Source of the DNA: Octopus vulgaris
Lineage: Eukaryota
DNA length: 64,000 nucleotides
Direction: 5' to 3'
NCBI GenBank assembly: GCA_951406725.2
Contig: OX597814.1
Span: 139,376,001 to 139,440,000, forward strand
Positions 1-64,000 of this stretch are shown here, in pieces (position 1 is the first letter of the stretch; every line of letters begins with the position of its first letter). Position numbers and translations under genes: made by a program. The notes below the pieces were generated by a model. The model saw only the letters and a list, made by a program, of their open reading frames with translations, did no database searches and was not told the origin of the DNA.

Positions 1-545
1 AATATACTCACACACATAACTAGAGAAGGAGAAGGAGCAGGATAGAGTGGAAGGAGTTAAAACGTCTGATGTCAAATAAGTCAGCACTGAATCAGCAACT
101 CCAAATAGACAGTCTCATATGTGGTTGAGCTGGATCAGACAGTAAAGTACATGATGCTTTGTAGTGTCTAGTTTAATACCTAGTTCAAATCTTGCTATCA
201 ACTATTTTTTTTCATTCTCCTAGGGCTGATAAAATAAGTACCAATACAATATCATAAAAGTTACTTAGAGTTTTTCTTAAGTATTTAAAAACTTTTTTAG
301 CCTTTAGCTCCAGCAAAGCTATTCTAGGACTGTGGAGTTGGTACACAAAATTATTGACTCTGACTCCTCAATTTTAATTACCTCTGGTTCTGACTCCTCA
401 ACTTGTAATTAGAATAATTGTACATTCCTTATGTTGATTAATAGTATACAACTTACATGACCAAAGTAGGTTACTTTTTATCACCCTAATCTATTAAAGG
501 TTATAGCTGTGATGTTATCTATCAAAGAACTTTCACTTGATATAA

Positions 546-1083
546 CCCTTCAGCATTTAAACTGGCCCAAATACTGTTTTATGTTCAAACAAGCCAGATC
601 TGACACCTTGTACCTACCCTACAATGTCATTCTAAAAATAAACAGTCATACCATTAAAATTTCAAAGCTATGAGATGATGCACAATTAATTCAATACAAT
701 GTGAATAAATAAACATTACATTTGATGCATGGTTTAGTGGTTTGGGCATTCAGCTCATGATCATAAGGCCATGAGTTCAATTCCCAACGACACATTGTGT
801 CCTTGAGCAAGACACTTTATTTCACGTTTTCTCCAGTCCACTCAGCTGACAAAAATGAGTAGTACCTGTATTTCAAAGGGTCGGCCTTGTCATACTCTGT
901 GTCACGCTGAATCTCCCTGAGAACTAAGTTAAGGGTACACAGGTTCATGGAGTGTTCAGTCATCTACATGTTAATTTCATGAGCAAGCTATTCCATTGAT
1001 CGTATCAGCTGGGACCCTCGTCATCGTGACCGACAGAGTGCCCCTACTCCTACATTTGGCAGAGTAATCTGAATGTTAAAGGG
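546..1083. mobile_element. piggyBac-type MITE (CCCTT..AAGGG termini) with a nested SINE
   Basis: ataa|CCCTTCAGCATT ... AATGTTAAAGGG|ttaa. The same family recurs at 1786-2004, ~18620-18880, ~28345-28500 and ~37500-37695. Confidence 0.6.
725..1050 (+). mobile_element. tRNA-derived SINE nested in the MITE
   Basis: A-box/B-box-like head (tggtttagtgg ... gagttcaattcc) followed by ttgtgtccttgagcaagacacttt. An inverted copy of the same family lies at ~60520-60845. Confidence 0.7.
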
Positions 1084-1785
1084 TTAAACATAAACACAAG
1101 CATGGCTATGGAGGTTAAGAAGCTCACTTTGCAACTACATAGTTTTGGGTTCAGTCCCATTGTGCAGCACCATGGGCAAGTTTGTCATTGTCCCCACCAC
1201 CACTTGACAACCAGTGTTGGTTTGTTTACATCCACATAACTTAGTGGTTCAGCAAAAGGGACTGATAGGATAAGCACCAGACTTTAATAAAAAATAAGTA
1301 CTTGGGTCAATTTGTTTGACCAAACCCTTCAAGAAAGTGCTCCAGCTTGGTCACAGTCCAATAACTGAATCAAGAAAAAGATAAAAGATAAAGAAATACT
1401 ACATCTATTGAAGAGGGATTAAATAAAAAATCCATATCCAAAGTTTACTAATCTTAAAACCAGAATTGCTTCTACTAGGTCCTCTTTCATTGGAGCCATT
1501 AAATCTAATTTGAATATTTTCAAATTAGTATTTTTGAAATTAATCAAATTAGTACCTGTGAAATTGAAAGTTTTAGTTCATTATATTACATTTTACATTT
1601 CAATTTATCATGCAATAGTCAGTTTCATTATCACTCTTTATGTCAACCCCTGATATTTTTCGTTATGGAATCAATGAAGCAAAGCTACATACTTTTACAA
1701 ATACAATGCATCAGCCCTTTTAATATTAAACCCCCTAAGACTGCCCTTGGTTCTGTTATGCAAACTCTCTGTTAAAATGATTTAA

Positions 1786-2004
1786 CCCTTTAGTATTTAA
1801 ACCGGCCATATCCGGCCAAAATAGTTAATCTGTTTTATGTTCAAACTGACCAGATCCAGGCTCTCACACCTACCCTACAATGTTATTCTACATTAAGTAA
1901 TTACACCATCAACATCTTGAAGATATGAGATAATGCATGATTAATTCAAATCAATGTGAATCAATAAGCATTATGTTTGATAGAATAATCTGAACACTAA
2001 AGGG
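1786..2004. mobile_element. piggyBac-type MITE, TTAA TSD
   Basis: TTAA|CCCTTTAGT ... ACTAAAGGG|TTAA. Confidence 0.75.
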
Positions 2005-2309
2005 TTAAATTAAAATCTTCCATCAAAATTTCATGGAGATTTATGTTCCAAACATCAGATTAATAATAACAGAATTATTTTACTAAATTTTTAATTATTT
2101 TCAAAATTAATTTAAAATAAAGGCAGTGTATGTCTACAGAAATATGGTAATGACTGAGTTAAATATATTGGTTTCGAATTTTGAAACAAGGCCAGGAGTT
2201 TAGGGGGAAAGGGATAAATTAACTAAATCGACTCTACTGCTACTTATTTTATTGACCCCTAAAGGATGAAAGGCAAAATCAACCCCAACAGAATTTGAAC
2301 TCAGAGCTT

Positions 2310-2744
2310 GTATTGTATTGGCATCCTTTCCGTCTCGGGAAACAATGGAGTTGCGCATGTTTTTTTTTTTTTGTTTTTTTTTGTAGTCTAGTCCGGCTTT
2401 TATATTTCATGTCCTGATACATTTCCTGCTGTGGCTGTGTAGTCCTATCCTGGACAAACACTCCCTCTGGCAGGTACCGCAAATGTAGCGAAGACTGTTC
2501 CTGGCTGGTTGTAGTGCCATAGTCTCTTGTTTACATCTCTTCCTTTCTTTCCATTTCTCCTCTCTCTCTCTGTCACTCTTTTGTATTCCCTCTTTTACTG
2601 TACGTCGCCATTCTCCACGGTTGCCGGTAATTGCCTCCCAACCACTAATATTGATGTTGCAGGCCTTCATATTCCTTTTGCAAACATCCCTGTAACATAA
2701 GATCGGTCTACCCACAGACCTAGTACCCCTAGCAAGCTCTCCGT
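2310..2744 (-). mobile_element. 5'-truncated RTE-like LINE 3' end with C-terminal C2H2 zinc finger, inserted in a SINE
   Basis: ORF 2407-2790 reads LYGELARGTRSVGRP...YICGTCQRECLSRIGLHSH. It has a (TACAA)n tail and a flanking direct repeat AGAGCTT at 2303-2309 and 2745-2751. Confidence 0.8.
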
Positions 2745-2934
2745 AGAGCTTAAAGACAGACAAAATGCTACTGAACATTTTGTCCAGCATGCTAACAATT
2801 CAGCCTGCTCACCACCTTAAAAGGGTTAAATATTTTAACCCCTAACTTAACCATTTTACATTCTTCTTTGAAAAGTTTAACTTTTCTTGACATCTTTTCT
2901 TTCTTTTTATTTTATTCTTTTGCTCATTTTTTGT

Positions 2935-3232
2935 AAGCCTGATACTTCTTCTATCAGTCTCTTTATTGAATCACTAAGTTACGAGGACATAAACACACCA
3001 ACATCGGTTGGCAAGCGATAGTGGGAGGGAAAAACACAAACACACACACACACACATATATATATATACGATGGGCTTCTTTCAGTTTCCATCTACCAAA
3101 TCCACACACAAGCCTTTGGTCAGCCCGAGGCTATAGTAGAAGACACTTGCCCAAGGTGCCACACAGTGGGACTGAACCTGGAACCATGTGGTTGGAAAGC
3201 ACACTTCTTATCATACAGCCACGTCTGCGCCT
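2935..3232 (-). mobile_element. tRNA-derived SINE (abundant octopus-type family)
   Basis: Reverse complement of the family core ...ccaaagccttgtgagtggatttggtagacggaaactgaaagaagcc, with an internal (CA)n/(TA)n. Confidence 0.75.
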
Positions 3233-3700
3233 GCAGTTCTATATGAACTTTTGGAGAAGAATGCTTCCAAGAATAGTTCATAGAATACTGGTTTCAGATT
3301 CTGGCACAAGACCAGCAATTTCAGGGAAGGAAGAAGTTGATTACATTGACCCCAGTATTCAACTGGTACTTATTTTATTAACCCCAACAGGAGAAAAGGC
3401 AAAATCGACCTCAACTGAATTTGAACTCAGATTGTAAAGATGGGTGAAATGCCACTAACCATTTTCCCCAGTATACTTTGTACTATAGGCACAATGCCTG
3501 AAATTTGGGAGAGGGGGATAATTGATTACATCGACCCCTTAATTTGAACTCAGAATGTAGTGGCAGATGAAATACCACTAAGCATTTCAGCCAGCATGCT
3601 AATGACTCTGCTAGCTCACCACCTTTTGCTCAGTATACTTACGATTCTGCCAGCTTGCTACCTTAGTTTGTAGAAATATTAAGTTTAATTCAATATGAAT

Positions 3701-4090
3701 AGACGGAGGAGTGGCTGTGTGGTAAGTAGCTTGTTTACGAACCACATGGTTCCGGGTTCAGTCCCACTGCGTGGCACCTTGAGCAAGTGTCTTCTACTAT
3801 AGCCTCAGGCCAACCAAAGCCTTGTGAGTGGATTTGGTAGACGGAAACTGAAAGAAGCCCGTCGTATATATGTATGTGTGTGTATATATTTGTGTGTCTG
3901 TGTTTGTTCCCCCAACATCGCTTGACAATCGATGCTGGTGTGTTTACGTCTCCATAACTTAGCGGTTCGGCAAAAGAGACTGATGGAATAAGTACTAGGC
4001 TTACAAAGAATAAGTCCTGGGGTCGATTTGCTCGACTAAAGGCGGTGCTCCAGCATGGCCACAGTCAAATGACTGAAACGAGTAAAAGAG
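3701..4090 (+). mobile_element. full-length tRNA-derived SINE (OR1/OR2-like, family assignment unverified)
   Basis: Head ggagtggctgtgtggtaag...gggttcagtcccac, core, internal microsatellite, tail ...aatgactgaaacgagtaaaagag. More than 10 copies occur in the window. Confidence 0.8.
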
Positions 4091-4617
4091 TATGAACAGG
4101 TCATCATCATCACCATTTTGATATTCACTTTTCCATGCTTGCAACGGTCAGATTTTCTAAAACAGGATACTCTTCCTGTTGCTAACCCTCACCTGTTTCT
4201 GAACATGGTCATATGTCCCTTAATTCTTCAAATATGACTACCTCAATGACCAGACATCGTTACATGGAAGATTGATAGGATTAACTGAACAGCGTGCTTG
4301 TGAAATTAATGTGCAAGTGGCTGAGCACTGCACTCTTCAGACATGCGTATCCTTAATGTAGTTCTCAGGGAGATTCAGTGACATGGAATGTAACAAGGCT
4401 GGCCCTTTTTAACAGGCTTCAACCATCAAATTACAGCTCAAAAATATACCCTAACCTGCAGCAGCCATTTCAAAATGTTGATTTACTTGAAGTTGAGAAA
4501 CATTTCAAAAATTCTTTTATTTCTTTCTACTTTGATTGAGTAACAACGCTATTTTCTAACTCTTAAAAATAACTAACTTTATTTTTCCGACAGTGTGCAG
4601 CAGACCTGCAAAGTACA

Positions 4618-4827
4618 CAACTCACACACACACACACACTCACACACAGATACATACTTTTACACACACACACTCACACCCTTTCTCTCTCACACTTAGA
4701 CACACACACGCACACACACAAATACATGCTTTTACACACACTCTCTCTCTCACACTCTCTCACACTCATACACTTACACACACACAAATACATACTTTTA
4801 CTCACACTCTCCCCCCCTCTCTCTCTC

Positions 4828-4859
<32 letters not shown>
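4618..4859. repeat. (CA)n/(CT)n compound microsatellite
   Basis: Directly visible. Confidence 0.9.
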
Positions 4860-4862
<3 letters not shown>

Positions 4863-5994
4863 GACTGGATGATGAACAACAAGCTATTCACTATGAATGA
4901 GTTTTACATTTCCTTTTCACTTCTGTTCCTTTCTCAGATTGAATGACAGACATACCAGTCAGTTGCATATTATAAGAGTGTCTACTGTCTCTACCACCAC
5001 CACCACCACCACCACTACTATTAATTTGTATTTCTGTTGCTGTAGTTAAAAGCTAGTGTTAACATGTTTAAAGCAATGACCATAAAAAGATCTAATTAAA
5101 ATTAATTATATGATGAGTAAAAGACATATGCTCATTGACTACTATTTATTTTAATCATTTTATACAATTATAGGAAACAACTTCAGATATATTTCAGTCT
5201 TATTAAACCTCATCATCAAGCTTACTGAAATATTGGTTTCACATTTTGGCACAAGGCCATACATTTCAGGAAAGGGGATTAAGTTTTATTATATCGACCC
5301 TAATGTTCAACTGGCACTTATTTTATTGACCCTGAAAGGATAAAAAACAAAGTAGACCTCAGCAGAATTTGAACTCTGAACATGAAAATGGATGAAATGC
5401 TGCTAAGCATTTTGCCCAGCAGGCTAACAATTCTGCCAGCTTGGTGCCTTAATGCTTACTGGAATATTAATAACAGAATCACTATATAAATGTACAATAC
5501 TGTACAAGAGTAGATGTTAGATGTGAAATATATTTAAAAATAAATGACAAATATTTATTATTGCTATACCTCTCCTTAATAGGGCTATAGTCATCAATAG
5601 CTAATTAGCATATAAGTGGATGCTTTTTATATGGTACTGGCACTACTGGTAACCTCACAAGTGTTGGAGCCTTGTAAAATTTACTCAGTACATTCTATGA
5701 AATGGTTTGCATTAGGAAGGGTATCCAGTCATAGAAACTATGCTGAAGCAGGTGTTGCAGCTTGACTCAGTCCTCTGGCTTATCAACTCCTGTCAAAACA
5801 TCCAACCCATGCCAGCATGGAAAATGAACTTTAAACAGTGATGATGTGGTGCAACCAGATGGGTTTTTTACAAAAACTAATGTCATTCTTGTAAAGAGAA
5901 ATTGCAAACAAAATAATTAAAAGAATCAAATAGTTAGAAAATATTTACAATTAAGACTTCCTCCATTTTTCTTTTTTTTTTCTTTGTGATGGAA

Positions 5995-6530
5995 AATGTC
6001 CGCTTCCCATTCTGGCATGGGTTGGACGGTTTGACTGAGGACTGGCAAGCCAGAGGTCTGCACCTAGCTCCAATATGATCTGATAAGGTTTCTACAGCTG
6101 GATACCCTTCCTAACGCCAACTACTCCGAGAGTGTAGTGGGTGCTTTTTATGTGCCACCAGCATGGGGGCCAGTCAGGCTGCACTGGCATCAACCCTGCT
6201 CAAATAGTGTTTTTTACATTCCACCAGCAAGGAACCCAGTTAGGCAGCACTGGTATTGACCACGCTTGTATAGTGCTTTTTTATGTGCCACCAGCACAGG
6301 AGCCGGTTGACCATACTCAAATGGTGCTTTTTACATTCCACCAGCACGGGTGCTTGTCAGGCAGAACTGGCATCAGCCACGACAATGATTTCACTTGACT
6401 CAACAGGTCTTCTCAAGCACAGTGCATTGCCTAATGATTGTAGAGTATTCTTAAATGGACTGGTTATGCAACACTGGCATAGGCCATGGCCATGGCCATG
6501 GTCTCACTTGGCTTGCCAGGTCTTCTCAAA
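5995..6530 (-). mobile_element. RTE LINE 3'-UTR fragment
   Basis: Homologous to 54940-55450 (gcatgggttggacgg...ttcctaacgccaac...ccgagagtgtagtggg). Confidence 0.7.
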
Positions 6531-7044
6531 CATATCCTCCCACAAAATTTCAGGCTTTTGCCTGTAGTAGAAAGGATTATGATGATGATGGTGGTGGTGG
6601 CATTGGTGATAACATTTATTTTACATGTTAGTATTCATAACAGTCAGTAGTGTAAAATATATTCAAATATTGATTTCTTACATTAGTATAATGCTAGAGA
6701 TTTGGTGGGAGGGGAAAGGAACAGTCAATTATATTGAGCCAGTACTTGACTGGCACTTCACTTTATCGATCTCAAGAGAATGAAAGGCAAATATCAGGCA
6801 CAGTTTTCTCATTTTGTTTTCAAAACAATTTATCTTTCATTCTCATATTCAAAATAAATTTCTTATAATCGTGTAATGGAATGAAAGTGTGGATTACATC
6901 TAGTTTAACCTTCCATCTTTAATGTTACTCCTGTTGGCATTTAATTTGTATTATAGTATTGGTTATATTCAAGAACTGATTATGAATTTTATATGAATAT
7001 GCTCTACACTATAGCATAATAGCAACTTAACAGATTAACAAATT

Positions 7045-7081
7045 ATATATATATATATATGTATATACATTCCTATATATC

Positions 7082-7135
<54 letters not shown>

Positions 7136-7317
7136 ATATATATGTATATACATTCCTATATATCATATATACATATATATCAATATATATATATACATAT
7201 ATATATACACACACATACACACACTCAGCGAAGAGTCAAAAGGTAACAGAAATAAAGATTGCATTATTTTTTGATTCACCCTTGTGTGTGCATGTACATG
7301 TACACACACACACACAC

Positions 7318-7350
<33 letters not shown>
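7045..7350. repeat. (TA)n/(TG)n/(CA)n microsatellite cluster
   Basis: Directly visible. Confidence 0.9.
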
Positions 7351-7351
<1 letters not shown>

Positions 7352-8651
7352 GTTTCCTTTTCTATTTATGTAAGGGGAAATTTGAACAAATTATTTATCA
7401 TGTATGCCACCCATCAAATTTGCTATTCTAATTCTTGCCACTGGTCTCTTTGACACAGTTCGAATGAGATGAGATATAAAAAAAACTGAGCAGAAGTGGA
7501 ATCAGATGTAGTGTGCAAGAGAGAAGACTGCTTTCATATGAGCATATGATGAATATTAAAGGGGACAATTGTATAAGGAAGTGATATGTGTTTAATAGGA
7601 AGGGGATCTGTGGAAGAAGGAGACTGAGAAAGAATTAGAACAATGTGGAAAGAAAGATCTGATGTTGTGTCACACAACACAGAGTTGACAAAGAACTGGC
7701 ATTCTGTACATGGGAAGACTCACCTGTCCTTGCAGGCTGAACAAAACAGATGTTAAAATTGTTTGTTTGTGTGTGTGTGTTGTGTTATTGTCATCAATCA
7801 TTTTACATCTTCTTTCTATGATGGAATGGGCTGCATGGAACCCTAAAGTCAGAATCAGCACATATTCAGGTTTCCCCAAGCCTTGTAAGTGGAATTAAGG
7901 AGACAGAAACTGCAAAATACCTGTTGAATTGATGATACTTGTTCTGGGGTGATACATTTTATTTGGCATCCAGTTTAATCACCACCGCCTAACACTTGGG
8001 TACCCTCGGTAGGGAATTCCCTCTGTGGTTAAACTAGATCTAAGGACTAAGGATATCTTGATAGCTTCATGCATTACTTGCTACTGCACCAATACAAAAA
8101 GTTATGGTTTGTTGTTCAATTTCTGTTACCTGTCTTGGAGGCCCCGGGAAAAAGCCATGGGGGCTGCTTTCCTTCTTTTGAATAAACCATTTTACTCACA
8201 CACACACTCACAACCTTGAATTATTTTATCTTTCTATATTGAAGTTCAAATCCTGCCAACCTGAAGTTGACTTACTGTTATTGATTTCTTTCAGTCAGTT
8301 ATTGAACTAAACATCATAAAGTGGTCACTCCCATTGACTAAAGATTTGAATAACTAAATAAATAAATAAGTACACATCTTTTATTTTTCATCTTTTATTG
8401 TTTCAATCATTAAACTGCGGTCATGCTAGGGCACAGCCTTGATGAATTTTTAGCCAAATGAATCAACCCCCACCCCCCTTTTTTTTTTTGTAAACCCAGC
8501 ACTTATTCTATCAGTTTCTTTTGCTGAACCACAAAGTTATGGGAGCATAAACACACTAACACTGGTTGTCAAGCTGTGGAGGTGGGAGACAAACAAAGAC
8601 ACACATGCATAGAATACATAGATGTAACAGATTGAAGCTTTCTCCCTTTAA

Positions 8652-8871
8652 CATTTTTACTTGTTTCAGTCATTTGACTGTGGCCATGCTGGAGCACTGC
8701 CTTTAGTTGAGCAAAGCGACCCCAGAGCTTATTCTTTGTATGCCTAGTACTTAATCTATAGGCCTCTTTTGCCAAACTGCTAAGTTACAGGGACGTAAAT
8801 GCATGAGCATCGGTTGTCAAGTGATGTTGCGGGGGGGACAAACACACACACACACACATACACACACACAC

Positions 8872-8911
<40 letters not shown>

Positions 8912-9100
8912 ACACACACACACACACACATATATATATGACAGGCTTCTTTCAGTTTCCGTCTACCAAATCCACTCACAAGGCTTTGGTCAGCCGAGGT
9001 TATAGTAGAAGACCCTTGCCGAAGGTGCCAGGCAGTAGGACTGAACCCGGACCCATGTTTCTGGTAAGCAAGCTACTTACCACAGCCACTCCTGCACCTA
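8652..9100 (-). mobile_element. full-length tRNA-derived SINE joined to the 3' end of a U6 retrocopy
   Basis: Same family as 3701-4090. Its head (taggtgcaggagtggctgtg on -) starts directly after the U6 T4 tail. Confidence 0.8.
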
Positions 9101-9101
9101 T

Positions 9102-9203
9102 AAAATATGGAATGCTTTGCAAATCTGCTTGTCACCCTTGCGCAGGGACCCATGCTAATATTCTCTGTATCTTTCCAGTTTTAGAATATATACTACTGTA
9201 GCT
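9102..9203 (-). pseudogene. diverged, nearly full-length U6 snRNA retrocopy
   Basis: The + strand aaaatatggaatgctttgcaaatctgcttgtcacccttgcgcagggacccatgctaatattctctgtatctttccagttttagaatatatactactgtagc aligns with the reverse complement of the array U6, with many transitions. No promoter is present. Confidence 0.9.
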
Positions 9204-9357
9204 TCTTTTAGTTTCTGTCTACCAAATTCACTCACAAGGATTTGGTTAGCCTGAGGCCATAGTAGAAGACATTTGCCCAAGATTCCATGCTGTGAGACTG
9301 AACCTGGAATCATGTGGTTGAAAAGGAAACTTCTTACCACACAGCCATGCCTGTACC
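9204..9357 (-). mobile_element. 5' half of a SINE fused to the U6 retrocopy
   Basis: Head and core run up to ...aactaaaagaAGC, overlapping U6 ...AGCTAC. Confidence 0.75.
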
Positions 9358-9467
9358 CCACATACACATAAGCTTTGAATATGCAACATATGTAATATAC
9401 AACTCTCTTTATATTTCCTTATACACAATCTGTCTCTTGCTCGTTCTTTATCTCTCTCATTTGCTCA

Positions 9468-9538
<71 letters not shown>

Positions 9539-9682
9539 TCTCTCTTGATCTATCTATTTAATTATCTATTTCTCCTCAATTTGATTGAATTTGATTTGAA
9601 TTTTTCTAAATCTATGTTTGTGTTTATAAAAGGATTTCAGTTCAATGATCTAAAACTTCTTTCTGCTGTCTATCTTTATCAG

Positions 9683-9850
9683 TATGTTGATCTAAAGAAT
9701 GCTTACCTATGTGGCTATCTGAAAATCAAAGGGCTTACAGAAGAATATCCAATACTTACAACATTTTTCGACGGTGAAATCATCAGTGAAAAGCATCCAT
9801 TTTTAACTCGTAAGTGGGATGCTGATGAAGATGTGGACAGGAAACACTGG
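9683..9850 (+). CDS. GID4: GID4 (GID/CTLH E3 ligase Pro/N-degron receptor), internal exon; upstream exon(s) not found in window
   Basis: ag|[56 protein letters not shown]|gt, 168 nt, phase 0/0. Near-identical to recalled human GID4. Confidence 0.95.
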
Positions 9851-9874
9851 GTATGTAAAATTCTCTCTATCTCT

Positions 9875-9972
<98 letters not shown>

Positions 9973-10997
9973 CTTTCTGTTGATATAACAACATGATTTG
10001 GATTTCTAATGACCTTATCAGTAAAGCATAAAATTGAAACATAGCCATATTTATCTCCCTTACTTATCAAGAAAATGATGTTTAATTGATGATTGCTACT
10101 GCTTTTCCCTTGATGATTATGTTAAGCTTTTTAAATATGTTTACACTAACTTAATTAGAATTAAATAGTATAAGGACAATGATAATAATGTCAGGATGAT
10201 TATTTTACCTATCATCATCTAAGGGAAATTAGTGGAAACTTAGAACATTCGGTCAAGAATGAAAGTATCATCATCATCATCATCATTTTACATCTTGTTT
10301 TCCATATTGGCTCAATTAGGCAAGTTGACAAACTAGAATAGTTCTTATCTGGAGTAACTGCCTTAATGTGGGGGGGGTATCCATGTGCACATGTGTGTGT
10401 AACTGAGTTTTCAGTATATCCATAAGTTTCATAGGTGTAATTAATTGAGATATAATTACCTCTCCTCCTTCTCAAACATCCCCACCACCACCACCACTTA
10501 ATCAACAGGGCCTTCCTCTTTCCCTTATTTTTTTCCCCTTTCCCTTTCCTTGTCCTTTCCAGTCTTGCAAGTTACTTGGCAACCCCATTTGTGTGAAAGG
10601 CAGGAAACAAAACATCCAGTACACACTATAAAGTGGTTAACATTAGGAAGGGTATCCAGCCATAGAAACCATCCCAAAACTGACACGGAGCATGATGCAG
10701 CTCCCTGGCCGGCCAGATCCTTTCAAACCATTGTTGGATGGTTTGACATTCATGCCAGCATGAAAAATAAATGTTAACTGATAATGATGATGATGATGAT
10801 GATATGCCACTTTTTACCTCTTTCTGACTCTACCTGATCATTCCCATCGTCCCTTCTAAAATATGAGTAGTCTTGTAGTTCCTCTTAAGCAAGAAACCTA
10901 CCAGACCTAATACATGAGTAAAAAGTCTAATACAGTCTCTATTCATGCCCTGAATATAATATCTGATTAAATTATTGTCATTTTTCTCTTTTCACAG

Positions 10998-11099
10998 GGG
11001 AAATTTTTATCATTTTTTAAATTAGCAAAAAGTTTTAATTCCGACACATTTGACTATGATGAACTTCAAAAGACAGATTGTGTATTTATGCGGTGGAAG
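10998..11099 (+). CDS. GID4: GID4 internal exon
   Basis: cag|[34 protein letters not shown]|gtaag, 102 nt. Confidence 0.95.
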
Positions 11100-11146
11100 G
11101 TAAGTTATTCCAAATGTTACATCTAGCCATATCTTTCCTCCTCCTC

Positions 11147-11211
<65 letters not shown>

Positions 11212-11289
11212 CTCTCTCTCTCTTTTACCAGTCTCTCATTAACTCTGTGATACTTATATTAAGAAGTGCATTTAAAGCCAAAAGTAATA

Positions 11290-11510
11290 CAAGCAGGTGC
11301 TGAAAACTTCCTGGCTATGGGTAAAAGAAAATACAGGAGGATCAATTAATCATGATTTTATTCAACATATTCCCCTCTCAGTTTCACACACTTATTGCAG
11401 AGGTCCTTCAGTTTTTTCTAAACCCTGTGAAAGAACTCAGAAGGTTGGGCCTCCAACTAGCTCATTCACAATACCCTTAAAGCCAGGAACTTACCAGAAC
11501 CCTTTCATAT
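11290..11510. mobile_element. degenerate Tc1/mariner-type MITE
   Basis: Homologous to 20942-21159. Confidence 0.6.
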
Positions 11511-12520
11511 ATGAGCAACATATGGAATCTTTAACTTGTCTAGTAGAGCAGTAATTTGTCAAATCAAAGACAGCATGGATAGCAGACATAAAATGGTGAT
11601 GGTGTCTGCTTAGATTATTTAAGTGTCACTAACTCTGTAACAGCTACCAGATATATTATTTGTTTGCATGCAATAATACTTATTCAAATGCATTATAACT
11701 TTAATGCTCATTGAAGCTTTAGATTTTGTTGTTTTGTTCTTGTAAAAGTTCAGTGTTTGAAGCACCAAAAAATAATTTTTTCTTCTAATTTTGGCACAAG
11801 GCCAGCAATTTTGAGGGTTTGGGGGTCAGGTTGATTATATTGACCCCCAGTATTTGACTGGTATTTATATTATTGATACTGAAAGGGTGCAAAGCAAAAT
11901 TAACCTTGGTAGAATTTGAATTCAGAATGTAAAGAGCAGGAGGAAAATGCTGCTGTGCATTTTATCTGACATGCTAACAATTCTGGCAAATTGTGATGCC
12001 TATTATCAATATATCACAGAGTTAAGAATGAAAAACAGGTGCATTTTATCATGGCGCCAGCACTAAAGAGGTTGTCATATCCTCAACAAGACTAAAGAGT
12101 CCTCTTTACTTTCTCATCGCTACTTACTCATTAAGGCTTTGTAAGTAAAAAGTTTGCTTCCCAACCCCACAATTTCAAATATCTTCTATTACAGCCTCAG
12201 GAAAAAAGAAAAGATGGCCACTACAGAAGGAATGCTTTTAATCATAATACTGCTCAATCAGGGCTAAACAACAACAATTAAAGGAAGCTTAGCAGTGGAA
12301 TTCATTGATATTTCCAAGAATGTGGAAAAATAAATCTAAAGACCCTGTCTTGGGTGAAATAACAATGCTAATTATTGTTGGTTGAACAGATTATTTCATT
12401 CAACACCAGCATTTATCATTTTTTCTTATTTTGTTAAAATGAGGATCAATGTATGTGGTACATTGCTGTACTTAAGAAGACCAACCCACAACAACATAAT
12501 TGATATCCTAAAACAAAAAA

Positions 12521-13107
12521 GTCACATAAAAAGGACTGATGCTGATTCCACATAAAAAGGACTGGTGCTGGTGCCACAGAGAAAGCACGGGTGCTGGTGG
12601 CACATAAAAAGCACTGGGCTGGTGTCACATAAAAAGCATTGATACTGGTGCCACATAAAAAGCACTGGTACTGATTCCAGATAAAAAGCACTGGTACTGA
12701 TGCCACATAAAAAGCACTGGAGCTGGTGCCACATAAAAAGCATTGATATTGGTGCCACATAAAAATCACTCGTGCTGGTTCCACATAAAAATCACTGGTG
12801 CTGGTTCCACATTAAAAGAACTGGTGCTGGTGCCACATAAAAAGCACTGGTGCTAGTGTCACATAAAAAGCACTGGTGCTGGTGTCACATAAAAGTCACT
12901 GGTGCTAGTGCCACATAAAAAGCACTGGTGCTGGTGCCACATAAAAAGCACTGGTGCTGGTGCCACATAAAAAGCATTGATATTGGTGCCACATAAAAAG
13001 CACTGGTGCTGGTGCCACATAAAAAGCATTGATATTGGTGCCACATAAAAAGCACTGGTGCTAGTGTCACATAAAAAGCACTGGTACTGGTGCCACATAA
13101 AAAGCAC
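12521..13107 (+). repeat. 26-bp minisatellite (~22 units, GCCACATAAAAAGCACTGGTGCTGGT) inside an RTE 3'-UTR copy (~12450-13270)
   Basis: Tandem units are directly visible. They are followed by the RTE tail ending in (TGA)n at ~13257-13272. Confidence 0.85.
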
Positions 13108-13664
13108 CCACTACACTGTAAAGTGATTCACATTAGGAAAGGCATCCATCTGTAGAAACCAAGCCAAAACAGATTATGGAATGTGGTGCGGCCCCTGGCC
13201 TTGCCAGCTCCTGTTAAGCCATGAAACTCACCCCAGCATGGGAAACAAACGTTAAATGATGATGATGATGATTGCTGAATCCTTTACCTAAGTGAACTGA
13301 AAGTTTAGAATTAAATGTCCTTCCTATTCACACACAACATAACACTTATAAAAAGTATGTTTTTAAAATACACAAACTGGTAATCCAATATCTTATTATT
13401 CACGTATTTTACTCATATTTTTTTATCTTCAGATGACATAAACACCTTATCTGACATCTTTGTGTCTTATCTTTGTCAGCTATATGTTTATTTCTTATGT
13501 CATTCTGTAACAGATTGAAGCTTTCTCCCTTTAAGATATATATAATGTGAAAGTGTTCTTTAGACAGACAGAGAATGTGTGTATTTGTGTGTGTGTGTGT
13601 GCATGTCATTCCTCTAATGTCTACTCTTTTCCATGCTTTGCATGAGTCAGACAAAATTCATTAA

Positions 13665-14544
13665 CCCTTTCGTTACTATATTTCTGACCAAAATACACCC
13701 CTCATGAGTTTCAATTAAATTCTAAAATAATCATGAATCTAGGCTTGTTTCATTAAATAACTGTAACTTTTTTACTTATCAACATATTAATGTGATATTT
13801 GGAACATAATTAAAGAAAGGGTTCTTAATCAATTCTATTGCATAACTTTTGTCTCAAAGTGACTTTAATTACAGGTAAATTCAGGTAAATTGAGCAAAAG
13901 GTAAAAATATTAAAATTTTAAATTGAGCAAAAGGTAAAAATATTAAAATTTTGTCTAAACATCACCATAGAAAATGAATCATCAGCTAATATTCAAATGG
14001 GTATGCAACAAAATTTTGATAAAGAAGAAATGTGCACATCACTATATCATCTGTTGTGAATTTAATGCACAACAGGTGTACCATAAAGCCGTAAGTTTGA
14101 CCGAACTAAAGAAATCGGTCAAAAAATAATATACGGCCCTGGTTATGGTATGGAAGTGATAAATTCCAGACCACATCATACCCTAAGCCATGCTGACTAA
14201 CATTAGTTTCCCTGTATAAAAACTAAATCCACAACAGTACCCAGTATTTGTTTCACAAATTTTCCAATTCAGAATCAATGCTTGATAACATGAAACTCCT
14301 ATCCATTTTCAAAGTTGAAGAAAAATCGATGCCGAAAAAAATGTGGAAAAAAATCTCCCAAAATTCAGGGAATTGAAATTACACATCGATCGTTGTACAA
14401 AACTGTAGATTAACTGTTTACGAATGTACTAAAGAGATTTGCTCAGATATTCTCATTTAAATATGAATAGGTAAATTTGGGCGGTTTGGTCACATTAACC
14501 AAAATTTTTTTCGGGCGGCTTTGGGCGGTTTGGTAACGAAAGGG
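13665..14544. mobile_element. non-autonomous piggyBac-like DNA transposon
   Basis: TTAA|CCCTTTCGTTAC ... GTAACGAAAGGG|TTAA, a perfect 12-bp TIR. It interrupts another repeat and has no transposase ORF. Confidence 0.85.
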
Positions 14545-14767
14545 TTAAGGCAGATTTTCTATGGCTAGATGCTCTTCCTGTTGCCAACCCTCACACATTT
14601 CCAAACATGGTAATATTTCCCCTTGTCTTTTGAACACAAACAGCACAATGGCAAGACATGTTTTCGTGGAAGATTGCAAATGAATGGCATCATTTGTGTT
14701 ATGGTGCCAATAAAAGGAGACATGAACATACACCTATATCCAAATTTAGGCAGTGGAACAGGTAAAA

Positions 14768-14857
14768 TCCAGGCTACGTATGTTTCCTAGCTAGCAGATC
14801 CTCTCATATAATAATTACTCAGTGAGGAGTACTCAACTAGCGACTCATCAGGCCGAA
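14768..14857 (-). ncRNA. type I hammerhead ribozyme-like motif with long stem II (partly degenerate)
   Basis: The - strand reads ttcGGC-CTGATGA-gtcGCTAG...CTAGCtag-GAAAC-atac-GTA-GCCtgga. All core motifs are in order, with stem I and stem III pairing. Confidence 0.6.
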
Positions 14858-16959
14858 CATACCTTAATTATATGAGGGTTATATTGTCATTTGGGAATCT
14901 TGTTGCTAACCGTAAGCTATGCAAAAATTTTCTCAGCTTCGATATGGGAAAGCCTACAACCCGATGCCAATAAATTATTATTGTTCCTGAATATTGCTTT
15001 TTATACCTATCATAGACTGCTCAAAGCTTACAAAGTTCTTACACTTAGATCTGTGGACCTTACAATTACATGTGTGTGTGTGTGTGTGGTGTGCTCCTTT
15101 AAGCTTCTGTCTCTATCAAATCCAATCACAAAGCTTTTGGTCATCCCAAGGCTATAGTAGAAAGCACCCGAGGTGCCACATTAAAGGACAGTCTAAGCCC
15201 TGTAGATGTGAAGTAGCAAGCTTCTTAACCATACAGCTATGCTTGTGTATGTATGTATGTGTGATTATGTATGTATGTAGAACTATATTAAGAGAGTAGG
15301 ATATGGTTTATGAGAGATTTAGCTGTTATTTTTAGTGGAATAAGTGACTACACAGAGGCCTCCACAGGAATATGTTAGCCACTTACTTTAACCTCCTCAT
15401 CTGGTGCCACTGAGTTTTCTTAATTATCAGTTCATAGGTACTGAATAAGTATCTTCTGGCAATATACAGCTTTTCTCTTGGAAGATTCTTCTAATTTGTG
15501 TAGAGCTAAATATAGGCCCAAGCTATATAGTAGGAGAAAATAAAACAACTCTTTTTTTATTTCCTTTGCAGTTATATTTGCTCATTGTTCAACTTGATTG
15601 TGTCTGTGTAGCTGGAAACATAGGTAGGAGTTAATACCTTGCAGAGTATAACATTGTGAAAAGGAATCCAGGTAGCAGCATCCCAGAGCTGTGAATCACT
15701 AGTCCTGGAATGCTACAGACAAATCTAATTCCATGGAATTTGAGATAAGCCCAATCCAAAACCGGCCTTCACAAAGTTGGCATGGCTAGCATACTTAACA
15801 GAGCCAGCAAAAATAATTTCAGTTAACTGAAATCACTTCTGCAGTGTCGACCGCTAAATATAACTGCTTCGACTAAAATATTAATGAAATTTGTTCATAG
15901 AGAAGGGCAACAACTCTAAAATTTATGGTGGCAATTCCAGATAAATTTCACTCAAATTAGTAAACTTAATCTCTGTATGCTAAGTCTTTTCCAGTTCTTG
16001 TCAGATCTTGTGATAAAGGTATACAAGAAATGTACAATAGTTGATGCAGGTGTGACTATGTGGTTAAGAAAATTGCTTCCCAACCATATGGTCTTAGGTT
16101 CTGTCCCTCTGTGTGGCACTTTTGGCAAGTGCCTTCTTACTATAACCCCTTGCCAACTAAAGCCTTGTGAGTGGATTTAGTTGACTGAAAGAAGACCATC
16201 ATATATATATATATATATATATATACGTATAAATTTGACATGGGCGATTTTTTCTTGTCTTGTGATTCACGGTCAAACGGCTTGGCAGAATTGCACAAAA
16301 AATTACACAGATGTGTAGAATGATCCGGTGGTGATGCTGGCTTTGTATTTTTTTCATAGTTCCCATGGTTACTGAGATAATCTACTATAATAATACTCTT
16401 GTGTTTATGAATGAGAAAGGAAGGGGTGATGTCATACTTGGTAGTGGGAATGATGAAAATTGTATGCTGGAAAAAATAAATCGAACATCATTTCAGCTAT
16501 GTGTGAATATATGTGCGTGTATGTAAAAAGGTGGGGTATTGAATGTGTGTGTGTGTTTGTGTGTGTGCATGTGCACGTGCAATGGGAGTGGGATGGTTCG
16601 TCTTTGTTCGCTTAGTATCTGGGTTTATTTTTTGATTTGGTTGAATCTTGGCTGGTGTTTTTTGGGGGTTTTTTTTTTGTTGGTCAGTTACTTTTAGTGT
16701 TTTGACAGAAAAATGTCATTCTAAAATGTTTTTTTAACGTAAGCTTGCCCAAACAAGAGCAGGTTGTACAGCTACATCATCCACACCGACTGGGTGAAAC
16801 CGGGCTTAGCTGGTAGTATATATATATATATGTATGTATGTATGTGAAGGCACATAGCTTAGTGGTTAGGATGTTGCACTCAAGATTGTTATTTGATTCT
16901 AATTTTATAAAAAGCAAACACATATACAAACACATGCATATATAAATATATATACAACA

Positions 16960-17400
16960 GACTTCTTGGATTGGGGGTCACTCTATATATTCTTAAGAAA
17001 TTTGTCAATGCTTCATTGTTACTTAATTCATTTTTCGCTTTTCTTAATGCTCTCTTAAAAGTGTCCACAAATCTTCCTACCTGCCTGTTTGACCTGGGGT
17101 GGTAGGGTGGAGTGAAAATATGCTTTATCGCATGCCTTTTACAGAAGTTCTTGAATTCATACCCAGAGAACTGCATTCTGTTGTCTGAAACTAGTGTGTC
17201 AGGGACATCATATCGCACAAACAATTCATATCAGACTTTATAGTTGTCTTAGAGGTTGGTCTATAGCGCCTGCAAACTTCTAGCCACTTAGTACAGCTAT
17301 TTACTATGATTAAGTAGTAAGCGGCGTTTACCAGTCTGGCATAGTCAATGTGTAACCTAGACCATAGGTTCTCTGTCTCTGGCCACGATTGATATGTGCC
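16960..17400 (-). mobile_element. Ty3/Gypsy integrase relic
   Basis: VPDTLVSDNRMQFSGYEFKNFC...HIFTPPYHPRSNRQVGRFVDTFKRAL...FLRIYRVTP, the rve core with the catalytic E decayed. An upstream WSRLHIDYA-like motif is present. Confidence 0.85.
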
Positions 17401-17628
17401 TCCACAAGTTTGAGGGATAAATGATAAGAAATAGAAGTGGCTCAGGAATGGAAAAGTGATAAGTGATGACTTAGGAAAGAGGAAGACTAGCAGAATAATA
17501 ATAAAACTGTAGATTGATAAGAGATCAGGAGATGACTGGTATGGGTGGGGAGATGAGAGATATACAGAGGCAGAGATAGAGAGAGATTTTTACTAATATC
17601 TCTTTGTTATATTTATATCTGTCTGCAG

Positions 17629-17759
17629 GAACACTTCTTAGTGCCAAACCACAAGATTACAGACATAAATGGAGCATCATTTGCTGGATTTTACTACATC
17701 TGCTTCTGGAAATCTAATTCTACCATTGAAGGTTATTATTATCACCGAAGTTCTGAATG
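17629..17759 (+). CDS. GID4: GID4 internal exon
   Basis: cag|[43 protein letters not shown](W)|gtaag, 131 nt, ends in phase 2. Confidence 0.95.
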
Positions 17760-18199
17760 GTAAGTTGATATTCTTGCATTTTTTAAAAAAATTCGATCAA
17801 TTCTAACAATATTTGTACCTTGTTTTAAATTAATCTTCTTCCTCCCTCATCCAATGTCTTAGTTTTGTATATCACAATATCATCAAGTTAATACATTCTC
17901 ATTTTATATTTTATGCACAACAGAAGAACTGAAATAAATATAACAGTGTGAATGTTTTAGCTGTGAGGGAAAATAATAAGAACGTTAACTCATTACCTTT
18001 TTATGCTTTTGATGTGCAGATAAAAGAGTTGCAGGAGACACATGATAAGCTGTTCCTTTCAGTTAGTCAGTAGCAACAGAATAGTTACCTGTTATAAAAA
18101 GTAGTCATAAATTTAGTTATAACCATAGTGGATAGCTTAATTTGCATATTTTTGCTTATAACAGCTCATCATTAATTAAACAATGTATATTTTAGGTAT

Positions 18200-18379
18200 A
18201 TAAGTGTAAGAGTGGCTGTGTGGTAAGTAACTTGCTTACCAACTACATGGTTCTGGGTTCAGTCCCACTACATGGCACTTTGAGCAAGTGTCTTCGGCTA
18301 TAGCCTTGGGCCAACCAAAGCCTTGTGAGTGGATTTGGTAGACAGAAATTGAAAGGAGCCCACCGTGTATATATGTGTG

Positions 18380-18426
<47 letters not shown>

Positions 18427-18605
18427 GTGTCTGTGTTTGTCCCCCCACCATCACTTGACAATTGATGCTGGTATGTTTACTCCCCCATAACTTAGCGCTT
18501 TGGCAAAAGAGACCAAAGTCCTGGGGTCAATTTGTTTGACAAAAGGTGATGCTCCAGCATGGTCACAGTCAAATGACTGAAACAAATAAAAGAGTGAAAG
18601 AGAAT
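18200..18605 (+). mobile_element. tRNA-derived SINE
   Basis: Same family as 3701-4090. Confidence 0.8.
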
Positions 18606-19380
18606 ACAACATGACTCTAGAGGATTGAAATAAATTGAATTATTAGAAAACCTTAGCTCATTTAATTGCTTCATCTTTAACCCTTTAGCATTCAGATTAT
18701 TCTGTCAAGTGTAATGCTTATTTATTCACATTGGTTTAAATTAATCATGCATTATCTTGTAGCTTTGAGATTTCAATGATGTGATTGTAGTAGGTGTGAG
18801 AGGCCAGATCTGCCCAGTTTGAACATAAAACAAGTAGAAAATTTGGGGCTGGATATGGCCAGTTTAAATGCTAAATGGTTCAATGGCTCAAAATATGAAC
18901 AGCAGTTGTAGACTCTATCAATCAAGCTGTTGTATGTTATAGCTGAGAAACCAGAGGTCTGTGCCAAGCTCCAGTATCTGCCTTGGTACAGTTTCTGCTG
19001 CAGGATGCCTTTCCTTGCACCAACCACCGGACTGAACGTGCTGGATGCTTTTTACATGGCACCAGCACCAGTGAGGTCACCAAGTAACTTACAAAACAAG
19101 ACCCTGCTCCATCCTTTCAATTGAGAGGAGTTGTAGGTATTGAGGGAGGTGTAGGTATTGTGCCAGGTGATGAGAGATACGATAGAGGAACAAAAACAGG
19201 TGTCTTGCTGTAGAGGAGATCCATTAGTATAAATAATTATGACATTTAAAATAAGGTTTTGTTAACTAAAGATGCAAGATTCATGTAAAATGACTATATT
19301 TACTCCATTTAATATCACTTTATTTATATTTCCTATCAATAACATTCTTTCTTTATCTCTGCATTTTTATTTTTTTTTAG

Positions 19381-19444
19381 GTACCAGTCCTTAAAACTGG
19401 AACATGTCAGTGAACAGAGCGCCCCTGTCTATGCATTCCGATGA
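19381..19444 (+). CDS. GID4: GID4 last coding exon
   Basis: (t)nag|(W)YQSLKLEHVSEQSAPVYAFR*, TGA at 19442-19444. Matches recalled human [20 protein letters not shown]. Confidence 0.95.
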
Positions 19445-20941
19445 CAAGTGTGAGTTCTCAGTGTGGGCATAGTGCGTATGTGTCTAACTGCTTGCCTAAG
19501 TGAGTGCATGTTTGCTGCCGAATAAAAACAACAAAAAACAAACAAAAAGATGCCCTCCTCTTGTCCCACATCCCTCTTCCCCCAGCCCACCACCAACTGC
19601 TAACTCTCTTTCTTCAAGTGCCATAAGTGGTAGCCTCCTGCATCATGCTAGCAACAGCATACTACTTACTATACTAGCATTAAACTGGACACTCTCCTTT
19701 GTCTTGATTCAGCCACCTAAAACATCATTCGACTTCACTTCCAGAAGTACATCCGTGTGATATCTTTTACCATTTTTTTTTAACATTTAAACTTTGTTTG
19801 TTTTTTTTTTGTTTTTGTAATTAAAAGAAGAAAAAATCCTCCAAATCTACAACATTAAACCCACCCACCTCAAACATAAAAAAACAAAATCTACCATATT
19901 TATAGAGGGAGGAAAAAAAAAAAATTTTATATATATACATATATATATAAATATATATATTTATATATATATATGTATATATATTCTTTTTATTAATGAT
20001 GCAATGTTAGTCAGGTTAAGGTACTGGGCTGCTAGTCACACTGTCCAATGGTCAAACCTTACTACTGTCGTGTTGTGCTCCTGAGCAAGGCACAAAATTC
20101 TTGTTTCTGTTTGCCTGACTGAAAAAAACAGCAACATTCACACTGCTGTTTCATTGTTGAATAGTTAATTGAAAAAAGGGCATCCAGTGGCAAAAACAAT
20201 TGCTCTATTATAAAAAGAAAAAAAACCATCCCATCCATGCTTGCATGGAAAAGCAATGGATGTAAAATAGTAAAAGATAAAAGGGACTCTTTATTCTCAA
20301 GACTCAATGGAAATTTCATTGTTTTGTCCATTTAATTGTTTTTGTTTTGTTTTTGTTGTTTTTTCGTCCACCTTGTTGAAAAAAAATTACAAAACAAAAT
20401 TGGTATGAAATTTTATGTACCCTCATCTATCATAATCTGGATCTTGTTGATGCAGATGTCTAGCCAATGTGCCAAGTTCCATTCTCATCATTACCTTTGT
20501 TGCTATTAAAATTTTAAAAAGAAGGAAAAAAACATCTCTTTTTTTTCTTTTGTCCTTTTTTTTTTTGCAATTTAAAAAACCATTTCTCCTCTTCCTGAGA
20601 TCCTTGTTCTTCATTCCCCTTCAAATCTTTTACATTTTTTTTTATATCAAGGTTAGTGTACCTGACGTCATATGCAATACATTCAAACCATATCCAAGAA
20701 AAGGTGATCTTCTAGCTATAGAACATTTCGGACACTACACTTTCTGACATCCCATAATCCCTGTTCAGTTGTTCCCAGTCTCCATCTTTTCCTACAGTTA
20801 CTGCAGCAACATTTGCTTCTTTGAACTTAATGGCTCTTCATCACCATCTAACATTAATTATGCACCTTGTTTTCTTTCTTCAGTTATTTCAACTGATCCC
20901 ATACTAAAAACATTGCTCATTATGTATCAACCCCATAACTA

Positions 20942-21159
20942 TGATGGGGTGCTGAAAAGTTCCTGGTTTTTGGTAAAAGAAAATACTAGAAGATCAGTTA
21001 ATTATGAATTTATTGAACATATTCCCCCTCTCAGATTTACACACTTATTGCAGCAGTTCTTCAGTTTCTCTAAGCCCTGTAAAAGAACTCAGAAGGTTGA
21101 ACCTACAGCCAGGCCTTTCACAATATCCTTAAGGCCAGGGACTTTTCAGCACCCCCTTG
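20942..21159. mobile_element. Tc1/mariner-type MITE, TA TSD
   Basis: TA|tgatggggtgctgaaaagttcctgg ... ccagggacttttcagcacccccttg|TA. Confidence 0.75.
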
Positions 21160-24100
21160 TACACCCTTTATTTTCATTTTCACCTGAAGCTATCAATGTG
21201 CAATGAATCAAATTGTTGAGCATTAATTCACTTCACTAATCCAGTGAGAGATTATAAAAGTTATGGAAATTCACTACCCCACCCTTACTTCTGCTGACAA
21301 AAACAAACAAAAATCTCATTTCCCACAATTCCATACTATTGAACCATTTTTGTTTATTGGGGTTTCTTTAAGCAACATGAAAACTTGAAATGTATTCCTT
21401 GGCGATAAGATAATTTAATTGAATATTATTATTATTACATTTTAGAATTAGAAGTCAGCAAAAGCTTTTGGTTGAGGACTAGACTAAATACATAATATCA
21501 TTCAGTTTTGTCATTCTACGTTATCAATTTTACCTACTTCACTGGAGTAGGTAAAGTACTAGGTTTAAATAAATGCTATGTTTGGGGGAAAGGAAGAGAC
21601 TAATTCAATAGCTATATAATTATAAATGAGTAAGAAATTATTAATATTATGTTTTCATGGCATTTGCCATATTGTAACAATAAGTTGTCTTCTTCTCAAC
21701 TTTCAGTTGCCTGTGAAACCTAAACCATCAGCATATACCTGCCAAGCCCTTCTATTCCATGCAAGCCTTTTTATCAACTTCCAGTTCATTGAGTCTTGGT
21801 GGTTTCCAGGAAATTAGGATCTTCTGTGCATCATTAGACAGCATTAGTGTCATTTCTTTGTGTAAGGACCTCAACTTTTTTTATATTCTGAGGTTAGAGG
21901 GTGCCTCAGCCTCCTTAGAAGGGTCCTGACCAGAGGATATCTTCAGTCTCTGAAGTAGAGAGCTCCCTTACATAAGACATACAGGCCCTGTTTTGTCTTG
22001 TGTTGAAAGCAGCAGAACTATACCAACGCTCAATCCTGTACCGGTCATCAGCATGCAAGACCAGAATGTTGTAACTGTAAACAAGCAGTTGGTGCCACTT
22101 TTTATATCCCCTGGAGAGAGTCCTGCATCTAAACTGGAGAAAAATAAGTTGAAATAATTTCACCTTACTTAGTTTGGAGTGGAGAGCATGATCATTATGG
22201 CTTTATACTTTCTATGACATCACAGCTAAAGAAGGGGCCCCTACTACAGTCACTTGACCTGCTAGATGTTGTAGCCAAATCTGTCTCAAAGACACCCTAT
22301 TATCTTCCATAAAAAAGGATATATTAACAATGTCGCCCTCTGTATTATATATATATACATATATATACATACATGAAGATGTAGGGTGGGGATGAGTTTA
22401 CATATATATGTAAAGGTGGGATGCTTACAGTGAGAATGCCTTTGATCATAGGTCTCTTGATTAAAGCTGGCCTTGGGTTGAACACTCATTTCGTGGCTTG
22501 TTTTTTGTTGTTAGTATAGCAGAGACAGGACAATTTCTATGTTGAAAAGCATCTGGTGTAATGACTTGTCCATTCAACCATTGATTTCTCAGGGGTCATG
22601 AAAGTAAACTAGAATAAACTGTAATATTTCACACCAGAGTCAGTTACTACATCCATCTTCGCATGCTTATTGAAAGGAGTTGAGTTTTAGCACTGTTTTG
22701 CATTGTTTAAGAATATTTAATGAATCCATATGAAATAAAATTTTGTCTTCAAATATTTCAGGATAAGAAAATTTTGCGCAATCACTAATGAGTTATCCAA
22801 AATCTTTGCATATCTGGTACTCAGCTTTTATATGCCAAATTCAAATCCTACCAGGTTTGACATTTACCTTTCTTCCCTTTTTGGATCCCTGAAAAAATAC
22901 CAGTAATACACTGTGATCAATGAGGAATCTTAGTCTTTATATAAAAACAAGACAGAAATTACATTATTGTTACTGTTGTTATTTAATTTTGTCTTTCATC
23001 TGACAGAAGACTGGTCTCAATATGTTTTAATACTTAGTTTTGTCCATTTTTATGCCGAATCTTCTTAGATCATCATCATCACCATCATCATCATTTAACA
23101 TCCGTATTCCATACTGGCATGGGCTGGATGATCTTAACAGAAGCTGGCCAGCTGGAGAGCTGCACCAGGCCCTAGTTGACTGTTTTGGCATGTTTTCTAC
23201 AGTTTCAATGCCAATCACTTTACAGAAAGTACTGGTGTTTTACATGACACCAGTACACATGCATTTTACATGGCAACAGCATGGGTGCTTTCTATGCGGC
23301 ACCAATAAAATATTTATCAGTCACATACTAAGTTGGTTTAATTGTGCCTTATCTTCCTCAAAATATTCATCCCTGAACACTGGAAAAAATTCTTTGCAGT
23401 ATTTGCTCCAAGTTTTTATGTTTTGAGTTCAAATCTTGCCAAGATCAACTTTGCCTTTCATCCTTTCAGAATCAATAAAATAAAGTATCTGTCTAGTACT
23501 GGAGTCAATGGGTTCGCCTAACTTCTCTCCTCAAAATTTGTGACCTTGTGCTGAAATTTGAAACTATAAGGTAACAAGCTGATACAGGAACAGACTGAGA
23601 GTATTAAGAGCCCTCAGGCATAACTGTTTACCGGGCCCCTTAGCATTGATATCAGTAGAGTTAACATGTAGAGTGCGGGCCCCTCATAGCTCCAGGCCCT
23701 TGGGCAGATCCCGATTGACCGATAGCTCAGTCTGCCCTTGAGCTGATAGAATTATTAGCACATCAGACAAAATGCATAGCGGTATTTTCTCAGGCTTTTA
23801 CATTCTGAGTTCAAATCCTACTGTTGTCAAGTTTGCCTTTTATCCTTTCAGCATCAAGGAAATAAAGTACTTGTCAAGTACTGGTATCAATGGTATTGAC
23901 TAATCCCATTCCCACCAAAACAGCTGGTTTTGTGCCTAAATTAAAACCATAATTATTATAACTACTACTACTACTGTTCCCTTTTTACTCCCTGCTTTAT
24001 ATTCTGTAGAGTTAGGTCCTAACTATGGTCATGGGGTGTTACAGAGTAAGATGTCACTCAGTTACTTTGCAACCACATGGCTTTGAGTTCAGTCCCACTC

Positions 24101-25284
24101 CAAAACCTTGTGAATGGATGATTTGATAAGCAGAAACTGGAAGCAGTCCATCATATGTGTGTACATTTATGTATATTGTCATCATCATCATCATTTAGCA
24201 TCTGCTTTCCATGCTGGCATCAGTTAGATGGTTTGACTGGAACTGGTAAGCTGGAGGACTGCACCACGTTCCCATCTGATTCGGCATGGTTTCTACAGCT
24301 GGAGGCCCTTCCTAAAGCAAACCACTCTAAGAGTATAATGGGCACTTTTTACATGCCACCGGCATGAGTGTGCTTTTGTACCACTGGCATGAGTACCAGT
24401 TACAGGACAGCAGCATATCACCAAAAGCCTTAGTCATTTGTCATCTCCTCCGTGAGGCCGAACGTTCAAAGATCATGTTTCACCACCTTGTAACATGCAT
24501 GTGTGTCTGTGTATTTGTTACATTTGTGTCTATGCTTTGAGATGTGTTGCTGTTGTCACTTCTACTCACAAATCATCCACTCACTTTGCACCTTCAAAGA
24601 TATGTGGAGCATGTGATTCATTACTTGAAAAACAGGTATGGATCAGTGACAGGAAGAGCATCCAGCTGTCAAACAATGACTCAATATTTTCATCTAACCC
24701 ATGCTATCAGGCAAAACAGACAAATTATTACCAGAGTATTACTTGCCATATGACAGGTAATATACAGAGTATACTGTGGTTAATTTCAGGAAATGTTACC
24801 TAGGTATAATTATCATTATCATCATCATCATCATCATATTCAGTGTCTGCTTTCCATGCTGGCATTGGTTAGACGGTTTGACTGAAACTGGAAGCTGGAG
24901 AGCTGCACCAGGTTCCAATCTGATTTGGCACAGTTTCTATAGCTGGATGCCCTTCCTAATGCCAACCATTCCAAGAATATAGTGGGAGCTTTTTACATGC
25001 CACCGACATGGGTACCAGTAACATGACACCAGCATCAGTCACAACTACGCTTTCACTTGGCTTGACAAGTCTTCTCAAGCACTGCATATTGCTAAAGGTC
25101 TCGGTTAATTATCATTGCCTCTGTGAGGCCCAACGTTCAAAGATCATACTTCACCACCTCATCCCATATCTTCCTGGGTCTACAATATTTATATTACTTT
25201 TCCAAATTCCTTCGTCCTTATACAAAATAATGGAATCACACTAATTTTAAAATAAAAATATTCATTAAATTTGAACAAATTTCT

Positions 25285-26050
25285 CAGGCATATGCATGGC
25301 TGTGTGGTTAGAAGTTTGTTTTCCAATCTGGGCAAATGTCTTCTGCTATAGCCCCAAGTTGACAAAAGCTTTGTGAGTGGATTTGGTGAATGGAAACCAA
25401 AAGAAGTCCAATGTGTATCTGTGTGTGCCTTTGTATCTCTGTATGTTCCCCACTGTTTGACAACCAACGCTGGTTTGTTTACATCTCTATAACTTAGCAG
25501 TTCTGCAGAAACTGATAGAATAAGTATCAGACTTCATAAAGACTAACAAGTATTGAGGTCAATTTTTTTGACTAAAACCCTTCAAGGTTGACTTCATGCA
25601 GTCATTAGACTGCATGGCTGTAGTCCAATGACTGAAACAAGTAAGGGATAAAAGATATGTTATCAGGCATGGCTGTGTGGTAAGAAGCTTACTTCCCAAT
25701 TACATGGTTCCAGGTTCAGTCCCACTGCATGGCACCTTGAGCAAGTGTCTTCTACTATAGCTTCAGGCCAACCAAAGCCTTGTGAGTGGATTTGGTAGAC
25801 GGAACGTGAAAGAAGCCCATCGTATATATGTGTATGTATGTGTAAGTGTTTGTCTCCCCACCACCACCACCATTGATTGGCAACCAATGCTGGTGTGTTT
25901 ACATCCCCGTAACTTACCAGTTCAGCAAAAGAGACTGATAGAATAAGTACTGGGCTTACAAACAATAAGTCCTGAGGTCGATTTGTTCAACTAAAGGCAG
26001 TGCTCCAGCATGGCTTCAGTCAAATGACTGAAACAAATAAATAAAAGAAT
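25285..26050 (+). mobile_element. two tandem tRNA-derived SINEs
   Basis: Heads at ~25290 and ~25665, both with the family core and tail. Confidence 0.75.
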
Positions 26051-26722
26051 AATAGCAAAAGACTGTTTACCTATCAATTGATTACAGGTGTTGTATTATC
26101 TGAAACTACTAACTGTGGCAAAAATATGTTCCCAGTATAACTTGTTATAAGACACTCTAAGTAGTATATATAGTGACCAAGAGAGATAAACCCATTATGA
26201 TCATAGTTGTCTCCCTTTAGGGGACAGACAAACAGAAGCAGATAGAGACACACTGTCAATTATGTTACCTTTTACATGTTTCAGTCATTAGACAGTGGCT
26301 ATGCTGGGGTATCACCTTGAAGAGATTTTACTTGAATGAATTAAAACTAATCAACTTCATTTATGTCAGTATTTCTTAAAGATGGAAGCTTGTGAATAGT
26401 AAAAAGGAGTGGACAAGTTGATATGTTTAATAAAATTAGATTGTTTTAAACATTTTTCGGTTTGTCTAACATCATAGCAAAGAAGGAATTATATGGATGT
26501 AGAGGGTATCAGCAATCTTGGAAGGAATGTTGTACAGAGAATGTCATCTTTTAAGTGCATGAAGACTAAAATGGCAGATAAGGCAAAAGAACCCTGTATG
26601 GTGAATGGTTCAGAAGGCATTACAGTAAGATGTATGGTACATCTAGGGTACTCTCTTCATGGAATACAAGCTTGTGGCCAGTCTCTATGGAAGGGATCGG
26701 GACCCTACCATGTACATAATTG

Positions 26723-27015
26723 CATCATCATCATCATTTAACGTCGGTTTTCCATGCTAGCATGGGTTGGACAGTTCGACCGGGGTCTGGGAAGCCAGGA
26801 GGCTACACCAGGTCCAGTCTGATCTGGCAGTGTTTCTACAGCTGGATGCCCTTCCTAACGCCAACCACTCCGTGAGTGTAGTGGGTGTTTTTTACATGCC
26901 ACTGGTACAGGGGCCAGAGGAGGCTGGTAAACAGCCACGATCGGTTGGTGCTTTTACGTGTCACTGACACGGACGCCAGTCAGACTGCGCTGGCATCTGC
27001 CGCCTGACTGGCGTC
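26723..27015 (-). mobile_element. RTE LINE 3' end
   Basis: (TCA)n-tttaacgtcggtttccatgctagcatgggttggac... is nearly identical to 54930-55100. Confidence 0.8.
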
Positions 27016-27689
27016 CATCCATAGTAAATCCTGGATCATAGACTAACTGAATGGAGATTTTTGATATTCAACTTGCTGAGAACAGAAAGCAGGTGGTGGA
27101 TCAGCTGAATTATTAAAACATTTGACAAAACATCTTATGGTATTTAGTTCTCTTATGGTATTTAGTTCTCTATATTCCGAGTTCAATCCTACCTAGCTTT
27201 TCATGCTTCTAAAATCAATCAGGTACAAGTCAAGTCCTGGAGTTGATATAATCGACTAAATACTTCCCCAAAAAATTGTCCCTATGTAAAAATACATTAA
27301 ATTTATATGTATTTGGTAGCGGAGCAGTTTAAATGCCTTATATAAAATTAGCCCTTTTTCTCTATTTTGCCATTGTTGCTAACAAGAAGATAGTGAGTTA
27401 TTGTCGTTTACCTCCAATAAACCAGACCTATGATCAATATGATTCCAGCCATGACTAACCTGTTTTTCTTTCCAAGTATAGTTTATCTAGAACCATATGC
27501 AATATGTTTTTACCTATTTTTCAACTGTAGAATGTGACTTGACACATTTGGCTGCTATTTCTAGCAGGACCATGTAGAGATTCCTCTGTTGACTCATGGA
27601 CAGTGAAATCAGTGCTGAATGTACTGAGTGAAGCTGGTATCATCATCATCGTCATCATCATCTTCAGCTTACATCCATTTTTCCATCCT

Positions 27690-28250
27690 TAAAATAACCT
27701 GGACAAGTCTTTTTCCACCACCATATCCACTGTATTCCTTTGTCATCTCTGTCATGAAATTCAGCCACTTGAGATCAGCTTTTACCACTTCTTCCCATAC
27801 TTACCCGTTCCACAGGTTCCTTTCACTTGGCACTTCTTTACCCAACTATCATCTTGGGTATGCATCACATGTCAATCCCAGCTCAGTCTTCTCCCTTTTA
27901 CACACATTTTATTTCTCATACACCCAGTTTTCTTTTTTTTTTCTTCTTTTTTTTCACAGTTCATTTGTGCTCCGTCATATGCTAAAATAACACGTTCATT
28001 GGAGCATGCTTACCTCATTTCTGTGTTTGCAAACATCATACATCCACTGCATGAGTCAAATAACTAAGTTCCTCTTCTATGCAACATTGCACTTCATACA
28101 CAAGCATACAATTCTCCCTTCACTCAGACGAAGAATCCTTTTGTTGTCAACAAAGGCAATAGCTCCCTGAACTTCTTCCATCTTGTCCCTACCCTGGCTA
28201 CTATACTTTCAGAATACCTACTACCACTGCTAATTAGTCACCTGAGAAAC
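27690..28250 (-). mobile_element. decayed RTE LINE reverse transcriptase C-terminal fragment
   Basis: The - strand WKKFRELLPLLTTKG motif is homologous to the 55980-56020 region. Confidence 0.65.
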
Positions 28251-29149
28251 ATGCTATGAACTAATTTAAGGAAGCCTTTGAAAAAGTTAATTTCAGAAGT
28301 GCTCTTCTAACTACTCCTTTATAGTATTTTATTCAGATACCTTAAACCCTTTAGCATTTAAAACCAGCTACATCCAATCCAATATTCTACCTGTTTTATG
28401 TTCAAACTAACCAGATCCTGCCTTTCACACCTACCATACATTATCATTCTAAAAATAAGCAGTCACATCATTGAAACCTTAAAGTTATGAGATAATGCAT
28501 GTTGGGCCTGTTGCTCCTGACAAAATCACGTACACACACATGCATGTGTGTGTGTGTGTACATGCACCACACACACATATATGTATGTTCATGAACGTGT
28601 ATCATCATCATCAAAAGGTGCCATCAATAGCATTGTTTTTGAGTCCATTTTTCTATAGTGTCATAGTTGGGTTGACAGTAGCTAAGTCAGTTCTTTTTTG
28701 AGTTAAGCTCTCCTTAATAAATCAGAGGATACATTTCCATTTTGGCATGTTTTTGCACATTTCGATGCTCTTTCTAATACCAGCCAAATTACAGAGTGTA
28801 TTGGCGTATTTTTTTCATGGCAGTAGCACTAGAGAGGTTGTCATGCCTCTCACAAGGCTAAACAATTATCTCAACTGTGTTATCTCTACTCAATTCTTCA
28901 GCCACTTTACAGAGTGTACTGAGTGGAGTTCATTTTATTGTGGAACTGAAGAGTCTGTACAACCCTGTTGGGAAAAATAGGAAAGGGAGTGATGACTTTA
29001 AGCAAGATATTGAGAAAAGGTGAAGTATGACAGAAATAACAGTTTTATGGTGGTGGTGGTGGTGGTGGTGGCAGTAGCGGTGGCGGACAGAGTAACAAAA
29101 GAGAGAGTGTTGAGAGTAGTAATTTTCTTTTAACATTTTTGTCCCAAAC

Positions 29150-30080
29150 AACACTCGACCACAAAGAAGGGGCCAACAAATTCAAAAGAAATCTTAAAGG
29201 ACTGAATATCATAGAGCAGAGGAAAACAAGACATTGGTAGTAAGTTCTAGAGATCAACAGTTCAAGGAATATGCTATTAGAATAAAGGACTTATGGATTA
29301 TTGGAACTTCAATAAAAAAAATGATATGCCTGAAAAGAGAAGTGGGTGACATTTAAAGGTCTTGACAGAGGGTACTAGGTCAGAAAGTTCATCAGAGCAA
29401 TGACCATGGAAAACTTATGGAAAAGGCATAACAAAGCTACATTTCAATGATGAACCAAAAACTTCAATCTAGTAGAAAAAAGAGAACCCACTGTGTTAAC
29501 ATGATTTTGAATTTGATCAAGTGATTTAAGACTCTCAGAGAAGGTGCCAACTCAAAGATGACAGCAGCATTCAATACAAGGTCAAATGGTGGCCTTATAA
29601 AGATACAACATACTCTCAAGCATAAGAAATTTGTAAGCATGGAGGAGAGATCCAACCTTTTTGGAAGCTGACATAGTGATTGACCAAGCAAATTTATTCC
29701 AAAAGAAATCCCTAGTCAAAGTCAAGAAGTCAGATATTGAAACTTTCTGGAAGGTCAACCCTGCTATTAGCGATGGGAGAAAGAAATGGCGACCTATGAT
29801 GATTAATTGACATACACTTTGCCTTGCCTGCATTAAAATTCATCAGCTAGTCATTATCCCTCTCCATAACCATGCAAAGATCTTTCCCAAGAACAACAGA
29901 TTGCTCAAGACTGCTAATTTTATCATGACAAGAGTAAACAGCAGTATCATGAGAATAGATGGTGAATTTAGAAATAATATGATCTGAAAGTTCATTAATG
30001 AAAAGGAGGAAAAGAATAGGAGCAAGTACAGAACCTTGAGACACTCCTGCATTGATAGCATATGACTTTGCTTGCTGACC
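29150..30080 (-). mobile_element. decayed CR1/Jockey-group LINE RT fragment
   Basis: SQGSVLAPILFLLFINEL...IYSHD (RT PQG and FADD motifs), plus a C-terminal NVALLCLFHK..HGHCSDEL motif. Confidence 0.7.
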
Positions 30081-30144
30081 ATTATGTTGCTGTTTAGCCC
30101 TGACTGAGCAGACTTATGATTGAAGGCATTCCACTTGTAACCTT

Positions 30145-30563
30145 TTATTTTATTCTTTTATTTGTTTCAGTCATTTGACTGCAGCTATGCTGGAGCACTG
30201 CCTTTAGTTGAACGAATCAACCCCAGGACTTATTCTTTGTAAGCCTAGTACTTATTCTATCGGTCTCTTTTGCCGAACCACTAAGTTACGGAGACGTAAA
30301 CACACCAGCATCGGTTGTCAAGTGATGGGTGGGGGAGACAAACACAGGCATACAATCACTTACACATACACACACATATATATATATACGAATATATATG
30401 ATATGCTTCTTTCAGTTTCCGTCTACCAAATCCACTCACAAGGCTTTGGTTGGCCCTGGGCTATAGTAGAAGACACTTGCCCAAGGTGCCATGCAGTGGG
30501 ACTGAATACAGAACCATGTGGTTGGTAAGCAAGCTACTTAACATACAGCCACTCCTGTGCCTA
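30145..30563 (-). mobile_element. full-length tRNA-derived SINE
   Basis: Same family as 3701-4090. Confidence 0.8.
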
Positions 30564-30794
30564 AATTTGTTCACCTTTTTATAATTCTTAAGAAAAAAAG
30601 TTAAAGTTTGTTCAAACCCTACAAAGGCCATTAGGACACAGCATTCCACAATTTCTCCATAGGGTCCTAGCATCTCAGGTTGGAAAATACTGTATTAAAC
30701 TAATCTGCATTTTTAAGTTTTTTCTTATCATCATTCCATCTGTTTAATATGCATGTTTTTTATGCATGGCTTTTATGGCCACCTTGCTCTTCTT

Positions 30795-30826
<32 letters not shown>

Positions 30827-30871
30827 TTTATTTACATTTGACAGATATTTGTCCTCATCTTGTTTGTTGTT

Positions 30872-30917
30872 AACACAATGTTTTGGTTGATATACCCTCC
30901 AGCCTTCATCAGGTGTC
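30872..30917 (-). ncRNA. minimal hammerhead ribozyme-like motif (decayed), left arm
   Basis: The - strand reads GACAC-CTGATGA-aGGCTG gagggtatat CAACC-aAAACaTT-GTGTT. GAAACGTT is inferred before CpG decay. Confidence 0.55.
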
Positions 30918-31235
30918 TTGGAGAAATTTCGAACGTGGGTTCTCATGTTCTCATTCCTAAAGTATTTTTTGATGTTATTATTATTATTATTATTATTATT
31001 CAGGTCACTGCCTGGAATCGAACTCTTAATCTTGGGGTTAGTAGCCCGTGCTCTTAACTACTACGCCATATGCCCATGGGCATATGGCATAGTGGTTAAG
31101 AGCACGGGCTACTAACCCCAAGATTAAGAGTTCGATTCCAGGCAGTGACCTGAATAATAATGATAATAATAGTAATAATAATAATAACATCAAAAAATAC
31201 CTTTGGAATGAGAACCCAGGTTCCAAATTTCCGCA

Positions 31236-31279
31236 ACACACCTGATGAGGGCTAGAGGGTACATCCGTTGAAACGTGTT
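31236..31279 (+). ncRNA. minimal hammerhead ribozyme-like motif (decayed), right arm
   Basis: ACACAC-CTGATGA-gggctagagggtacatccgtt-GAAACG-TGTT. Confidence 0.55.
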
Positions 31280-32287
31280 AACAACAAACAAGATGAGGAC
31301 AAATATCCATCAAATGTAAATAATGTACATAATTCCTCATCATATATATTATGTATATAATTTCATATTGAGGTGATCTTGACTTGTTAGTCATCGGTTT
31401 AATGAATTAACTTATTATTTTTAACATATGTTTCTCATAAAAAAGAAATATTTTTAAAATATCCACAACTGCATGTGAATATTTTTTAAGTTACACTTCT
31501 CTTTCTTAATTGAAGCATAGTTTTACATTCTTTATTAAATTATAGTTATTTTCTATCACTAGAATAATATCTAAATTATGTTAGCAAAATAGGTTATTAA
31601 AATTTTCATTTAATTTGTAAATTACTGACTACAGTTGTATGAAAGAAACTAGTAGAAAAATAAAAAAGAAATATTTATTTGAAGTTTAGTTGACAAAAGT
31701 AAACATATAATAATGTTTGAAAATTTACATATGAACTATATTTGCACTTTAATTAGTATTTGATATAGATTTATAGATTTATTAATTTATATATTCATTT
31801 CATTCTTTCTTTTTACCTTGTTTAGTTTCTGTAATCCTTATTTTAAATGTCCTCTTCATAGCCATAACAGCATTTTAATTTCTTCACAGAAAACTGCAAT
31901 TGGGAACCGGCCATCATTGAATCGTCTGTGAAGACCTTTGGTGAACATGTCAGTCTATATATTTGAATATATATATACAGCCTGCTGTGCTCCTTCTCTT
32001 TTTTCCCCTCCCTATCCGCCACTCTTTACTACTCGAAAACTGGTGATGACAGTCCTGCCTCCGGAGACTGGAAGGAGCATACACACATATACACACACCT
32101 GCAATTTTAGGCAAACTTCCTGCGGACATTGGAGTTTTGTGACTGGCTAGTTGGCTGGTTGTCACTCTGTACCCTTAATGTCTTCCCTTTTCTCACTCTG
32201 TACACATTTACATAAATGTACACACACATACAAACATATGCATGTATATATTTATATAAAAGTGTATATATAAATACGTATACATAC

Positions 32288-32368
<81 letters not shown>

Positions 32369-32639
32369 CCTCCCCAGCTCTCCATTCTGTGAATTAACCC
32401 TAGCTGCTGATTTTAACACCCAAAACAATTTTTATACTGTGACATTTGCTTGACTTCTTTTGCAAGAATGTTCGTCTTTGTTAATTATTATTTGCAAAGC
32501 TTCAATGTCACTCGGTCTCATTCCTCCCCGACTCTTCTTTATCTAAAGCATTTTGTGCGCAAGTAAGAAATTATTTATGATCAAACACATGCTTTCTCTG
32601 TCTCTCTCTCTCTCTATCTATCTATCTCTTTGTTGCACA

Positions 32640-32830
32640 CACATATGAAATATCTCTCATATACACGCATATACAATCTCACACATAAACATATACAAGC
32701 TCTCTTACATACATACACACACATATACAATCTCATATACATAGACATGCAATCTCTCTCATATACATACACACACATATACAATCTCATATACATAGAC
32801 ATGCAATCTCTCTCATAAACACATATATAC
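32640..32830. repeat. low-complexity tandem repeat (~50-55 bp unit)
   Basis: Repeated acacacatatacaatctcatatacatagacatgcaatctctctcata. Confidence 0.7.
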
Positions 32831-33376
32831 TATTTCTCTAACATATACATACACATACCTACACACATACATTCGCTATCTCTTTTGTAGTTACAAATAC
32901 ACACATGCACACATAAATCCTTTGTGTCTACATGCTAAACACACAGGTAACAAATCATTATTTCTACTGTTATATATACAGTTGTAAAAGACAGTTTCTT
33001 TTAATTTTGTTCCTGCTTCTCTTCCTCTTACTTGTGTTCATATTTTGATTCAGTTTTGGTTTACAGAGTGGGAGAGAAATAGCTTAGATTATTTTTCGTT
33101 TTATTTAGAATCGCAGTTAATGGGATGAACTTTTAACCTTTTATTGTTTACATTCTGTTTTTAAGATTTAAGTCGGAGGAAAATCTCAAATTCTTATAGG
33201 GAGATTTTTAACTGTTTGTGGGGGTAGGGGAAAGAGTTACCGTGGAGCTTCTTTGATTTACTGAATATTTTCATAAACCACCTCTTGAGCATAAAAATCA
33301 ATGAACTTACATCCAAAATGAAATGAAACTAATTCAGTTAAACATCAAATTATGCAACCTAATGGAAAACAATTAA

Positions 33377-33610
33377 CCCTTTGCCTATCCAAAGCATTTT
33401 CATTAAGTTTGTCCTAAATGTCCATGCTTGATTTCAGACTTTTAGTTAGCCCTTATTTCACACATTCTAAGTAATATAAAGCTTTCCTTTCATAAACCCT
33501 GAGTTATTCTGGTGGTTAAAAGAAGTTGGGGATGTGTATCATATACGATGCATGGATTCCAGGGAAATATGTCTTGTGTGTCACATGTGAGATACAGGAC
33601 AGGCAAAGGG
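33377..33610. mobile_element. piggyBac-type MITE
   Basis: TTAA|CCCTTTGCCTaTCC ... GGAcAGGCAAAGGG|TTAA. Confidence 0.7.
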
Positions 33611-34729
33611 TTAAAATATGCAAATGCATAAATACATACTGGCAAACTCTAATATTTAACACTACTGTAATATGTGGTAGATGGTTTTGTCAAGGACCAT
33701 TTATGGTCCAGAGGTCACCCCGTTTGGGAAGCACTGTTATAGGAAATTGTGAAATTTCCTTTATTTATTAGTTGCTGAGAGATGTTAGATATTAAATGAT
33801 TTTGATAGGAAGTTGCCTAAAGAAGCTGGTGGGAAAAGCTCTTCAGGAGATTTTAGGCAAGCCATTCTTGGATGATTCTCAATAATCAGGATCATATTTA
33901 TTTATTTTTTTTAATGATATTCATCCTTTTCATTGATATTAATTTATTTTCGTGCTAAGGTTATTTTAAATAATACATTTGTATACATTAAATGTAAATG
34001 TTGACATAGATACAATTTAAACAGAAAATGGTAGGGACAAGCTGAACATCAAGTGGAACCTTGTTTTGTTTGAAGTTCTTTGTTGTTGTTGTTTTTGGTT
34101 TTTTTCAAGTGAGGTGCAGTAACACAATATCTATCTATATCCATGTTTACATTTAGTAATCTTACAAATTAGATCATTCATTTTTATTGAAATGATGTTG
34201 GATTATTTAACCATTTCACATTACCCTCTCCTAACACAAAACATTTGTTCCCCAAACTACCTTCTCCTCTCCTAGTTCCAGTTATATGGTAAATAGCGAG
34301 GAAAAAATTATCATGGCAGATACAAAAAAAATAATAATGAATTTACTAATAGTAATAAATTGTATTGTTTTACAACGTTTTTTTTTTTGTATTTTTATGA
34401 AATAAAATTTGTAAAAGATTATGAAATGCATAGTATAATCCACTGTGCATTTCACATTATATATATATATATATATATAGTGTGTGTGTATGCAAGCATA
34501 TTTAACCTGTTTGTGTATATTCAGATGTGGAAAGCCAATACCCTGCATGAGTTGTTTCAAGGTATTGCCTATAAGAAGAATTTCTTCTCTCATGATATCT
34601 TGTGCAGTGTATTGTCTTTCTATGTCTGAGTGTGTACAAGTATGTTAAATATGCTTGTACATACATACATATGTATGTATGTATGCATGTATGTATATAT
34701 GTATTTGTGCATATCTCTATATGTATGTG

Positions 34730-34769
<40 letters not shown>

Positions 34770-36503
34770 TATGACATCAAGCAAAGTGAAAGTGTTCTAA
34801 TGGCTACTTAAAGATTTAAAAACATACATGTTGCTATCTTCAATATTCATTTTTTTATTTTATTTTGAGTTAATAGGTAGCAGAAGTTATTCCACCTCTC
34901 TGTGTTCAAATTCCACCAAGGTCATCTTTGCTGTTCATTTTTTTTCTCAGGACTGATAAACAATGTACCAGTCCAAGGCAGCTGCTTGGCAGAATTGTTA
35001 ATGTTATTAAAACAATATATCTTCCAATATCTGTTCCAGTCAATGTGTCAAATTGACAGAATCGTTAGCATGCCAGACAAAATTCTTAGCAGCATTTCGC
35101 TCATCTTTACATTCTGAGTTCAAATTCCGCTGAGGTTGACTTTGCCTTTCATCCTTTTGGGGTCAGTAAAATAAGTACCAGTTGAGTGTTGGGGGTGATG
35201 TAATCAATTTACCCACTCTCCTGAAATTACTAACCTTATACCAAAATTTGAAACCAACATTTGTTTCAGTTCTTTACATTCTGAGTTTAGATTCTGTCAA
35301 TAGCCATGGCTGGCCATCTGACCACAGGAGTGCACCTACTCCACCCTCCGCCTCCTTCATACACACAAACACGAAACTTGTAATTGGCCCATCTGGATAA
35401 TTTAGGGCCTCTGTCAACCAATGTTGACCACATGTCTGTACATGTATCTGCTCAGCCTAGGGTAAGATTTTTTTTTCTTTAGGGAGAGTAGCAGTTACCC
35501 ATACATGCATGTCCCTCCTCTCCATGTCTTCGATATCCATCTAAGGGAAAGACCACCAACTTGGGCTGATACAGCTTAACATTGGTGTCATCGCAGGAAT
35601 TGGTATCAGAATACAAAGAACCAGAAGGCATCTCATCCAGCCCTTTAGCAGTTCTATCAGTCTATTTCCCTAAATTAGTACATTTTTATCAGCCCTGAAA
35701 GGATAAAAAATAAAGATGAATCTGAGAGGATTTGAACTCAGAATGCACAGAATCAGAGGAAACACTGCAAAACATTCTATCCCACACTTTAATGACTCTA
35801 CCACTTCACTGCCTTAGTGTCCATAATTATGCCTATAGCCAGCATAAGTTCAACGGCAACTACAAGCTGAGGTTTCTTTGTCAGTGGATCAACCACAGTT
35901 GAATGAAGTGGAATTATTTTGCAGTGTAAACTATCAAACAGTTTCTTTGTACATCATTGATTTAATGCTTGACACAATTCCACTGCAGCTTTGACATTGT
36001 GTAACCATAACACTATCTCAAAATCAAACAAAAATTAATATCTATATGTGTGTGTATGTCTGTGTTTGCCCCCCTCCCCACTATCACTTGACAACCGATA
36101 TTGGCGTGTTTACGTCCCCGTAACTTAGCAGTTTGGTAAAAGTGACCGATAGAATAAGTACTAGGCTTACAAAGAATAAGTCCTGGGGTCAATTTATTTG
36201 ACTAAAGGTGGTGCTCCAGCATGGCCACAGTCAAATGACCGAAACAAGTAAAAGGATAAAGGCTTGTGTGGTGTGTGTGTGTTATATTGACTATTATGAC
36301 TCTTTCCACAAACATAAATGTTTCAGTTTGAACACATGGGCTCAGATATAATGTACACACACACATGTATGTATATTTGTGTGTGTTAACTCTTTTATTT
36401 TCAGTCATTGAACTGTAGCCATGATGGGGTACAGCCTGTGAAGATTTAGTCCCAATACTTATCTCAGTTTGGTATATATTTTATCAGTCTCTGAACTAGT
36501 GTA

Positions 36504-36541
<38 letters not shown>

Positions 36542-36611
36542 TGAGAAAAACCTGTGATCAGTGTGGGCAAGGAATTAATTAAAATATGTAAAATGATGTC
36601 AATGAAAGAAG

Positions 36612-36866
36612 ACAAAGATAAAAATATTGTATTACTTTACATGATCCTAGAATATTTCAGGAAAAATATCCTTTTTCAAATACAAGAAGTAAAATAACTG
36701 AAGTCTGGAGAAATGTGTTGCTGTTAGCAGTAAGCCATCCTAATAGTTCACCAATAAGAATGCATTTCTCCAGGCTTAGATTATTTTCCTTCTTTTATTT
36801 GAAAAGGAATATTTTTCCCAAAATATTTTAGAATCGTGTAAAGTAATACAATACTTTTATCTTTGT
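36612..36866. repeat. ~255-bp fold-back inverted repeat (MITE-like)
   Basis: acaaagataaaaatattgtattactttaca...ctggagaaatg pairs with catttctccag...tgtaaagtaatacaatacttttatctttgt. Confidence 0.8.
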
Positions 36867-37159
36867 TTTTGTAAGAGTTGTTTTTCTTGAATTATCATAA
36901 CATCAGTAAATAACCTATGTAAGGTAATATATCTTTATTTATATCTTTATTCATTAATATCACCTTACACACTTTGACTGAGTCCCCACCTGCAATGTTC
37001 TGAAAATAACTCATTTACACACACTCCAATTCTTCAAGCAAATTACAGTGCATTTTTAGAGGAGGAAATAAAAGGAGCAGTCAAGGTAAAAATCACCAAG
37101 TGGAACTTGTCTACATCTCACACACACACACATTTTATAAATGTTCTTAGTTTTGTTAA

Positions 37160-39300
37160 AGAATAGCATGACCAACTCAAAAAGATCTAATAAAGCATTG
37201 CTATTCTCAGATAAATTTTAAAACATATACAAGATAGAGCATAGCTTCTATAACCAGTATTTAAATAGCATTATTACCTAAAAGGTAAAATATGCTGAAG
37301 CCCTGGGCTTACAGCAACATAAGTACTGATGGCAAATCTATAGTTTAAGCTTTGATATAGACAACAGTTGAGAAACACTTGCCAAACACAACTCTTTCAT
37401 CACAATTAAGGACCATAGAAATAATTGTAGAGCCAACCCTGGTTAATAAACCCTGCCAAATCAAAGTTAGGTCTCATCAGTAAGAAAATACCTAGAAGCA
37501 TTAGCCTATTAGCATTTAAACCAACTATATCTAGCTAAAATATTCAATTTGTTTTATGCTCAAACTGACCAAATCCAGCCTTTCACACCTACCCTACAAT
37601 GTTATTCTACTTTAAACAATCACATCATTGAAATCTCAAGGATTGTGAATCAAGAAGCATTATATTGGACATAGTAATCTGAATACTAAAGGGTTAACAT
37701 TGGTTTCAAATTTTGATACAAAGCCAGCAATTTTAAGGGAGCAGGTAAGTCAGTTACATTGACTCCAGCATTCAACTGGTACTTACATTTTGACCCTGAA
37801 AAGATGAAAGGCAAACTTGACCTCAGTGGATTTTGAACCCAGACTATAAAGAGCAGGAGGAAATACTGCTAAGCATTTTATCTAACTCACAAATGATTCT
37901 ACTAGCTCACCACTTTTTTGAAACATTAATATTATTAAAGTATATTTATTATCTTGTGATATAAACCTGTGAGCTTATTTGTTAGATCTAGAATATACAA
38001 GATAATTACATTGATAATTATTGATTTTTTAGTATTTGATATCCAGGGTTTTCCTCATTAAGGCACTTGATTTTTTTGTCTTACCTGTATGCTCCTTTAA
38101 ATAACACAAAGACTTAGATATGATACTTCATGCTAGGAAGACTCTACATTTTGACAGAGGCTCAGCCTGGAGGAAAATAAAGACCCAGTGGGTACCTTTG
38201 TTGTGAGCAAGAGGGTACCTTCAGTGTGGCAGCACTGACATCTATGATTCCATTGGACTATCATCTTAGATGTTTTAAAAAGAAGATTCCTCTTCGCTAG
38301 TTTCGCTCTCTGTACAGAGACAATGCCCTAGCCATTTCCAACCACATTAATGGGTACATGTTAGGTTAGGAAAAGACATTAGCCTGAAAATTGTTAGAGA
38401 GACACAAATCTTACAATAGTCAGCTTTCTAAATACCATTCTAAACCTTAATAATGATTCTTTTAGGAAACAAAATCTGAAACTCACATTCATTAACATAG
38501 GATCCTGCCACCCTTAATATTCAGAAACTTCATATGAAAAGCATAAGCTGAATAACCTCCAACTTAACATACAAGAAAAACATCTGTAGGATGGTTCCTT
38601 ACTACAGTAATGTTCATGATGCCAATGGGTTCAAAGGTTAAACTACCTATGATCTCAACCAGGGAATTGCCAGAAGATCAATGCACTGGAAGGTCAATTG
38701 GTTTGCACTACAACTCCCTTTCATCCTCAGCATTTATAATATAGGTAAGATCTTGCTCAATTTGATGCTGGCAGGTTCCAAAAGAACACAAAGAGAGGAA
38801 ATTATTCAACAAAAAGACAGGTAAGACCACCTATAACTGTACACTTAAGAAACACATTATCTCATACAAACCTGCCCCTACTGTGTGGCTAAATATCAGG
38901 TAAGAACCCTGCAATGGCCTACTGGATGGAACATGTAACATCGGGGCCATCATTTACAGGGCTGAAGTTAAACCTCCAGACAGGAACCAGAACATAAGCC
39001 TAAAACAATATATAAGATTGACTAATGGCTCCTTTAAGCAAAGATTTCACAACTACACCACTTCATTCAGAAACACTGAAAAACACAAAAGAATTAAACA
39101 AATTCTTCAAGTTACATCAGATAAAAGAATATGGCACAAAATTTGACATCAACTGAAAGATTAAAAACAATCTAAACCATACGCAAATGCTATAAGAGAA
39201 GCAAGCTCTGCACAGCAGAAAATAACCTAATCCTACTAAACTTACAGAAACAAAGTTTGTATTTTAATGGTAAGACAAATATCAATACTCAGGCATTTGA
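37160..39300 (+). mobile_element. decayed Penelope-like retroelement (RT + C-terminal GIY-YIG), interrupted by a MITE and a SINE at ~37500-37920
   Basis: Frame-broken motifs: SFITIKDH (37393), LINPAKSKLGLISKKI (37443), KLTFINIGSCHP (~38480), AIIYRAEV (38947), YIRLTNGSFKQRFHNYTTSFRN (39009), KLCTAE (~39203). Confidence 0.75.
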
Positions 39301-41005
39301 CACCCTCATAAGCTCCATCTTTCTAAAAATTACTCTCAGATTCAGCATGAGTCCTATAGATCTTGGTTGTACAACTGTAGGGATTTACTCTCTAGAATGG
39401 TTCCCAAAACCCTTCTGTATTTTCTGTTTTTTCCCAAGTGTTCTTTTCCTTCCCCCCCCCCCTTTCCCTGTGTAGTTATCTCTCACTTTCTTTTTCTTTC
39501 CCCATCATTCCTTTAATATTTAGTGTGTATATATTTCAAGTGTGTGTGGGTAACATATATGTGGTTGGGAGCCTATAAGTAAACAAAATAGCAAATGAAG
39601 ATAACTCCTTCCCTTACATCAGAAGCATACAGAATATAATAATGGAGATAATTCCCATAATAAAAAAAATGCAGTACAGGCTCTTCCATTTCCAAAAGAA
39701 AAGAATGTACAACTTTTTTCCTGTGGTCAAATTTCGTCCATAAATGCTCCTAAAAGTGCAAGAGATAAAAAGGGCAATCATAACAGTTGGTTTCAAAGTT
39801 CTTATCACTAAGATATCTTATAGCCTGATGAGTATCTGAACCTTTATTTAAGTACAAAAGAAGTAGTTGCTACTACCATTTTGTCCAGGAATTGCAATAT
39901 GTTTATGAACTTATAATGAATTCTTCCAAGCAAGAGCCTACTGGTATTTGCCAGAAGGGAATGAACCACCTGTGGATCTGGCTTTATGGAAACCATACTG
40001 ATGGTCAAGTAAAATATTTAATTATTTCCATCTATGGTTTAATCAAGGATTAATCAATGAATGTATATTTAAAATGTAGATAATGAAGAATCCATAACAT
40101 AAAAATCAAAAATAGGTAACCATTAGATATGAAATTCATATCACCAATTTGATGATTTTTTTTTTTCCTCTTCTTGACACATGCAATTTCAGAAGAAAAA
40201 TTTATAAATAAAACTAACTTTAACCCACTGAAAATAGCACCCACAGATCATACCTTATTTCTTTAAAAAATTTTAATGTATTTCTGGAGACAATATATTT
40301 TTTATATATGACAGAATGGTCACAGCTAGATCAAATTTTAACCATAGATCTGTTTAATCAAGGCTGATCTAAACAAGAGCAACAGCAGATGATTTATGAT
40401 TAAACAGCCTGTATTTTTTTTTAATTAATCACAAACCAATTTTTGGAGTAGAAATGGACATGAGCATTCAATTCAACTTGCCCCAACTTTGCCAGTACCC
40501 AAAGGAATTTGAACTTAAATCATTAGAGCATCTGACAAAATATTTTACAATGTTTGTTCTCTCTCTTATAATTTGAGTCCTATTGTGGTCAGCTTTGCCT
40601 TTCATCTATCCATATTACTATTGCTATGATAGTCATTATAACAGTAAGCTGGCATAGCCATTAGCCCATTGGACAAAATGCTTATTGGTATTTCTTCTGA
40701 TCCATTTGATGCAGCATTTAAATCCTGTCAAATTAACCTTGTCCTTCATCTTTGGGGCTCAATAAAATAAAGTATTAGTCAAGTACTTGGGTCAATGTAA
40801 TTGACTAGCTCCACCCCTCAATATTTTGGGCATTAAGCCAAAATTAAAAAGAATTATTATTATTATTATTACAACCATTACATGCTATATCAGTTAGCAG
40901 AAATGTTGTCTTGAGATCTGGTGACAACAAGTCTCCTCAAATCTCAAGAATCTTTCTTAAGATTTTCTTTGCAGAACACAGTATTGCAGGTTGACAATGC
41001 AAGTC

Positions 41006-41043
<38 letters not shown>

Positions 41044-42061
41044 TATTATCATTATTATCAATATTCCACCAAGGTTGACTTTGCCTTTTGTCCTTTCAGG
41101 GTTGAGGTAATCAATCAGCCTCTTCTCCCAAAATTTCAGGCCTTGTACCTAGAGTAGAAAGAAAGGATTATCATTATTATTTAGTAGGTGGTGAGCTGTG
41201 AAGACCCGTGACTTTATCTTTCATCTTTTCAGAGTCAATAAATTAAGTACTAGTCAAACACTGGGGTGACTCTAATTGATGAGCCCCACCTCTCACAACA
41301 TATCAGGCCATGTACCTGTAATAGAAAAGATTGAGGTGAAGAATCAGAACAATAAAAGAATTATATCCTGCTATCAACAGACCTATTTGCCCAATCCTAG
41401 GTAAACTCAAAAATCATCATTGTTCCCATTGTGACTTCATATCAAAATCTATTCCTGGACTCAAATTACATTCACTCATCCACTGCAGTATCTTTATTTT
41501 TAATCTTTTATTTTTCTTTTAAATCCTTTCCTTCAAACACTCATATGTCAATATCAACAGAAGTGATTATTACTATCATTATTATTATTATCATAAGTGG
41601 ATTGGTAGAATTTTGTTGAGCATCAGAAAAAATATCTTGCATTCTTTGCTCTGGCTTATTATGTTCTGAGTTCAAATCCTGCTGACGTAAATTTTACCTC
41701 CCAGCCTTCTGGACCTGATAAAATAAAGTACCAATCGAGTACAAGAGTTGATATAATTGACTATTCCTCTTTCCACTTCTATATATGTACCTAATCGTAT
41801 TTCACCCAATTTTGAGACTTGTGCTTATTTTGGAAAAAAAAAATGATGATGATAATGATGATGATGATGATGATGATGACGACGATGATGGGGATAATAA
41901 TTGTTATTGTTGCTATTGTTATTGATATTATTATTATTATTATTATTATTGTTATTATTTTAAGTTGTTAATTTGTATGTTTTTAAAAGAACCTATACCT
42001 TTGTTGATCTAACTGTATATATGTATATGTATGTGTATATGTATATATGTATATGTATGTG

Positions 42062-42092
<31 letters not shown>

Positions 42093-42559
42093 ACATACAA
42101 ACATACATATACACACATACACTGGAGAGATTTCAAAGTCATAGCCCAAACAACGGCAGAAACCATGATAAGGTGAAATTCTCACCAACAGCAATTTTTT
42201 GAAATCATCTTTTTCTCCTCTCCGTGTTGATGTTATTGAAATAAAATTTCTGTTGAAACTCATTGTCTTTGTTCTTGTAATATCATTGGGAAAGGAAAAA
42301 AAGATAGACAAAATCAAAGGAAACTGGTGGTGATCTGCGTTAGTAAAAATTATACAAAGAAAAAACAAATTCATAGGTTCAGAAAGGTTTGTATGCCACA
42401 AAGTGATGAGAAATCTGATGTTTTGAGACTGATTTTTTATTACAGAGAAAATAAATGTTTTAACTTAGATAACTTAGATTGGTTCTAGCCATTATCAGCC
42501 CAGGCCATGACTAACTCAATAGCACCACCTGGAAAAGTCTTTTTATTAATTATTTCGGG

Positions 42560-42970
42560 ACACCATGGACCACTCAAGCAGAGAGTTGTTGTTGGCTGAG
42601 ACATATCCAGGTGTAGGTGGTTTATCCTGTGTTTCCTAGAGGAATTTGTCCAGGTACCATTTGAAGGTTGTGGGGTCTTTTTCTGCTTTAATTTCTTTCA
42701 GGATAACATTGAAAAGAGTAGGATCATTCGCAGTGAAAAAATTGTTCTGCAATGTTCTTATGTGATGTCTTCTCGACCTCTGTAGGGGACACATTGCATG
42801 GGGACCCAGTCTTGGGTGAATTGTAAACATAATACCAATATCATTTGGATAATATTGGTGGAATATTTTCTACATGCTACAAATAATGTAACGCACATGG
42901 TGACATTGCAAAGAATAGACTTTCAGCTGTTTAAGTAGAGCCCAGTAATCAAGTCCCTTCACGCTATTTA
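42560..42970 (-). mobile_element. CR1/Jockey-group LINE 3' fragment
   Basis: LDYWALLKQLKVYSLQ...RYII and PTLFNVILKEI...FKWYLDKFL, resembling YWERL..L.LYSLQRRRERY and FK..LDKFL. Confidence 0.7.
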
Positions 42971-43726
42971 TTTTTTTAGTAATTAATCCTTGGTTTAATT
43001 GAAAAAATTTTATAGTAACTAGGTTACCTTTTTTTTTTACCTTTAGAAGACGAATCAGCCTTGAAATATCAGACACTTATCTCCTTACGGTTCATGGACT
43101 TATCTAAATTTGTGAATTTGAGAAACTGTGTATCTAGTTTGATGAAAGTTCTCAATCAACAAACTATGTGCATAGGTTTTGAATCTCTGGTCTAACTATT
43201 TCACCTATGTTACTAATTCTGTTAGGAAATGTATGAATGAATGTCATCACATGTTTTTACTTCCTCTGTTGTAAATATTTAAAGAAGAATCAAATACCAT
43301 TGCAGGTTCTACTTGTCTTTTATGCTGTTAGGCAATACCATCATTTGCAAAGTCATGAAGTGATACTTTTTTATGGTATTTCATGTAGTACCATGCATTT
43401 CTAGTCTATTACCAATTCTATTTGGTCTTCTACACTTAAGTATTCTAGTCTGCACTTAACTGTTCTTCATGTAGAATGTACATTTGGGAAATTTCCTAGT
43501 ATCATTATATTAAATTGTTTAATCAGTGAATAATCTAAAAACAAAGGAGAAAATTAAATTATATCCTCCCAGTTATTTCACGGTCTTCTAATTACATACA
43601 CATATTTCAGTAATACAACCAGAACATGTTTCGAGTTGTCATTATATTTGCCCAAAGATCAGATTTATTCATACTGCATTAATTTTTTAACTAATTTTTA
43701 ATCATTTTAATTGTCAAAGTTCTCTT

Positions 43727-43990
43727 CATCATTTAATGTCCATTGTCCATGCTGGCATGGGTTGAACAGTTTGACCAGGGCTGGCACACTGCAAGGCTGC
43801 ACCTGATTCCAGTCTCATTTGGCATGGTTTTCTACAGCTGGATGCCCTTTCTAGCACCAACCACTCCAAGAGTGTAACGGGTGCTTTTACATGCCACCAG
43901 CATGGGTGCCATTTGCATGACACCGGTATCTGCCATGACTGCGATTTTACATGGCTTGATGGGTCTTCTTCTCAAGCATGATATAACGCC
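43727..43990 (-). mobile_element. RTE LINE 3' end
   Basis: tcatcatttaatgtccattgtccatgctggcatgggttg..., homologous to 54930-55100. Confidence 0.7.
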
Positions 43991-45090
43991 ATCATGAACA
44001 CTAAGGGCATTTCCCCATTAAAATTATTTTTGGTAAATATATCAACCAGTACTTAATCATGTTTAATCTCCAGATAAAATAGCAACACAATGAGATAATA
44101 AAACCATTGTATAGGTGTAGCTGTGGATGTATGACTAAGAAATTAGTTTTGTAAATAGATGGTTTTGAGGTACCATTGGTGAGAATGGTCTACCACAGCG
44201 CTGAATCAAATAAAAGCTTTGAAAGTGAAATTTGGTAAATGGAAATGGCATGGAAGCATATGGAGATACTGTAACATTTCTTGAGTGGTAGAATTAATCT
44301 CGTACCCAGTCTAAAATGACCATCTGCAACTTCAGAGCACTTTGTGGAGTCATCTCTGTTCTCAGGGTTGTCATCTTCAGACTGAGGATAACTTTTCCAC
44401 TTCTGAATTGAAGAGAAGAAAAGGGGTACATATGCAACCCTTCTGCTAATTAAAATCTCCAATAATATTCAACATACTTTTAAAAAAGCTATACAGGATC
44501 ATGTAGTATGGTAATATCATATGACTGAAACTAAGATTGTTGTTGAATGTTTTTGAAGATGGGTCTGTTTTGTTGGGGATGATATGAGGGCTCAGAAATA
44601 TATAAAGGGAAATAAATAAATTCCATCATTTCAATTCTTGGGCTATGATTTAGATATTCAACAACGTGTACAATTTATTTATGAAAGTATAACTTAAAGA
44701 GGAAGTAAAAGATAAGAAGCATGACATTGTACGGAAAGGCAGGAGGAAATTATAAATGTTAACATGAATAACTAGCATGACAATGTGAATATTCAATTTA
44801 GATATCTTTGAGGTTGTCTTTGACCTTCATTCTTTGGTGTCATTAAAGTTTCTACCTACCCTGTAAGTGTGATTATGTAGTTGTATTATAGCCTCGGGTC
44901 ATTCCTGATAGAAAAGATTTATAAAGCAAATGAATTCCAGTCGTAACCATCCTGTCTCTTCATCGATCAGCAACAGCATTACCCAAGATATCATTCTTTA
45001 TTTTAGATGGTTAGATGTGATTTGAAGGAGATTTAACTGCTATTTCTAACAGATCAGCCGACAACAAAGAGAGTCCCGCATTAGCTCATA

Positions 45091-45612
45091 CATTGGATAG
45101 TGGACGTCAGTGATAGATAGCACACACATTAGAATTTCTCTGTTTTGACGGAATTTTCAGATTTTTTTTCCTTTCACGGATGAAAATGATGGGGAGCATC
45201 TTTCTAACAAAGAAAATTTGCGAAAAATGTTTATTTTTTTCATTCGCCCCCTTTCTACCCGGACCGATTTTAGCCGATTTTGTGGACACTACGCACTTAA
45301 AAACAATGGGAGGGACATTTTCGTTTAAAAGAGAAAAAGAAAAGATTTTCCAACCCCCTATTTATGAATTTCTTTCTTAACAATACACATGGCATTATTT
45401 TTCTTAAACGTTTTTCCATTACCCAATTAGATGCGTTTATGGAGAAAAAAATATTAAACCAAGAAACAAGGAAGGTATCAGATGGTCGTGAGATGAGCTA
45501 AAAACATCATTTTACGAAGCCTCCCCACATCACCCACCCAAGCACCGCGAAAAAAAATCTGAAAGATTCCAACTTGTGTATGCTGCCTGTAGCTGACGTC
45601 AACCATCCAATG
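45091..45612. mobile_element. TA-flanked MITE with 20-bp TIRs
   Basis: TA|cattggatagtggacgtcag ... ctgacgtcaaccatccaatg|TA. Confidence 0.75.
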
Positions 45613-46542
45613 TATTCCTTTGTTTTTTAAGAATTCATTCCGCTCATTGGATAACGTACTCCAAGTTTTAATGTGCTTTCATAATAATAACACCCAATGA
45701 AAATAAAGCAACAACGAAGTTTTAGTCCTTCCCATTCCGATGTCGCGAGAAAAGGATAGACTAAATAATACAATCTAAACTGCAGTGTAATTGAAATGGG
45801 AACGGGATGTGCATTGCCTTTAAAAGAAACAAATTGTTCCGATCGTTCAGGGCTAAGCTACTACTAAACAACAACACGGATAGAATAAATCCTACAACGA
45901 TTTTGTAACTAGGATTAAAAATATGATAACGAAAACGAAAATATACATCAGACATATATATAGTCCGAGAGACATTCTTTCAATTTGTGATAAAAAAATC
46001 AAAGTGGAAATATTAATGATATTAAGCAACGACCAATCAGGCGTGTTCAATATCACGTTTCGTTTTTTCATAATTTTCTCGGATTCGAATTTTTCAACGA
46101 CACAATAACGATGAAGTGAGAATTTATTGTATTTGTGTTTTGGTAAAGCTTGATCAGGGAGACCCTTTATCAAAGGCATTCATTCAATGAAACGTGTACA
46201 TCTGTTTCAGTTGTGCACCCTACACTACATTATAATATTAGCGATTGTTGAGATAGCTATTGTTGAACTTCATATCTACTCAATCGTTGGCTCATTTCAT
46301 GAAGCGTACGCATTGTGATAGTTTTGACAACCTTAGAGAGCTTTCTTTGTGCCTAATTTGAATCAGCAGTGGTTTTCCAGTAAGAAAAATAAATAGAGCG
46401 AGCTAAATATACATTTACGCACAAAATATATGATTTTCAACATTTTAAAGTAAACAGATATGGCAAGGACAATCGTATATAGGAATGATAAATATGATAA
46501 ACACCTTCTAGAATTTACTATATCCTTATTATTATTACAGAT

Positions 46543-46620
46543 ATGCAAATGAGGCAGCCTATTATGGGTAAGTGTACGAGATAGGGCATCTATATATTGT
46601 GAGGCTTAGGGAAAGTTGGT
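46543..46620 (+). promoter_or_regulatory. U6 copy 1 type 3 Pol III promoter
   Basis: ATGCAAAT at -78..-71 and TATATA at -30..-25, with a conserved block between them. Confidence 0.75.
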
Positions 46621-46727
46621 GTACTAGCTACGGCGGTACATATTCTAAAATTGGAACGATACAGAGAAGATTAGTATGGCCCCTGCGCAAGGATGACACG
46701 CAAATTCGTGAAGCGTTCCATATTTTT
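46621..46727 (+). ncRNA. U6: U6 snRNA copy 1 (C55T in the AGC triad; possibly non-functional)
   Basis: ACAGAGA box, ISL and T6 terminator are present. It reads TTAGTATGG instead of TTAGCATGG. Confidence 0.93.
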
Positions 46728-47647
46728 TCTTACTCTTTCTACTGACATGGATATCCATGTTTTTTTATCTTATTGTTATTCTCTTCTCTACCATTAAATT
46801 TATTCGCATTTTCCGTAACTTTTAGAAATTTCATCTAAAGCTTTATAGATCCACTGAATGTGTACAGAGGTTCGTGAACGTAGCGAATTCCTACGCAAGA
46901 CATTCAAAGGTGCTTTTATAAGTTTCTTTGCTTGGTCGTTCGATAAGCTAAGAACAAGAATCAATTCTCTTTCAAAGCACGTTTTTCTAACCACTTATAA
47001 AACGAAAGGCATATCGGACATATATATATATACACTGGCCGAGAGACATTATTTCGATTTGTGATCAAAAAATGAAAGTGGAAACAATAATGATATTAAG
47101 CAACGACCAATCAGGTGTGTTCAATATCATCTTTCCTTTTTTCATAATTTCCTCCAATTCTAATATTTTCAACAACACTACAATGATAAAAATTACGAGA
47201 ATTTATTGGATTTGTGTTTTGGTAAAGCTTGATCAGGGAGACCCTTTATCAAAGACATTCAATCAATGAAACGTGTACACCTGTTTCAGTGGTGCACCCT
47301 ACACTACATTATGATATTAGCTATTGTTGAGATAAAAGTGAAATATTGCAGTTTTTTCCTAGATGCGATGGACTTCATATGTACTCAATCACTGGCTCTT
47401 TTCATGAAGCGTACGCATTGTGATAGTTTTGACAACCTTAAAGAGCTTTCGTTGTGCCTAATTTGAATCAGCAGTGGTTTTCCAGTAAGAAAAATAAATA
47501 GACCGAGCTAAGTATACATTTGCGCACAAAATATATGATTTTCAACATTTTCAAGTAAACAGATATGGTAAGGACAATCGTATGTAGGAATGATAAATAT
47601 GATAAACACCTTCTAGAATTTTCTATATCGTTATTATTATTACAAAT

Positions 47648-47725
47648 ATGCAAATGAGGCAACCTAGTATGGGTAAGTATACGAGATAGGGCATGTATAT
47701 AATGAGAGGCTTAGGGAAAGCTATT
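47648..47725 (+). promoter_or_regulatory. U6 copy 2 promoter
   Basis: Octamer at -78, TATATA at -30. Confidence 0.75.
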
Positions 47726-47749
47726 GTACTAGCTACGGCGGTACATATT

Positions 47750-47782
<33 letters not shown>

Positions 47783-47832
47783 GGCCCCTGCGCAAGGATG
47801 ACACGCAAATTCGTGAAGCGTTCCATATTTTT
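47726..47832 (+). ncRNA. U6: U6 snRNA copy 2
   Basis: Identical to recalled human U6 from nt 25 onward; T6 terminator. Confidence 0.97.
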
Positions 47833-48743
47833 TCTTACTCTTTCTACGGACATGTCCATTTTTTTTTCTTATTGTCATTCTCTTCTCTTCCATTAAATTT
47901 ATTCGCATCTTCCGTAACTTTTAGAAATTTCATCTAATACTATATAGGTCCACTGAATGTGTACAGAAGTTGGTGATCGTAGGGAATTCCTACGAAGCCA
48001 TTCAAAAGTGCTTTTATAAGTTTCTTTGCTTGGTCGTTCGATAAGCTAGGAACAAGAATCAATTCTCTTTGAAAGCACGTTTTTCTAACTACTTATAAAA
48101 CGAAAGGTATATCGGACATGTATATATACACAGTCCGAGAGACATTATTTCGATTTGTGATCAAAAAATGAAAGTGGAAATATTAATGATATTAAGCAAC
48201 GACCACTCAGGTGTGTTCAATATCATGTTTCCATTTTTTCATAATTTCCTCCAATTCTAATATTTTCAACAACACTACAATGATAAAAATTACGAGAATT
48301 AATTGTATTTATGTTTTGGTAAAGCTTAATCAGGGATACCCTTTATCAAAGACATTCATTAAATGAAACGTGTACACCTGTTTCAGTTGTACACCCATCA
48401 CAACATTATGATATTAGCTATTGTTGAGATAAAAGTGAAATATTGCAGTTTTTCCGAGATGCGATGGACTTCATATGTACTCAATCACCGGCTCTTTTCA
48501 TGAAGAGTGCGCATTGTGATAGTTTTGACAACTTTAAAGAGCGTTCCTTGTGCCTAATTTGAATCAGCAGTGGTTTTCCAGTAAGAAAAATAAATAGAGC
48601 GAGCTAAATATACATTTGCGCACAAAATATATGATTTTCAACATTTTAAAGTAAACAGATATGGCAAGGACAATCATATCTAGGAATGGTAAATATGATA
48701 AACACCTTCTAGAATTTACTATATCGTTATTATTATTACAAAT

Positions 48744-48821
48744 ATGCAAATGAGGCAGCCTATTATGGGTAAGTGTACGAGATAGGGCATGTATATATTG
48801 AGAGGCTTAGGGAAAGCTGGT
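48744..48821 (+). promoter_or_regulatory. U6 copy 3 promoter
   Basis: Octamer at -78, TATATA at -30. Confidence 0.75.
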
Positions 48822-48845
48822 GTACTAGCTACGGCGGTACATATT

Positions 48846-48878
<33 letters not shown>

Positions 48879-48928
48879 GGCCCCTGCGCAAGGATGACAC
48901 GCAAATTCGTGAAGCGTTCCATATTTTT
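48822..48928 (+). ncRNA. U6: U6 snRNA copy 3
   Basis: Same sequence as copy 2. Confidence 0.97.
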
Positions 48929-50121
48929 TCTTACTCTTTCTACTGACATGGATATCCATTTTTTTTTCTTATTCTCATTCTCTTCTCTTCCATTAAATTT
49001 TCTGTAACTTTTAGAAATTTCATCTAAAACTATATAGTTCCAGTGAATATATACAGAAATTGGTGAACGTAACGAATGAAAGTGCTTTCATAAGTTTCTT
49101 TACTCCCATTCAATTCCAAGTACAAGTTCGGCAACATTTTGGAAAGTAAAAGGAGAAACAGTTATAATAAAAGGATTTTTAAAAACCCAGCTATTTCAAA
49201 ATATCCGGTTTGCCCATACCCAATTTTCCAACGTTGTTTTTAATTTCACGTTTAAAACCATGGCGATTAAAATTCTTAATATTTTATCCTCAACTTGATA
49301 ATTTTTAAAAGTTATCCTCTCTCCTGTCTCCATTCAGACTGTCGTTCACTTGCAAATGCGCGTATGCAGATTTTGCAATCAAATAGACACAACCAGGGCA
49401 GACTTTATGTGGTCGGTTGTTCGATAAACTAGAAAGAAGAATCAATTCTCCTTGAAAGCACATTTTTCTAACCACTTATAAAACTAAATATACGTCGGAC
49501 ATATAAATAGTCGGAGAGACATTCTTTCGATTTCTGATCAAAAAATGAAAGCGGAAATATTAATGATATTAAGCAACGACCAATCAGACGTGTTCAATAT
49601 CATCTTTCCTTTTTTTCATAATTTCCTCCAATTCTAATATTTTCAACAACACTACAATGATAAAAATTACGAGAATTTATTGGATTTGTGTTTTGGTAAA
49701 GCTTGATCAGGGAGACCCTTTATCAAAGACATTCAATCAATGAAACGTGTACACCTGTTTCAGTGGTGCACCCTACACTACATTATGATATTAGCTATTG
49801 TTGAGATAAAAGTGAAATATTGCAGTTTTTTCCTAGATGCGATGGACTTCATATGTACTCAATCACTGGCTCTTTTCATGAAACGTACGCATTGTGATAG
49901 TTTTGACAACTTTAAAGAGCTTTCGTTGTGCCTAATTTGAACCATCAGTGGTTTTCCAGTAAGAAAAATAAATAGACCAAGCTAAATATACATTTGCGCA
50001 CAAAATATATGATTTTCAACATTTTAAAGTAAAGAGATATGGTAAGGACAATCGTATGTAGGAATGATAAATATGATAAACACCTTCTAGAATTTACTAT
50101 ATCGTTATTATTATTACAAAT

Positions 50122-50199
50122 ATGCAAATGAGGCAGCCTATTATGGGTAAGTGTACGTGATAGGGCATGTATATATTGAGGGGCTTAGGGAAAGCTGTT
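50122..50199 (+). promoter_or_regulatory. U6 copy 4 promoter
   Basis: Octamer at -78, TATATA at -30. Confidence 0.75.
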
Positions 50200-50223
50200 G
50201 TACTAGCTACGGCGGTACATATT

Positions 50224-50256
<33 letters not shown>

Positions 50257-50306
50257 GGCCCCTGCGCAAGGATGACACGCAAATTCGTGAAGCGTTCCAT
50301 ATTTTT
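50200..50306 (+). ncRNA. U6: U6 snRNA copy 4
   Basis: Same sequence as copy 2. Confidence 0.97.
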
Positions 50307-51203
50307 TCTTACTCTTTCTACGGACATGTCCATTTTTTTTCTTATTGTCATTCTCTTCTCTTCCATTAAATTTATTCGCATCTTCCGTAACTTTTAGAAA
50401 TTTCATCTAATACTATATAGGTCCACTGAATGTGTGCAGAAGTTGGTGATCGTAGGGAATTCCTACGAAGCCATTCAAAAGTGCTTTTATAAGTTTCTTT
50501 GCTTGGTCGTTCGATAAGCTAGGAACAAGAATCAATTCTCTTTCAAAGCACGTTTTTCTAACTACTTATAAAACGAAAGGTATATCGGACATGTATATAT
50601 ACACAGTCCGAGAGACATTATTTCGATTTGTGATCAAAAAATGAAAGTGGAAATATTAATGATATTAAGCAACGACCACTCAGGCGTGTTCAATATCATC
50701 TTTCCTTTTTTTCATAATTTCCTCCAATTCTAATATTTTCAACAACACTACAATGATAAAAATTACGAGAATTTATTGTATTTATGTTTTGGTAAAGCTT
50801 GATCAGGGAGACCCTTTTTCAAAGGCATTCATTCAATGAAACGTGTACATTTCTTTCAGTTACATTATGATATTAGCTATTGTTGAGATAAAAGTGAAAT
50901 ATTGCAGTTGTTTCCTAGATGCGTTGGACTTCATATGTACTCAATCACTGGCTCTTTTTATGAAGCGTACGCATTGTGATAGTTTTGACAACCTTAAAGA
51001 GCTTTCCTTTTGCCTAATTTGAATCAGCAGTGGTTTTCCAGTAAGAAAAATAAATAGACCGAGCTAAATATACATTTGTGCACAAAATATATGATTTTTA
51101 ACATTTTAAAGTAAACAGATATGGTAAGGACAATCGTATGTAGGAATGATAAATATGATAAACACCTTCAAGAATTTACTATATCGTTATTATTATTACA
51201 GAT

Positions 51204-51281
51204 ATGCAAATGAGGCAGCCTATTAGGGGTAAGTATACGAGATAGGGCATGTATATATTCTGAAGCTTAGGGTAAGCTGTT
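51204..51281 (+). promoter_or_regulatory. U6 copy 5 promoter
   Basis: Octamer at -78, TATATA at -30. Confidence 0.75.
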
Positions 51282-51305
51282 GTACTAGCTACGGCGGTAC
51301 ATATT

Positions 51306-51338
<33 letters not shown>

Positions 51339-51388
51339 GGCCCCTGCGCAAGGATGACACGCAAATTCGTGAAGCGTTCCATATTTTT
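51282..51388 (+). ncRNA. U6: U6 snRNA copy 5
   Basis: Same sequence as copy 2. Confidence 0.97.
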
Positions 51389-52237
51389 TCTTACTCTTTC
51401 TACTGACATGGATATCCATTTTTTTTTCTTATTGTCATTCTCTTCTCTTCCATTAAATTTATTCATATCTTCCGTAACTTTTAGAAATTTCATCTAAAAC
51501 TATATAGTTCCCGTGAATATATATAGAAAATTCCTACGCAAGTCATTCTAAAGTGCTTACATAGGTTTCTTTGCTTGGTCGCTCGATAAGCTTGGAACAT
51601 GAATCAATTCTCTTTGAAAGCTCGTTTTTCTAACCACTTATAAAACGAAAGGTATATCGGACATGTATATATACAGTCCGAGAGACATTATTTCGATTTG
51701 TTATCAAAAAATGAAAGTGGAAACATTAGTGATATTAAGCAACGACCAATCAGGCGTGTTCAATATCATCTTTCCTTTTTTTCATAATTTCCTCCAATTC
51801 TAATATTTTCAACAATACTACAATGATAAAAATTACGAGAATTTATTGTATTTATGTTTTGGTAAAGCTTGATCAGGGAAACCATTTTTCAAAGGCATTC
51901 ATTCAATGAAACGTGTACACCTGTTTCAGTTGTGCACCCTACACTACATTATGATATTAGCTATTGTTGGACTTCATATGTCTGGCTCTTTTCATGAAGC
52001 GTACGCATTGTGATAGTTTTGACAACCTTAAAGAGCTTTCGTTGTGCCTAATTTGAACAATCAGTGGTTTTCCAGTAAGAAAAATAAATAGACCAAGCTA
52101 AATATACATTTGCGCACAAAATATATGATTTTCAACATTTTAAAGTAAACAGATATGGTAAGGACAATCGTAACTAGGAATGATAAATATGATAAACACC
52201 TTCTAGAATTTACTATATCCTTATTATTATTACAAAT

Positions 52238-52315
52238 ATGCAAATGAGGCAGCCTGTTATGGGTAAGTGTACGAGATAGGGCATGTATATATTGAGAGGC
52301 TTAGGAAAAGCTGTT
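52238..52315 (+). promoter_or_regulatory. U6 copy 6 promoter
   Basis: Octamer at -78, TATATA at -30. Confidence 0.75.
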
Positions 52316-52339
52316 GTACTAGCTACGGCGGTACATATT

Positions 52340-52372
<33 letters not shown>

Positions 52373-52422
52373 GGCCCCTGCGCAAGGATGACACGCAAAT
52401 TCGTGAAGCGTTCCATATTTTT
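52316..52422 (+). ncRNA. U6: U6 snRNA copy 6
   Basis: Same sequence as copy 2, with a longer T run. Confidence 0.97.
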
Positions 52423-53590
52423 TTTTACTGTTTCTACTGACATGGATATCCATTTTTTTTCTTATTGTCATTCTCTTCTCTTCCATTAAATTTATTCGCA
52501 TCTTCCGTAACTTTTAGAAATTTCATCTAAAACTATATAGTTCCAGTGAATATATACAGAAATTGGTGAACGTAACGAATTCTTACGCAAGCCTTTGAAA
52601 GTGCATTTATAAGTTTCTTTACTCCCATTCAATTCCAAGTACCAGTTCGGCAACATTTTGGAAAATAAAAGGAGAAACAGTTATAATAAGAGATTTTAAA
52701 AAACCCAGCTATTTCAAAATATCAGGTTTGCCCATACTCAATTTTCCAACGTTGTTTTTAATTACACGTTTCAAACCATGATCCTCTCTCCTGTCTCCAT
52801 TCAGACTGTCGTTCACTTGCAAATGCGCGTATGCAGATTTTGCAATCAAATAGACCCAGCCAGGGCAGACTTTATGTGGTCGGTTGTTCGATAAACTAGA
52901 AAGAAGAATCAATTCTCCTTGAAAGCACATTTTTCTAACCACTTATAAAACGAAATATACGTCGGGCATATATATTGTTGGAGAGACATTCTTTCGATTT
53001 GTTATCAAAAAATGAAAGCGGAAATATTAATGATATTAAGCAACGACCAATCAGGCGTGTTCAATATCATCTTTCCTTTTTTTTCATAATTTCCTCCAAT
53101 TCTAATATTTTTCAACAACACTACAATGATAAAAATGACGAGATTTTATTGTATTTGTGTTTTGGTAAAGCTTGATCAGGGAGACCCTTTTTCAAAGGCA
53201 TTCATTCAATGAAACGTGTACACCTGTTTCACTTGTGCACCCTACACTACATTATGATATTAGCTATTGTTGAAATAAAAGTGAAATATTGCAGTTTTTT
53301 CCTAGATGCGATGGACTTCATATGTACTCAATCACTGGCTCTTTTCATGAAGCGTATGCATTGTGATAGTTTTGACAACTTTAAAGAGCTTTCCTTGTGC
53401 CTAAATTGAACAATCAGTGGTTTTCCAGTAAGAAAAATAAATTGACCGAGCTAAATATACATTTGCGCACAAAATATATGATTTTCAACATTTTAAAGTA
53501 AACAGATATGGTAAGGACAATCGTATGTAGGAATGATGAATATGATAAACACCTTCTAGAATTTACTATATCCTTATTATTATTACAAAT

Positions 53591-53668
53591 ATGCAAATGA
53601 GGCATCCTATTATGGGTAAGTGTACGAGATAGGGCATGTATATATTGTGAGGCTTAGGAAACGCTGTT
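53591..53668 (+). promoter_or_regulatory. U6 copy 7 promoter
   Basis: Octamer at -78, TATATA at -30. Confidence 0.75.
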
Positions 53669-53692
53669 GTACTAGCTACGGCGGTACATATT

Positions 53693-53725
<33 letters not shown>

Positions 53726-53775
53726 GACCCCTGCTCAAGGATGACACGCAAATTCGTGAAGCGTTCCATATTTTT
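53669..53775 (+). ncRNA. U6: U6 snRNA copy 7 (variant G59A, G67T)
   Basis: AGCATGACCCCTGCTCAAGG versus canonical AGCATGGCCCCTGCGCAAGG. Confidence 0.93.
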
Positions 53776-54920
53776 TCTTTCTCTTTCTACTGACATGGAT
53801 ATCCATTTTTTTTCTTATTGTCATTCTCTTCTCTTCCATCAAATTTATTCGCATCTTCCGTAACTCTTAGAAATTTCATCAAAAACTATATAGTTCTAGT
53901 GAATATATACAGAAATTGGTGAACGTAATGAATTTCTACACAAGCCATTCAAAAGTGCTTTTATAAGTTTCTTTGCTCCCATTCAATTCCAAGTACAAGT
54001 ACTGCAATATTTTTCGAAATAAATAGAGAATAAGTTGTAAAAATAAGATTTAAAACAGAAAAAAAAAATTTCTCCATACCAATCCTTCAAGTTCGTTTTT
54101 AATTTCACGTTTAAAACTATGAAGATTAAAATTGTTAGTACTTTTTCATCGACTTGTTAATTTTGAAAAGTTTTCTCTCCTGTCTCGTCCACTTCCGCAT
54201 TTGCCTAAGCAGATTTTGCAATAAACTAGACGACAGCCAGGGCAGATTTCATGTGGTCGTTCGATAAGCTAGAAACAAGAATCAATTCTCTTTGAAAGCA
54301 TGTTTTTCTAACGACTTATGAAACGAAATATAAATCGGATATATATATAGTCAGAGACATTCTTCTGATTTGTGATCAATAAATGGAAGTGCAAATATCA
54401 GACGTGTTCAACATCATGTTTCCTTTTTTCATAATTTTCTCGGATTCTAATAATTTCAACAACTCTACAACGATGAGAATGACGTGAATTTATTGTATTT
54501 CTGTTTTTCTTAAGCTTGATCATGGAAAACCTTTATCAAAGGCATTCTTTCAATGAAACGTGTACACCTGTTTCAGTTGTGCACTCTACACTACCTTATG
54601 GCATGAGCAATTATTGTTGAGATAAAAGTGAAATATTGCAGTTTTTTCCTAGATGTGATGGACTTCATATGTATTCAATCATTGGCTCTTTTTCATGAAG
54701 CGTACAAACTGAAATAGTGTTGACAACTTTAAAGAGATCTCCTCGTGCGCAATTTGAATCATCAGTGGTTTTCCAATAACAAAAATAAATAGACCGAGCT
54801 AAATATACATACATAGAAAATTCCTACGCAAGTCATTCAAAAGTGCTTTTGTAAGTTTCTTTGATTGCGATAAATTCCAAGTACAATTACTGCATTATTT
54901 TTCAAAATAAACGGAGAAAT

Positions 54921-56051
54921 ATCATCATTATCATCATCATTTAACGTCCGCTTTCCATGCTAGCATGGGTTGGACGGTTCAACTGGGGTCTGGGGAGCCC
55001 GAAGGCTGCACCAGGCCAGTCAGATCTGGCAGTGTTTCTACAACTGGATGCCCTTCCTAACGCCAACCACTCCGAGAGTGTAGTGGGTGATTTTATGTGC
55101 CACCGACACAGGTGCCAGACGAGGCTGGCGAACGGCCACGCTCGGATGGTGTTTTTTATGTGCCACCGACACAGGTGCCAGACGAGGCTGGCAGACGGCC
55201 ACGCTCGGATGGTGTTTTTTATGTGCCACCGACACAGGTGCCAGATGAGGCTGGCGAACGGCCACGATCGGATGGTGTTTGTTACGTGCCCACAGCACGG
55301 AGGCCAGTCGATGCGGTACTGGCTACGGCCACGTTCGGATGGTTTTCTTGTGTGCCACCGGCACTGGTACCACAAGATACAAATTCCATTGATGTTCATC
55401 TATTTTGATTTGGTTTGATTTGATTTTCACTTGCCTCAACAGGTCTTCACAAGTGTCACAAGAAGGAAGGTATGCACAGGTGGACTGACTACGTCCCAGG
55501 TAGGGGCCACGGGTTATAGCCTGACTAGTCTTGCCGGGTCTTCTCACGCACAACATACTTCCATAGGTCTCGGTCTCTAGTCATTTCCTTGGTGAGACCT
55601 AAAGTTCGAAGGTCGTGCTTCACCACCTCGTCCCAGGTTTTCCTGGGTCTACCTCTTCCACAGGTTCCCTCAACTGCTAGGGTGTAGCACTTTTGCACAC
55701 AACTATCTTCAGCCATTCTCGTCACATGACCATACCAGCGCAGCCGTCTCTCTTGCACACCACAACTGATGCTTCTTGGGTTCAACTTTTCTCTCAAGGT
55801 ACTTACACTCTGACGATTATGAACACTGACATTACACATCCATCGGAGCATACTGGATTCATTTCTTGCGAGCTTACGCATATCCTCAGCAGTCACGGCC
55901 CATGTTTCACTACCATGTAGCATGGCTGTACGTACACATGCATCATACAGTCTGCCTTTTACTCTGAGCGAGAGGCCTTTTGTCACCAGCAGGGGTAAGA
56001 GCTCTCTAAACTTTGCCCAGGCTATTCTTACTCTAGCAGTTACACTTTCAC
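54921..56051 (-). mobile_element. 5'-truncated RTE-clade LINE (ORF C-terminus, repeat-containing 3' UTR, (TGA)n tail) inserted in the U6 array spacer
   Basis: Uninterrupted ORF 55525-55986: KGRLYDACVRTAMLHGSETW...RRLRWYGHV...GRGRPRKTW. The array spacer resumes on both sides (ggagaaa | agttattattaaagg). Confidence 0.9.
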
Positions 56052-57576
56052 TTTTAGTTATTATTAAAGGTTTTTAAAAAAACCCAGCTATTTCAAAATA
56101 TCGGGTTTACCCATACCCAATTTGCCAACTCCGTTTTTAATTTCACGTCAAAAAACTATGACGATTAAAATTGTTAATACTTTTTTCTTCAACTTGTTAA
56201 TTTCCAAAAGTAATCCTCTCTCCATTCAGACTCCAAACTCGTCGTTCACTTACGCATGCAGATTTTGCAATCAAATAGACGACAGCCAAGGCAGACTTCA
56301 TGTGGTCGGTCGATAAGCTATTAACAAGATTCAATTCTCTTTGAATGAACGTTTATCTAACGAACGATACATCGGACACATATAGTCCGAGAGACAGTCT
56401 TTCGATTTGTGATAAAAAAATGGAACATTACTTCCTTATAACTTTCAGAAAAATGGGTACTTTATAATGTAATTTTCTATAAATACCTTTCCGATAGTGA
56501 AAACCACAATTATATCAAAATGTTGTGATTCTGTTTTTTCTTTTTCACAAGAGGAAGGCAGAGCAGTGTCAGACAATTCACATGCCTCGACTTTGTTTCC
56601 CTGTAACCTATTTTCGTCACATAACAATTATGTTGAAGACTATTTCACTCTTTGCCTACTGGAATTTGTAAATGAAATTTCTCAGGGATATCAATATAAT
56701 TTGAAAGACATTAGGTGTTTAGGTCTTGAGTGGATGATGTGACCCACACTTAAGATGCACAATTATTTAATCACATCCTTAATATTTTGTACACACACAA
56801 GTGGAGATGATGGAGGGTGGAGAGGACACATTTTAGTCTTGAGAACATGACAACCTCACAATTGCAGGTACATCTGACCTCAGCATTGATCTGGAATAAC
56901 ACAGTACACTCACCATTAACTACGTTATACTTATGAATTGATATGTGATAATATGTATCAACGATCAGTGATTCTTGTCTCAACCACAAAAGCACAACCC
57001 AGCAACTGACTGTCCACGATGCTCAGGACAACTTGGGATCTTGAAACAAAACCTATTCCCCACTCCCCACATTCTATTGTTCATTTAACAGTCTTTTTAA
57101 ACTAAAATATCAGTGGCCAATGCTAGTGTTGCATGTCTGGCCCATTTAAAAGTACTTTTGATGTTGTGGCCAATGCCCCCTGACTGGCAGGACCTAAAAT
57201 GCACCATCCGAACGTGGTTGGTGCCAGTGCCCTCTGACTGCCTCCCATGCCGGTGACATGTAAAAAGCACTATCCAAACGTGAATGATGCCAGGGCTGCC
57301 TGACTGGCTCCTGTACCAGTGGAACATAAAAAGCACCCACTACACTCCAAGTGAGCAGTGGTTCCAAATAAGAAATGATTCAATGATAATTTGTCCAATC
57401 CATGGATGTGGATATAAAGCAATAACCTGTACATCCATTGAAAGTAAACACAAGGCAACAATGAGGAGTATAATGAATGTAAAAATTTAGAAGAGAACAA
57501 AATGGCAGTGAAGGTAGTGTTTATTGAACAACTCCCCATGACTGATGACATGATATAAAATTTACTGGAATGGTGA

Positions 57577-57770
57577 TTACAAAACTATTATTTCAGAATC
57601 AATGCTGCACTCTCCATCAGGTTCCTGTTTTGATTTTTTACTTTTAGAATACATTTCTGAACTCTGATCAGAGACCTTCCTCTTTCTCTTTAGTGGACTC
57701 AGATCCATAGCTTCAGATTGTTCCTCTTCCATGATGATTAAATCATCATTATAGTCAGCAACAGGCAATT
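57577..57770 (-). CDS. UBA2: UBA2/SAE2 (SUMO E1 subunit 2) last coding exon
   Basis: tag|(E)LPVADYNDDLIIMEEE...PLKRKRK...SKKSK...IDSEIIVL*. The SIM-like DDLIIMEEE, bipartite NLS and terminal hydrophobic motif resemble human DDVLIVD, RKRK and DDVIALD. Phases are consistent. Confidence 0.85.
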
Positions 57771-60096
57771 CTAGAGAAAAATAGCAGAGCAGAGACAATT
57801 TATATAAAATTTCAAAACATTACTTAAATCAACTTTAGATAACATAAATACAATATGTACAGGCATAACAGCTTGGTTAACAAGCTTGCTTCCTAACAAC
57901 ATGATTTTGAGTTCAGTCCTACTGTGTAGTACTTTGGGCAAACTCAGGTCAGCCAAAGCCTTGTGAATGGATTTGGCATATGGGAACTGGAAGAAGCCTG
58001 TTGCATATATTTTCTTTCCTTTTCAATTAGCATTCATGTTCCATGCTAGCATGTATATATATGTGAATGTGTGAATATTTGTGTCTCCTTGTCTTGACAT
58101 TACATGATTGTTGTAAATGAATGCTATTTATTTCCAATATTATGCATAAACATGTCTCATCACAGGGGAAATATCATTAAGCTTAGAAACGAGAGTTGGA
58201 GACAGGAAGGGCATCCAGCTGTAGAAAATCTGCCTCATGCAAGCATGGAATGGTTGATGTTAAAACAATGATGGTGATATGCATTTTTTTGGACAAAAGG
58301 AGTAGCCAATATGTGTATAAAATAAATGTGAAAAATCTGTTACTATATATGCATAGTAACTAAACATATCTTAATTATCATCCTCTGTTGACGTGCAGAC
58401 TTTTCAAACACTGCTAGTTTTCTTCCTCCACTTAAACATTTTGGTCTCTGTACCAATAAGGCCATCTGATTTCTGCCTAAACACTTTGATCTCTTTCTAC
58501 ATAAACATATCACACAACCTGTATTCTATGAAGCCCATGGTATATCACCTAGGAATATGAAACCGAACCAATTCTATCCCCTTCTTTTAAACCATCTTTT
58601 TCAACTCTCTCACACATACACTGCAAGCATAGCCACTTGGCTAAAGAGTCTACTTAACAATCAAGAGGTTTCGGGGTTGATTTTGCTGCATTGCACTGTG
58701 GGTATGCATTTTCTGCTATAACTACAAGCTTAGCAGTACCTTGTGAATGGAATTGGTAGATCAAAACTTTAACAGTTTACAGGCTGGGAAAAACAATGTC
58801 AATTTATAGACAGTGTTATTGTATATATCTGTGGCAAACACACACCCAGCTGAGTGCTTTGTTGCTCTAAAGAACAGGGGAAATGATATCTTAAAGGGAA
58901 ACGAGAGACAACAACTGGAAGGGCATCCAGCCATAGAAAAATTATCTCCATAAGTCTCATCTAATGCATGCTAGCATGGAAAAAACATATTTAACCCTTC
59001 TGTTACCATATTTCTGTTGAAATATAGCTATTCCTTCAAATACTTTTGAAAATAACAAAGAAATTATTAAAATAACTATCCATTTTCAATGTAATCATTT
59101 TAAAAAATATTTTCATGAATTTATAAGTAAAATCACTGTCATCCATACATACAGGCTTATCCTTTACAGGTGCCACTGCCACATAAAATACATTTGTGCT
59201 GGTGCTGCATAAATGCACCCATGCTGCTGGCACATATAAAGCACCCAGCATACTCTGTAAAGTGGTTGGCACTAGGAAGGACATCCAAGATGTAGAAACC
59301 ATATCACAAGACCATTGGAGTTTGGACAGCTCCAAGTCAAACCCTTCAACCCAAGCCAGCATAGAAAATGGATGTCAAACGATATATTTTATTCAAAGAA
59401 CTTTTTCTCCTAGGTAAGGGGAGGGATTTTTGCAAGGTTTCACCTTGTATAGATTCCCTCCATCAACATGTACACTAAACAAACCACCTACAAAGGCAGC
59501 AAATTTTCCAGTTTCTTAGAAAGCTCCAACTCTGCTATGAATTTGGTAACTCAGGGAATCAGACTTTACTAATTCCAAAGTAAACCAGTACAAAGGTTTG
59601 AGAAGAATCTTTAATCTTACCAAAAGCATAGCAACTTCTCTCATGCTAGTACTATGACAAAATATCCACAGTACACACTGTAAAATGGTTAGTGTTCAAA
59701 AGGACATCCATCTGTAGAACCTGCACTGAAACTGTGACATCTGAGTGAGACAGTGCCCCAGTTTTAACAGGGCAGTAAATTCAAAAAGAACTGGTTCAGA
59801 TTTTGTCAAAATCATTCAACCTATGCCCTAGCCATATTCTTGGTTGACTCACTGATTTTTCAAACACTAACTCAATCAATACCTAAACATTATGATCTCT
59901 ACACTACGAAGATCATTTCATCCACCACCTCCCTTCAATTCTTCATACTTATATACCACATTAAAAAAAATCCATATTTGGACAGCCTTAATGTCGGTCA
60001 CAATTACTACAGTGGCACATTTGAAAACTAGAATCTCTCCTACATATACAGATAAATTGATACACATGTAGTTTTTGACGTAAAAAGAAATCCCAC

Positions 60097-60218
60097 CTGA
60101 TTTTGATGTGGATGGCACTGGTGACAAGCTACTGCTACTTGCTTTATTCTCCTGCTGACTTTTTAAGGCCTCTGCATCACCAGAGACCAGAAATTCAACA
60201 TTGTCTTCCAATTTTTCT
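60097..60218 (-). CDS. UBA2: UBA2 internal exon
   Basis: cag|(V)EKLEDNVEFLVSGDAEALK...PSTSKS|gt, 122 nt. Compare human EDLGKDVEFEVVGDA...PSTS. Confidence 0.9.
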
Positions 60219-60317
60219 CTGAAAAAAAAAAAATAAATAAATAAAACAAGATTTTTATTGTAATGATGACATAACTATTCATTCTTAATATTCAGGCAGA
60301 TTCAAACATGAACATGC

Positions 60318-60527
60318 CAATCGCTGTTGTATTTCTTCATTGGGGAACAACTTCTTTCAGATGAATGTGTGTTTATAACACACTATTCATCAGGGTAAGG
60401 GAACATTGGGAGACACAAGGGCACAACTCCAGGAGTCCCAAAACTCCCTAACCCTAATGAATTGAGTGTGTTATGAATATACATTTGTTTCAAAGAAGTT
60501 GTTCTCTAATGGACAACTACAACTGGC
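60318..60527. repeat. fold-back inverted repeat (MITE-like)
   Basis: gaacaacttcttt...ataacacact...cagggtaaggga pairs with tccctaaccct...agtgtgttat...aaagaagttgttc. Confidence 0.65.
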
Positions 60528-60845
60528 ACTCCATCAGTTACAAGGGTTCCAGTTGATCCGATCAACAAAACAGCCTGCTCATGAAATTAACATGTAAGTG
60601 GCTGAGCACTCCACAGACATGTGTACCCTTAATGAAGTTCTCAGGGAGATTCAACATAACCCAGAATGTGAGAAGGTTAGCCCTTTGAAATACAGGTACT
60701 TCTCATTTTTGCCAGCTGAGTGGTGGACTAGAGTAATGTGAAATAAAGTATCTTGCTCAAGGACACAGCGCACCACCAGGAATTGAACTCACGACCATAC
60801 GATTGTGAGCTGATTACCCTAACCACTAAGCTGCATGCCTTCACA
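60520..60845 (-). mobile_element. tRNA-derived SINE
   Basis: Reverse complement of the 725-1050 family. Confidence 0.75.
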
Positions 60846-61235
60846 TAACAGCAATTAGCATATTCATGTTTGAATCTGCTGTAACATATTAAGAATGAAT
60901 ATGCATGATTCTTGCTGTTCATTATGCAAATGATGATTTATTATATGTTAATTGTTTTATAATGAAGCCATGAGTCTCTCACTCCAGGTCTTTCTTGCTT
61001 CTGTTGTAAATGTTTCACAATTTATACACTATTTACTTCATAAGAGCATTGCAAAAGACATCTAGATAGAGAAATTCAATTTCTTTGTTAAGGTAATGGT
61101 CAAATCTGAGAATTAAATGGGTGCCAGTTGTGTGAAGAAAAGTATCTTAAATAATCACATAAAAAATTTATCTGAAACACATGCTAAATCTAGAGATACA
61201 AACGAAGAGTTTAAAGTTAAATTTTCAATACTTAC

Positions 61236-61341
61236 ACATGCTGGATTGTTATGACAAGATTGTAATTTTGGAGAAAATCATCACACTTTAAGCGAGTTCC
61301 ATTTCCTATATTGAAATCACTCAGCATTTTCTCGTTATTTT
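61236..61341 (-). CDS. UBA2: UBA2 internal exon (ubiquitin-fold domain)
   Basis: tag|(E)NNEKMLSDFNIGNGTRLKCDDFLQNYNLVITIQH|gtaag, 106 nt. Compare human NNHKKLSEFGIRNGSRLQADDFLQDYTLLINILH. Confidence 0.93.
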
Positions 61342-61565
61342 CTAACAAAACAGAATTAAAATACAACTTCACAATAGATATCATCATAAATATACAAGTG
61401 CAATTCAATAACACAAATAGCAAGGCATCAGTAAAAAGTAGAGCCTAAAGACAAATTATAAAAACACTCCCGAGTAACACACACTGTATTGTTGGTACTC
61501 TAAGATTTTGTAATAAGGAAGTCTGACTTCGGCACAAGATTAAAATGTTAGGTAGAGGGTTTTTA

Positions 61566-61727
61566 CCGTATTTTAACGTGTATAAGGAACCCACTAATTT
61601 TTAGGGCTTAAAATTTGGGAAAAAGTTTTTGTAAGGGATTATAATACTATCCATCTATAAGAAACTCACATACTTTTTTAACCTAATTTTTGACAAAAAT
61701 GGATTCCTTATGTATGTTAAAATACGG
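61566..61727. mobile_element. TA-flanked Tc1/pogo-type MITE
   Basis: TA|CCGTATTTTAACgtgtATAAGG ... CCTTATgtatGTTAAAATACGG|TA. Confidence 0.75.
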
Positions 61728-61849
61728 TAATTGATGTAACTGACTCCAATACTTGAGTGATAATTATTTTATTAACTAGTAAGCAGCTCCTCTAAAAAGA
61801 AAACCTTTGGATGAATGGCAAAGTAGAATTCATGAACATTTAAATTACT

Positions 61850-62216
61850 CTCTTACTCCTTTATTTGTTTTAGTCATTTGACCAGGGCCATGCTGGAGCA
61901 CCGCCCTTAGTCAAACAAATCAACCCCAGGACTTATTCTTTGTAAGCCTAGTACTTTTTCACCGAACTGCTAAGCTATGGGGACATAAACACACCAACAT
62001 CAGTTGACAAGTGATGGTGGGGGAACAAACACAGAGACAAAAACAAATACACAACGGGCTTCTTTCAGTTTCTGCCTACCAAATTCACTCACAAGGGTTT
62101 GGTCGGCCCGAGACTATAGTAGAAGACACTTGCCCAAGGTGCCACATAGTGGGACTGAACCCAGAACCATGTGGTTGGTAAGCAAGCTACTTACCACACA
62201 GCCACCCCTGTGCCTA
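61850..62216 (-). mobile_element. tRNA-derived SINE
   Basis: Same family as 3701-4090. Confidence 0.8.
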
Positions 62217-62477
62217 TTCTGAATTTTTTTTAAATGCAATTAAGAATCAGACACTTAGTGAGGAACATCACAATATCAGTTTCATAGTTTCTCTACTACA
62301 ACAAAGAGAGAAACATCAATTTCTTATACTGACACCAGGCCAGATTTCTAAATGAATCAGCTGACAGGTACTTATTTTACTGAACCTGAAAGAGAAATGA
62401 AAGATACTGCATGACCCTGGTAGAATTTTGAAAATGTAAGTAAATTCCATGAGGATTTTTTTTAGGTCAATACTCGG

Positions 62478-62680
62478 GCAGCAAGCTGGCAGAATCGTTA
62501 GCATACCAGGCGAAATACTTAGTTCAGATTACGCCGAGGCTGACTTTGCCTCCTCCATCCTTTCGGGGTCAATTAAATAAGTACCAGTTACGCACTGGAG
62601 TCGATGTAATCAACTTAATCCTTTTGTCTGTCCTTGTTTGTCCTCTCTATATTTAGCCCCCCGTGGGCAATAAAGAAATA
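62478..62680 (+). mobile_element. second tRNA-derived SINE family (OK-like, unverified)
   Basis: gcaagctggcagaatcgttagca...ccgagg..gactttgcc..catcctttcggggtc..taagtaccagt. Many decayed copies occur across the window. Confidence 0.65.
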
Positions 62681-63557
62681 GATACTAGAGAATAACTTTC
62701 CTGAAAGTTTTATACACTTTTGCACCACACAAACACACAAGAAAGAGGGTGGGGTGTTAACCTCCCTCCCTCCTTTTCCTAAGCACTTAAAAAAAGAAAA
62801 AAAATTTTCCAATTGCTTCTGTAACCCATTTCTACTTAATCCATTCTCATCATAACTATTTCTCAGATGAACATTAATTAGGTGGTGGGTGTAGTAGCAG
62901 AGTCATAAGAACAGACAAAAAGCCATGTAATATATTTTCAAATTCTCTGATCTCTGGAAGTTGATAAAGAAACACAAATTCAGGGCAATGAATTGACAAA
63001 ACTATAAAAGTGCCAGACTGAATACTTTGCAGTACTTGTCCTGGTGGTCTGTATTCTAAGTCTATGGCTTATTTGGATGAAAGACTTAATCTGTTGCCTG
63101 ATTTAACATTACCAACCTAGAACACCTTTTGTTAAGTCCACTCTATTACAAGCATTTGAGCCAGGTCACATTTCTCCCTCCTTCCATCCTACTAGTCTGA
63201 AAAGCCCCGTAAAGGCTCATAAGTACTGCCTTCCCTCTTGACAAAAAAAAATTAATTAAAAGAAAAAGGAAATTTATTCAACATGTCCATCCACATTTTT
63301 TTCTTCAAATCATTTATAATTTTACTTCTGTCAATCTACCACCATTAAAACAAGTTTCTCCCATTTGAAATGATCTAATATTGTGAAGAAAGCCAAGAGA
63401 GGATCTCTGAAGACTGTCATTAACAGAGAACTCTTCTTCCCTCCTTCTCCTCCTACTAACCACTGCACTGGTAGACAAGGCACAAACTCATAGAAAAATA
63501 AACCAGCCATCTGTAAAATACAAACTAATTCATGAGAGAGAGAGAGAGATATGTTAC

Positions 63558-63596
63558 CTTCTGTTTCTCCTTCTTCACTTGTTATGATGATAGTCC
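63558..63596 (-). CDS. UBA2: UBA2 39-nt internal exon; upstream exons lie beyond the window
   Basis: ttag|(G)TIIITSEEGETE|gtaac. Compare human GTILISSEEGETE. Phase 1/1 joins in frame to the next exon. Confidence 0.9.
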
Positions 63597-63844
63597 CTAA
63601 AACAAAGAAATAATTAGAAATTACAATTCTATAACACAAAGCAATTGTACATCACTTTCAGGACTAAATTGTTATAATGAGACCGTAAAGTAGATGTATC
63701 GTTCTGAAGTCAGAATAACATATCAACTCAAGAATTTTTTTCAAAATCACATAAGAACATAATACAATGAAATTAAGGAATTGATCTGGATATAATTGAT
63801 TTAAACAAAATTGTGGAAACAATCAGAGAATTTCCTATATCTGG

Positions 63845-64000
63845 AAGCTGTTTGATAAGAGGAGGACTGAGGATTTGATGGGAATGTTGGGGTTGGAGGA
63901 ATTGGTGGAATGGTTGGCAAGGGCAAATGGAGTGAGGTAGTATGGGCACGCATTGAGGACGGATGAAGAGCAAGTTCTGAGGAGGGTGATTGCGTTTGAG
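63845..64000 (+). mobile_element. decayed RTE LINE fragment
   Basis: KLFDKRRTEDLMGMLGL...GVR*YGHALRTDEEQVLRR, the RWYGHV motif with an in-frame stop. Confidence 0.65.

Follow-up and report, generated by a model that had tools for sequence, protein, structure and literature searches.

What kind of element is the inverted repeat found at positions 30828 to 31341 of the 64,000-nt stretch of Octopus vulgaris DNA analysed here (the window), and how were its many relatives in the genome copied? A sequence-only reading had taken it for a free-standing, retrozyme-like SINE, in which a tRNA-type head for RNA polymerase III (Pol III) is fused to a minimal hammerhead ribozyme and which is mobilised by a Penelope-type reverse transcriptase (RT). 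Both arms are decayed pseudo-LTR (pLTR) copies, and the retrotransposon to which this pLTR belongs is an autonomous one of Penelope/Poseidon type in the same genome. The supposed enzyme source was correctly named, and the free-standing SINE has to be given up, as the autonomous element carries the entire arm, head included.

The two arms stand head to head, as had been described, and meet at 31076/31077. The inverted repeat comprises 111-nt arms that are 93% complementary with a spacing of 0 nt, and identity over the whole arms is 84%. The right arm (31077..31341, + strand) is one pLTR copy that runs from the start of the head into the optional 3' tail; arms of about 245 bp had been proposed, and this one in fact extends to about 31341. 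The left arm (30828..31076, - strand) is the inverted pLTR copy and ends at the first of the two 3' end sites of the family. The junction is a palindrome, GCCC-AT-GGGC (31072..31081), where the autonomous element has GCCC-AC-GGGC, and the AT of the window is consistent with CpG decay. Each arm has the expected tRNA-derived head with A and B boxes. In the right arm it occupies 31078..31152 (+), with A box TGGCATAGTGG at 31085-31095 and B box GAGTTCGATTCC at 31128-31139; in the left arm it occupies 31001..31075 (-), with a variant A box, TGGCGTAGTAG, at 31068-31058 and an identical B box, GAGTTCGATTCC, at 31025-31014. The (AAT)n linkers, also predicted, follow at 31153..31187 (+) and 30975..31000 (-), and their length differs among copies of the family. 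The CTGATGA cores lie at 31242-31248 in the right arm and 30912-30906 in the left, within broken minimal type I hammerheads at 31237..31279 (+) and 30872..30917 (-), respectively. From an ATG at 31208, the right arm contains the first ~45 codons of the ORF of the Penelope-like element (PLE) (31208..31341, +), a segment that includes the hammerhead and the tail and, in this decayed copy, one stop codon. The 'A-rich end' described earlier is the start of this protein-coding frame, and no poly(A)-type tail is present. A (TA)n microsatellite (30799..30826) marks the left insertion boundary, inspection by eye revealed no target-site duplication at the pair, and no pieces of the PLE ORF were found in the window. 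Directly to the left of the pair, at 30133-30500, lies another interspersed SINE-like repeat.

Neither arm of the window retains an intact hammerhead. The left one shows G12>A, CpG decay and a decayed stem III palindrome, and in the right one stem II is disrupted and the cleavage triplet is hit by a 3-nt deletion. Accordingly, a type I descriptor, which gave 0 matches in 200 shuffled control windows, gave none in the window, both arms failing it. The search of the genome with one arm, which had been recommended, returned 3,599 candidate places, of which 40 were scored, and a natural copy, L061, passes the descriptor with a stem I of 5 bp and a stem II of 6 bp. Its CUGAUGA, single extra A before stem II, GAAA, palindromic ACGU stem III and GUU site agree with the features that PMC4209133, in its relevant part, gives for minimal hammerheads of PLEs. 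Among arms not selected on the hammerhead, the descriptor passes in 6 of 17 and in 4 of 30, and the 40-nt intact core has 1,165 exact matches in the genome, compared with 0 for a reversed control. Given the passing natural copy and these exact cores elsewhere, the hammerhead reconstructed earlier by combining the two arms is borne out for the family, though not for either arm of the pair. Rfam scans detected neither a hammerhead nor a tRNA in the window, the pair or L061; the folding z-score of L061 is only -1.2, and the hammerhead does not stand out in minimum-energy folds. A minimal type I hammerhead motif is present in the family, as first proposed.

In a partly selected sample of 125 arms, the free position N7 is T in 106 and A in 16, and the 3-nt deletion of the cleavage triplet is present in 33. 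Since so many arms have lost the triplet, cutting appears dispensable for copying. The deletion is in-frame and occurs in both long and short copies, as a predicted cleavage-dead variant that still spread. A hammerhead motif was also found at 19 of the 80 loci of distant relatives, with stems unrelated in sequence yet paired. Read as codons, the hammerhead gives the PDxG..PKR-like stretch with which the related PLE proteins P0008 and P0011 start; such an N-terminal stretch offers a protein-level signature for finding PLE ribozymes.

The link to an autonomous element came from the sequence flanking the head. Five loci have a common sequence ahead of the head, and its translation is the C-terminus of an endonuclease. 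Searching the genome with this endonuclease sequence gave 2,932 candidates; 30 loci were retrieved, a set that includes the query itself and six loci that look like one segmental duplication, and by BLAST the arm follows immediately after the endonuclease in 29 of them, the 30th retaining 7 nt of the head and the (AAT)n. At the other end of the element, 21 of 30 ORF 5'-end loci have a same-strand, variably truncated arm directly upstream, and in a near-complete copy the arm tail runs in frame into the ORF. In copy L308, the frame that opens at the ATG before the hammerhead stays open across the hammerhead and the tail, and its N-terminal reading is 45% identical to the N-terminus of the relative P0008 (E 3e-20). 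The ORF contains an RT domain (PF00078, E 1e-9), 40% identical to an Anolis protein, and its C-terminal part is 32% identical to the endonuclease region of the Anolis PLE-type protein P0043 (E 8e-19); the Pfam GIY-YIG profile gave no match to this C-terminal domain. The RT identity and the domain order suggest placement in the Penelope/Poseidon clade. All copies of the element that were examined are decayed. The order of the unit is head, (AAT)n, hammerhead within the first ORF codons, tail, the rest of the ORF (RT, endonuclease) and head again. Because the pLTR of the autonomous element includes the head, the arm is not a separate SINE with a borrowed PLE 3' end: the autonomous PLE that had been sought does exist, and it shares the whole arm rather than a 3' end only. 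The family is also present, with the same fold-back ends, in contigs from two runs of organisms coded B and F.

A second PLE family of this genome, brought up by a Pfam GIY-YIG search, was considered as a partner and rejected, its 30 loci sharing only the (AAT)n with the arm; within 1.5 kb downstream it showed no matching hammerhead. This family (e.g. L037, L042) is young, with many uninterrupted frames of 781 aa and a GIY-YIG domain of Cys/His type. Separately, many arms (L076, L084, L086, L087, L089, L126, L130, L131 and L138) have another repeat attached or inserted at the (AAT)n, which suggests that insertions favour the linker. The endonuclease of lizard Poseidon cuts preferentially at ATT, according to the sections of PMC11167929 that cover it.

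Where do copies of this element begin and end? Exact 20-mers, with control counts of 0, occur 859 times in the endonuclease (at about -170), 929 times at -27 to -8 and 3,429 times in the head (+2 to +21). Copy number thus rises by 8% across 146 nt upstream and then 3.7-fold across about 27 nt at the start of the head, a step that is approximate because the head probe is degenerate (two positions, one CpG) and fold-back partners can be counted twice. Among loci retrieved with the head probe, 24 of 30 have no PLE sequence upstream and 6 are endonuclease-joined (three of these being one duplication). Most of the 24 start 2-6 nt before the GGGC or fold back with a 2-nt spacer. ORF-joined copies behave similarly: of those reaching the head, 6 clear cases begin there and 2 continue into the endonuclease, a count drawn from 99 of 125 junction matches and the 30 ORF 5'-end loci that omits three loci with detached head fragments and one unjoined to the ORF. 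Given the two copies that continue upstream of the 5' head, some templates must have begun further up or have been circular. At the 3' side, the family has two end sites about 35 nt apart, used by 72 and 60 of 141 arms. The suggestion that the inverted structure is a PLE hallmark proved sound, as an inverted partner is present at the 5' side in about two thirds of the loci (20 of 30 and 19 of 30, some loci being both sides of one insertion). By comparison, a second same-strand arm was seen at 1 of 30 hammerhead-probe loci.

The head itself was compared with 35 tRNA sequences carrying 7 isotype labels, a set that leaves the source isotype tentative, and aligned best with tRNA-Arg(TCG) of its own genome (z 9.0). 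The octopus tRNA-SINEs OR1 and OR2 have an Arg origin. The spacing from A to B box in the head is as in tRNA. ARAGORN detected no tRNA in the window, and a relaxed ARAGORN run on 80 related loci gave noise only. Between the ORF end and the hammerhead of related elements, an A box was found in 0 of 14 and a weak B-like match in 1 of 14; the relatives used for this and for the TTTT comparison below are ~26-40% identical to the family, the closest ones, P0001-P0013 (47-66% identical), lying outside the set. Since no A and B box pair occurs in the 14 relatives, the head and the (AAT)n look like a lineage-specific gain.

If Pol III reads the element from this head, the sense strand should lack TTTT, since transcription would terminate there. 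In the column majority built from 100 aligned pieces (2,358 nt) there are 12 TTT runs and no TTTT, and TTTT density is 0.37 per kb in the decayed copies vs 2.9 per kb in 34 related ORFs. Only 3 of these 34 ORFs are free of TTTT, all of them T-poor, and among the 19 T-matched relatives there is none (P about 0.004 allowing for rate differences). The other PLE family of the genome has 6-7 TTTT per 1.8 kb. Shuffling tests were less decisive: a synonymous-codon shuffle of 480 codons gave a non-significant deficit (P 0.087), and a dinucleotide shuffle gave P below 0.05 in only 1 of 5 single copies. Two RNA-seq runs from organism B (8,326 and 5,974 reads) showed no pile of starts or ends, no direct sign of a Pol III transcript and no cut sites, so that the RNA ends expected at the cleavage site were not seen; this is a weak test, the libraries being 150-nt paired, which would lose short uncapped RNAs, and the reference being the 3-nt deletion variant without the cleavage triplet. 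The reads fall about equally in both orientations, and 64-69% of them extend into unrelated sequence.

The architecture, the start of copies at the head, the two 3' ends and the inverted partners are established by these results. On balance, the tRNA-derived head probably acts as an internal Pol III promoter and marks the 5' end of the RNA, the short copies arising by internal priming and run-off. Pol III would start the element RNA at the head inside the pLTR, and the protein of the element would bind the region of the ORF start and prime reverse transcription internally at one of the two 3' sites, a step that we infer by analogy with lizard Poseidon. For the Poseidon protein, the initial 172 nt of the ORF are required; it primes internally in vitro at two sites that define the tail, its endonuclease cuts at ATT and hammerhead cleavage is not required (PMC11167929, in the parts that describe the assay). 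When priming occurs in the downstream pLTR, the products would be long and extend into the endonuclease. When it occurs in the upstream pLTR, or on a short RNA that Pol III makes from any intact head, synthesis would run off the RNA 5' end after about 290 nt and yield short SINE-like copies. At the 5'-terminal palindrome, GCCC-AC-GGGC, the end of the cDNA could fold back and prime the second strand, giving head-to-head pairs like the present one, and inverted PLE structures like those found here are described in PMC8557442. Cutting by the hammerhead is predicted only for a dimer or with the help of protein and is likely unneeded for copying. A wider claim is possible and put forward tentatively: that an autonomous coding element captured a tRNA-derived promoter, came to use Pol III for its entire 2.6-kb RNA and was purged of TTTT, so that one RNA gives rise to full-length copies and to thousands of short SINE-like ones.

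The same starts could, however, have another cause. The head may be a passive relic of a tRNA-derived insertion, with Pol II transcribing the element from upstream and the RT stalling or folding back at the TGCCC-AC-GGGCA palindrome, or with the tRNA-like fold being cut. The autonomous element itself has the palindrome, and exact fold-backs with a spacer of 2 nt account for many junctions. One stopping point is shared by about 73% of first-pass copies and by 6 of 8 second-pass ones, as a stop intrinsic to the template predicts. The missing pile of starts in RNA-seq and the fact that the PLE promoters described in the sections at hand of PMC8557442 and PMC6765202 are not of tRNA type also fit this account. 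It requires, however, that a 5-bp hairpin halt the majority of cDNAs in a stretch of about 27 nt, whereas the 146 nt upstream halt only 8%, and it leaves unexplained both the TTTT-free sense strand and the intact A and B boxes on a head whose cloverleaf is lost. The start-site counts fit Pol III initiation and a palindrome stall alike; what speaks for Pol III is only the boxes and the deficit of TTTT, and we regard the stall as an unlikely though serious explanation. A point against the Pol III promoter is that the translation of an uncapped RNA is left without explanation.

Two further accounts treat the short element as a replicon of its own. It might, as in the strict form of the first proposal, be a self-propagating SINE lineage, transcribed from solo copies, mobilised in trans and later recombined onto the autonomous element. 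Short head-started copies do exceed endonuclease-joined heads ~3 to 1, a head with (AAT)n resembles a simple SINE, and the PLE junction has a palindrome similar to the short fold-backs at solo 5' ends. However, the N7 T/A, 3-nt deletion and G/A (after the B box) variants are found in both classes (Fisher P 0.6-1.0), in a test of 8 endonuclease-joined and 13 free head-bearing arms that is low in power because only 49 arms passed the filter, and ORF-joined upstream pLTRs likewise begin at the head; we consider such a lineage improbable. A retrozyme, in which the hammerhead cuts tandem units that are then circularised and copied by rolling-circle reverse transcription, would account for a minimal type I hammerhead with a palindromic ACGU stem III and for the two copies that continue past an upstream hammerhead into another unit, as could result from a full-length template in circular form. 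Yet the short copies are dispersed and inverted, with the tandem arrangement confined to the single hammerhead-probe locus noted above, their ends are fixed at the head and at the two tail sites, none of them at the cleavage site, and the predicted cleavage-dead variant is common. In the absence of any permutation at the cleavage site, the retrozyme-like character first assigned to this repeat does not hold, and we find this route very improbable indeed.

Among known systems, the closest is Poseidon of Anolis carolinensis which, in the portions of PMC11167929 and PMC8557442 concerned, also has one ORF with an RT and, at its C-terminus, a GIY-YIG-type domain, a pLTR hammerhead overlapping the ORF start, an optional tail of 30-40 nt, 5' truncation with an inverted 5' copy, and AT-rich targets. 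Unlike Poseidon as described there, the octopus pLTR holds, after the ORF end and before the hammerhead, a 75-nt tRNA-derived segment with A and B boxes and an (AAT)n; octopus copies that reach this segment mostly start at it. The schistosome elements Sm-alpha and Sj-alpha likewise have a type I hammerhead preceded by a Pol III-type promoter; in the summary given by the review PMC6765202 they are non-coding, tandem and dependent on multimer cleavage, whereas the octopus unit is the terminal repeat of an autonomous element, dispersed or inverted. Metazoan non-LTR retrozymes (bioRxiv 10.64898/2026.07.22.740005) are likewise PLE-linked and bear a type I hammerhead in non-coding, pLTR-derived units; these are tandem, with a hammerhead per unit, and the available portion of the preprint has 0 occurrences of a tRNA head or Pol III. 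In TRIMp3 elements (Cassandra, Helenus and Ajax), a small-RNA-derived Pol III promoter, probably from a SINE insertion, sits in the terminal repeat, but these are non-autonomous LTR elements, and their autonomous partners are argued to need Pol II (PMC10886601, in the passages on promoters), whereas in the octopus the promoter-like head is part of the autonomous coding element. Finally, the octopus tRNA-SINEs OR1, OR2 and OK, cited in PMC4824008 and PMC4758252, also have a tRNA-derived head and are compared here by description, so that our head may equal one of theirs; OR1 or OR2 is called a CORE-SINE in the excerpts of these two papers.

In the searched portions of the literature, no tRNA-headed pLTR, Pol III-driven PLE or octopus hammerhead was found, and Repbase, Dfam or SINEBase may list the family as Penelope or SINE. 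The accessible text of an octopus repeat annotation paper (PMC13282606) has no mention of a hammerhead, and the motif is absent from one of its supplements. A PLE with a pLTR hammerhead is of a known kind, and a tRNA-type promoter-like head in the pLTR of an autonomous element is new within the literature so searched.

Thousands of copies that annotation would divide into 'SINE' and 'Penelope' belong to one family. SINE-like elements are normally passengers of LINEs, and retroelements with coding capacity are taken to require Pol II, as PMC10886601 states for LTR partners. If the head does act as a Pol III promoter, this would be a SINE born inside its own carrier, and a PLE with a tRNA-type pLTR promoter would offer a route to SINE-like progeny and to retrozyme-like or Sm-alpha-like repeats. 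A long coding transcript made by Pol III could then be tested in a concrete case, and such transcription would be unusual in a transposon with an enzyme of its own. With the start point of the PLE RNA given in this way, a fold-back origin of the inverted ends, at a 5' palindrome, would become testable in the existing in vitro Poseidon assay.

The same window also contains U6 snRNA genes. A lone, weaker U6 copy lies at 9101-9204 (-) and lacks the upstream sequence of the cluster found further along. That cluster is a tandem array of seven full-score U6 genes at 46621-53775 (+), spaced about 1.0-1.4 kb apart, which have in common an upstream box and a TATA-like element.
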